Made by a program: the position numbers and the translations under genes. From Octopus sinensis (Eukaryota), in assembly GCF_006345805.1 (NCBI RefSeq), contig NC_043011.1:43226464-43290463 (forward strand): a DNA stretch of 64,000 bases. The letters are read 5' to 3'. The notes below the pieces were generated by a model. That model saw only the letters and a program-made list of their open reading frames with translations, did not search any database and was not told where the DNA came from. Shown here piece by piece: positions 1 to 64,000 of the stretch (its first letter is position 1; each line of letters begins with the position of its first letter).

Positions 1-1380
1 GTTGTTGTTGAATATGAAAACTTTGTTTTCTTTCGCATATTCCAACCATTCAAAAAAGGGTTGCAAAGTACACAGAAATGTTGATCCAATGGTTTGGTAA
101 TCTGATGGTGCATTTATGTCTTTTCCAAGTGTTTCTGGCTGTTAGTTTTGTCTCTGAGAGGCTGATCTGACCTTCAATTGGTTTTACTTTTTATCATGAT
201 GGGAGCCCACAGGTTCTCCGTGCTCTGTTAAGTTTAAGCTGAGTTTTAGTTGGCGGCTAGCATAAAACAGACTATATTGGATTACATAATGTTTACTTGA
301 CATACACAACATCGCGAACTACAACCTAAAACGCAACATTAACAACAGTAATAACAAAAATAGCAACGCAATTGTCGATCTTTGCAGGAAAGGCATCAAA
401 TGTTTTAGTGTATTTGGCTCCTTTTCGATTTCTCGGTAAAAGCCATTTAAATTCACACTAGCCACGAATGTCTTGAAAAATATGCCATGTCATAATTTCC
501 ATTTCTGATCCAGTATACGTTTGTAAACTTGTGCATCGAATAACACAAATCGGTGTTTCTTGTGACTAATGATGCCTGAAGGCAATGAAGGTTGTAGGCC
601 GTCGTATTAAATGCTTTACAATATTTTTGTTTCATTATCCTGAGTTCAAGCCGCATCATGGTTAATTTTCCACACAGACCACTGTTGATAAATTACGCAA
701 AAGGAATATATTGTTATCGATCTGAACAGCAGAACTTGTTCTTACAAACACAATCAATATACCGTTGAGTAATCGATATTACTAAAAAGATTAATTTGTT
801 TTGTTTGCTACGCTAGATGTCATGTCTGATTTTTTTTTTATTCACGTTTCCCTGTGTTATACGATACGGATATTGTTACTATATTATTTGATCTTCCTAC
901 CGAGTGACTGATATTGTTATAGCTTTTACTGTTATTAATAACGATAACGTGGCTCATCTTGTTATTGGTATCATCATTACAAAATTTATTTCCTGCTGTC
1001 TGCGTGAGGGCCTTTTTAAAAACTTCAGACTTCATTGTATCAAATTTAATTGAGCAACCTGCAAACTATATAAATTAATTAATTAATAAAAACCTACTTC
1101 ATAATCATTATTCTCCCACTCACTATATTGACATACTGTCCAGTACCATAAATTATTGCTTATAGAAATGAGGAGACGTAGATATATTTTGTTTTTAAAA
1201 GACGCGTCGGCTACTCCATTGACGAAACAGATGTTTTGTTATACATGACACCACGGATAATATTTATGTTTAAAATGTCAAGTGATCTTTTTCCTTCGAC
1301 TTAACAGAGGAGACGATACTTATACCACCATTGTTCACAAAGTATTCAAACAATACAACTCTCTCTTCCTCTGTACCCTG

Positions 1381-1382
<2 letters not shown>

Positions 1383-1438
<56 letters not shown>
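1383..1438. repeat. (CT)n microsatellite
   Basis: Pure CT dinucleotide run. Confidence 0.95.
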
Positions 1439-1441
<3 letters not shown>

Positions 1442-2524
1442 CCTTGACAGAGCTGTTAACATAAAGGAGGAGTATGTTATGTGTTTGGTGATCTGCCATA
1501 TGAGGAGCATCACTTATAGTCATATAGCTGATTATCTAGATCCGACGCATTGTTGTCTCTCACCATCAAACATAGCCGTTACCCTTGACGAGACCTAAAA
1601 TAAAATTCTTGAAAGTAACAAAACACTCGTCAATTACGCAATAAATCTGCTCACTGTCTATGCTAAGTAATTACAGCTAAGTAGGTCTGGGTCGTTTATA
1701 ATACACTACCTTTGCCATGATCGCATCGTTACACAGATCACAATAATGGAGCTATCTGTCTTTCATCCGGCAGGCCAATATCCTCCGGATTAAGCTATCT
1801 TTGACTGATATTTACATATAAACACTTGAATTTCGCGTCTATTAAGCAAATTTCTCATCTGAGTCAAACTGCTGTTATACACAGAAGCTAATGCATTTAT
1901 GAATTGTGTATACTGCAAAGCTTTTCAGTGTATCTTCTCGGCTTATCAGCTAGAGATGTCACATACTTCTCATTTGTCTAACAAAAGCAAAAGAAAAGAA
2001 ACGGTGGAGATTGCTTTAAGTTTTTGTTAAAAGTAATTATTTTTCGGTCATTTACCAGAATAGCTTCTCCGTGTGACAGACGAGGCCATCTTTCATCAGC
2101 GTGTAGAATTGTTGCTAAGAAACTATTCGAATGGCTGTATCCAAAATACAATCGGTTGGTTTTCCACCTATTCAGTTTTGGTTTTATTACCGTGGGAGAT
2201 AGCTTCTTCGCTTTCTTATTCATACGATGTCAAGATTGTTCTTGTTTGTCAAGGCAAGAAGATTTACTGTTGAACGTTTGTTTTTCTATCTGCATTGTTC
2301 TATGCTGAAGATATTTAACTTTGTCTAAAATACTGGAAGGCGTTATTCCAACAATAGCGATGGTTATCTAAAAGCCTTAACACCTCATTTTCCTAATATG
2401 CATCTGCTTATCATAAAAATCGAAATCATGAAATATTAATAAGTTTACAAGACAAATAAATTCACAATAACACTTGCAATATAAAGCATTAATAAATCTC
2501 CGAACGAGATGTAAACAGTAACCG

Positions 2525-2574
2525 CTCGACAACGTATGGTAAACACCAACCGGTGTTTACCATACGTTGACGAG
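2525..2574. repeat. Inverted repeat: 18-bp perfect stem plus 4 more bp after one mismatch, 4-nt loop
   Basis: ctcg-a-caacgtatggtaaacacc / aacc / ggtgtttaccatacgttg-a-cgag. Confidence 0.95.
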
Positions 2575-2605
2575 AGGCAAAAACCTCGAAACTATAGTCC
2601 GTATG
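2561..2605 (+). ncRNA. Minimal type-I hammerhead ribozyme motif (U3.G8 variant)
   Basis: Stem I CAUACG/CGUAUG; core UUGACGA; stem II GAGG-CAAAAA-CCUC; GAA; palindromic stem III ACUAUAGU; GUC cleavage triplet ending at 2599. Confidence 0.8.
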
Positions 2606-3169
2606 TATCACTTAGGTTTTCGAGAGGGGATGACTTCCCTTTGCAAATATCAGAAGGGCGCAGAAAGTGTGTCTAAAGCCAGCTGGAGACGACGATCTCC
2701 TGGGGCTAAAAGCTTCAGTAACACCCCCCCCCCAGTGGCTAGCCACATTCATATGGCTAGTACACTTTACGTTAACTTGTAATATAGCTTTCGCTTTAAC
2801 TACATATAAAACCAAGATATTTCCAGAAGAAATATCTATAGTCAATTCAATATTTGTAACTGTTCTAGGCAGCCAGGGAACACCTGCTTTATCCGCTCAG
2901 TCTGCTAGAAATTGCATTCAACTATACATAAATCAGTCTTTGCTATTCTGAGAAAGAAAAGATGCGTATCAACAGTCATTAGCTCTTATTTTATAGATTA
3001 GAGAGACACAGAGGCAAATTTGTCTCCGTTGCAACTTGACTGTAGACCGAGATAGTTTGAAGGTTACCTAAACGCTGCACAAGATCGTGTCCTTTCTCCC
3101 AGGAAGTGACATCAACCATAATACAGTTGAATAGAATAGATAGAATTGCAGTGAAGAAGCATTCTTTTG

Positions 3170-3444
3170 TTCTTTTATTCTTTTATTTGTTTCAGTCATT
3201 TGACTGCGGCCATGCTGGAGCACCGCTTTTTAGTCAAGCAAATCGACCCCAGGACTTATTCTTTGGAAGCCTACTACATAGTCTATCGGATCTCTTTTGC
3301 CGAACCGCTAAGTTACGGGGACGTAAACACACCAGCATCGGTTGTCAAGCGATGTTGGGGGGACAAACACAGACACAAAAACATATATATATATATTTGT
3401 AACGGTATATACAGGTGCTTACAATTATCAAGTACTCACCCTGA

Positions 3445-3475
<31 letters not shown>

Positions 3476-3638
3476 CGACGGGCTTCTTTCAGTTTCCGCC
3501 TACCAAATCCACTCACACGGCTTTGGTTGGCCCGAGGCTATAGTAGAAGACACTTGTCCAAGGTGCCGCGCAGTGGGACTGAACCCAGAACCATGTGGTT
3601 GGTAAGCAAGCTACTTACCACACTGCCACTCCTGTGCC
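3170..3638 (-). mobile_element. SINE family A, full length, young (tRNA head, CORE-like segment, internal TA/TG microsatellite)
   Basis: Reverse complement of the 21294-21683 copy; A box TGGCAGTGTGG and B box GGTTCAGTCCC; the accttgggcaagtgtctt segment of this family resembles the start of the CORE domain. Confidence 0.9.
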
Positions 3639-4454
3639 ATGTTGAAAGTATGAAGAAAATTTCTTCAGTTAAATTGATTCTTGTCCCAAATTGAGTAAAT
3701 TAACACACAAGACTAAGCTAGAATCTGCCAATATAGTAGAATACCAACAGAAACAAAATGCAGGTAATCTATAACACAAGCACACTCTGTTCCTTGAACG
3801 CATGGCAGCTTTGACTATTCTGAGTGCTTCATCCCCGACCAACCTATAAACCGCATGTCTGTTTTAACAAGACTGACGTAACAAGAACAAAACAAGAATA
3901 ACAATAACATTTTGCTAAAATGATCGATAACTCGACGTTTTATATCAAAAATAAGGTGAAGTAAAATAACGCTCACGTCACTACTAACAAATATCAAACA
4001 AAAAGCAAGACAATTCTTTACAGTGAAATATTTCAATCTCATTTCTTAAAGATATATTTTCTGAAGAAAATAAGGATTTATCACCGTATAATAATCTTAA
4101 AATAGAGAGAGCTACAGTGAGACGATAGCATGATAAAATCTCCTTGAGATTTCCATATTATATATAGAGATTAATGTGGAAATAAAAACCCTTGAGATGA
4201 ATACACAAAACATTTCTTTAGGAAAAGATATCGCTTGTATATATTGGGCATATTATTTTAGAATGACTAAGCATAAAGAAAAGAAATATTTTAGTTGAAG
4301 TAGAAAATGTTAATCTGTGATGTCCAATCATGTCCCAGCAACACTAACACTGAAAGTTGCGTAAAATTGTTTCCATGGAAGAGAGAAAGCGCCCCGCGAT
4401 CTCAGGTTTCGCCTGATTCCTTTCTTCCTTTATTTCTATTCATCTACTCTGTTT

Positions 4455-4913
4455 TACCATTTTACCTTTTGCTTGCTTCAGTCTTCGGACTACGGCCATG
4501 CTGGGACACCGCCTTGAAGGGTTTTTAGTCGAGCATATTGACTCCCACCAGTACTTGTTTTCTAAAGTCTGGCACTTATTTTTATCGGTCTCTTTTTCCA
4601 GTCGCTAAAAAACGGGAACGTAAACAAACCAGCACCAGTTGTCAAGCGGTGAGGGCTGACACAAAGATATATATACACCTGAGTGTATATAACAACCCCC
4701 AAACCACACAAACATATATATACGTCTGTGTGTATATATACATATGTATATACATATATTCATAAGACAGTTTTCTTTCAATTTCCATCTACCACGTCAA
4801 CGCACAATGTTTTGGTCGGCTCGTGGCTATAGCAGAAAGTAGTTACTTATGGTGGCACGAACCCGGATCCATGTTGTTGAGAAACAAACTTCTATCCACA
4901 CGGCAACACCTGT
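4455..4913 (-). mobile_element. SINE family A, older copy
   Basis: Diverged match to the family A consensus over head, body and tail. Confidence 0.8.
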
Positions 4914-4939
4914 AAGATAATATTACCGTTATTGCCAAA

Positions 4940-5125
4940 GAAAGAAAATAACTCGCTGGGTAGATTGGTAGAATCGATATTTGTTCTGGTACCTTACGCC
5001 TTAAATTCAACCCCTCTCGAGGCCAGCTTTGTCTTTCAATCTACCGTGGTCAACAAAAAATGTAACATTAAAATACTGGGCTCGATTTACTCGAATAGTT
5101 CCTTGCCCCTAAGCGGTGTGCATAT
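4940..5125 (+). mobile_element. SINE family B, old copy
   Basis: Diverged match: ggtagaatcg...aaattca...gggctcgatttactcga. Confidence 0.6.
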
Positions 5126-5144
5126 GATAGAAATAGTTAATGAA

Positions 5145-5496
5145 GGCGGCGAGCTGACAGAAATTCCGCCGAGGTCGACTTTGCCTTTCATCCTTTCGGG
5201 GTCGATAAATTAAGTACCAGTTACGCACTAGAGTCGATGTAATCGTCTTGATCCCTTTGTCTGTCCTTGTTTGTCCCCTCAATGTTTAGCCCTTGTGGGT
5301 AGTGAAGAAACAGATATTTCGTCTGCCGCTACGTTCTGAGTTCAAATTCTGCCGAGGTCGACTTTGCCTTTCATCCTCTGAGGTCGATAAATTAAGTACC
5401 AGTTACGCACTGGGGTCGATATAATCAACTTAATCCCTTTGTCTTTCCTTGTTTTTCCCTTCTATATTTACCCCCTTGTGGGCAATACAGAAATAA
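5145..5496 (+). mobile_element. SINE family B dimer; first unit has an internal head deletion
   Basis: Two tandem B bodies; 14-bp TSD gaaatagttaatga at 5130-5143 and 5497-5510. Confidence 0.9.
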
Positions 5497-6111
5497 GAAA
5501 TAGTTAATGATCTTGGCATACATGGATGCCTTCCAGTATCTAACGGAGTGTCTTTCTAAACTGAATTCGCAATCATACTAAATTCCAATTTGCCTTCCCA
5601 TAATCCCTAGGAGACAACAACAAAATAAAATAACCTTCATATGATTTTTTTTTTATAATCGATCGCTTCCCGAACCCAAACTCTGATGCTGTTAAGCCAA
5701 ATTGAGAATGACATATCATTATATAAACATTATGAAAACGCCTGCGCATCAGATAACTATACTTGGCTATGCAATGGTACGATAACTTGCCAAATCCCAA
5801 CCTACATTACGGTTATCAAACTTTCTTTCTCATCATCATCATAATCATTATCACTATCTTCAAATAAAGAAGTCTCTGGCGAAGGGCAAGAGATTTAATA
5901 CCTTACATATTTTAATAGCCTCAAGAACACCTCTTCTTTTTACCCTCTCCTATGAAATCGTTTTTGCCAAATGAGGTTGTCACTTGTTTTATTTAAGTTA
6001 TTCATGTATTCGTTTTCTGGATTTTTCCCTATAAAGCAGATCTTCAAGTTCGACTGAAACTGGTTAGACTTACACGTATGTAAATTATAAAATAAGTGCC
6101 ATGTATGTTTC

Positions 6112-6147
<36 letters not shown>

Positions 6148-6150
<3 letters not shown>

Positions 6151-6329
6151 AGAATTCACAAAAAAAAACAAAAGACGAAGACAGGTGGTGTAGACAACAA
6201 ACAGATGTGTTAGTATGACGCTCGGGAAGTGAAAAAGTCTTTAACGTTTCGAGCCTAACCTCTTCCACAGAAATGAACTCAAAAAGAATCAAGGAGAGAA
6301 AATAAAGAATGTATAGTGACTAGCGATCT
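6148..6329 (-). mobile_element. Short non-autonomous Penelope-like repeat carrying a degenerate hammerhead motif (6239-6273)
   Basis: Minus strand reads UUU-CUGUGGA-A-GAG-GUUAGG-CUC-GAAAC-GUU-AAA; inserted at a (TA)n run; Penelope link is inferred from the motif type. Confidence 0.5.
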
Positions 6330-6363
6330 AAAACAGTTTAATTCGGATTTCGTACTACTTCAG

Positions 6364-6559
6364 GTATCGCAGGCAGTTTAAGGGCCGTGTCACCCCAGGT
6401 TCATGGAATATCCAAGTGAATGGAGAGGTGCAGCGAGTCCAAGATGGCCTCTCCGTTCACTTGGATATTCTACAAACTTGACGAGACAGGTTCCGTCAGG
6501 GGCCTTGAAGTAGCAATGAATCCGAACAACACTCTTTTGAATAATACATGTAACTTCCA
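6364..6559 (+). other. Candidate non-coding exon (196 bp) containing the miRNA-like hairpin
   Basis: Acceptor tactacttcag|G and donor CCA|GTAAGT; stop codons in all three forward frames. Confidence 0.4.
6396..6480 (+). ncRNA. Candidate pri-miRNA hairpin
   Basis: 25-bp upper stem, 2x2 internal loop, 6-bp lower stem, 19-nt loop; all three non-Watson-Crick pairs in the helices are G.U on the plus strand. Confidence 0.55.
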
Positions 6560-6624
6560 GTAAGTGTGTTGGGTGTCCTTTCTTTCGCTTCTCCACTCAT
6601 ATGTGTGCGTGTGTGTGTTTGTGT

Positions 6625-6945
6625 TTTACTTGCTTTAATCATTGGACTGCGGCTATGCTGGAGCACCGCTTTAAAGGGTTCTAGTCGAAATGATCGATCT
6701 CAGTACTTATTTTTTAAAGTTTAGTATTTATTCGGTCACATTTTTGCCGAACCTCTAACTAGCGGGGGAGGTAAACAAACGAGCTTACCCAGGCTTATAT
6801 ATATGTGTGTATATATATACTGGACTTCTATTAGTTTCCACCTCCCAAATCCACTCGCAAGGATTTGGTGGTCCTGAGGCTATATTAGAAGACACTTGCG
6901 TTGCGTTGCCCATGGTGTCAGAACCATGGTGACTGGACCCAGAAC
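6625..6945 (-). mobile_element. SINE family A, partial
   Basis: Diverged match to the A tail and body. Confidence 0.7.
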
Positions 6946-7289
6946 CGAGTGGGAAAAGAAAGAGAAAGAGTTGTTTTGAAGCCTGAAGTAACTTCTCAAA
7001 ACCGTTACTCCGAGTTTGACGCAACCAATCTTCTGACTGAAGATCAATTACGTGAAACACAAACTAACGTTCTGTAATGTTTTTCAGCTTCAATAAAACT
7101 CAAAATATAAGCTCTACATTAGTATTTGAGTATTATTTTACCTCCTTGCTTTCATTTGTGTAATTGCACGTATACACACACATATACAAACACGCAAACA
7201 CATACACGAACACACTCAAACTCACAGACACAAGCATACACACAAACACACACACGCACACACACTCACACATATATACATTTATATTG

Positions 7290-7735
7290 GTAGTTAAGGC
7301 AGAGAGCAAGCAGAATGATTCGGACACCAGAAGAAAATACTTAGCAGTATTTCTCCTGGCTTCATGTTCTGAGTCCAAATCCCGTCGAGGTAAACTTTGC
7401 CTGTTATCCGTTCGGGATCAATCATTGGTGTTGTTGTAATCGACTTTCCCCCGCCCTGAATTTTAGGCTTTGTACCTGTAGTAGAAAGGATATAAGTAGG
7501 GACAGAAGATAGCTAGGTGGTAGAAACATTTGCATTCAGGATGAAATAATTGCAGCGTTTCTCCCCGGTTTTACGCTTTGAATTCAAATTCCACCGAGGT
7601 CAACTTTGTTGTTCATCCTTTCGATGTCGATGAAAAAATAGATAAATAAAAATAAATAAATAAATAACCAGTCGGGCTCTGACTCGATGTAATCGACTCA
7701 CCCGTTGCCCTGAAGCTTGTGCAATATTTGAAACC
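7290..7735 (+). mobile_element. Two tandem old SINE family B copies
   Basis: Two degenerate B heads (gagttcaaat-type B box) with gtaatcgact tails. Confidence 0.7.
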
Positions 7736-7999
7736 GATAAGAGTATTGACAGAATAATGTTATATATAAGACATTGGGCAATAGAATTAAAAGATCAATT
7801 ACATAAATTATTGCTAGTATAAGTAGAATAACTTTCGTTATGTATAACTATAAACGGTTGTCTATAATCGATGTTGCAGACGACCATAATTTAATGGCGT
7901 TTATTTCATAAATTTCACTGCTTGAAAATTGTACACTGTGGCCCACTACAGACTTTTCAACTCAGAATTAAATGGTTTTGCAATCATGTACCACACACA

Positions 8000-8065
<66 letters not shown>

Positions 8066-8179
8066 CGCGTACATATACACACACTCACACGCATACATGT
8101 GTAACCAAGATGTGCCATCTATATTGAGAAACTTTGCACTGAATCCACTCTCTTTTGTCGACGTTATTATGTTCCAACA

Positions 8180-9380
8180 AGTGCAGTAATTATGTCTTCC
8201 TATCATTAGTGTGGGTTGAGGCAATTTTAAACATAAATATTTACGGGCACATAACTAGTGCTGATTTGAGGCTGCATTCGGGTCCAAATAGCACGGTTCT
8301 TGACCTCCCCCACTTCACACATCCAGCAAGTATATTAAAACAGTTTAGATCCCCTCGCGCATCCACTTTCGATCCACTTTCTCCTATTGCTCAGGTGGGA
8401 TATTCGGACCCTTATCTTCCCATGCGCGAGTTCGTGATGATAACCTCAACTACAGCACGCCTTACTTCGGTGCTTTTGTGTTCTTAGCTCCCCATATGTA
8501 CTCTGATCTTGTATTGCTGATCGTTTCCTCGCTGAACTCTTTATACATCATCCTAACCCTGCACTTTACCACTTTGTAATATCCCTTCGGCCACTGATGA
8601 TAGAGCTAGCTGTAAATGCCCAGGCCTAATGTTAATCCCCGTTGCTGAGATACTTGGAGAAGTTCCAAGCCAGCTTCTCACCTCTCGACTCTTTTCACCG
8701 TTTTTGGTGGGTTTTTATATATCAGCAACTACCACTTGAATCTCAGCTGCTGCCCGTTATAGAAGAACCGCGACTTGAATTCACTGGTCATTTGTTTTTC
8801 AAATAACAGCCAATTTCTGTTTGGTCGGCAAACTGTTTCTGTCTGTAAGAGAAGCATCAGATCACTGCGGTAGGTATTTTATTAGATTCTTCTCCATGAA
8901 TGGTATGACCTCCTTCCAAAACCAGAACTTGTTGCTCGCTTTCGCACTCCTGATCACCAAGCCTCTTGAATTTTATCTTCTCTGTTAAATCACCAAATCG
9001 CCAAAGTGCTTTACTTGTACGTGGAGTCTTGATATCCAACTTGAAGAATCCTCCAAAACATATATATATACACAGACAGACGCTTGCATATGCGCGCATG
9101 CGTGTGTATTTACACACACACACACACACTCACACACACACAAACACATGACAAATTCACAGAGCCGGGCTTTGCAGTATTTATTCAAGCTCTTTGCATT
9201 CTGAGATCAAATCCCCAAATGGCTCCCTTGGGTGGTAGACTTAACCCGTTGCTCCGTTTAACACTACAAACTTCCACCTTGGGTGCCTTTAGCGCACTTC
9301 GCTCTGTTGCAAACATTGGAACTTACGCACATTCTGCTGGCACTGATTTCATTTGCAAAATAAATATGACTCCACCATTT
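8180..9380 (-). pseudogene. Possible decayed L1/Tx1-type LINE ORF2 C-terminal remnant, interrupted by a microsatellite
   Basis: Frameshifted peptides KVEVCSVKRSNGLSLP, GGFFKLDIK...KALWRF, KFWFWKEVI and a CWMC zinc-knuckle-like relic; resemblance judged by eye only. Confidence 0.35.
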
Positions 9381-9537
9381 TGAGTTTCTCTGTGATTTAG
9401 TCTTACCTATTCTCCCATCACAGTTTCTATCTCCATATGACTAGGAAAGAACCGTGCTCGCGTCAAAACTGTTGATAATTTGAAATTGCTGTCTGTGTGC
9501 AGATGTACGTGGGTTGTGTGTCTATATGTATGTAGTA

Positions 9538-9538
9538 G

Positions 9539-9626
<88 letters not shown>
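9538..9626. repeat. (AGAT)n microsatellite
   Basis: Pure tetranucleotide run. Confidence 0.95.
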
Positions 9627-9628
<2 letters not shown>

Positions 9629-10399
9629 ACAGAAACAAACAGACAGACATACAGAAAGTGGACATGTGGAGGGAAGGGGAGACTTATAAATTTTGATACA
9701 TATATATTCAAGTAGATATATACACATATAGAGAGACACAGAGAGGGGAAATAAAATGCACTCACGGACACACACAAACAGGCATACAAATAATATTTTC
9801 TTCTTTATGTCTATGTATGTATGAATGTATGTATACATCTATGTATGTGCTTATGTATGTATATATATGTCCATACAGAGAAGGAGAGAGAGAGAGAGAG
9901 TGAGAGAGAGAGGGAAAGAGAGTAAACATCGAGAAAAGAGATCCGTTGATTTTGTTGGACTTCTTGAGATAACAAAAGACTTCGAATTAATTGCATAAAA
10001 TATTTTTCTTCAAAAATATTTTATATTCCTTTACAATTATTATATTTCTATACACTCACCTTTCTTCCAATTTACAGTTTATTTGAAAAGCTGAAATTGT
10101 CTTCCAAAATCTCTCAACAATAAAAACAACAGGAAAACTTCATTTCGTGCTTTCTACTTTCTAACAGCGACATATTTTGGTCGTTGTACGTTCTGTTTCT
10201 TAATGTATGTGTGTGTGTGTGTCCGTTTGTCTATACAAACATATCACGCACATATACACATAGGTATATGCATATATATTTACACACACACACACACATA
10301 TATATTATAGGTATAAGAACTACATATAGATATGAAAACTATATATTTGTATATATGTACATATATATATACATATATGTATGTGTTGCTTCTTTCTCG

Positions 10400-10467
<68 letters not shown>

Positions 10468-10944
10468 CATGTACAACGTACAAATGTGCGCCTGGGTGTA
10501 GTTGGATTTACGCATGTGTGTTTGTGTGTGTATATATATATATATATATAAATATAGAAACGCACATGTAATATATAGATATATATGTGTACGCACAAGC
10601 GTACTCACACTCACACGGATAATTAAATTTGGGAATAAACTGACAATGTTGATCACCTTGCATGTTCTTACGTTCCCCCATAACAATACATTGCTCTTTG
10701 TCTATTTTTCTTCTTTTGTCTGTCATAGACACAATATAAGGTATATACATATATATATATGAGACGCAATATCAGTTATATTCCGTCTATAAATAAACAG
10801 TAACGAAATCTCACTGTACGCCATCCAAACAAAATTGTAGAAAATTTTCCTTTCTTCCATCCTAACGTTTCTGGATCAGAAATCCTGGCTTATTGATTTA
10901 ATTTTAGGTGTTTATTTTATATTGTTTATATTTTGTCTTTCATT

Positions 10945-11119
10945 TGTTTCAGTCACTAGACCGTTGTGATGCTGTAGCACCATTATGAGGAATCATTTTC
11001 TTTTAGTCAGAGCTAATTGACCCCAACACATATTTCCTTTTCTGTTGATAAGTTTTGCTGAAATTTTGCTGAATTTACGGGGACACAAACACACTAACAA
11101 CGGTTTTCAAGTGGTGATG

Positions 11120-11165
<46 letters not shown>

Positions 11166-11285
11166 ACACTCACACATACACACCCCCACCTCCACACGCA
11201 CACACACACACATAGTTTCCGTCTACCAAATCCACTCACAAGGCTTTGGACGGCCTGAGGCTATAATAGATAGAGATCTGCCCAT
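10945..11285 (-). mobile_element. SINE family A, partial old copy with internal (AC)n
   Basis: Match to the A tail and to gtttccgtctaccaaatccactcacaaggctttgg. Confidence 0.75.
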
Positions 11286-11872
11286 ATGTCTTTTTTTTTT
11301 TCACTTCATGATCGTTTTTCTTGATTCAGTCAGTGGACTGCGGCCATACTTGGGCGCGAACCTACAATGTTTAGTCGATCAAATCGATCCCAATAGTTAT
11401 TTTCTAGTCTCGTACTAATTCTATCCGTCTGTTTTGCCCCATCGCGAAAGCAATCGACGAAAATCGAAACGAGACTCATTAAATCACTATAGTCGAACGT
11501 GTCAACAAGTTATAGGACAGTAATGGCTGACTAGCATGAATTTTCTTTGAAATGAAAATCTTCTTGAAATATGTTAAAAAATTATCCATAAGCATTTACC
11601 AAGAACAAACGTTCATGTATGCATGTAAATATGGGATACATGAATAACAGAATTTTCAAAAGCTTAAATATTTCGACACATTATAATAAAACCTTTTGCC
11701 ATGATCGTCGAACGATAGTTCCCGCTGGTTTGTATCTTTTATATGACAAATTCAGTTAATTTACTACTGAAATACACCACTCCACAGCCAGTTCATTTTA
11801 CAACAAATGGACTCTCTAGTCAACATCTATCCTAGACAATAAGAAAGCCTGTACCTTATAGCTGTTTCTACT

Positions 11873-12080
11873 AAGGCGGTAAGCTGGTAGAAATGCAAGC
11901 TTGCAGGATAAAATCCTTAGCAGCACTTCTTCCGGTTACGTTCTGAATTGAAAATCCACCATTATCAACTTTGCCTTTTCTCCTTTCGGAGTCAATGAAT
12001 AAGTACCAGTTGACACTGGGGTTGATGTAATTGTCTATCCTTCCCACCGAAGATTTTAGGCCTCTTGCTTAGAGTAGAAA
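11873..12080 (+). mobile_element. SINE family B, old copy
   Basis: ggcggtaagctggtagaa head, aagtaccagttgacactggggttgatgtaatt tail. Confidence 0.75.
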
Positions 12081-13038
12081 AAAAAAGAGATATTTGATAA
12101 TGTAGTCTGTTGTTATACATTAACTAAAAAACAAGACGAGATGGTCAAAAATGGAACGCTTTGATCATAATTCTGTTTGATCAGGGCTAACTTGAAGATG
12201 ATGAGAACGAGAAAGAGAAGCGCAATTGGCGAGTTTTTCCTTAACTTGGAGCCATTAAGCTTGGAGTCAACAAGTAAGAAATAACAACGTGCGAGAAATA
12301 ACAGCCAAAATTATCTTACCCTACCTTCTTTAACAGTAGCAAATAGAAGCTGCTTAATAGTGGTTCTGAATATATATCTGAATAAAAGATGTGCCGATTA
12401 CGGCTGGGACACATTTGATTATGAATCTACTTAATGTAATTCTTAAATGCATTCGGCTTTTAAATTACAAGTGCAATGAACCCGGTGGGATTCTGCGTAA
12501 TTTCCTCCAACCAAATTCCATTCAAAAGAATCCTTTCAATTCGTGGCTAATGTTAAGATGCCAAAATAGTGGGATTGATTTTGGAGCAGAATTCTTAACC
12601 GTTTCGTCAAGTTACTGTTGACATGTGAAAATTAACTTACGAATAACTGTGATTATAGTGAAACTGAAAATTATTTTATCAGAACTATTATGCTTTATTT
12701 CAAGCTTGGATTGGTAGAACCGTTTGAGCTTCGGGAAAACTGCCTTGTGGTATTTAGCTTTTTTGTTCTAGGTTTAGTATATTCTGCGTAGGTTAACTTT
12801 GCTGTCATCTCTCCATAGTCGACAAAGTTAACTACCAGTGAAGAAGTGGGGTTGATTTAATCGACAAACTCCAGCCTCTCAATATTTATGACTTTGTGCC
12901 TCTGTTACAAATAATTATATTTGACTTGTTTCAGTCTATGGACACTGGAATACTGGCACACTTCTTTGAGATGTTTCAGCCGAAGACATCGATGCGAGTA
13001 TTTATTTTTATGACTGTTAAATTACCAAGACGTAAAAC

Positions 13039-13070
<32 letters not shown>

Positions 13071-13179
13071 ATATATGTGTTTGTGTGTGTGTGTGTATAC
13101 ACATATATATATATATGCATTTATGTATGTATGTATGTGTGCGTGCATATGTGTATGTGTGTGTGTGTGTGTGTGTGTG

Positions 13180-13262
13180 TACGACCGGGTACTGAAAAGT
13201 TTCTGGCTTTGAGTAAAAGAAAATACAGAAGGACCAGTTAATTATGATTCTATTCAACATAT
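13180..13262 (+). mobile_element. Mariner-type terminal fragment truncated by a SINE
   Basis: TA-cgaccgggtactgaaaagtt resembles the mariner TIR at 47636 and 48917. Confidence 0.55.
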
Positions 13263-13460
13263 TTAATTCTTTATTGCCCACGAGGGGCTAAACACAGAGG
13301 GGACAAACAAGGACAGACAAACGGATTAAGTCGATTAGATCGATCCCAGTGTGTAACTAGTACTTAATTTATCGACCCCGAAAGGATGAAAGGTTAAGTT
13401 GACCTCGACGGAATTTGAACTCAGAACGAAGCGGCAGACGAAATAGCACTAGGCATTCAA
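13263..13460 (-). mobile_element. SINE family B, young, 5-prime truncated
   Basis: Near reverse complement of 13680-13864. Confidence 0.9.
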
Positions 13461-13637
13461 CATATTTCCCTCTCAGATTCACACACTTATTGCAGCAGTT
13501 CATCAGTTTCTTTAGGCCCTGTGTTTGTGTATGTGTGTATGAGTGCATGCGTATGCTGGGTGTCCACGCAGTTTCCATCGACCAAATTCACGCCCAAGGC
13601 ATTGGTCGGCCCGGGACTATATTAGCCGCCACATAAG

Positions 13638-13864
13638 GCGGCAAGCTGGCAGAAGCGTTAGCGCACCGGGCGAAATGCTTAGCCGTATTTCGTCTGTCGT
13701 TACGTTCTGAGTTCAAATTACGCCGATGTCGACTTTGCCTTTCATCCTCTCGGGGTCGATAAATAACGTGCCAGTTTCGCACTGGGTCGATGTAATCGAC
13801 TTAATCCCTTTGTCTGTCCTTGTTTGTCCCCTCTATGTTTAGCCCCTTGTGGGTAGTAAAGAAA
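13638..13864 (+). mobile_element. SINE family B, young, full length
   Basis: A box TGGCAGAAGCG and B box GAGTTCAAATT; high similarity to the 25097 and 26019 copies. Confidence 0.92.
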
Positions 13865-14739
13865 TATATATTATTCGCCACTTGTTCAAGGTAGTGCACC
13901 CTGGGATTGGCCTGAACTCACGTAATTGCAAAGCAAACCTCTTAAACACGCAGCCGTATGTGCACATTTAATTGCTTTTGCTTTCTTTACAAGTCTTAAA
14001 AGGTAAGCTACGCCCATACTGGAGCTCCAACATTTTGATTCGCAATTGTTTTCTTGGGCTCTGTTTACGTAGTTATTTCTCATTTTTCTTTCCTGTATCG
14101 CATACTTTGTATTCTCAGCCTTTAGGTGTAATTATACAGAAAAGAAAAAAACGAAATATTTGCCTTGCGCTCGTGAGCGAAACCATACTTAGTTGAAATA
14201 ATTGAATATAATACAGTACTGAAGGACATTTCCTTCCTTCAGGTGATACAACAATTGTCAACAGATAGACATATTCTTTTAGTAAAGATTATTGTCCTCT
14301 ACTGTCGGTTCTCCCTCACCTTCTACGTACAAACATAAATATATCCATGTGTGTGTGCATGCGTGTTTGTGAATGCGCGCGTGTGTGTGTGTGTGTGTGT
14401 GTGAATATTTTTTCTTTCTGATGCTGCTGTAATGGCGGTGATGGCTAAATTGTTGTCTTGACAGCAAGATGAATCGTTTTTTCAGCTCCTTGTTAGTAAT
14501 GTTGTTCTGTGGTCTTGGCAACTGCCTTGAAAATAACGAAATCTAAAGGAAGAAAGCACAAACGTCTATTCCCTCATATAACAGTAAGAAACTAGTAAGT
14601 ATTTCTGCTAATCTTATTGTAAATGTTGTTATTTTAGTTTAGAGTAAAGTCAGCTCTGATTCAGAAGACATAACAAATGATGTTGCAAACTCATTCTCTC
14701 TTTCACAGATACCCAGGGCTACGCTACCCAGTTTCCTGT

Positions 14740-14742
14740 TTC

Positions 14743-14804
<62 letters not shown>

Positions 14805-14970
14805 GTTTCTGTTTATTCTTCTTTTCTTTCTTTTCCTTTTGTCTTTTCTCACTTCTTTCTCTTCTCTTTCTCTCTCTTTTTGTCTCTGTCTTTCTCCTTC
14901 TCCTTCTATTTCTCTCACTTCTCTTTCTTCTTTTCCTTCTATTCCTTTCTTCTTCCTTCCCTATTCCTTT
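14740..14970. repeat. (CT)n plus long polypyrimidine tract
   Basis: Almost purine-free plus strand. Confidence 0.9.
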
Positions 14971-15618
14971 CTTGGCGAGCAAAATGTAATATGAATGGGA
15001 TTTCGCAGGTGTTTCTAACCGACCAAACAACACCGTAGATTCTCATTCTTTGGCTTTAGTTATTGTTTTAATCCTTTGTCATTCTTGATTGAATAGACCT
15101 ATGAGCAAAGGCACTTTATCCGTGACCTGACAGATGGACTGCACTTTGCAATTTCAGACCATATCATTGCTAATTCAAAAGGCGAATGATCAAGGACATC
15201 TATGATCATCTAGCTTTTCGTATAACACCGAATGTATATTTCCATTTTTAACGCAGGAGCACTATCGTCTGAGAGAAGTTTGGCTACTATTTCTTACACA
15301 TCAAGCCATAGTGGGTCAGTCATGTAATGGCGAGTAATACCCCGGTAAAGTAAATACAATAAAGTGCAGATTTTCTCACAGGGAGTAAACCCCAAATGGA
15401 ATGGGCTGTTTGCTTTAATAAATGGGTGACAAACTGCCATGTTTAATTTCTATTCTGTTTTCTTTTTCATTAATAAAGAGATGAGTGTCTGTTTGGGTGG
15501 TGAGAAAGTTGTTATCTTTATTCTTCCTTTCTTGGTGGCAGTGGTTTTTGTATTTGTCAGTTATGAGTTACGGTATTCATTAAATGAATAACAATAAAAT
15601 ACTGAATAATGTAGTGCT

Positions 15619-16153
15619 TAGAACATATTGAACTGTAACTGTGTAAGTAGGCATTATGTTTCTAAATGCCCAATATTACTTTCCTTTCTCATGACAATAC
15701 AGTGAGATTTCAAATAATTTGACTGCTATACTTCAGCGGATCGAGTCACTGTGTAAAGTTTCCAGAGTTGGTTTAACAGGTGGTATGCATAGTGATGATG
15801 GCAGTGTTGGTTATATAATTGAGATGTGGGCAGATATTGTTTGGTGAATAGTGGTGACAAATGCCATAATGTTGTCGGTGGAGGTCGTGCTAGAACATAT
15901 CGAACTGTAACTGTGTATGTGGGCATTACATTTCTAAATGCCCAATATTACTTTCCTTTCTCATGACAATACAGTGAGATTTGAAATAATTTGGCTGCTA
16001 TACTTTAGCGGATCGAGTCACTGTGTAAAGTTTCCAGAGTTGTTTTAACAGGTGGTATGTATAGTGATGATGGCAGTGTTGGTTATATACTTGAGATGTG
16101 CGCAGGTATTGTTTGGTGAATAGTGGTGATAAATGCCATAAAGTTGTCGGTGG
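15619..16153. repeat. Tandem duplication, 272-bp period, two copies
   Basis: Copies start at 15619 and 15891 (tagaacatat); roughly 15 differences counted by eye. Confidence 0.95.
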
Positions 16154-16311
16154 CGATCATCATCTTAGTGATAGCTTTAGAAAATGAAGACAGATAGAAG
16201 CATGCGCCGTAGTAGTGAAAGTATTTTTAATTTGTGAACGGCAATTTGTAGACTTATCTATCATTGAATCTGGATACAAAAGAAATACGTTTGTGAATTA
16301 TGAGTATTTTG

Positions 16312-16500
16312 GAAATATCCTTTTCTTGGGACATATGTCTTTGGCAGGTTGACAGCATCTGAAATTAGAATATATCATAGAAATAACCTTTTCTCGAGAC
16401 ATACCACTTTGGCGGTATGACAACATCTGATAGCAGAAGATAATTGAAGATTTTTTTGTTGATACTTGTCTTTTTGGCTGAATGACAACATTTGATATCC
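16312..16500. repeat. Degenerate minisatellite, three units of about 65-68 bp
   Basis: Recurrent ctttggc...gaca(g/a)cat(c/t)tga, with gaca at 16351, 16419 and 16484. Confidence 0.8.
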
Positions 16501-16980
16501 GAAAAGAGAGTTTCTGTTTGTACACAATCAACATGTTTTCTCTATACAATTCAATACTGAAGCGTTTTAAAAAAGAAATGGCCACGGAGAAATATCATTG
16601 TTAAATATATGGTGTTGATGCTGTTTTACAATTTTACTAGCGAAATAACCAAGCTACAAATTTAATTCTTAGTTTTATTTGCGACTGGTAAGTGCTTCGC
16701 GGATTTAACACGCCAGAATATCAATCGACTTACATTAAAATAAGTTAATAAAAAATACTAACCAAGACGATCGATTGACAGAATAATTAGAGCACTTTAC
16801 AAAATATCAGAAATATGTAGTTACGACCACTCAGTTCTAAGTCTATATCTCGTTGGAGATAACTTTCTGTAGCAGTCATGAACGATTTCATTTCTGAATA
16901 ATTCATCCTATATCAATGGAATTGTACTGAAATAATAACACTAGCAAGCATACACACACACACACACACACACCACACAC

Positions 16981-17062
<82 letters not shown>

Positions 17063-17374
17063 CTTGTTTTAGTCCTTTGACTGTGGCCATGCTGCAACAC
17101 CGCCTTTAGTCGAGCAAATCGTGTTTCTTCAGTAGTAATATCATTTATGGGAGGTGCAACTGCTGTTTCTAACACATCGAATTGCATCCTAGAAGTGCCC
17201 ACGTGTAATATCTGGCTGCAGTATAGTAAACACAGTATAGTATTCATTTAAATGAGTTGCAACATACTACCGTATAAAGATAAGGAGGGGGTGACGTGTC
17301 TTCAGGAATATCTGTATCTATCTAAAATGATTACCAATTTAAATTCTAAATTTCTGAGCTGCAGAGCTCTAATT

Positions 17375-17559
17375 CAGCGCTCCGCAATCGGTATGCCGCG
17401 GCACACTGGTGTGCCACGAGAGACTGCTAAGTATGCCACAGTGTATCCTGAATATAATTTTTTCCGTATACTTTTAGTTATATTCTTAATTCAGGTTTGC
17501 TGCCGAATATTGAAAAGAATATAAGTATATCGCAAATGCAAAATGGTTGCAGAGCCCTG
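17375..17559. mobile_element. hAT (Charlie-like) MITE, 185 bp
   Basis: TIRs cagcgctccgcaatc / ggttgcagagccctg; 8-bp TSD ctctaatt / ttctaatt. Confidence 0.85.
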
Positions 17560-17910
17560 TTCTAATTCTATAGATTTAGGCGTGGTTGACAAGCTGCCAT
17601 TAGTTACCTGTGTGCGTCTCTTTAGTGTTTATAAAGAATGGTGAAGTATTACATTCGCAGAATAGGTAGAGATGACGTAGTCGGTCAGTACTGATCTTTA
17701 ACAAATCGTAGAATAAAAGGCATTGAAGATATGACCGTCCTGCCTGTTCTATTTTCGTGAGGATAGAAGGTAATATGATGGAGATTTAGCTCCTATATCT
17801 AGTAGGTAGATGAATTATAGCAAAGTGCTTCTGTTCTTTACCTGTTTAATAATTATTTCTAAATTAAGCGCAAGACGAACAGTTTTGTAGGGTGGATGTT
17901 AGTAGATCCA

Positions 17911-18322
17911 GCGTAGGAGTGGCTGTGTGGTGAGTAGCTTGCTTACGAACCACATGGTTCCGGGTTCAGTCCCACTGCGTGGCACCTTGGGCAAGTGTCA
18001 TCTACTATAGCCTCGGGCCGACCAAAGCCTTGTGAGTAGATTTGGTAGACGGAGACCGAGAAAAACCTGTTGTATATATGTATATGTATATATATATGTG
18101 TGTGTGTGTGTGTTTGTGTGTCTGTGTTTGTCCTCCCCCCACCAACATCGCTCGACAACCGATGCTGGTGTGTTTAGGTCCCCGTAACTTAGCGGTTCGG
18201 CAAAAGAAATCCGATAGAATAAGTAATAGGTTTACAAAGAATAGGTCCTGGGGTTGATTTGCTTGACTAAAGGCGGTGCTCCAGCATGGCCACAGTCAAA
18301 TAACTGAAACAAGTAAAGAGAT
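17911..18322 (+). mobile_element. SINE family A, full length
   Basis: Complete head, body, microsatellite and tail. Confidence 0.92.
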
Positions 18323-18329
18323 ACCATTG

Positions 18330-18700
18330 ATTGCACCCACACTATTCGACTTTTCGATGTGAGAGAGATAAAATGCAAGCTTGACCTCTGTTGAATTTTA
18401 ACTCAAAAATGTAAAGAGTCGGAGCGATTATCGCTAAATGTTTTATCTGATGGTCTAACGATGCCGCTCATCTACCACACTTAGATGTCTCATAATCCTT
18501 ACTATTATAGGCACTTTCGGGGAAGGAGTAAAGTTGATTACCTCAACCCCGTACTCGACTGGTACTTATTTTATCGAACCCAAAACGATGAAAACCAAAG
18601 TCGACCTCGGCAGAATTTGAAATCAGAACGTACAGACGAACGAAATGGTTCTAGGCATTTTGCCCGGCGTGCTAACGATTCTGCTAGTTCGCTGCTTTTT
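18330..18700 (-). mobile_element. Two old SINE family B copies
   Basis: Reverse-strand B bodies at about 18330-18480 and 18510-18700. Confidence 0.7.
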
Positions 18701-19194
18701 TGAGAGTTTAATGATCCTAACTAACGCCAAATGAAAAATATAAATATTGCCTTACTTACACTGAGCTAGTAAAAAGTAACATGTACTATCCAATATGTTC
18801 GTAAAATTCAATGGTGTGAGAGAAATCATATATGTAAATATATACATACATCAACAATGTAAATGTTTGTTCGAGAAAAATAAAATGAATGTTTGTTCGT
18901 GTAAATACAATAAGAGAACATGATTTTTTGTGTCCGCAGCTGACGTTCAAATTTAATTTGTTCGTTATGAATTCATTAAGACATTGTAAGCATTTAATGA
19001 AATTGAAATGACAAATACGTCATCGTCTCGAAACTCAATTAAGGTAAATATTGGCTTCTTTTGTATTAAAATATTTTGAGGTGAAAAACTAAATCTGCAA
19101 TGCAGGTTCTATTCCACATTAAACCATTTCAGTTACTTTTCATTTGTATATTCTTCAAATATTGGCTTCAAATTTTGGCACAAGACTTGAAGAA

Positions 19195-19560
19195 CGGAGA
19201 AATGGTAAGTCCATTACATCGACCCCAGTAATCAACTGGTACTTATTTTATCGATCCCCAAAACGATGAAAGGCTTCGGCGGAGCTTGAACATAGAACGT
19301 AAAGACGAACGAAATGCCACTAACCATTTTTTCCACCAGCTCACTGCTTTAACGATTCTGCCAGCTCGCTGCTTTAATTATTCTAGTGTATCCTTCAACA
19401 TTTCTAGGATAACTAAGGTGCCGAGCTGGCAGAATCGTTACGCGCCGCAGAAAATGCTTAGCGGCATTTCATTTGGATTTTTACGTTTTAGTTCAAATTC
19501 AATTTTTGTCCTACGTCTTTTTGGGATCGATAAATTAAGTATCAGTTGCATGCTGGGATC
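19195..19560. mobile_element. Divergently oriented pair of old SINE B copies (minus 19195-19372, plus 19418-19560)
   Basis: B heads on opposite strands about 45 bp apart. Confidence 0.75.
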
Positions 19561-20122
19561 AGGCCCTGTTTCTATAGAAGTATGGCAAAATATATTAGAG
19601 TAATTGCTTACGCCTTTTTATTAGCTCTGAGCAAATATCGGGTTTAAATTTGTCAGTCCTGATTCAATAACAAGCCTTCAAATCCATGAGATCCAATTCA
19701 GTTGAGCTTCATTATCTCTCTGAAATAATTGTCATAGTAAGTAAATCTTAACCTTTCTTTTATCGATTTTATTCCAAACAACATTTGATCCACCTATAGT
19801 CAAAGGAATGCAAAAGAAAAAAAAAGAAAAAGGAAAAGGCTTAAAAGCTTCAAAATATGTCGATTGACAGAAACATTCAAGGATGCAATACCATACCCCA
19901 GAGGAAAATAAAGATGAGACGAGGTAGTGAGTTGTACACACACACACACAGAGTAAGAGAGAGAGAAAGTGAGAAAGGACTGGAAGTCCTATGGCGAGAG
20001 TAACTGACGTTTTAGATCAATGTCGACGGACTACTAAGCGAGTAAATTCGCGTGCATGTCAAACTATGATTTGGTTTCATATCTTAATCAAAACCATTTC
20101 ACATTACATACACCTATTTCAT

Positions 20123-20510
20123 TGGAGGCGCAATGGCCCAGTGATTAGGGCAGCGGACTCGCGGTCGTAGGATCGCGGTTTCGATTCCCAGACCGGGCGT
20201 TGTGAGTGTTTATTCAGCGAAAACACCTAAAAGCTCCACGAGGCTCCGGCAGGGGATGGTGGTGATCCCTGCTGTACTCTTTCACCACTCTTTCTCCCAC
20301 TCTTACTTCCTGTTACTGTTGTACCTGTATTTCAAAGGGCGCCGGCCTTGTCACTCTCTGTGTCACGCTGAATATCCCCGAGAACTACGTTAAGGGTACA
20401 CGTGTCTGTGTAGTTCTCAGCCACTTACACGTTAATTTCACGAGCAGGCTGTTCCGTTGATTCGGATCAGCCCGAACCCTCATCGTCGTAACCGACGGAG
20501 TGCTTCCATC
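20123..20510 (+). mobile_element. SINE family C, tail type 1
   Basis: tRNA-like head TGGCCCAGTGATTAG...GGTTTCGATTCCC shared with the 30286, 30940 and 59292 copies. Confidence 0.88.
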
Positions 20511-20764
20511 AATGTAACGATATAATTGCGAGAAGACACACACTGTCTTGTCCTTCCATCATTCACTTGGAGGAGAGAGGACCGCACCGGCACTGAGCTG
20601 GTAGTCTTCTGTAGACCTTAAAAGAAAGAAATACAACGTCAACCTCCGCTGGATTTGAACTCAGAGCACAGTGAGACTGAACAAACATCATAACGCAGTC
20701 TAGACGACTATCTAGCGACCATCTTATGTTTTAAAACCCACTAGAAATATCCTTTTCGACTAAA

Positions 20765-20965
20765 GGCATCAGGCCTGAAATTTTGTGGGAGGGAACTAGT
20801 CGATTACATTGACCCCAGTGTTTCACTGGTTCTTAATTTATCGACCCCGAAATGATGAAAGGCAAAAATCGAACACGGCGGAATTTGAACTCACTATGTA
20901 CCGACGAGAAAAATACCGCTCTGCATTTCGTCCAGCATGTTACCGATTCTGCCAGCTCGCCGCCT
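20765..20965 (-). mobile_element. SINE family B, older tail type
   Basis: Reverse match to the B head and body. Confidence 0.8.
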
Positions 20966-21293
20966 TAAACCCAGGAGAAATATTATGAACTATTTCCCGG
21001 CGAAAACAAGCCAACATTCTAGAAGTCACGGTGGTCGGTATTATTTTCAAGATAATAATATTATCGTATATTTTGTGTTGCACTATGGTCATGCTGGGGC
21101 ACAGCCTTGTCGGCTTCGTCGAACAGATCTTACCCAGTACCTTAAAGCCTGATACCTATTTCTATCGGTCTGCTTTGCAGAATTACTAGGTTACAGAGAT
21201 GTAAAGAAGCCAAACACAAGTTGACAGGCAATATAGAAACAAACACAAACACACCCACGCACCCATCCACATATAAATATGTATGTATTTATA

Positions 21294-21683
21294 GGCGCAG
21301 GAGTGGCTGTGTGGTAAGTAGCTTGCTAACCAACCACATGGTTCTGGGTTCAGTCCCACTGCGTGGCATCTTGGGCAAGTGTCTTCTGCTATAGCCTCGG
21401 GCCGATCAAAGCCTTGTGAGTGGATTTGGTAGACGGAAACTGAAAGAAGCCCATTGTATATATGTATATATATATATATATATGTGCGTGTGTGTTTGTC
21501 CCCCTAGTATTGCTTGACAACCGATGCTGGTGTGTTTACATCCCCGTCACTTAGCGGTTCGGCAAAAGAGACCGATAGAATAAGTACTGGGCTTACAAAG
21601 AATAAGTCCCGGGGTCGATTTGCTCGACTAAAGGCGGTGCTCCAGCATGGCCGCAGTCAAATGACTGAAACAAGTAAAAGAGT
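21294..21683 (+). mobile_element. SINE family A, full length, young
   Basis: Nearly identical to the 36056-36441 and 42257-42600 copies. Confidence 0.95.
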
Positions 21684-21841
21684 AATCACCAAATGGCGAC
21701 GAACTTTAGATAGAAACTGCTGTTAATGAATCGGTGTTTGTATTCCTGTTATTGAGTCCGTTTGAAATGATGACTCATGGACCTGCAAGTACTTTGAACC
21801 TTTGTATGTTAAGAAGCATGTTCGGCATAACTATGGCAATT
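21681..21841 (+). repeat. Dispersed 160-bp duplication, copy 1 (copy 2 at 23574-23736)
   Basis: taatcacca.atggcgacgaactttagatag...gcataactatggcaatt present at both loci. Confidence 0.92.
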
Positions 21842-22094
21842 CGTAATGAATGGAAGGGAATTATAAAAAAAGTTATGAAGAGTCCTGATGATTGGGGTTG
21901 CAGTTAATACATGTTTCTGAAAAAGACTGCATGCCTCGGGAACGTTAAACGCACCTCATTAAACAAGTGTAGAAGAGAAATTTAGAACTGAAATAGTAAG
22001 TATTAAAATAAAATTCTATGATATGTTGTGATGTTTATTAGGATTTGATGAATTGCATGGGGTTTTCTACCTCTAAATAACATATATGTATATT

Positions 22095-22130
<36 letters not shown>

Positions 22131-22334
22131 AACACAGACACGCAGACATACATACGTATACACACGCACACGCACACACACGATGGGTTTCCACTCGGAT
22201 TAGTCCTACAGCTCAGAGGAATCGAACCTGAAGCTACATCGTTACGTAGCATCCTTCTTCACCACGCAGGTCATGTTGATTAAGAGACTAAGGAATGTAT
22301 TACATGTACCAACATAATTTTAATTATTCAAGCA

Positions 22335-22930
22335 GGTGCAAACGTGGCAGTGTGGTAAGCAGCTTGCTTTCCAACCGCATGGTTCCGGGTTCAGTCCCAC
22401 TGCGTGGTACTTTGGGCAAGAGTCTTCTATAACATCGAGCCGACCAAAGCCTTCTGAGTGTATTTGGTAGACGGAAAGTGTAAGAAGCTTGTAGTATGTT
22501 TGTGTGTGTGTGCCTCTGTGTCAGTGCTTGTCCCTCCCCCATCACCTCTTGACAAACGATGTTCGTGAGCTTGCGTCCCCGTAACCTAACGTTTCGGTAA
22601 AGACACTGATAGAATAAGTACTAGGCTCACAAAATAAGACCTGGAGTCGATTTATTTAACTAAAACTCTTTGAAGGTAGTGCTCCAGCATGGCTGAAGTC
22701 AAATGGCTAAAACATGTAAAAGAATATATATATATTTATACATACACATGTGGGTATGTGCGTATGTGCACGTGTGTTTGACAATCGGTGTTGTTGCGTT
22801 TACGTCCACCGTAACTTTGCGTTTCGGCAAAAAGACCGGTAATATCAGACTTTTTGAAAACGGAGTCATTTCACTAAAGGGCTGTGCTCCTGCATGGCCG
22901 CAGTCTAATGACAAGAGAAAAAGATAAATC
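22335..22930 (+). mobile_element. SINE family A (older) followed by a second A 3-prime half
   Basis: Match to the A consensus at 22335-22725 and 22775-22930. Confidence 0.8.
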
Positions 22931-23573
22931 AAAATAACGTAAATAAAGCATTAAAATAAGCCAATGAAGCAAAATTCTTTCACTGATAACGAAGCTGATT
23001 ATTCTGCAGCCCTCAGGGATTAGAATAGAGACGGACACGTGTATCATTGCAGTTCATAATAAACCAAAGAAGCTATCTATTCAAATACGGGTGTGTTGAA
23101 ACTTATAGAAATGTTTTAACTTACATATTAATTAATCAAACAACTGTGGCTAAAAAAAAGCCAATGTGTGAAACTACATCGCTGAGACTGCGCAAATACG
23201 AAGAGCGCTGTAAATGTTAAATCACATGCGTGTTGACACATTATAGTGTGTCTATGTAAATAAATTAGAAGCAAGATAGAGACGACTGAAGAGCTACGAG
23301 GCAAAGGTAAATATCAACCGTTCCTTTGAACAAACAGACTAAAGAAAGGATATTTTTACACGGAAATTTGCACCTGTTTCTATGATTAGACTCGCCGACT
23401 TACCAGCTCATCTCACTGTTTGTCTTCCCCAATGAAGATATATTTTTATAATAGTCTGAGCTATTTTGAATTCATGTTGTTACATGTCTGTTGTACAAGT
23501 GCGATGTCAGTCTGTTGCTGTTAATCCATATGTTAAGTACTCTGAGTTAGATCTTCTGAGACACCATTTACAT

Positions 23574-23736
23574 AGTAATCACCATATGGCGACGAACTTT
23601 AGATAGAAAAACTCTTGTTAATGAATCGGTGTTTGTATTCCTGTTATTCAGTTCGTTTGAAATGATGACTCATGGTGTTGCAAGTACTTTGAACCTTTGT
23701 ATGGTAAGAAGTATGTTCAGCATAACTATGGCAATT
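23574..23736 (+). repeat. Dispersed 160-bp duplication, copy 2
   Basis: Direct repeat of 21681-21841. Confidence 0.92.
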
Positions 23737-24842
23737 TGACATTTTCAATGTTGTTGGCATCAGGAAAGTAGATTGTAAGATTATTTCAACATCTTATTGA
23801 AAGAACCCCCGCCCAACATCCCCACCTCCACTCCTACACAGTTTTCTTCTTCCGTAGATTGCTGGGATTCTAGGTCCCCATCTCTGTTTACATCTTTCTT
23901 GCAAGTATTAACTTGCAAGGGGAATTTTGGTGACATCCATCTGACCAGTCACAAAAGTCATGGGCAATATCGCTACCTCTTGACCTAAACCCAACAAGGA
24001 AGTATAAAATATCGACAAAACCTTTCATTACTTCGATCCTTTAGCCTCGCATTCTAGTTAAGGAAAATTTCCTATAAATAAATTTAAAAAATGTGTTTAT
24101 ATAATTATTTACAATGATATGATGTAACTCTGATATGTTTTGTATTGTGAATTGAAATGAAAAAGTCAAAACAATTGCAACGCATTCTAGATATTTAATA
24201 CAGATTAAATATATCAAAATTCGAAAGATTTATAAGCGAAATGGCTACTCAGATGGAGAGGTTCTTCGGAAGAAAGTTAAAAGTAAAATGCACGCCCAAG
24301 ATTGTTAATAGGTAGATAAATCGAAAGATATGTCTATTATTTATTGCAGAATATTAAGTTTCATCAAATTTTCATTATGTTATCCTCATCTTCGATTAAA
24401 TCATTGTCGTAGAAGAGATTTTTATTTCGTAGATAATTGAAAAAGAAAATTAAATTGTAATTCTATTTAATTTCCTACAAGTGATTGATTACCTAGAGAA
24501 AGCACATAAAAAATATTATTTTGATGCGTATAACGTTTAGAAACAAGAAATTTATTACTTGTGTTCTTAGGAAAATATTAAGCTAAATATTTCTCTTTGG
24601 CGTGATTATTGCGCAGAGAGCAGTTAAATAGTTTTATCTGTTTCAGACGTCACGACAAAATATATTCTATGGAATGTTTACTTTGTATTGTGTAATGGCA
24701 ACCTCATTGATAACATTTAATTATTGATAAACACATAAATTATAGATTCTCTTTTTTGGCTAGGCACACAAGTTGTATAAAATAAAGAGAATGTTGCATG
24801 AGAAGCGGCCGTTCATAACATTTTTCACAGAAGTATAATCCC

Positions 24843-24946
24843 AGTGTATTCCAGAGTTCAGTTTTGTCCCCACTCTCTTCCTTCCATACATCAATGACCT
24901 ACTTGCTGTTACGTTCAACATCAGCCACTTTGGGGGCGATGATACT
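24843..24946 (+). pseudogene. Non-LTR retrotransposon reverse transcriptase fragment (CR1/L2-like)
   Basis: With one frameshift reads SVFQSSVLSP/TLFLPYINDLLAVTFNISHFGGDDT, matching the RT motif GVPQGSVLSPxLFxxYINDL...FADD. Confidence 0.8.
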
Positions 24947-25096
24947 CCCTACATTCTTCTCAAGCATTTCTGAGCTATGCAACACCCACATTTAACGTAG
25001 ACACAATGAGCTGAATCAATCGGGTTCAGTACACAGAAGGCATCAGCCATCCACCATCTTTGTTAAAGTAACAACAAAATTTATATAGATTCCACG

Positions 25097-25323
25097 GCGA
25101 GCTGGCAGAGTCGTTAGCACGCCGGGCGAAATTCGTAGCCGTATTTCGTCTACCGTTACGTTCTGGGTTCAAATTCCGCCGAAGTCGACTTTGCCTTTCA
25201 TCCTTTCGGGGTCGATAAATTAAGTACCAGTTACGCACTGGGGTCGATGTAATCGACTTAATCCGTTTGTCTGTCCTTGTTTGTTCCCTCTATGTTTAGC
25301 CCCTTGTGGGTAGTAAAGAAATA
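25097..25323 (+). mobile_element. SINE family B, young monomer
   Basis: 15-bp TSD tatatagattccacg at 25082-25096 and 25324-25338. Confidence 0.95.
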
Positions 25324-26018
25324 TATATAGATTCCACGTCAAGAAAATATCACCGTAACCTATCCCTCTTAAACATGCCTGTCACGCAACTTGAGACCTC
25401 ATGAAAATGCCAAATGCTAGACTGAAATAGTGACAGCACATCTTTAACCTAGCTAGCACCGCATCTCAGTGACCAGTCCTTTAGCGCTTCTCTTCTCGGT
25501 CAGCAAATACTTCGACGCCAACAATTACTGAAACTATAAAACGCACTGATGAAGCAAACAACGGAAGGCTGGTCTCACATTTAAGAAAGCTGGAAACGGG
25601 TTTGAAGTCCCTAATTCAAATCTCTGTCGCGTCTCTTTGCCTTATCCTCTGTTACTGTAATTATCTCCCCTCTTTGCACCTCGTTAGACTAGTGTCATTT
25701 CCATTGAGACATTTCCGATTCATTCATCTCCCTTCTGTTCATTACGAATGATGGGTCCAGTCAGTGACGAAAAGCTATCCTTAAAATATAATCTTTCTAG
25801 GCTGCGCACACAAGGTGTATAAATTAAACAGGCGATTACATAAGCAGCACCATCTAGGTTATTTCTCACAGATTCGACGGACGTGAATGAAGTTAATTGA
25901 CCAGCAAGCACTGGGGATTTATAAAGTGTCTCCAAATTCAAACTTCTGTACATACACATATGTGTGTGCGTGCGTGTACGTGCGTGTACGTGCGTGTGGG
26001 CGCGTGGTATATACAGGG

Positions 26019-26431
26019 CGTCGAGCTGGCAGAAACGTTAGCACGCTGGGTGAAATGCTTAGCGGTATTGCGTCTGCTGTTACGTTCTGAGTTCAAATTC
26101 CGCCGAGGTCGACTTTGCCTTTCATCCTTTCGGGGTCGATAAATTAAGTACCAGTTACGCACTGGGGTCGATGTAATCGACTTAATACCTATGTCTGTCC
26201 TTGTTTGTCCCCTCTGTGTTTAGCCCCTTGTGGGTAATAAAGAAATAGGTATTTCGTCTGCTGTTACCTTCTGAGTTCAAATTCCGCTGAGGTCGACTTT
26301 GCCTTTCATCCTTTCGGGGTCGATAAATTAAGTACCAGTTACGCACTGGGGTCGTTATAAACGACTTAATCCATCTGTCTGTCCTTGTTTGTCTCCTCTG
26401 TGTTTAGCCCCTTGTGGGTAGTAAAGAAATA
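26019..26431 (+). mobile_element. SINE family B dimer
   Basis: 13-bp TSD ggtatatacaggg at 26006-26018 and 26432-26444 flanks both units; junction gaaata|ggtatttcgtctg. Confidence 0.95.
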
Positions 26432-26889
26432 GGTATATACAGGGTGTGGTGAATAAATTGTCGTCGAAATTACGCAAAAAAGGAAAATAACACTGACATC
26501 CCAGAATTGCCATGAAAACATTTACACACTTATAAGAAAGCTCTGCAGAGAAATTGCGAATCTGAGTCTCGAAGATACTTCTCATTTATACATAATTCAT
26601 AAACGCTATGCAGCGGTTGCCTATTAGCAAATTGACGCCACTAGTTGGAGCAGTATGCATATAGACTTTAATATAAACTGCCTGACTTTTAAATTAGGCG
26701 TTGTTGTAGGGAAACTAGCCAGGTGGATTTTCATCCCTATGTAGTTTTCCTTTACTTGAGAAAAAAGTTTTCTCTTACATTCTTTATTTTTTCTGTACAC
26801 TGTTTTGTGTTTATGCTATATCACGACAAGAGTATTTCAATAAATATGTTGAGACTCTCTTAGTTCACCCTCTCTCTCCCCTCTCTCTT

Positions 26890-26903
26890 TCTCTATCTAT
26901 CTG

Positions 26904-26977
<74 letters not shown>

Positions 26978-26994
26978 CATCCATCTATCTATCC

Positions 26995-27029
<35 letters not shown>

Positions 27030-27095
27030 CATCATCTATCTATCTATCTATGTATCTATGTATCTATCTATCTATCTATCTATCTATCCATCCAG

Positions 27096-27153
<58 letters not shown>

Positions 27154-27270
27154 CTATATATATCTATCTATCTATCTATATGTCTGTCTGTCTGTCTGTA
27201 TGTATGTATGTATGTCTATTTATCTATCTATCTATCTATCTGTCTGTCTGTCTGTCTGTCTGTCTATTTA

Positions 27271-27305
<35 letters not shown>

Positions 27306-27340
27306 GTCTATTTATCTATCTATCTATCTATCTCTATATA
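26890..27340. repeat. Compound (CTAT)n/(CTGT)n microsatellite
   Basis: Tetranucleotide arrays; source of the SIYL-repeat ORFs. Confidence 0.95.
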
Positions 27341-27857
27341 TATTATGTGTGTGTGTAAATATGTATCTATGTATATATGCATATAGATATGTATATATAT
27401 GTACACAAACACACATCCACACACACACACACAAACACATACACACACACACATATATATATAAGTGTATGTGTGTATGTATTTATAAGCACGTTATAAC
27501 CACACGCACTCGCATATATACATATATATATATTTATGTTTGTATCCATCTATCTATCTGTCTATATACAGTCGTGGTGTGGTGGTCTATCCACCTTCGA
27601 TTCGTTTCTAGTACATGATGTTGATAAGCCACACAATTGGTTAATGACATTTGGATGGGATTTGGGATGAGTTGTCTCCCCTTTCCATGGCTTTCAGGTG
27701 TTTTGAAAACTCAGAGCGTTGCAGCCTATACGGGTCCTGCACCTTAAGTAAGTGTAGTCGGTAAAGTTTATTGCACTAGCGGTGCTTCTATTTTATAATT
27801 GAAGATATATATATATATATATTATATATATATATATATAAATAATAGGGGGGGGAT

Positions 27858-28050
27858 CTGTGTTTGTCCCCCCCATCATCGCTTGATAACCGATGTCGGT
27901 GTGTTTACGTCCCCGTAACTAAGTGGTTCGGCAGAATAACTAGGCTTACAAAGAATAAGTTTGGGGACCGATTTATGCGATTAAAGGCGGTGTTCCAGCA
28001 TGGCCACTGTCAAATGACTGACACAAGTAAAAGAATAAAAGAATAAAAAA
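27858..28050 (+). mobile_element. SINE family A, 3-prime half
   Basis: Match from tgtttgtccccc to caagtaaaagaataaaa. Confidence 0.85.
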
Positions 28051-28409
28051 AACATATACATATACATATGAAAGAGGGAGAGAAATGGAGAGAGAGAAAG
28101 AGAGAGAGAGAGAGACAAACTAATTAGTACCATGCTGTAAAATCATCTTCCTCGTAAGGCTTTGCCACCCATTACGCAATGATTTACAGGTGTCTTCCAA
28201 CATTAATTAAGCTAGGTACCTATTAACAGCTAAGTGGACTAAAGATGGCAGTTACTATATACATTCGGTCACGTCACCCAAACGGTTTTCTTACTCCACA
28301 TTGCGGTCTCTTAAGCCAAATTTCATGAAGTTCTGTGCAGGTTGATCCCAACGGGCACCACTTGGTTGTGAAGCAAACTTCTTTGATGTTTGAAGGAATA
28401 ATATTGGTT

Positions 28410-28578
28410 TCGAAGTTTCAGGGATGGGTGAGTTGATTACATCTACCCCAGTGCTGAGCTAGTACTTATTCCATCGACTCTGAGAAGACGAAAGGCACAG
28501 TCAACTTCGTCAGAATTTGAACTCAGAACTCAGACGAAATTTTTGCCGGACATGCTAAAGATTCTGCCAGCTCGCCCT
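28410..28578 (-). mobile_element. SINE family B, old copy
   Basis: Reverse match ending attctgccagctcgcc. Confidence 0.75.
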
Positions 28579-28601
28579 ACCCGTATGGTATAAATATATT
28601 T

Positions 28602-28722
<121 letters not shown>

Positions 28723-28949
28723 CTCCATATATATATATATGATTTTATTTTTATTTTTCCAGTTTCAGCTCATGAGCTGTGGCCATGCTGGGGCACATAT
28801 ATATATATATATATATATCAAATGTAAGTTAAAAACAGAACACAAAAATTTATATTTGATATATTCTCTCACCTCTGCCACTATCTGGCATATACAGGTG
28901 CTTACACTTAGCAAGTATTCACTCTAAATTTACAGTACCTACTTTATAT

Positions 28950-28982
<33 letters not shown>

Positions 28983-29006
28983 TGTATGTACATATATATA
29001 TGTATG

Positions 29007-29038
<32 letters not shown>

Positions 29039-29094
29039 TGTATATATATATATGTATGTATGTACATATATATGTATGTACATACATACATACA

Positions 29095-29130
<36 letters not shown>

Positions 29131-29250
29131 TGTATGTATGCATGCATAAATACTTACACACGTGTATAGAAGAATATATTTTATTGGCGAACGTTTTAGA
29201 ATCGGCGTAGAATTCAGTGCTGACTAAAACTTTGTTAGAGTATTATAATA

Positions 29251-29283
<33 letters not shown>

Positions 29284-29437
29284 TGTGTTCATGTGAGTGT
29301 GTGTGTGTGCACGTGCGTGCGAGCAATGCCAGTGATGGGTGCTGCATATCTATTATCTAAACTAACAAGCCTCTGAACTTCCTGTTAAATAGGATATAAA
29401 ATAATAGGAGATTATGGAAATATCTAATTTAACGCTT

Positions 29438-29476
29438 CGACCTTTCAATGATCTTTCCCTGACCTATGTATGACCT
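29438..29476. promoter_or_regulatory. Four nuclear-receptor half-sites at an 11-bp period (overlapping DR5-like elements)
   Basis: CGACCT-ttcaa-TGATCT-ttccc-TGACCT-atgta-TGACCT. Confidence 0.4.
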
Positions 29477-29829
29477 TGCTCCTGTTTAATCTCTTTCGGA
29501 CTTAAATAGTTAGCATGAAGTCCAGCTTGAACTCCATTAAATCTACTGCTAACCACCTGCCGTTCACATTTACGCCTACACACATATCAAGTTTGAAGAC
29601 GGCAGCATGCAGAAACATAAATATTCAAACATGAGCTTAGGCCGACAGAAAACTGTAAATCACGTGAAAGGCACTGCTCTTTCAGCTGAATAGTGACTAT
29701 TTAGCTCATGATGTGCTAGATCAAGTAGACTAATAATTCACTTGTGACCACCATGTCTTTTTATCCAGTTTGTGTGTAGAAACTACTGAAGCTATAATTA
29801 AATGAATTGTAACTATTTATTTAATAGAA

Positions 29830-30045
29830 ATAGTAAAAGTATTACGGAGATGTACTCGCATAGCAAGTGATTTGATCTAAGATCGTGTGCTGAAACGAAA
29901 ACAGTTGCAGCGTGGAAGGTGTTTGTAAGCCATTTAAGAAACACACAAAAGCCGTTCGATTCACTTCAACATTTAAGTTTAATTTGTCAAAATATTTTCG
30001 TCGCTAAAATCCGCGACCTGTTCGCTGACAAAAATCCGTGCAAAG
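29830..30045 (-). mobile_element. Short Penelope-like repeat carrying a hammerhead-like motif
   Basis: Block containing the 29983-30032 motif; Penelope link is inference; boundaries approximate. Confidence 0.45.
29983..30032 (-). ncRNA. Minimal type-I hammerhead-like motif, G3:C8 variant
   Basis: Stem I UUUGUCA/UGACAAA; core GCGAACA; extra G; stem II GUCGC/GCGAC; GAA; palindromic stem III AAUAUU; triplet UUU. Confidence 0.7.
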
Positions 30046-30285
30046 TATTATTCAATTGAAAGGAAACGTGTAATGAAAAGAAAATACATAAGTGTTAATG
30101 GCTAGTGTTTTCAATAAATGCAAGGGAAAGAACTCTGCTATTTTAACTGATAAAAAAGATTAAATGGAAACATGCAGGGAAGGAATTAGATGTTCGTGTA
30201 TTTGTTTCAAAAGAGTGCAGTACTTGAATTGAAGGACATTGATCTGTTATTTGTTTTAGTGTATTGGACAACCACATAGAGGTTT

Positions 30286-30579
30286 GTGGAAGCACATGGC
30301 CAAGTGGTTAGAGCAGCGGACTCGCGGTCGAGGGATCGCGGGTTCGAGTCTCAGACCGGGCGATGTGTGTGTTTATGAGCGAAACACCTATGCTCCACGC
30401 CGCTCCAGCAGAAAGTAATGGCGAACTTTCGCCACAACTTTCTCTCATTCTTTCCTCCTGCATCTTGCAGCTCATCTGCGACGGCCCGACGTCCCGTCCA
30501 GATGGGGAACCTATACGCCAAGGAAACCGGGAAACCGGCCCTTATGAGCCAGGCATGGCTCGAGAAGGAACAAGCAACA
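30286..30579 (+). mobile_element. SINE family C, tail type 3 (V/Meta-domain-like segment)
   Basis: 12-bp TSD acatagaggttt at 30274-30285 and 30580-30591; contains gacgtcccgtccag...gaaaccggg. Confidence 0.9.
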
Positions 30580-30939
30580 ACATAGAGGTTTACCTGTTGT
30601 GTGGGTGGGTTTGCATTTGTTTCCCCACCCCACGTCTCTCTTTCACTTTCTTCCACTCTGTCTTTCCCTCATTATTTCTCCACCCCCCTTTCTCTCTAAT
30701 TATATTCGCCATACACGAGGATTGACAATGGTGGATACTCCAACATGTCATGATAAATTGTATGGGTCCATTGTATCAGATGGGGCTCGATGTTCCCTCC
30801 ACAGGATTTGCAATAGCCCAGAACACACGCTGAGTAATACAAAAGAAGAGAGGGGTCATACACTAATATTCAGCAGCGTATTCTGGGTAGTATATTATAT
30901 ATTATAAGACATCGTATATTATATCATATATTATATTAT

Positions 30940-31223
30940 GTGGAGGCGCAATGGCCTAGTGGTTAGAGCAGCGGACTCGCGGTCGTAGGATCGCGGTTTC
31001 GATTCCCAGATCGGGCGTTGTGAGTGTTTATTGAGCGAAAACACCTAAAAGCTCCACGAGGCTCCGGCAGGGGGCGGTGATCCCTGCTGTACTCTTTCAC
31101 CACTCTTTCTCCCACTCTTTCTTCTGTTGGCCTGCTCGCTTAACCAGCGGTGTGGCGTCAATCGAAGGCTAAAACAATGCGAACGCATTGTGACCAGCGA
31201 TGTGTAACTACATCTGATGGACG
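30940..31223 (+). mobile_element. SINE family C, tail type 2
   Basis: Same head and body as the 20123 copy with a different 3-prime end; inserted in (ATATT)n. Confidence 0.88.
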
Positions 31224-31486
31224 TAATATTATATTATATATTATGCATTATATATAAGTAGTATATCATATATATTTAAGACGTCGTACAGTCTGGGTCT
31301 GGTTCCTTATGGGCTATTTGCGCAGCAAAGCATATAAACTAATTTCGAAATTTCTTCACAAAGGCTGCTACAGTGTTTTATATAATTGGTACGTGTCGCC
31401 AAATGATGGAGCTGTTATCTAAAGTAGCAAAATCGGTACCTCTTAATTATAGAATTTTCCATAACTATCGGCAAGCCTGCTTCTCT

Positions 31487-31560
<74 letters not shown>

Positions 31561-32271
31561 CTATCTCACAGATACTTTCTATCTATCTACCTTTCTCTCC
31601 CTCCTCTCTCTCTCCCTCTCTATACTTTGTACAATGAATGAAGAAGAGTCTCTTGATGAGCCGGTAATATTCATTCCAAACGAGTCGAGGTGACTTTGAT
31701 ATGTTCGGCAAACAGACAAACAGACACGGCGTTGTTTAACCACAGGTTTTATTCGCAGAGCGATAGCAAATACCTGATGTTTATTAAATGTACTCATGCA
31801 TAATTACAATGTCTACAAGTGTGTGTGTGCTTCTATTTGTCTGTATGCATGCTTGTGTGGTTCTATCTGTGTGTATGTGTGTGCTTCTATCTACCTTTCT
31901 CTTTCTTCACCCTCTTTCTTTCTATATACGTATGCATATATGTATATACGTTCATAATATATGCATGTGTGCACATATATATATATATATATATGCATAC
32001 GAATATATATATATATACATACTCATGTATACATGCATAAATATAGATATACATGTATATATACATACATTGTATATTTTTTATTAATATTTAGTAAAAA
32101 TAACAGAGATACTCGAGATCCAAGAGTTTCGTGCGTTGGTACTTATCAACACACGAATCTCTCCGACCTTGTGTTAATAACGATATATTTTGAGCTCTAT
32201 ATTTCCTGTTTGCATCACCATACCTGTATACATATATGTATATATAGGATATGTATATATATATATATATA

Positions 32272-32336
<65 letters not shown>

Positions 32337-32339
32337 AAC

Positions 32340-32372
<33 letters not shown>

Positions 32373-32374
<2 letters not shown>

Positions 32375-32608
32375 GGTGGCACGTAAAAAGCACCAATCCG
32401 TTGCCAGCTTCGTCTGGCACCTGTGCCGGTGGCACGTAAAAAGCACCCACTACACTCACGGAGTGGTTGGCGTTAGGAAGGGCATCCAGCTGTAGAAACA
32501 CTGCCAGATCAGACTGGAGCCTGGTGCAACCTTCTGGATTCCCAGATCCCCGGTCGAACCGTCCAACCCATGCTAGCATGGAGAACGGACGCTAAACGAT
32601 GATGATGA
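32373..32608 (+). mobile_element. Retroposon 3-prime end (family D) ending in (GAT)n
   Basis: Internal direct repeat tggcacgtaaaaagcacc; ggttggcgttaggaagggcatccagc segment; simple-repeat tail typical of RTE-mobilised elements. Confidence 0.7.
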
Positions 32609-35006
32609 TATATATAAACACATATCCTATATATACATATATGTATACAGGTATGGTGATGCAAAGAGGAAATATATAAATGCATGTATAAACATAGACT
32701 GGATTAGTAGTTTAGTAGCCACGTAAGCTCCAGTGACCATTAGGCTTTAAAAATAATTTTATAGGGGTTCGAACCAGTGTTTTGCCGTTTCTGCAGAAGT
32801 CAATACTACAAGATGAAATCATAAATAATAAGAAATGAGAGCAACCAGGAAAATACTTGTGGAATCTGGCATATTAGAAAAGGGAAACTAAGATTTATGG
32901 GTACTGCTCAAAGGGATTTTCGATATTGGAGAAAAAAAGGGGTGAAAGAAATGAAGAAAATGAAAAAGAAATAGCAAAATATATATTGACAGAAATAAAG
33001 AGTGCTTTAAACAAGTTTTGTTAGATTTCTTTTCCAAACCAATTGTTTCGATGGAAACTGTTTTTGATTCATGTTGCTTTTGGTATCTGCATTATAAAGA
33101 GAATTGATTCTTCCTTGGGTCAAAGTCTTTGATGGTACCGCTCTCCACGTTGAAACTAATGCAGTGTTCAAGAGAAATGTATGTTTATTGACAGTGCTTT
33201 TGTAATGTAAGTTACAGAGACGAAGTATATATATATTATTAGGTTAAAATCAGCGTTGAAATTGAGTATAATGAAATTCATGCTACGATGTCACGACATA
33301 CTCTAAACTAGTTATTGTTACATAAAGATGTATTGTAAACAAAAGCAATGCAATGGCAATAACAGCTAGGACTACAATAACAGCAATAACTGCTGCTATA
33401 ATAAGGAGAAAAAAAGAACAGCATTCCAAACAACAAGAAAACAAGAAAAAAAGTAATAAAGTAAAGAGAGAGGGAGAGAGAGAGATTTATACAGGTTTGA
33501 ACATCAAAATATGACTGCAACAAACATTATCGGCAATAAACAAGATTAACCGAAATAAAAATAATGAAGTGCAGAAGCCACAACAATGACAAAATAACAA
33601 CAGCAACAATACAGACTGACATAAACGAAAGTAATTCGAGGCTATGAAAATTGAAATGGTTGTTATACAGTTGCATTAGAGCTGTACAAATAGAGTTAAA
33701 GTTATATTTGATAATAAATACAGAGAGTGTTGGACAACGAACGAAGCATTAATATGAATATTTATCAATGCAGCAATGAAGGCGTTGGATTGACAGATTT
33801 AGTAGCTGTGGTGATGGTGGTGGTGGTTGGCGGGGTTGAGCGAAACCTAGTACTGAAATTTGCTGTGTAGAATTTCATGTTAAGAGTTCAAATAATAACT
33901 GGGTCGGCTTTGGCTCCCATGGTTTCGAATTTGAAAAAAATAATGGACTGCCAGTGATCTTGAGCACGTAATACGAATTGAATAGTAAAAAGCGATTGGG
34001 GATTTGTCAAACAGTTTTAATTGTAACTTTTAATTTATATGATTCTATGTTCCGGGATGAAATCTTCTCGAAGGCAACTCTGGCTCTTATTTTTCTGAAG
34101 TTGATAAGATAAAGTACCTGCTAAGTATTGTGGCCAATTTAACCGACACTTCACAAACCGAGAATGAACATATAAATACACACGCACACATACATGTATA
34201 CAAGACGGATTTCTTTCAGTTTCAATATTCCAAATCCACTCACAAGGCTTTAATCTACCGATGCTATAGTAGACGTCATTCGGACTGAACCTGGAGCCAT
34301 GTGGTTGCGAAGCAAACTTCTTGCTAAACAGCAACGCATGAACACATATACGAGACCGCCAATTACCAATCCTCAAGGTTTACCAATCCCCAACGATACC
34401 AATTCCCAACGCTTACCAACGCGCAACGCTTGCTATGCGCATGTATATTCATGTATCTGTGCTTGCGGGTGCGCATGTGCATGTGCACACTGATATGCAT
34501 GCGTGCATGTATGCATGCATGCATTGTACATATGAATAAATACGCATGTGTGGATATGTGTGTGCGCGCATGTGTATGCATGTCTGTGTATATGCGCGTG
34601 TATGTGTGTGTGCGCGCATGTCCGTTCAGATATATACGGGATGGGGCATGTTGCGTGCGCACCCACGTGCAGATGCGCACGCTCGCATCAATGCAGACAT
34701 GCACGCCAAACCATATGAGCGCGTCCACACAACCACATATACAACTATATACTTGCGCATACCGCCTCTTCCTACCTCCCCTCCAACGACCTGACCGATT
34801 TCCTGTCCACCACGCGGTCGATTTCCTGTTCACCATGTAGTGTCTTCCAACTAGATGTCATCACTGATATACGGTTATACCAACATCGAACCACGATACC
34901 ACGTGGTTCGCAGCCCACTTTACGATAATAACAATCAACTTCTTTCATTCAAATTCAAAACGGCTGAAGATTAACATCACGCTGGAATCAAGCTGCTTTG
35001 ATCCAT

Positions 35007-35062
<56 letters not shown>

Positions 35063-35629
35063 GCGTGTGCGTGTGTGTGAGTGTGTGTGTGTGTGTGTTC
35101 TGTTGAATGCTAACAAACTGTTCCGCTCTAACTTGGACTGTATCAAGCAGCGAAATTACACCATGAAATTGTCGATAATTATAAAATGATGCGAAATGGA
35201 AGGATGATAAAATGATGGATGGAGGGGAATAGAAGATGAATACAAGTCAATTATGGTCCATACATGGAGAGTGAAAAACTTTAATAGAGGGAATAAATTA
35301 AATTTAATATTTAAGAGATGACGCTTTACAAAATGGTCTTGAATGTGGATTATCATCTAAAAGAAAAATTCTTGACTAATTTCAGTTTAGATGGCAGAGG
35401 GAATATTCTTTTGTTCAGTGATGCGTTTCAGCCCAAAGGCCATGCTGGAGAACCGCCAGTGCTTTCCTACTTAAAGGAGAACAAATATATTACTCAATCG
35501 TTGATAGCTATATGTTAGTGGAAAGATATTCAAATTTAAATGAGGTCTTATTGAAAATATTTAGCTATCAGACTGCATAGAAAAGACATTGAGTAAGAAA
35601 ATAAGACGTGTAAAAAGGAATTAATCAGT

Positions 35630-36052
35630 AGATTGGGCATGAGTGTGGTAAGAAGTTTGCTTCTCAACCAAATGATATCGGGTTCAGTCGTACTACGTGG
35701 CACATTTGACGAGTGTTTTCTACCATAGCTCCGGGTCTACCTAAGCGTTGTAGGTGGATTTGGCAGACAGAAACTGAAAGATGCCCTTCGTATATATATA
35801 TATATACACTCACATATATGAGTATGCCTATGTGTTTATGTTTGTCTCCCTCCACCGCTTGAGAAATGGTGTTGATGTGTTTGCGTCCCCGTAACCGAGC
35901 GGTTCGACAAAATTAAACCGATAGAATAAGTACCAGGCTTAGAATTAAAAAAAAAACATGTAGCGAGGACGGTTCATTCGACTAAAAATTCTTCAAGTCG
36001 GTGCCCCAGTATAACCACCATCTAATGACTGAGGTAAGTAAAAAATGAAAGA
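35630..36052 (+). mobile_element. SINE family A, older copy
   Basis: Diverged complete copy directly upstream of a young copy. Confidence 0.8.
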
Positions 36053-36055
36053 TAA

Positions 36056-36441
36056 AAGTAGTGGCTGTGTGGTAAGTAGCTTGCTAACCAACCACATGGT
36101 TCCGGGTTCAGTCCCACTGCGTGGCATCTTGGGCAAGTGTCTTCTGCTATAGTCCCGGGCCGACCGATGCCTTGTGAGTGGATTTGGTAGACGGAAACTG
36201 AAAGAAGCCTGTCGTATATATGTATATATGTGTATATGTTTGTGTGTCTGTGTTTGTCCCCCTAGCATTGCTTGACAACCGATGCTGGTGTGTTTACGTC
36301 CCCGTCACTTAGCGGTTCGGCAAAAGAGACCGATAGAATAAGTACTGGGCTTACAAAGAATAAGTCCCGGGGTCGATTTGCTCGACTAAAGGTGGTGCTC
36401 AAGCATGGCCGCAGTCAAATGACTGAAACAAGTAAAAGAAT
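36056..36441 (+). mobile_element. SINE family A, young
   Basis: Near-identical to 21294-21683. Confidence 0.95.
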
Positions 36442-36955
36442 AGTAAATACGTATTGAACTATTTTCATTCTTAACTTACGGTTTCAATTCTTTTGTCCAC
36501 GACGACGGAAACTAATTGTTATTTCAAAATTTCTCTACCTACTTACCGAATTGCGAAATTGTCTATGTAAATTTTCATTCTCCATTATTGAAACATAACT
36601 GCCTTCAGTCAAGCTATAGCAAACCTCGGTCCACGTTTCACCTCTTCTTCCTTCTCGCTTTCATTTGTGTTTGTTCATAATATTTTGCCTTTATCTCAAA
36701 ACAATTGAACCGAAAGAATTGTCAGACTGTAGTATTCAACTTCATAAATATTTTCACTCACCGCAAAACGCTTTGACTGCTACGCTGTGATGGAGAACTA
36801 ATTAGGTCTTTCAAATAATATTTTCGACCCCTCATTCTTTCTCCCCCTCTCTTTCCCACAGTCTATATGTACGCGTGTGTTCTGTGCGTGCGTGGACATA
36901 CACACACACATACATAATTAAATACATATACTCATGGGTGCGTGTATATATGCAT

Positions 36956-37012
<57 letters not shown>

Positions 37013-37056
37013 TATATATATATACATAAACATATATATATATATTTATAGACATA

Positions 37057-37105
<49 letters not shown>

Positions 37106-37200
37106 TATATATATGCATCTGTATGTATATATGTATATACATATGGATATATATGAATATATTTATGAATAAATATATTTTCACAAATTCATATATGCAT

Positions 37201-37238
<38 letters not shown>

Positions 37239-38094
37239 ACACACATATAGATAAGTATGCTCACGTACTTATAGGCCCCAAATTTACATACGTAATAATG
37301 TGATATATACCGTTAGGTTAAATGTTTTCCACCTTGTGTCACAAGTTTAGATTGCAAACTTCTGAATAATCGCGTGTTTAGACATAGTATATTATATTTT
37401 TCCATTGCAAAACTACTTCGTTTGCGATTGCTTTTCCTGTTGGTGTCGCTGGGGGGTTTTAGTTTTATTGCAGTAACACTCAATCATAAAAACGCAGACT
37501 TTCTCTCTCAAATAAAATATTCAAATAGATTTATAAATTTGTTCTTCGCATACTTTACAAACACAATGTGTAAATCAGTGATAAAAAATAGCATTTGCAT
37601 ATAAAACCTAATGTTGTTTCGGTACACACAGCAAATTATATATGCACACATATACAAATGTTAGTACGTATACACACACACATACATACATATTTACATT
37701 AAATACACACACACGCGCGTATATATGCGTATGTATGTATATAATATGTATATATACCTATAAACAAATCTGTATAGACACACCACATGCGCATGCGTAC
37801 CTACATGCATATAGTCGTATATGCATAAGTACTTTTTTCTTTTACTTTTTTCAGTCAAATTTTATACTTGGGGAAAGAGGTAAGGCGCACACGTATACAC
37901 ACGGGCATACACACACACCACACACACACACATGCACACATGCACCTTTATAGACCTATATAAGGAGACATACAATAAGATTCATCGTGTGTTGGTATAT
38001 TAACATCTCTTCTGCTATTAGAAATTATTTTAAAGTTGTTGAATGATCGAAACTCGTATGAAGAAAGTGGTTTTCAATATTAAATTAAGCTCCA

Positions 38095-38455
38095 AGGCGA
38101 CAAGGTGACAGAATCGTTAGCACGCCGGGCAAAATGCTTGGCGGCATTTCGTCCGTATTTATGTTCTGTGTTCAAATTCCGCCTAGTTCAACTTTGATTT
38201 TTTATCCTTTCGGGGTCGATAAAATAAGTATTAGTAGATCACTTGGGTCGATTTTGCCACAAAGGCAGCCGTTTGTGGGGAGAGGATGTGTCGATTACAT
38301 CGACCCGTCTTCAACTAGTACTTATTTTATCGAATCGGAAAAGATGAAAGGCAAAGTCCACCTCAGCGGAATTCGAACTCAGCAGATAGCGGCAGAAGAA
38401 ATACCGCTAAGCATTTAGCCCGCCGTGCTAACGATGCTGCCAGCTCGCTGCCTTT
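38095..38455. mobile_element. Tail-to-tail inverted pair of old SINE B copies
   Basis: Plus copy 38095-38270 and minus copy 38280-38455. Confidence 0.8.
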
Positions 38456-38599
38456 CATGGGTTTACAATAATACTTCAACAAATGAATGATTTAAAACTA
38501 TGTTTGAACACTGGAACAGCATTTCCAGCTTCTATAACATTTCTATTTCAACTTAAGAAGATCAACTGACACAACAAATGAAACATCTATAGCATATTT

Positions 38600-38965
38600 T
38601 ATCTTTTAGTTTTAGTCATTAGACTACGGTCATGCTTCCAGCACCGCCTTGAATCTTTAGTCGAATGAAGAAACCACAGTGATTTTTAAGAAGTCTGGTA
38701 CTTATTCTATCGGTCTCGTTTGCCGAACCGCTAAGTTATGAAAACGTAAACATATCAACACAGGTTATCAAGTGGTAGTGGAGGACAAATACTCACGTGC
38801 GCGCTCATGATGGGCTTCTTTTAATTTTCCTCTACCAAATCCACTCACAAGGATTTGATCGGCCATAGACTATAGCGGAAGACACCTGCCCAAGGTATCA
38901 CGCAGTGGGACTGTACCCGGGAACATGTGGTTAAGAAGCTAGCTTCTTACCACACAGCCAAGCCT
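38600..38965 (-). mobile_element. SINE family A, older copy
   Basis: Reverse match over tail, body and head. Confidence 0.85.
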
Positions 38966-39094
38966 GCGTTTATTTACTTACAAGTCAAGGCTGGAATAAT
39001 CTACCTTAGACTCACCAGTGGTTATAGTGCTAGAACTGGACTCGTTGCCATAGAATGAATTCAATAGCTATCATACGGTGACCAATATTATCAC

Positions 39095-39326
39095 CAAGGC
39101 TTCTCTTCTGAAACGACTATGTCTGAAAGGACGCTATTGACTTCATGTTTCATGGTGGATGACGAAAGCAATATAGTCCTGGTCGCAGCGAACTCTAAAG
39201 GAAATTCTATTTTGGCTTGGTGACACTGTGCAATGACCTTTTCCCCGTCACCTTTTGTCCTCAAGGCCAACCTTGATATTTCTGAACCGGTAGTCAGACT
39301 GGTGAATATGTGGCCATGACTTGCTT
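39095..39326 (-). CDS. Candidate internal coding exon (232 bp), product unknown
   Basis: Less AT-rich unique patch; open frame ASHGHIFTSLTTG...DIVVSEEKP; acceptor gattag| and donor TTG|GTGATA; no family recognised. Confidence 0.33.
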
Positions 39327-40761
39327 CTAATCGTAGAGGCTTGAAGACATTTATGGAACATATATTCATATATGAAATCGGGAATAGATCGAGATGATAA
39401 TTTATTTCAGCTAATTTCTCATCGATATTCTTAGATTTGCTGCATCAATTTGATTATTCTAAATTGCTTGAGAATATGGTACGTATTCCCTATCGGTAAT
39501 ATGTAACATATTCTCTGGGAAAGTTATTTTCACTTTATGCAAAATGAAAATTTGCTCTCAGTTGCTTCACATCATAAAACTGAAACGTAGCACAGGTTGC
39601 CAAAACCATTTTTGTGTTGGACGACATCAATGTAATTTTACATCTTATTACATCATATTATTGAAGCTGAAGCAATATGAATTGGATACCTGGTTTAGGG
39701 ATACAGTACTGTGCTAATATTGAATGACCACAAACGATTGAGCTATTGGTGATTTAAATGCTTGAATAATTTCACTTTTTATTTAAAGCATGGTTTAAAT
39801 ACATGGGTTCGGGTTACTGTATTCGACTAATAATGAAATAATGCAAACACATTTTCAAGTCGATAATTGAAATAATTGTGTATCTAAATCAGTTATTTAA
39901 TTCATGGTCTTGATACCAAGGTTAGGTAAAGTATAGTGTGCTAAGACTGAATTCAAATTTCAAATTTTGGCACAGGGCCAGCAATGTCGGTGGCGCGTGG
40001 TGGGTGTGGGAGGGAGTCGATTACATCGGCTTCAGAGCTGAAATGATGAAAGGCAAAGTCAACCTCGGTTACAACGTGAAGATGGATGAAATGCCGCTAA
40101 ACTTTTCGCCCGGCACAGTGTGCTAATATTGAGACAATGCGTACACTTGGCATTAGTCGATGCATCTAAATCTTTTATTTAAAGAACGATTTAAATATCT
40201 TGGTCAGGGGGGGAAGGAACTTTGCTAATAAAAACAGTTGGTGCTAGTAGTAGATGCCACTTACTGAAGCTGGAAGAAACCGAATTTACAAATCAATCAT
40301 CGGTATTACGTTTTAGCATTTAGGAAAATCAAACTAATAGCCAACTCTGTGATTGATAATGGAACACTCAATCACTTGGGTAATCTTCAAGTGTATTCGA
40401 TTAGAACTAAAATAAATAAATATTTGCCTTTAGAACGAAACATGATGTAACGTATTTATTCAACTAAATAAGTCTTCTGTGGCAATTTCTCTTGCCATGT
40501 TGTTCGAATAGAATACTCAACTGATTCCAATAAGTATGTTTTGTTTTTGTATTACGCTTTCCTCTCGTTAATATCTAAGTTATATGCAAAAACTACAGTA
40601 TTTCAATATTACAATAAAGAATAAAATAATTCGTACAAGCTGTATACGTGCTTAAAATGAAAGAACATAAAACATGGAAGATATAGATTCCTTCAAGCTT
40701 GAAGAAACGTGAAGGATTGTCGTACGAACGGTTCTGATTTGATGAATATATGTTTCTTTAC

Positions 40762-40860
40762 GGAACATTTAGCATTTGGTAACATGTCGTTGCGTAAACT
40801 GTCCAACAAATTTGCAGAATTGTTGTTATTAGATGCAATAAAGTAACGTATTTCAGCCAC
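40762..40860 (-). CDS. Candidate exon (99 bp), product unknown
   Basis: Strong acceptor tttttcctggtgccccacag|G, donor TCC|GTAAAG; two frames open (VAEIRYFIAS... or WLKYVTLLHL...). Confidence 0.33.
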
Positions 40861-41303
40861 CTGTGGGGCACCAGGAAAAACCAATATTATCTCATACTTA
40901 GTGTGTCATGGTTAACACACTCGCTGCCGCACATCTACTGAGATGCCCCTGCAGACATTCTCGTATAAATATAAATCTTGATGCATATCTGTGTAATATA
41001 AACATGATTGCATACATATTTGTATGTAAGGATGTATATATATATATATATGTGTGTGTGTGTTTGTGTGTATATATATATACACACACATTTATGAATA
41101 TATACATATACATACATGTATATGTATATATATATATATATATATTCATATAAATACACACAGATATGCATATCAATATGCATACATATGCAAATATATA
41201 TATATGTATGTGTATATATATATATATATGCAAATATTCATACAGATGTACATACATACACGCACATAAATACATATATGTATACGTAAATACATGCATA
41301 TAT

Positions 41304-41340
<37 letters not shown>

Positions 41341-41449
41341 CTGTATAGATATAGGAAGGAAGATAGATAGAGATATGTGTATATATGTATACGTATATAT
41401 ATATATATAAATACGTATATGTATGTGTGTGTGTACATATGCATGTACG

Positions 41450-41484
<35 letters not shown>

Positions 41485-41493
41485 ATATAAATT

Positions 41494-41524
<31 letters not shown>

Positions 41525-41568
41525 GTTATATATATATATACAAAGAGAGAGAGACAGAGAGACCAAGA

Positions 41569-41616
<48 letters not shown>

Positions 41617-42043
41617 GAGAGAGAAATGGTGTGTGGAGATATATCACTAACGACAGTCAAGAAAGTTTAGCGTTACGAAACCGTAAATAAACCTGAACGA
41701 ACGCAAAGATGACTCTGTCAACAAACAAATGTAGACAAATGATTTCCACGGTGGGTGAATTGTGATAAATGTGTGTATATAGATATGCACAACAGAACCG
41801 TTCACAATAAGCAATGGCATTGCAGTATTCTGCTGACTTAATATTTACAGATTTAGTTTTATATACGTATACTATGTAACAACTGCAGGACACAGTTTTT
41901 TCTGATACAGTGAGTGATTTGGCAGTGTCTAATTTAGAGAAGCACAAATAATGCAAGGGATTCGTTCGAGAATCACAGGGTTCCTCGCTATTGATTGTAT
42001 TATTTCCCTAAATACGTCGGTTTTATTTACATGTATATTTTAG

Positions 42044-42115
<72 letters not shown>

Positions 42116-42256
42116 AAAACATGTAAATAAAACCAATATATATATATTATAAATATTTTTCAAAAATATTCATGTGTCGATATTTATTAATACATGTATA
42201 CGCATTTCAAGTCGAGTTTTTACCTGTATGAGTATGATTACCTAATTTGAGTTTAT

Positions 42257-42598
42257 GTGGCATCTTGGGCAAGTGTCTTCTGCTATAGCCCCGGGCCGAC
42301 CAATGCCTTGTAAGTGGATTTGGTAGACGGAAACTGAAAGAAGCCTGTCGTATATATGTATATATATATATGTGTGTGTGTGTGTATGTGTGTGTGTTTG
42401 TGTATGTGTGTTTGTCCCCCTAGCATTGCTTGACAACCGATGCTGGTGTGTTTACGTCCCCGTCACTTAGCGGTTCGGCAAAAGAGACCGATAGAATAAG
42501 TACTGGGCTTACAAAGAATAAGTTCCGGGGTCGATTTGCTCGACTAAAGGCGGTGCTCCAGCATGGCCGCAGTCAAATGACTGAAACAAAAGAGTAAA

Positions 42599-42600
<2 letters not shown>
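42257..42600 (+). mobile_element. SINE family A, young, 5-prime truncated
   Basis: Near-identical to 21294-21683 from gtggcatcttgggc onward. Confidence 0.95.
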
Positions 42601-42664
<64 letters not shown>

Positions 42665-42822
42665 CGAGAGAGGAAGCGAAAGTAGAAACAGACGCAAGTA
42701 TTTATTAATTATGTATTAAGAAGTGAAGTTTTTATTCTGTATGATATCTGTAGCGTGTTTTCAGGATAAAACTTATTTTTAAGACTGCGGAACTATCACT
42801 GTATTGCGTGAGTTGCAAACAA

Positions 42823-42889
<67 letters not shown>

Positions 42890-43592
42890 CCTCTTTTACT
42901 CACTCACTCTCCTTCTCTCCGTTGTGAGAAAGCAATTCTCATCAAAAACAGGATGCCATTTCATCTCCCTGCGAATATATACAACTAAAAGTTATAATAC
43001 ATTCAACAAATATAATAACCTCGCTGAACGGATTGTTCCGATTTGCATGAATAGTGCAATGTTCGGCGGTTTGCCTTTTATTTTTTACGTGCTTCAGTCA
43101 TTCGACTATGGTAGTGCTGAAGAGTAAAGTCGATGAAATCGTCCACATTACTTATTTTTAACTCTGGTACTTATTAAATCAGTCTCTTTTGACGTGTCGC
43201 TAATTTACGGGGACTTAAAAAAATTAACATAGGATATCAAGTGTTGGGGACCAGTCAAAAAGACACAGACACGCATATATGTATACTCATACATATGCCC
43301 CCACACACACATATTTATATGTGCACTTTATTTCACGTTGCTTCAATTTGCTCAGCTGAAGAAATGAGTTGTGGTGTCACTGGTGTCAAGTTGTTTCGGC
43401 CTTTATTTTTTTTTCCTTGGACAACATCGGTGGCGGAATACAGGGAAGCCGGTATGCATGTCGACTGCTGCTCTTCCACAAACAACCTGGCCCGGACTTT
43501 TTTTCTCAAGAGGGAAGTGTCTACGTGCAATTTTATAGACATTCGTGACCAGAGGGGTTCTTTAAAATATATATATACATAGAGAGAGAGAG

Positions 43593-43638
<46 letters not shown>

Positions 43639-44472
43639 GATATAATACACGATCGCGTAGTGATACGTTCTTCTCTCTACTCCTATATCTAGTACGGTTA
43701 GACGAGGTTAATCAAACCACAGGATACACATAATAGGTTACTGAGTGGAATACGAGGCACATAATAGTACTAATATTGTTATACACACACTCACTAACAC
43801 AGTGTCATACATAAATAGACAGGGTAAGAAAGAAATAAAGAAAGAGAAACGAGAAGAGATACAAAGATGTTAATGATATGAAAAATAGGACGAACTGAAA
43901 GTAAGCAACTCAAATCTGTTGTAAAATATTTTATAAATGTTACATAGAAATTCCATTGACATTTCTTACGAATGGATGTAAAAACGATTTTGTTGGATCC
44001 GTCGGTTAAGGGAGAATCGAAGTACTCCAAGAATGAGGACTGAGACTGTCTGCAAATCCAAACTTTTCAGAAAGCCGAACGTTACGATAGACTATCTTGG
44101 TAAACTAAAGAAATATCACAAGTTCCCTGACATTATCAGCTGAGCAACTTAGATTCATAACTACCCTTCATTGATCTTTTCCTGACCTTTCCGCGACGAG
44201 GCTTCACTATTCATTCGATCTTCTGCTCTGCTATACATATATACATACGTACGTACGTACATACATACATACATACATACATACATACATACATACATAC
44301 ATACATACAGCAGACAGACGGACGGACAGACCGACAGATAGACAGACGTCTGTGTATAAGAGTGCGTGTATATATATGCATATATGTAACAATATACATG
44401 CAATTTTACCCATATATGTGTATATATATATATATATTTACGTAGGCACATAGAGACATATTGGTTTATATA

Positions 44473-44523
<51 letters not shown>

Positions 44524-44602
44524 GCACACATACATACATATATATATGCATATATATACATATATATATACACATATATATATATATATATGTATTTGTA
44601 TG

Positions 44603-44644
<42 letters not shown>

Positions 44645-44728
44645 TCCACACATACATACATACATATATATATGCATATATATACATATATTTATACACA
44701 TATATATATATATTAGTATTTATGTATG

Positions 44729-44764
<36 letters not shown>

Positions 44765-44771
44765 ATATATA

Positions 44772-44802
<31 letters not shown>

Positions 44803-45339
44803 CATATACACAACATTACAATACATATACATATACATATATATATATGCATTTGTGAGTAAATGCGTCTGTGTATATATATACATATAAATAGATATAT
44901 ATGTGTGTATATATGCGTATGTGTTTGTGGGTGTATGCGGCGTATATATTTCTATGTATGTGATGATGAATGTGCAGAATTATTTGATCTTTACGAAGGT
45001 GAGAAGAATAATTCCAGAAAAGTAATAAAGTTGCCACGACTACAAATAATTTGCCATTTTTCTCATGATTTTATTCTTCAATTGGCCAATGTTTGATACT
45101 AGTTTTTTGTAGGATGAATTATTGTATGCTATTGTATATGTTGAGTTTGTTCTAGGCCGCTGAAATGTAACTATGTTTCGTGTGTTCATGCCGAATACAT
45201 TGTGCAATCAATTAACGACAGACACGGATCAATGAATCAATCAATAAATCAAACAATCGATGAAATAATCTGTCAATGTATTTAAACTGTGAACAAACTC
45301 TCCTGTTCGATCCTCTACTTTTCCGCATTGAGAGGTAAC

Positions 45340-45540
45340 AGCTACGGAACTAAGGACAGGAAAAGATCACAAGAGAAATTTTTCAAGCCGAAGCGAACTA
45401 CAGGTGACCTAGTGGTAGACGACTTGCAAGATGGTTAGATAAACTCTACAGAATCAATTGTTGACGCTTGTGAATCCAGCAGGGAAGATTAACGACGGCT
45501 GTTTCTTATAGGACCCAATGGAAGAGGCGCCACTGGAATT
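45340..45540 (+). pseudogene. RTE-like LINE C-terminal fragment
   Basis: SGRRLARWLDKL resembles the RTE GRPRxRWLD motif. Confidence 0.45.
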
Positions 45541-46059
45541 TCAAGCCACAACTCTTCCAAGTATAGTGGGGTTCAAAAATAGAGACATGATGACCAAACT
45601 TGCATATACTAAGATTCAAAGACTCCAATTATAAATTAAATAATAATCAAGCATTCAGTCTAACAAAGAAATAACATAATCAACCAATTAATAATTGATC
45701 TATCAGGTGAATAATTAAACAATTATATAATCAGTCAAGGAATGAATCAACTAATTATACCACTGATCAGTCATTTATTCAATCAATCGATAAATCTAGT
45801 GATCAATAATTAATCTCTCAAGCAATCGCGATAAAAAGAAAAATCAAAGAAACCCAAATATTCTCCATGAAATATTTTTATCAACTAATCAAATATTCGC
45901 TGTTTGAGCCTGTATGTATGTGAGAGAGTGAGTGTGTGTCCACGTGCACGGGAGAACCTATATAACTTGAGCCAATCGGCATCAAGAATTATTATCGTCT
46001 TTTATCATAACGGTATTGTTTGGAAAAATGTGTATCTTTTTTTTTTCATCTGTTAACTT

Positions 46060-46445
46060 TTGCTTGTTTGAGTCATTAGACGGCAGCCATGCTGGGGCAC
46101 CGCCTCGAAGAATTTGTTGTCTAATGCATCGATTCCAGTATTTATTCTTTTTTCTTCTTCTTCAAGCCTAGTATTTATTCTATCGGTTTTTATTGCCGAA
46201 ACGCTTAGTCACAGGGATGTAACCACACCAACACAGGTTGTCAAGTGGTGGTGGAAGGGGACGAATACAGATATAATCACACACACACATACACACGCAC
46301 AAACACGCATGGTGGGCTTCTTTCAGTTTCCCTCACAAAGTTTTAATGGCATGAAGCTATAGTAGAAAACATTTGAAGAAGGTGAGCCTGGACCCAAAAA
46401 CACTTGGTTTAGAAACGAACTTCTTCCCACCCAACCATGCCTGCG
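46060..46445 (-). mobile_element. SINE family A, old copy
   Basis: Reverse diverged match. Confidence 0.75.
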
Positions 46446-46737
46446 ACTGTATGTATATGAAACACTATATGTATAACAGAAAAAAGAGCAAAAGTCAAAT
46501 AGAAAACATATATGTCTTAAAAAATCATCGCAACAACACGAAAACTATAAGTTCTATAAAACCTGAAATGCACAAAAAACGGCTGAATCCTACAATATAT
46601 GTTTGTGCTTTTGTACGAGTGTGTTTGTGTGTATGTGTTTGTATGTGTGTATGTGTGTGTGTGTGCGCGTGTGTCTATAAGTATGGTTTTGCATAGAGGA
46701 CAATAGAACTTAAAGCATGAGTATACTCACACAACAC

Positions 46738-46845
<108 letters not shown>

Positions 46846-46883
46846 ATATATATATATATATTAATAATATAATCACCAGAAGT

Positions 46884-46955
46884 TACAGAGTGATCCAAGG
46901 GCTAACTGTTTCGTGTATAAATACACGAAACTTTGAACCGTTTAATTACTCTGTA
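46884..46955. mobile_element. Tiny Tc1/mariner-type MITE candidate (72 bp) with a central 10-bp hairpin
   Basis: TA-cagagtgat...attactctg-TA ends; gtttcgtgta-taaa-tacacgaaac. Confidence 0.5.
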
Positions 46956-46959
46956 AATT

Positions 46960-47388
46960 CTACGCTGAGCGAAATGCTTTAATGGTATTTCGTCCGTCTA
47001 TACGTTCTGAGTTCAAATTCCGCCAGAGTTGACCTTCCTTTTGGGGGTCAATAAAATAAGTACCAGTTGAACACTGGGGTCGATTTAATTGACATAGCTC
47101 CTCCCCCAAACCTGCGAGCCTTATGCCAAACTTTGAAACCATTATTATTATTATTATCATTATTCATAATGATAATTTCAGATCTTGGTACAAGACCAGC
47201 AATTTCGGGGGAGGAAGTAAGTCGATTACATCGACTCCAGGACTGAACAGGTATTTATTTTATCAAACCCCAAAGAATGACGAGCAAAGTCGACCACGGT
47301 GGAATCTGAACTCAAAACATGACGATAGATGCAACGCCTCTAAGCATTTCGCCTGGCGTGTTAACCTTTCTGCCATCTCGCCGCCTTA
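46960..47388. mobile_element. Tail-to-tail inverted pair of old SINE B copies
   Basis: Plus copy 46960-47140 and minus copy 47170-47388. Confidence 0.8.
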
Positions 47389-47635
47389 ACGAGCCTTTTT
47401 ATCGAAGAGCTTTTTATCAAAGAACATTTTATCAAAGAGCTTTTTATCTCCAATAGGAATTTGGTAAGAATTTGAACGAATTACTTCCATACTTCCATAT
47501 GCTTTATATGACAGCTAAATGTGCTATACTATGGATAGATAAATAAAATACATTTGTAAATATCATTAATGGAGATATCTCTCATTAGATTAAAAAGACG
47601 TTGCTTATAGGAATCGACAACACATCCTCTACATA

Positions 47636-48917
47636 TACGAAGGTCAGCCGAAAAGTTCAGAGGCTGACCAAAGTACTTTCATGTAATGTAACCAAATTAG
47701 GTTTATTTTCACCTATTTCCCCATTGCGGTCCACACGCTTCTTCCATAGATGTTGTAGTTCCTACTGCTGAAGAAAATGTCCTCCTGTTGTTCAATACAG
47801 TCATCAACAGCAGACATCATCATCACTGTGATACTGGTTCCGAGCCAAATGTTTATTTTCCATGTTGAAGGACAGATGATAGTCAGATGGTGCTAAATCA
47901 GAAGAATAAGGAGGGTAATCAACCATTTCTAAGCCTCCGTTACGCACATCAGCCATTGAAACCAACGACTTATGTGGTGGAGGATTGTCCTTAACAAACA
48001 AGGCCCCTTGTTTTTCTTACCTAAATTTTCTTGGGCGTTTGCTCTTGACAGCCCTTCGTAACTGCACTAGCATAGTACTCTCTATTGATAGTGTGGCCGT
48101 TTTGAAGATAGCAAATAAACAAAATGACTATTGCATCCAAAATAACTCTAGTCATCACCTTCCCTGCAGATGAAACGATGGTGTCGTTCTTTGGTGCATG
48201 TGAGGAGACTTTTTCCCACTGCATGGATTATCACTTTCTGATTAAAGTTATGAAACCAAAATTCATCCTGGGTTAGATAACTTTCGAGGAAACTAGCTAG
48301 ATCTACCTCAAACAAAATCTACCTGATTTTCCCTTGATGGGATCAGCTTGGTGCGCTTTAGATCAGGTGTCAGAAGACGTGGCACACACTATGCAGAAAT
48401 CTTTGCCATGCCGTATTCATTGTGCAGAATGTTCTCAACTTTCTCGCAAGCTATGCTAATAGAATTGACTATTTGACTTTCAGTCAGTCGCCTGTCATCC
48501 GTCACCATGTGATGAACACGATCAACGTTTCCCTCGATCGTGACAGTTGAAGGATATCCAGACCTTGGGTCATCTTCAAGTCTCTCCCTTCCACTCTTAA
48601 ATTCAGCTGTCCCGTTTTGCATTGTTGATAAAGCTGGATCATCATCCCATAATGTAGCAACCATTTCTGCATGAATGCCGTTTGGACTCAAACCTTTTTA
48701 TTTCGGTTACTTGATACTGCGATGCCAAATTTTATCGATTTTCAAGAAAGTCGTTACTAGTTATTTTGAAGTTTTATTTAAATAGCCAGATATCAGTTTA
48801 GCTGGAAAAAAAAACAATGCAGTTATTATCAAAAATATGTAAAATTAATGCATGCAAAATTTCACAGCTCTAGCATCACTCCTTCATAGGTTATGAACTT
48901 TTCAGGCCAGCCTCGTA
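47636..48917 (-). mobile_element. Full-length decayed mariner DNA transposon (about 1.28 kb)
   Basis: Imperfect TIRs tacgaaggtcagccgaaaagttca / tgaacttttcaggccagcctcgta with TA ends. Confidence 0.92.
47704..48740 (-). pseudogene. Mariner transposase pseudogene (frameshifts and stops)
   Basis: ORF pieces FKSGRERLEDDPRSGYPST (HTH region), SAGKVM, DNPPPH...YPPYSSDLAPSDYHL (mariner YSPDLAP motif). Confidence 0.92.
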
Positions 48918-48967
48918 CAAACCAGACATCTTAATAAACAGAACTTGATATATTTATGTGCACATGA

Positions 48968-49145
<178 letters not shown>

Positions 49146-49509
49146 ACAGATTAACAGATAGATACCGATATATGTGTATGTTTGTGTTATTACATCACAA
49201 TCCATCGCCATTTCCGACGTTGTAAAATACCAGTTAGAAATATTTCTTTGAAGTAACGCAAGTCATTTATCTCAAGTAACTTATCTCTCTTCGTTTATAT
49301 GGTAAAACGTAAGTAATTTAACTCAAGCAGATGTTAAATCTTTCCTCACGAACCCTTTAGATAGAAAGATGCTTCATGTAAATTGATGTATAGAGTTGCA
49401 CTAAGCCGAATATATAAGAAATAGCTTATGCGTTTATACATTATTTATAAGGGAACTAGTTTCTAATACGGGTACAAAAGCTATGATAATGTGCATATTT
49501 ATCCTTAAC

Positions 49510-49636
49510 CCGTTCCCACAGATATGTAGGAGAATATGCTTCAAATAATACACTCGATTTAGTGGCATATGGAAACTTTAAGACGCCGGCGCTTTGACTT
49601 CTTTGTGTCTCTTCAGTCCGAGATATCACCGTGTCT
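49510..49636 (-). CDS. Candidate coding exon (127 bp), product unknown
   Basis: Acceptor ttcattcttgttaagtttcag|, donor CGG|GTTAAG; only one open frame, DTVISRTEE...SPTYLWER. Confidence 0.33.
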
Positions 49637-51220
49637 CTGAAACTTAACAAGAATGAACATTATTGCTTATAAGTTTCAGCAAACAAAATTATTTGTTGAT
49701 GCGTGCTGATGTCTGCCAAGTCGATATTGAATTATTATGAGCCTGTGAAACAGAGAGAATCAAAACAACAGTATATATATATATATACATTTTTATATGT
49801 TCAGGCAGATCTGGATGCGAATATGCTAATCGCTGTTGTATTATTCTCTTGTGTCACTGAATCGAGCGTCTTATCAACTCACACCTTATGAAGGGAGAAT
49901 TTGGCCTCCGATTGTTAACTGTAACAGCAATTAACATATTCATGACCAAATCTTCTGGAACAAATATGGAACATCATCGCAGTGCTTCTTGAAATTTTAC
50001 ACGTTCCTACAAATTTAATAAACGTAAACTTACATTGCAGGAATTTGGAAAACAACAATACAATTTAACTTATTAAACTTGAGGAGAGTTTTCAATATTT
50101 TTACCGTTGCACTTAAGAACGCATTAGTCAATCTCTTTATAAACGTCACTGAAAAAAGTTGTCCTCAGTAGAGGTGTTCTTGTTACTAATGTCAGACAGG
50201 ATCGTATGGGAAAAAATCCTCATAGTGGAATAAAAGGTGTTTTTGATTTGCAGTCAAGAAAAGCAAGAACCATTTACCGACCCAAAATTCTTTGGGTCGA
50301 CATACTTGCAGAGAACAACCTTCAAGAGTCAATCATCTGCGCCTGCACGCCCGGTGCTGATGGTACTGTATGTATGTATGTATGTTTATATGTATGCAAG
50401 CATGCATGCATGTATGTATGTATGCATGTATGTATGCATGCATGCATGCATGCAAGCATGTATGTATGCATGTATGTATCGATGGCTGGGTGAATGGGTG
50501 GATATAGTGAAAATAAAGTACAAACACAAAAGAGAAGGCGGGTGAAGATTATAAACACAATTATAAATTTGAGATCCAGAGAAATGGAGTGAGTTAATTG
50601 TCACTTAATTGTAAGGTAAAAACAACCTAATATGTGCATAAAAGAAGGATGAGGTAAAATTTGCAGGGTTCTATATACTTCCCTCCAAAATAATTTTACT
50701 TACAGGGTATTGTTCGACCGGAAGCGGTAGAAAATAATTTTTAGCCAAGAAGCTACAAAGTGGGATCGATCGCTAGCCTCATGATTGCCATACAAACTTT
50801 GATAACTCTTCGGACATTTTGTGTACCTATATATTATAATTATATGCGTATGTGCGTTTTTTTTGCATGTTCCAATCATTTGACTGCGGCCATGCTGGAG
50901 CACCGCCTTATGTGTTTAGTTGTGTATTTGTGTTGGTGTATATTTGTATATAAACCAATACATTTGAATGTAAATATATACATATACTCACGCACATTTA
51001 TATGTATCTATATATGTCTGTGTGTATATATATATGTATTTATATATGTATTTACTAACTGATAGAAGTGCATTAATCTTACTTTGTGATGTGTGTATTT
51101 CTTGTATATGTATATACATCTGTTTGTTTATACGGGCGCTTGCGTCTGTGTCTGCACATATATGATTGTGTATACGTGCGTGTGAGACAGAGAGAGAGAG
51201 AGAGATAGAGAGAGAAAGAA

Positions 51221-51254
<34 letters not shown>

Positions 51255-51393
51255 CGTATGTGCCTCAGAGTAAATAATTCACATGATCATGCTGAAGAAG
51301 CATTGCTGCGTAACATTGACATTTCTGTTGGAAAGTAACCGAGATGCTTTAAAATTTCAGAGAGAAAAGAGAGGAAACGAAAAGTGCGTGTGT

Positions 51394-52176
51394 GTGAGAT
51401 TGAGTGAGTGAGTGAGTGAGTGAGTGAGTGAGTGAGTGAGTGAGTGAGTGAGTGAGTGAGTGAGTGAGTGAGTGAGTGGTGAGTGAGTGAGTGAGTTTGT
51501 GAGTGAGTGAGTGTGTGAGTGAGTGATTGAGTGAGTGAAGAGTGAGTGAGTGAGTGATTGAGGGAGTGAGTGAGTGAGTGAGTGAGTGGAGTGTGTGAGG
51601 GAGTGAGTGGGAGTGGTGAGTGAGTGAGTGAGTGAGTGAGTGAGTGAGTGAGTGAGTGAGTGAGTGAGTGAGTGAGTGAGTGTGTGAGTGAGTGAGTGAG
51701 TGTGGTGAGTGAGTGAGTGGATGAGTGTGTGAGTGAGTGAGTGAGTGAGTGAGTGAGTTGAGTGAGTGAGTGAGTGAGTAGTGTGTGAGTGAGTGAGTGA
51801 GTGAGTGTGTGAGTGAGTGGAGTGAGTGAGTGAGTGAGTGATGAGGTGAGTGAGTGAGTGGTGTGTGAGATTGATGAGTGAGTGAGTGAGTGGTGGGGTG
51901 AGTGAGTGAGTGAGATGAGTGTGTGAGATGGAGTGAGTGAGTGAGTGAGTGAGTGTGTGAGTGAGTGAGTGTGTGAGTGAGTGAGTGGGTGAGTGAGTGG
52001 AGTGAGTGAGTGAGTGGAGTGAGGAGTGAGTGTGTGAGTGAGTGAGTGGGTGAGTGAGTGAGTGAGTGAGTGAGTGAGTGTGTGAGATTGAGTGAGTGAG
52101 TGAGTGAGTGAGTGTGAGTGAGTGATGGGTGAGTGAGTGAGTGAGTGAGTGAGTGAGTGAGTGAGTGAGTGAGTGT
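51394..52176. repeat. Long degenerate (GAGT)n array abutting the assembly gap
   Basis: About 780 bp of TGAG units; source of the HSLT-repeat ORFs. Confidence 0.95.
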
Positions 52177-52276
52177 NNNNNNNNNNNNNNNNNNNNNNNN
52201 NNNNNNNNNNNNNNNNNNNNNNNNNNNNNNNNNNNNNNNNNNNNNNNNNNNNNNNNNNNNNNNNNNNNNNNNNNNN
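52177..52276. other. Assembly gap (100 N)
   Basis: Run of N. Confidence 1.
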
Positions 52277-52309
52277 ATATATATATATATGTATGTATGT
52301 ATGTATTTT

Positions 52310-52515
52310 TGTGTCTGTGTTTGTCTTCTCACCATCGCTTGACAACCGATGTTGGTGTGTTTACATCCCCGTACCTTAGTGGTTAAGCAAAAGAAACTGA
52401 TAAAATAAGTACTAGGCTCACAAAGAATAAGTCCTGGGGTCGATTTGTTCGAGTAAAGGCGGTGCTCCAGAATGACTGCTGTCAAATGATTGAAATAACT
52501 AAAAGAATATAAGAA
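52310..52515 (+). mobile_element. SINE family A, 3-prime half
   Basis: Match to the A tail. Confidence 0.85.
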
Positions 52516-53045
52516 TAAAAGATATATATATTTACTCATACCAGAACATAAAGATAAAATCAAGTTAATGATTTTTATGAGGTAGTCAGCATGCAAACAA
52601 ATTTATCGGTAATTTATACCTAAAATTAAGAAATATATATATGTACATAACTGTATTAAAGGAGCAAGGGAGAAAAGAAAAGCCTATCTTTAACACAACA
52701 TGCAATTATATACATATATATATATATATAATTATTCATTCAAGGTATATATGTGTGTGCGTATGTTTGTGTGTTCTCCGTTTAAGTGATTGTAACTTAA
52801 AATGTTTTCAATCATCTAAAATTCATTGTATTTCTTTTGAATGCTTTAAATAATCAAGTTTAACATGCCTAGTAATACCTTTTACCTGTTACTTGCAGGG
52901 TTTAGTCACTAGAGATTATTAAATGTAATCCTTATTCGATTGGTCTCTTTTGCTGACCTGCTAGTCTATGGGAAACATAAACACAACAACACCTGTTCTT
53001 AAGCTGTGATGGAGTACAAGCACAAACAGAGACACACACAAACAC

Positions 53046-53099
<54 letters not shown>

Positions 53100-53120
53100 T
53101 ATATATATATATATATATTA

Positions 53121-53155
<35 letters not shown>

Positions 53156-53204
53156 ATATATATATTATATATAATAATATATATATATATATGTATATAT
53201 GATG

Positions 53205-53365
53205 GATGTTTACGGTTTCCGTTTACCAAATACACTCACAAAGTATTAATCAACTCGGGGCTTTAATAGTAGAAACACGCTCAATGTGCGGTGTAATGAG
53301 AGTGGATGCAAAGCCACGTGTTCATGAAGCGAGGTTCTTAACGACATAGCATTGCTTGCGCCTAT
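53205..53365 (-). mobile_element. SINE family A, old 5-prime half
   Basis: gtttccgtttaccaaatacactcacaaag plus a degenerate head. Confidence 0.65.
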
Positions 53366-53995
53366 ATGACGGTCATCTTGTTTGTTTTGTTTTGTCTCTC
53401 AGGTTTCACTATCACAGTCTTGAAAGTAATGACAAACCTTTCTTACTCCTAAGTTAAATTTTCACTCTATTTGTTTTAAGTGGTACTGTTTTTCTTGGTT
53501 TTTCTTTAAAGGGGTTTAGTTTGCGTCACAGAGATACAAGATTCTTTCGCATAAACGGTCGTAGTGACAAATGAAGAAGTCAAGTTCAAATACACGTATC
53601 ATTAACGCCTGATCAAATAACAGAAATAATGACATATCTCAACGATAAGTAGATTCTGAAATCGCCAGGATCTAGCCTCACGCTTATTCGCTCCTGAAAG
53701 AAGTTTGGCTGCGCCCAACCACTGATTGGTCACAAAAAGCAGCGTTAAACTGTCTCGATACTGATCGATTATTGAATACGAAATGACGAAATCAATTTTT
53801 GATTCCAACCTACCTGAATTATATGTAGTGTTGTTTTATTATTATTATTTTCTGATTCAGTCAAAACAAAATATCAGTTGTGAGGTTACATAGGTTACGA
53901 AACAATAAAATATCGCTCGCAGATGATTACGAAAATAATGGTGCACACGGACCAGACACAAAACCATAAACTACAGCTGTGGCAAGAATGTGACC

Positions 53996-54028
<33 letters not shown>

Positions 54029-54223
54029 GTGTGTGTATGTATGTATATATATTATATATATATAGATATATATATATATATATATATATACGTATATACA
54101 TATATACATATAGGACACACAACACATACACATATATATACGTATATATATCTATATATGCATATATATCTATATGTATATACACATACATACATACATA
54201 TATGTATGCATGTATGTGTCTGC

Positions 54224-54256
<33 letters not shown>

Positions 54257-54442
54257 ATATATATATATCTGCACATTGCATACACATGCATACACATATG
54301 TAAGTATATATACATATATATACTATATATGTATGTATATATATATGTATATATATATGCATATATGTATATGTATATATATATGTATATATATATATAT
54401 TATATATATGTATGTATATATATAATTTATACATATACATAT

Positions 54443-54474
<32 letters not shown>

Positions 54475-54921
54475 ATATATATTATAATATATATATACAT
54501 ATATATATATATGCGTGCGTAACTACATATTATGTGTGTGTGTGAATGCATGCCCACGTGTACTCGAAAGGCACACGCACACACACAAGAGACATACATA
54601 GGCATATGTGTATCGGTGTGCGTGTTTAAATTTCCCATGAGAGACTTCCGTTTAAATTATGTATGATTAAGTTAATGTGTGGCTAAGTTCAGGCTATTAT
54701 AACTAAGGTGATGAATCGAAAATAATCTTTAATCAATTGAGATTATAACCCTATTGAGAAGACAAGCCATCAGTGTTAATGAAAATTATTCTGAAAAGGA
54801 AAGAGCAAGAGAGTTCACGATATTTGAATCGCTCAGCGATGAAATGCAAAGAGAGTAGAGCGCGTCTGATACATACATACATACATACATACATACATAC
54901 ATACATACATACATACATACA

Positions 54922-54953
<32 letters not shown>

Positions 54954-55253
54954 CATACATGCATACATATATATAGAGGGAGAGAGACAGAGAGGGGGAC
55001 AGACAGACAGAGGGAGTGAGTGAGAGAGAAAGAGTGTTGGTGAGAGAAAGGGAGAGAGAGAAAAATACAGATACATACATACATATATGCATATATACAG
55101 ATACATACATACGTATATGCATATATATATATATATATGCATATATATATATATACATATATGTATGCATGGATATATGTATATATATATATATATATAC
55201 ATATATACATACATACATATAAATATATACATACATATACATATATACATACA

Positions 55254-55284
<31 letters not shown>

Positions 55285-55519
55285 ATATACATACACACAT
55301 GCAAACATGAGCAAATTACTTCCACAAATGACAACACATAAGAAATGTATATATGTATATATAAATGTATATATAGTGAGAGGGAGAGAAAGAGAGAGGG
55401 AAGGAGAGAGAAGGAGAGAAATAGATAGATAAATGGGTAGATAGAATAGATAGCTAGATACATATATTCATAAGACAGACATGCAAACATACATACATAC
55501 AAATGTACACACACATATA

Positions 55520-55758
55520 TTAGGTTGGTGCATAATTATTGCAGCTTGTTTTCAATAAATTTTATTCAACAAAAAGAATAACAACTTTTAACAAAAACAT
55601 ATTTAGAAGATTATTCCGAAGCATATTCACCATCTACTTCAATTACTGCTTCCCATCTGTCGGAATAATCATTTAAATACGTTCTTGCTAAATGTTGTTA
55701 TTGCTTTTGTTGAATAAAGTTTATTGAAAAAAAACGCAATAATTATGCACCAACCTAT
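55520..55758 (-). mobile_element. Hsmar1/MADE1-like mariner MITE (internal deletion derivative)
   Basis: TIRs ttaggttggtgcataattattgc / gcaataattatgcaccaacct in TA context; retains transposase end DRWEAVIEVDGEYASE* on the minus strand. Confidence 0.9.
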
Positions 55759-55760
55759 AG

Positions 55761-55814
<54 letters not shown>

Positions 55815-55824
55815 ATATTATATA

Positions 55825-56119
55825 CTGTTGTGTCTGGGGAGAGTCTATCTCTATTAGTGCCTATTATTTAACACACTCACCGGAAAATTTCCACTTATTA
55901 CTTTTTTATTTTCTAAAATTTTTTCGTGCGTCTTGCAACCTTTTCAATAGTCTTGACTCAATAGTCTTGACTCAAAGTCTTGAGAGTCAAGACTATTGAA
56001 AAGGTTGCAAGACGCAACGAAAAATTTTTAGAAAATAAAAAGAAATAAGTGGAAATTTTACCGGTGAGTGTGTTAAATAATAAGGCACTAAAAGAAAATG
56101 ACTCTCCCATACACAACAG
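55825..56119. repeat. Foldback element with arms of about 135 bp, each carrying a hammerhead-like motif
   Basis: ctgttgtgt...gtcttgactc and gagtcaagac...acacaacag are reverse complements; centre carries repeated aatagtcttgactc units. Confidence 0.93.
55993..56031 (+). ncRNA. Minimal hammerhead-like motif, U3:A8 variant (mirror copy at 55913-55950 on the minus strand)
   Basis: CUA-UUGAAAA-G-GUUGC-AAGAC-GCAAC-GAA-AAAUUU-U-UAG; stem I is only 3 bp. Confidence 0.55.
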
Positions 56120-56178
56120 AATATGCTTCAACACACGAACTCATATAAAGAATCTTGCAAACCAAATCCAAAGACGAA

Positions 56179-56273
<95 letters not shown>

Positions 56274-56614
56274 TACATACATATATATATATACATACAT
56301 ACATACATACCTACATACATACATACATACATACATACATACTACATATATACGCACATACAGACATGAACACATTATATTTACGCATGACAACATACAT
56401 ATAATAAATTTCTCAGTCTACAAATGAAAGAAGATAGAATTCAGAATATGGCGTGAAGTTTATGTTCGTAAGAGAACATTTGTTAACTGGCGTGTTAATT
56501 TCTCGGAGTTTCATAGATACGCAAAGCATGTGTCTCTAATCATGCTTGTCTTCGCCATTACTGAAGTCTTAGCTACATGCGACTTGAGATATAGGTATTA
56601 TCAATGGTTGATAG

Positions 56615-56830
56615 TCGGCGAGTTGGCAGAATCGTTATCGCGCCAGGCAAAGTGCTAAGCAGCATTACGTCCGTCTCTACGTTCTAAGTTCAAAATCCAC
56701 CGAGGCAGATCGACTTTGCCTCTCATCCTTTCGTGGTCGATAAGCTAAGTATGAGTTGAGCTGTCGATGTAATCAACTATCCTCCTTTCTCAAAATTCCT
56801 GGTTTTGTTCCAGAATTTCAAACCATTATT
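56615..56830 (+). mobile_element. SINE family B, older copy
   Basis: ggcgagttggcagaatcg head and B body. Confidence 0.8.
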
Positions 56831-57803
56831 TCTCATTGGTTCAAGCAGATCACATGCTGGAAATTGCTGCAGGCTGCTGTTGTGGAACAGTGTATTATAC
56901 TACTAGAATGAACGGGAGGTAATCCAATCCAGGTTAATGATAATCGCTTACTTGGATCTGCACCAAGTAAATTTTCTTTATTATGATTGTTGGTCGGTGG
57001 CATTTTCTCTTTTGATCGGTTGAAAACATTTCAGAAATATGTGTTTGTGTCTGTTTGGAAAATATCGTTTTACGACCAGAAGGAATGGGAGGTAACCCAA
57101 TCACCATTAACAAACAGTAAGTAAGTTTTCATCATCATCATCATCATCATCATCATTATCATCATCATCATTATGCTGGTGGTGGTTTGTTTGTGGTGGC
57201 TGTGATGATGATGGTTGCCGTAGTGGTGGTAACGATGATGCTGATGGTAGTGTGGTGGCATTGGGGATGTGGTAATGATGACGACGATGACGACAACGAC
57301 GACGGTGATTGTGCGGTGGAGCGATAGAGTTCGAAGCACGTCGGGGTTATTCTATAAAAGGAAATTATATACAAAAAGAAAATCAAAAGAAAATATCAAC
57401 AAACGAGATGCAATCAATAAAATCCTGAAGATTAAATATGTATTCCAGTTTAGCATGAAGAACACGATAGCAGTTCAATAAATCTAATCATAGGTGAACG
57501 CACCGTACAAACGATACGGCGTAACGATTCATTCATTGAAAGACTGAATGAATAGGGTTGTTAATCAAACGTTCCTGTGAAAAGTTTCTTCTAATTAAAT
57601 GTCTAAATACCTGATAATGTTCTTTTCTTCATTTACAGGCTTTCAGTCATCGAACTGTGGCTACGCATGTGTGTTACTGGGTGGATGGGTTTTGAGGGCT
57701 GTGAAACGCATTGCTATGTTACGTGTTAATAAACCTCTTGCAAGGGGTGAAACGCGAGTTCACTCCAGCTTAGACTGACATAACAGTAGACCAGCGAAAT
57801 ATT

Positions 57804-58837
57804 GGTTTCGAATTTAGGCACAAGGCCAGCATTTTCGGGGGGGGGGGGGCGTAAGTCGATCACACCAGCTGGTACCTATTTTATCGATCCCGAAAGGATG
57901 GAAGACGAATTCGACCTCGGCTGGATTTGAACTCAGGACGTAAAGACAGACGAAACACCGCTAAACATTTTGGCCATCGTGCTAACGATTCTGCCAGTTC
58001 ACCATCTTATACGAGTGAAATAATAATTTCGGATTTTTGCACAAGGCCAGCAATTTCGGGGGAAATGGGTAAGCCGATTGCATCAACCCCAGTGTTCGAT
58101 TGGTATCTATTTTATCGACCCCCAAAAGGATGAAAGCAAAAGTGGGCACCGGCAGAATTTGAACACAGAAAATAAAGAGCCGGAAGAATTACCGCTAAGC
58201 ATTTCAACCGGTACGGTAACGATTCTGCCAGCTCGCCGCCTTACGCCAGTGAAATATTCTTTTCTACTCTTAGCACAAGGCCCGAAATTTTGGGGGAGGG
58301 GCCAGACGATTGGATCGACCTCATTACGCAAATGGTACTTAATTTATTGACCTCGAAATGATGAAAAGCAAAGTCGACCTCGGCAGAATTTGAACTCAGA
58401 ACGTAAAGACAGACGAAATACCTATTTCTTTACTACCCACAAGGGGCTAAACACATACAGGACAAACAAGGACAGACAAACGGATTAAGTCGATTATTTT
58501 GACCCCAGTGCGTAACTGGTACTTATTTAATCGACCCCGAAAGGATGAAAAGCAAATCGACCTCAGCGGAATTTGAACTCAGAACGTAAAGACAGACGAA
58601 ATACCTATTTCTTTACTACCCACAAGGAGCTAAACACAGAGAGGACAAACAAGGACAGACAAACGGATTAAGTCGATTATATCGACCCCAGTGCGTAACT
58701 GGTACTTAATTTATCGACCCCGAAAGGATGAAAGGCAAAGTCGACCTCGGCGGAATTTGAACTCAGAACGTAACGGCAGACGAAATACTGCTACGCATTT
58801 CGCCCGGCGTGCTAACGTTTCTGCCAGCTCGCCGCCT
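57804..58837 (-). mobile_element. Tandem array of SINE family B: two old monomers plus a trimer
   Basis: Units separated by a recurrent (c)cagtgaaatatt-like spacer; trimer junctions read gaaata|ggtatttcgtctg on the minus strand. Confidence 0.9.
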
Positions 58838-58915
58838 TACCCCAGTGAAATATTAAAATGTGAATTAGTTCGCCACCAGAAATGTTGTTTCCTCTCCAGT
58901 ATGTACGCGCGCGCG

Positions 58916-58959
<44 letters not shown>

Positions 58960-59019
58960 AAATATGAAGTTCACTTCTGATTTATTATTTTTGCGATGTC
59001 AAAATTTAGTATCAGTGTA

Positions 59020-59136
59020 TTTAGAAATATACGCGTTCTTAGTTGAAATTTAGTTTCGGAGTATGTACCTCTAAGAAAACATGACCCCTGATAAAGTTTA
59101 GAAATGAAATCAATCAAAATGTTGTCTAAATGTAAA
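59020..59136 (+). repeat. Old direct repeat of about 117 bp (second copy 59857-59974) flanking nested SINEs
   Basis: Shared aacatgacccctgataaagtt.agaaatgaaatc core. Confidence 0.85.
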
Positions 59137-59140
59137 TATA

Positions 59141-59830
59141 GGTGCAGGCGTCGCTCTGTGGTAAGAAGTTTGCTTTCGAAACACATTGTTCCGAGTTCAG
59201 TCCCACTGCATGACACCTTGCGCAAGTGTCTTCTGTTATAGCTTCGAGCCGACCAAAGCCTTGTATATGTATATATGTATATTTTTATTATAGCACCCTT
59301 TTCAAGCATGATATTCCATGCTCCATTTTAATTCTCATGGGCCCGGTTTCCCGGTTTCTATGGCGCATGTTTTCCCTCCAGCTGGACGGGACGCCAGTCC
59401 ATTGCAGAGTTACTCAAGAAACAAGAAGAAAGAGTGAGAGAAAATTGGGGCGAAAGAGTACAACAGGGGTCGCCACCACCCCCTGCCGGAGCCTCGTGGA
59501 GCTTTAGGTGTTTTCGCTCAATAAACACACACAACGCCCGGTCTGGGAATCGAAACCGCGATCCTCCGACTGTGAGTCCGCTGCCCTAACCACTGGGCCA
59601 TTGCGCCACCATATATGTATATATCTCTGTATGTTTCTTCTTGTCTATGCTTGCCACCCAGACTATTACAGCTTGACAACTGCTGTTGGTGTGTTTACAT
59701 CCCCGTAATCTAGCGGTTTGCTAGAATAAGTATCAAGCGCATAGGGGTCGATTTGACCGACTAGAACCCTTCAAGGAGGTGCCCCAGCATGGTTGCTGTC
59801 AAACGACTGAAACAAGTAAAAGATAAAAGA
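59141..59830 (+). mobile_element. SINE family A split by an inserted SINE C
   Basis: A 5-prime part 59141-59280 and A 3-prime part 59612-59830. Confidence 0.8.
59292..59611 (-). mobile_element. SINE family C, tail type 3, nested in SINE A
   Basis: Reverse match to the C head and body; tatatgtatat on both sides. Confidence 0.88.
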
Positions 59831-60560
59831 AATTGTTAAAGTGTATTGTTTCTGTCTTTAGAAAGATACGTGTTCTTGGTTCAAATTCAGTTTGGGATTA
59901 ATGTACCTCCGCCAGAACATGACCCCTGATAAAGTTCAGAAATGAAATCGGTCAAAATGTAGACTAGATGTAAACATTGTAAAACGTGTCTTTGTTGAAT
60001 GACACGTATAACAGTTCGACATTGTTATGTTTGATTGATTGAGAGCTTGAACATTCTTGGTAGGTTTTTACTACGGACTTTCATTTTCTTGTATGAAATA
60101 TCTGAGAAACTTTCTATTCAGTGAGATATCGATCAACATGAATGTCACAAAGTAATGCATCTGTTTCCTATTGTAAAGTTTCAACACATATTAGGTTTGA
60201 CATGTTAAATGTGATGGAGTTCCTACTTGCCATCAGGATGAATAGACAATTCAGTAGTCAGGTTTGTGATATATTTACTGATCAGACAACACACGCACAT
60301 ATGCACGCACACGCACACGCGCGCACACAGAGTCACATACGCATCCACAAATGCATACTTATTTTGTGGCCATTCATATGTATGTATATATATATGCATA
60401 TGTATACATATATATACATATATATATGTATATATATGTACATATAGATATGTATATATACATATAAATATATATGCATATATATAGATATGTATATATA
60501 CATATAAATATATATGCATATATATAGACATTATATATATGTGTGTGTGTGTGTATGTAT

Positions 60561-60594
<34 letters not shown>

Positions 60595-60653
60595 GTAAAG
60601 TATGTATATATATATATATATATATATGCATTTAGATAGATAAAGATACACCT

Positions 60654-60693
<40 letters not shown>

Positions 60694-61994
60694 TAATATA
60701 TATATATATATACACATTAGAAAGATATAGATATACATACACACGCACATATTTCTGGACATTAAGATATGTACATATTTTTGTGTGCTTGTGTGTCTAT
60801 CTTTGCGTGTCTGTGTTTGTGTATATGCATGAATGTGTGAAGGCATATTTGCATGTACATATACAGTCACAAATACGTACATATGTGCTTCTGTGTTTTT
60901 CTACGTATAGTAACACATTTATTTTTATAGATGCGTATATTCTATATTGGGCTATATTTTCTCATTAGAGTGTTTTATGATCTTCGATGTAAAAATTACT
61001 CAGTTGCAGAACCATTGTAGCCAGTTGAAGACGAATTGAATTTGTCTTAACGATACGATGAAGAAAACGTGTGTTATTCTTAACACACTTTTATGTGTTG
61101 AAGGACTGGAGTCTTTAACAAAGACAGATTTATTGCCCTGTCCACATATTTAAGATGTGTAAGACAAGTGTGAATGGCATAAAGAACATAAAACATAATA
61201 AACCATTACAAAATCTACGCGCACGTAATACACCAGTTTCATAGAGCACATTAAAAGTTCTGATGCTTTATTTCCACTTAGTGTCTCTAATCAAAGCACG
61301 ATTCGAATATATCTAATATATTTCTATTCAGTGAGGAAAGCTCGCAAAATTTGATTAAACAACTAGAAATAGCTGCTATATTTTCTTTAAATCATACCCT
61401 GCTCTTTTCAAAAACGGGAAAAGCATATCGGATAACGTCAGTCAAACACAGCACTGAATGAACACAATGCTCATGGTTAAAATGTCTTTCATCAAAATTC
61501 CTATATGTTAATGTGATCCAGGATACCTTCATCATGATGGTTGTGACTGGAGAATCCTTTGAACATAGCTCTCATCTATCGGGGATGACATTGAGATGAA
61601 GAGCAACAGCTGCAATGGAGAATACATTTGAAAAGAACACTGGTAGAATAATACGTTCTGTGTACATAGATTAGTGGAACTAAATACTTTAATACAATTA
61701 ATGTCATTCTTCTCCACGAATACGTTGTTGGAAAGATTTTAATGAACGCTTTCATATAGTCTTTATATTATTGCTACCGTTGTGTTATTTAGCTCCAACT
61801 CTTCCCTGAGGAAGGTGACCTATGATCAAACGCGGTTTCACCGTAGTCATCCTGATCTTTTCTTTAATTGGTTCAATTACTGTGTTTCTTTCTTGTTTCT
61901 TAGTTAGTTTTTGCCTCTTTAAATTTGAGATAGAAGTGGGTACTGTTTCCAGCAGGTCAAATTCCACGTAGATATGTAAGCAGAAAACGAATGC

Positions 61995-62160
61995 AAGTAT
62001 GGCTGTGTAGTTAGAAAGTTAAATTCACAATCACGTAGTTCCAGGTTCGATTCCACCCTTTGGTATATAAAGCATATGCTTATACTGCATCCTCGTTTTG
62101 ATTAATAACCTTATCTGGAATTTGTAGGGAAGAAACTACGCTAAAAGGCCGTCGTAAATG
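61995..62160 (+). mobile_element. SINE family A, old 5-prime half
   Basis: tggctgtgtagttag...ggttcgattcc head. Confidence 0.65.
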
Positions 62161-62875
62161 TGTGTGCGTGTGTGTGTGTGTGTGTGTGTGGTGTGTGTGT
62201 GTGTGTTCACGCGCCTGCGTGTGCGTCTGTGTGTACGAATATTCATATCAACAAGGATGTAAAGATCAGCAAGAAAAAGAAAGAAACACTTCTTTAAAAC
62301 AAAGTACGACATGATATTCCATGCTCCATTTTCATTCTCAGCTTCTGAAATGTCATGAACCAGCAATTGGCTTGTTGAAAACTTGTATAAATATGATATT
62401 ATTTTAACAATTGTGATATATAATAACAAAATGATAATAATTGTAATATAATAGTATAGACAATAAAGAAATAAATGATACGAAAAAACATGGTTTGCAG
62501 TTTGATTCGTTTGGACTACCGCCATCTTGCTTGGGATGTAAAAAAATGTCGTGCATAACATTCAACAGTAGCTGGCATCGTTCCAGTTATCAGTATATAT
62601 GAACTGTATCTATATATCTGTTATATCTGTACTATTGCAGAGGTTTACTGTTCTTAGAAACATCGGAAACAACCGCAATGGGAAAATGAGGAGTATTTTA
62701 TTACTGCCGCAGGTTCAAGGCCACAAGTTTCTGTTTAGTCGTACAACTAATACAGGGTAAAGCTTAAGGGCAGTAAACTCGCAACAATCAGTCTACTATA
62801 AGCAGGGGTACTACAAGGTAGAGCGGTATATCTTTTGCAGAGTAATCTGTAGCATTGCTACAATAAGTCTGTGTG

Positions 62876-63031
62876 TATTTTATTTGCTTGTTGCGGAAGT
62901 ATTTTAACAAAGATATGATGAGCATATTATAAGTATGATATTGGACAGAAATATTTTATTTGCTTGTTGCGGAAATATTTTAACAAAGATTTGATGAGTA
63001 TGATATAAGTATGATATTAGTCAGAAATATT
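62876..63031. repeat. 76-bp tandem duplication
   Basis: tattttatttgcttgttgcggaa starts at 62876 and 62952. Confidence 0.93.
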
Positions 63032-63365
63032 GGTTTCAAATATTCCTCGGCGGAATTTGAACTCAGAACTTAAAGCCGGATGAAATGCCGCTAAGTATTT
63101 TGCCCGGCGTGCTAACGATTCTGCCAGCTCGCCGCCTCATTGCTCGGTAATATTTGTTTCAAATTTTTGCACAAGGCCAACAATTTCGGGAGAGGGGTAA
63201 GTCTATTATATCAACACCACTAGTCAACTGGTACTTATTTCATCGGTCCCGAAATAGTGAAAGGCAAAGTCGACTAGAACAGAATTTTAAATCAGAACGT
63301 GAAGACGGACGAAATGAGGCTTAGCATTTTGTTCGGCATGCTAAATATTGAGCCAGCTCGCTGCC
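63032..63365 (-). mobile_element. Two tandem SINE family B copies (first internally deleted)
   Basis: Heads end at 63136 and 63365, each followed by a ttattgctcagaaatatt-like spacer. Confidence 0.85.
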
Positions 63366-63543
63366 TTATTGCTCAGAAATATTACATGAAAATCAGATGG
63401 CCGAATTAGTTATGAAATTGCCCTGTGTGCTCGATCAGAAAATATATGAAATGATTTTCAGCGCCATGCAAACTGCATGTTGAAGCGTATATTGTATAGA
63501 GAACATGAAGAAATATATTACAAAAGTATTTATATGTGTGTAT

Positions 63544-63586
<43 letters not shown>

Positions 63587-64000
63587 AATCTCTTTTTCAA
63601 TACGCATATATACAGATAGATAGGTATGTAGGTAGGTAGGTAGGTAGGTAGGTCGGTAGATAGATAGATAGATAGATCGATAGATAGGATGTATACGTAT
63701 ACATACCTATATAACCATATTGGTTTTCTTGGAAGTTCATATAAGATAGGCAAATGAAATGGAAAACAAACAAAATATCCCCCAACAATATTAGAACATG
63801 ATAAAGGGATCCAGGCATTAAAAACGTTTTAGTTTTCATTTTTATAATCCCGGTTTTAGCTGGAAAGCATATTGATTTGATAAAATTACCTGGCGAAAGA
63901 AGGAAATGTATTTAAAAATACACACACACACACACACACACCTAATTTATTCTTTGTCATAGAATTACAATAACACCATGCAAAAAGCATATTCTCCACA

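What the first reader, a model, noticed from the sequence alone, without database searches (positions are those of the whole stretch)
6396..6480. Candidate novel microRNA hairpin with canonical geometry
Seen: a 33-position stem in unique sequence (6 bp, 2x2 loop, 25 bp) with a 19-nt loop. The three non-Watson-Crick pairs are all G.U on the plus strand, which points to RNA-level structure on that strand. Placing the Drosha cut 11 nt above the base gives two 22-nt arms with 2-nt 3-prime overhangs: 5p AAUAUCCAAGUGAAUGGAGAGG (6407-6428) and 3p UCUCCGUUCACUUGGAUAUUCU (6450-6471, 5-prime U). I do not recognise it as a conserved bilaterian or molluscan family. Basal UG, apical UGU and CNNC motifs are absent at the expected positions. 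Established: coleoid cephalopods have a large lineage-specific miRNA expansion.
Basis: partly seen in the sequence, partly recalled or inferred. Interest (0 to 1): 0.72.

Follow-up and report, generated by a model that had tools for sequence, protein, structure and literature searches.

The report
Hairpin core of a decaying inverted repeat
The microRNA-shaped hairpin is real, but it is the best-preserved core of a roughly 210-base inverted repeat in repeat-rich octopus-type DNA, and nothing reachable here shows that it is a microRNA gene rather than one of the many hairpins such genomes carry.

Summary
The hairpin at 6396-6480 exists as described and is far beyond chance (-50.4 kcal/mol, z -9.5). 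It is single-copy in the window.

Three things change the picture:
1. It is the centre of a longer inverted repeat. The arms are 6330-6428 and 6448-6538, about 74% alike, with an 8-nt indel.
2. The strand argument fails. All five arm differences in the 33-position stem are transitions. Three give G.U on the plus strand; the two in the "2x2 loop" give G.U on the minus strand. Both strands fold well.
3. Hairpins of this quality are not rare here. Three unique-sequence ones lie in this 64 kb. The other two draw equal or better sub-threshold Rfam microRNA hits than the mir-26 hit here (29.3 bits, threshold 57).

The basal UG and CNNC motifs are missing at the expected positions; an apical GUG is present. 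No seed site for either arm appears in the held octopus miRNA target tables.

One mild point favours constraint: the top 25 bp is better kept (2/25 mismatches) than the rest (22/66), post-hoc p about 0.02.

No small-RNA reads or orthologous loci could be reached. Most likely this is a relic inverted duplication or foldback element. A young lineage-specific miRNA stays possible, at about 10%.

The parts
6396..6480 (.). Core hairpin: 6 bp, a 2x2 C.A/A.C internal loop, 26 bp, and a 17-19 nt apical loop. It folds on either strand.
   Evidence: RNA + strand -50.4 kcal/mol (z -9.5); RNA - strand -39.5 (z -6.95); DNA -24.1 (z -8.1).
6407..6428 (+). Hypothetical 5p arm (AAUAUCCAAGUGAAUGGAGAGG). The register is assumed, not observed.
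   Evidence: Geometry. No read data. With a 13-bp lower stem instead of 11, the start would shift to about 6409.
6429..6449 (+). 21 nt between the hypothetical arms (terminal loop plus closing pairs). GUG lies at 6428-6430.
6450..6471 (+). Hypothetical 3p arm (UCUCCGUUCACUUGGAUAUUCU). The register is assumed, not observed.
   Evidence: Geometry. No read data.
6330..6428 (.). Left arm of the extended inverted repeat. It carries 8 extra bases (6363-6370) relative to the right arm.
   Evidence: Gapped alignment. Ungapped arms 6371-6428/6448-6505 at 72%. The outer block 6330-6362 versus 6506-6538 matches at 25/33 positions, and only 4 of 2000 shuffles score as well.
6448..6538 (.). Right arm of the extended inverted repeat.
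   Evidence: The 231-nt folds keep the outer helix 6342-6364/6505-6527 on both strands.
5497..6605 (.). A 1.1-kb stretch not repeated elsewhere in the window, in which the inverted repeat lies. It is bounded by SINE-like repeats (5161-5496 and 6606-6899), contains an (AT)n run at about 6110-6150 and ends in a (TG)n run at about 6599-6625.
   Evidence: Self-BLAST. Sequence.

Best explanation
The feature is a relic inverted repeat of about 209 nt (arms 6330-6428 and 6448-6538, 19-nt spacer) in gene-poor, SINE- and microsatellite-rich octopod DNA.

Inferred origin: a single DNA-level event made two reverse-complementary copies side by side. This could have been a local inverted duplication, a replication template switch, or insertion of a foldback or MITE-type element. 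The arms have since diverged to about 74% identity overall. The innermost 33 positions have only five differences, all transitions, so they still fold into a 34-bp stem that happens to have pre-miRNA dimensions.

Shown: the repeat, its extent, its mutational pattern, its single-copy state in 64 kb of window plus 45 kb of O. bimaculoides DNA, and the existence of other hairpins of the same quality nearby.

Inferred: it is not a conserved miRNA gene. If it lies in a transcript, the RNA hairpin could be cut by Drosha and Dicer at a low, background level. Both the origin and the lack of function are inferences, not results.
For:
- The structure is symmetric at DNA level. Both strands fold with similar z-scores, and the five inner differences split 3:2 between plus-strand and minus-strand wobbles. 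That is what neutral transitions in a DNA palindrome give.
- The duplex is near-perfect, at -59 kcal/mol per 100 nt.
- Two further unique-sequence hairpins with at least 24/25 pairs lie in the same 64 kb: 19350-19440, and 55927-56016 with perfect arms of about 45 bp. This genome therefore makes such structures often. Extrapolated, that is of the order of 10^5 per genome, against 164 annotated miRNA genes.
- No Rfam family reaches threshold in the whole window. The mir-26 hit of 29.3 bits is matched or beaten by unrelated-family hits on the other two hairpins: MIR8675 at 31.4 bits and mir-4650 at 38.8 bits.
- Basal UG and CNNC are absent at the canonical offsets.
- No seed-site k-mer for any register of either arm appears among annotated O. 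vulgaris miRNA target sites in the held supplements.
- No coding exon or Pfam domain was found in the window.
- Template switching is a documented source of perfect hairpins and of new miRNA-like loci (PMC10710096, PMC8794818).
Against: - The apical 25 bp is better preserved between arms (2/25 mismatches) than the remaining aligned 66 positions (22/66). Fisher p=0.016 and binomial p=0.0035. Inner differences are transitions only, 5:0 against 6:13 outside (p=0.011). This could reflect selection for pairing, as in a functional RNA. It is post hoc, since the region was picked for being well paired. A younger secondary template switch or gene conversion would give the same pattern.
- Stem length (about 34 bp), precursor length (65 nt), loop size and the apical GUG fit Microprocessor substrates.
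- No target-site duplication was seen at the repeat ends, and no second copy in 109 kb. A transposon origin is therefore unsupported.
- Absence from the annotated set was tested only through truncated tables.
Confidence: 0.65

Rival explanations
1. It is a genuine young, lineage-specific microRNA gene. It was born from the inverted duplication, is transcribed on the plus (or minus) strand, and is processed by Drosha and Dicer into a 22-nt duplex. Selection now keeps the upper stem while the outer arms decay.
For: - Canonical dimensions: 34-bp stem, 65-nt precursor and a 2-nt overhang geometry that is possible.
- GUG at the apical junction.
- Apical 25 bp significantly better preserved than the rest of the repeat, with only transitions tolerated.
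- Single-copy in 109 kb of octopod DNA examined.
- The octopus lineage has many novel miRNA families, and the authors state that species-specific ones were deliberately left unannotated.
Against: - No expression or conservation data could be obtained.
- There is no strand signal.
- The duplex is nearly perfect, which is atypical for established animal miRNAs.
- UG and CNNC are missing.
- No known family fits.
- No matching seed site appears in the held target tables.
- The base rate is very low, given three equally good hairpins per 64 kb.
- No evidence of a host gene or neighbouring miRNA was found in the window.
Confidence: 0.12
2. It is one copy of a moderately repeated foldback or MITE-type transposable element whose whole body is a palindrome. 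The human MADE1 elements that give rise to mir-548 are the analogue (from my own knowledge).
For: - A nearly whole-length palindrome of about 210 nt.
- It is embedded in a region dense in SINE-like repeats.
- Arm divergence of about 26% would fit an old insertion.
Against: - No other copy in the 64-kb window, nor in 45 kb of O. bimaculoides DNA. SINE families show 6-23 copies in the window and 131 matches between the O. bimaculoides locus and the window.
- No target-site duplication flanks 6330/6538 or 6342/6527 (read).
- This excludes only very high copy numbers. Families of fewer than about 10^4 copies would be missed.
Confidence: 0.15
3. It is a long hairpin inside a longer transcript, acting as a substrate for endo-siRNA production or for ADAR editing rather than as a miRNA.
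For: - The 231-nt fold is one long, imperfect, roughly 95-bp-arm hairpin on the minus strand and a branched one on the plus strand.
- The central duplex is near-perfect.
- Cephalopod nervous tissue is rich in A-to-I editing (abstract of PMC9699675).
Against: - There is no evidence of transcription.
- The outer arms are too diverged (56-76% identity) for efficient long-dsRNA processing.
- No gene was detected in the window.
Confidence: 0.06

Closest known systems
Young miRNA-like hairpins created by inverted duplication or replication template switching (Mönttinen et al. 2023, PMC10710096; Mönttinen and Löytynoja 2022, PMC8794818)
   Same: A near-perfect stem of pre-miRNA size arising at DNA level in otherwise unique sequence. 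It is symmetric on both strands, and its few later changes are transitions.
   Different: The repeat here is much longer (arms of about 99 nt) and mostly decayed. The creating event cannot be reconstructed without an outgroup sequence, and no expression is shown.
Canonical animal miRNA precursors, as curated in MirGeneDB and including the octopus-specific 'Novel' families of Zolotarov et al. 2022 (PMC9699675)
   Same: The stem is about 34 bp, the precursor about 65 nt and the loop over 8 nt. More than 16 nt of the arms are complementary. A GUG lies at the apical junction.
   Different: There are no read evidence and no second-species evidence. The duplex is almost perfect. Basal UG and CNNC are not at the canonical offsets. 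No matching seed site appears in the held target tables. The hairpin is embedded in a longer inverted repeat.
MITE-derived miRNA hairpins such as MADE1/mir-548 (from my own knowledge)
   Same: A whole-element palindrome that folds into a near-perfect hairpin of miRNA-precursor size.
   Different: No additional copies and no target-site duplication were found. At 209 nt it is much longer than the 80-bp MADE1.
Rfam mir-26 (RF00244)
   Same: It shares a CAAGU..A core on the 5' arm and the hairpin shape, scoring 29.3 bits.
   Different: The score is far below the gathering score of 57. The seed differs: AUAUCCA here (or UAUCCAA/AUCCAAG if the 5' end shifts by 1-2 nt), against UCAAGUA for mir-26 (the latter from my own knowledge). 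Other hairpins in the window draw equal or better hits to unrelated families.

Membership tests
Canonical animal microRNA (MirGeneDB-type criteria) | Hairpin with at least 16 nt of complementarity between the two arms | tested here: met
   22/22 positions pair (21 Watson-Crick plus 1 G.U) between 6407-6428 and 6448-6469.
Canonical animal microRNA (MirGeneDB-type criteria) | Precursor and loop dimensions: stem of about 35 bp, loop of at least 8 nt, pre-miRNA of about 55-70 nt | tested here: met
   34 stem positions, 21 nt between the arms and a 65-nt precursor. The flanks are partly paired in the longer repeat rather than clearly single-stranded.
Canonical animal microRNA (MirGeneDB-type criteria) | 20-26 nt reads from both arms with 2-nt 3' offsets (the Drosha and Dicer signatures) | not testable with these tools
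   No small-RNA reads are reachable. The relevant data are GSE192550 / PRJNA791920.
Canonical animal microRNA (MirGeneDB-type criteria) | Uniform 5' ends of the mature reads | not testable with these tools
   No reads are available.
Canonical animal microRNA (MirGeneDB-type criteria) | Presence of the hairpin in a second species (the criterion used for octopus novel families) | not testable with these tools
   The criterion is stated. All routes failed: ORF-based look-ups, a metagenome scan, and the one O. bimaculoides locus fetched, which is not orthologous.
Canonical animal microRNA (MirGeneDB-type criteria) | Processing motifs: basal UG at -14, apical UGU/GUG, CNNC at +16 to +18. These are enhancers, not strictly defining. 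| tested here: inconclusive
   UG is at -19 only and CNNC at +23 only. GUG is present at 6428-6430.
Annotated Octopus vulgaris/bimaculoides miRNA set (Zolotarov et al. 2022) | The seed of either arm matches a listed miRNA seed or target-site k-mer | tested here: inconclusive
   The k-mers AACGGAG, GAACGGA, ACGGAGA, CGGAGAG and CTTGGAT occur nowhere in the held files. TGGATAT, TTGGATA and GGATATT occur only inside 8-mers labelled 'Non-seed kmer', and none appears in the miRNA target-site lists of Data S3. Both files were truncated when stored, and no precursor sequences are held.
Rfam mir-26 (RF00244) | Score at or above the family gathering threshold | tested here: not met
   29.3 bits against 57. 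Nothing in the window reaches any gathering score.
MITE / foldback transposable element | Multiple dispersed copies | tested here: inconclusive
   There is one copy in the 64-kb window and none in 45 kb of O. bimaculoides. This excludes only very abundant families.
MITE / foldback transposable element | Target-site duplication flanking the terminal inverted repeats | tested here: not met
   No direct repeat flanks 6330/6538. A TTAA precedes 6342, but CAAC follows 6526 (sequence, alignment).
Template-switch / inverted-duplication hairpin | An outgroup lacks the inverted copy while the source arm is present | not testable with these tools
   No orthologous sequence is available.

The most novel reading that the evidence does not exclude
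An octopus-lineage microRNA caught part-way through its birth. An inverted duplication of about 100 nt produced a long hairpin. Only its apical 25-34 bp, the part Drosha and Dicer use, is being held together by selection, tolerating only wobble-compatible transitions, while the outer arms decay neutrally.
Probability: 0.1. Interest if true: 0.4.

Novelty: new member of a known kind. Interest (0 to 1): 0.18.

Why it matters
If the hairpin proved to be an expressed, precisely processed miRNA, it would be one more lineage-specific addition to the already documented octopus miRNA expansion. It would also be a tidy example of miRNA birth from an inverted duplication. That is useful but not surprising.

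If it is a relic inverted repeat, as seems more likely, its value is cautionary. In this genome, miRNA-shaped hairpins occur several times per 64 kb. Sub-threshold covariance-model hits to miRNA families are generic for them. Counting G.U pairs while ignoring the mirror-image C.A mismatches gives a false strand signal.

Tried and rejected
1. Known RNA family. An Rfam E-value scan of 4000-9000 gave only a sub-threshold mir-26 hit. A whole-window gathering scan gave nothing. Control scans showed the other hairpins draw similar hits. Membership is rejected.
2. tRNA or SINE origin. ARAGORN found no tRNA, and self-BLAST found no similarity to the window's repeats.
3. Literature look-up of the arm sequences, as 22-mers and 13-mers in RNA and DNA spelling, gave no paper. 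The Zolotarov supplements hold no precursor sequences and no matching seed sites. The MirGeneDB 3.0 paper has no held supplements.
4. Comparative data through ORFs. A homologue search with the 68-aa ORF spanning the hairpin gave nothing. Exact look-ups of 11 window ORFs found none on record. A metagenome scan for a 21-mer matching both arms gave 0 hits.
5. A mariner-like ORF (48392-48697) was used to identify the organism. It has 21 homologues, including one O. bimaculoides protein. An ENA contig carrying a homologue shares only the mariner element with the window. The O. bimaculoides locus shares the window's repeat families but not the hairpin.
6. A search for printed SINE consensus strings in papers gave nothing.
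7. A Pfam scan of the ten least repetitive ORFs gave no domains, so no host gene could be named.
8. Chance origin is rejected: 0 of 200 shuffles fold as well.
9. Assembly artefact was considered and rejected. The repeat is short, imperfect and internal, far from the only N run (52177-52276).

Full report
**1. The observation**

The apical loop is 17-19 nt.
- MFE is -50.4 kcal/mol against -19.6 ± 3.3 for dinucleotide shuffles, z -9.46, with none of 200 shuffles as good.
- The reverse strand also folds well: -39.5 kcal/mol, z -6.95. So does the DNA: -24.1, z -8.1.
- The 22-nt arm occurs only here and, with one mismatch, as its own inverted partner.
- BLAST of 6250-6650 against the window finds only the self-inverted match and microsatellite hits to the (TG)n run at 6599-6625.
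- The hairpin lies in a 1.1-kb stretch, 5497-6605, that is not repeated in the window. SINE-like repeats flank that stretch.

**2.

*The inverted repeat is longer.*
- The repeat finder reports arms 6371-6428/6448-6505 at 72%.
- A 231-nt fold adds an outer helix, 6342-6364 with 6505-6527 (-94.1 kcal/mol, z -7.9). The minus strand folds into one long hairpin of about 95-nt arms (-87.2, z -7.25).
- A gapped alignment of the left half against the reverse complement of the right half gives arms 6330-6428 and 6448-6538, with 8 extra bases (6363-6370) on the left.
- The outer block alone (25/33 identical) is reached by only 4 of 2000 shuffles. It is also in register with the core, which that test does not credit.
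- Identity between the arms is 85% in the inner 33 positions, 56% in the middle 25 and 76% in the outer 33.

The "miRNA hairpin" is therefore the best-preserved centre of an old inverted repeat of about 209 nt.

*The strand argument does not hold.*
- The five differences between the arms in the 33-position stem are all transitions.
- Three of them (6398.6478, 6405.6471, 6421.6455) are G.U on the plus strand.
- The two that make the "2x2 loop" (6402.6474 and 6403.6473) are C.A and A.C on the plus strand, which means U.G and G.U on the minus strand.
- A 3:2 split carries no strand information (binomial p = 1).
- One difference (6421 T against C) is a CpG-to-TpG change, read directly from the sequence.

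*Hairpins of this quality are not rare in this DNA.*
- I scanned for ungapped 25-position stems with at least 24 pairs, allowing wobble on one strand, and loops of 3-60 nt. This found 28 loci.
- Twenty-five of them are microsatellite palindromes. Three lie in complex sequence: this one, 19350-19440 and 55927-56016.
- The last is a perfect palindrome with arms of about 45 bp (-71.9 kcal/mol). A sliding RNAfold scan agrees.
- Three per 64 kb extrapolates, very roughly, to about 10^5 per multi-gigabase genome. Zolotarov et al. accepted 164 miRNA genes in O. vulgaris, and they stress that many lowly expressed hairpin products are background (PMC9699675).

**3. Known families**

- No Rfam family reaches its gathering score anywhere in the window.
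- In an E-value scan the hairpin hits mir-26 at 29.3 bits, against a threshold of 57. The alignment shares little beyond CAAGU and the hairpin shape.
- Under the same conditions, the hairpin at 19348-19441 hits plant MIR8675 at 31.4 bits, and the one at 55912-56032 hits mir-4650 at 38.8 bits. Such hits are generic to good hairpins.
- ARAGORN finds no tRNA in the window.

**4. miRNA-specific features that can be read from sequence**

The lower stem has 11 positions, and total stem length is 34, close to the roughly 35 bp that Microprocessor prefers (my own knowledge).
- Basal UG is at -19, not -14. The only downstream CNNC is at +23, not +16 to +18.
- A GUG lies at positions 22-24 from the assumed 5p start (6428-6430).
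- The duplex has one G.U and no mismatch or bulge, and the hairpin's MFE is -59 kcal/mol per 100 nt. This is tighter than usual for established animal miRNAs. It is typical of young hairpins made by inverted duplication or derived from transposons (my own knowledge).

**5. A point in favour of constraint**

- The apical 25 bp (6404-6428) has 2 mismatches in 25. The remaining 66 aligned positions have 22, plus the indel. Fisher p = 0.016; binomial p = 0.0035.
- Transitions to transversions are 5:0 inside the stem and 6:13 outside it (p = 0.011).
- This is what selection for pairing would give. It is also what a more recent template switch or arm-to-arm conversion of the centre would give.
- The test is post hoc, because the region was chosen for being well paired.
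- Template switching is documented both to create and to maintain perfect RNA hairpins, and to seed new miRNA genes (PMC10710096, PMC8794818).

**6. Organism and context**

- The window is 30-44% G+C and full of microsatellites and SINE-like repeats.
- A mariner-like relic (ORF at 48392-48697) has 21 homologues, including an uncharacterised O. bimaculoides protein.
- The 45-kb O. bimaculoides locus around that gene (GCA_001194135.2, CM046602.1) shares 131 BLAST segments with the window, at up to 94% identity. These are the same dispersed repeat families.
- The hairpin has no match in that locus.
- No ORF in the window has a Pfam domain, and none looks like a coding exon. No host gene can be named.

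**7. Attempts to reach decisive data**

- The arm sequences appear in no searchable paper.
- The supplements of Zolotarov et al. hold no precursor sequences. They do list seed-site k-mers and conserved target sites for the annotated miRNAs.
Those that occur at all are labelled non-seed. The files were truncated when stored, so this is weak negative evidence.
- Routes to orthologous DNA all failed.

**8. Verdict**

The structure is real and made by a DNA-level event, not by chance.
- The best-supported reading (confidence 0.65) is a relic inverted duplication, template-switch product or foldback element. Its core retains pre-miRNA geometry but has no demonstrated function.
- A bona fide young, lineage-specific miRNA cannot be excluded (0.12). 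It would be favoured by the heterogeneity in arm preservation.
- A moderately repeated MITE (0.15) and a long-hairpin siRNA or ADAR substrate (0.06) are the other rivals.
- It is not a member of mir-26 or of any Rfam family.

Even in the best case this is one more species-level miRNA in a lineage already known for its miRNA expansion, so interest is low.

Noticed in passing
window 55914-56030: A perfect palindrome with arms of about 45 bp in complex sequence (-71.9 kcal/mol). A tandem AATAGTCTTGACTC x2 sits near the apex. It is a much younger inverted repeat than the target, and it draws a 38.8-bit sub-threshold hit to mir-4650.
   Followed up: partly
window 19350-19440: A third unique-sequence hairpin: a stem of 19 bp, then 7 bp, then further pairs, with a loop region of about 41 nt (-53 kcal/mol). 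It draws a 31.4-bit sub-threshold hit to plant MIR8675.
   Followed up: partly
window 2560-2620 (minus strand): An 18-bp perfect palindromic hairpin core, extended by a further 4 bp on each side (-51 kcal/mol for the 120-nt context).
   Followed up: no
window 47644-48913: A mariner-like transposon relic. It is 73% identical over 1.3 kb to a locus on O. bimaculoides CM046602.1. Homologues of its ORF (48392-48697, minus strand) carry HTH_32 and HTH_48 domains, but the ORF itself scores no Pfam domain.
   Followed up: partly
window 5161-5496, 6606-6899, 4522-4913 and many others: Dispersed SINE-like repeat families, with 23, 10 and 6 copies in the window. They are shared with O. bimaculoides at up to 94% identity, which identifies the window as octopod DNA.
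   Followed up: partly
window 51383-52175 and 52177-52276: A (AGTG)n array of about 198 units, which causes the GC-skew spike of 0.51. It abuts a run of 100 N, which is an assembly gap.
   Followed up: no
window 30290-30370: A tRNA-like, G+C-rich cloverleaf-type segment (GGCCAAGTGGTTAGAGCAGCGGACTCGCGG...GGGTTCGAGTC). It is probably the head of a tRNA-derived SINE. ARAGORN did not call it as a tRNA.
   Followed up: no
window 54000-55300 and other microsatellite blocks: TA/TG-rich microsatellite palindromes draw many sub-threshold Rfam hits of up to 53 bits to mir-297, mir-466, mir-3149 and mir-1277. These are artefacts of low-complexity hairpins.
   Followed up: yes
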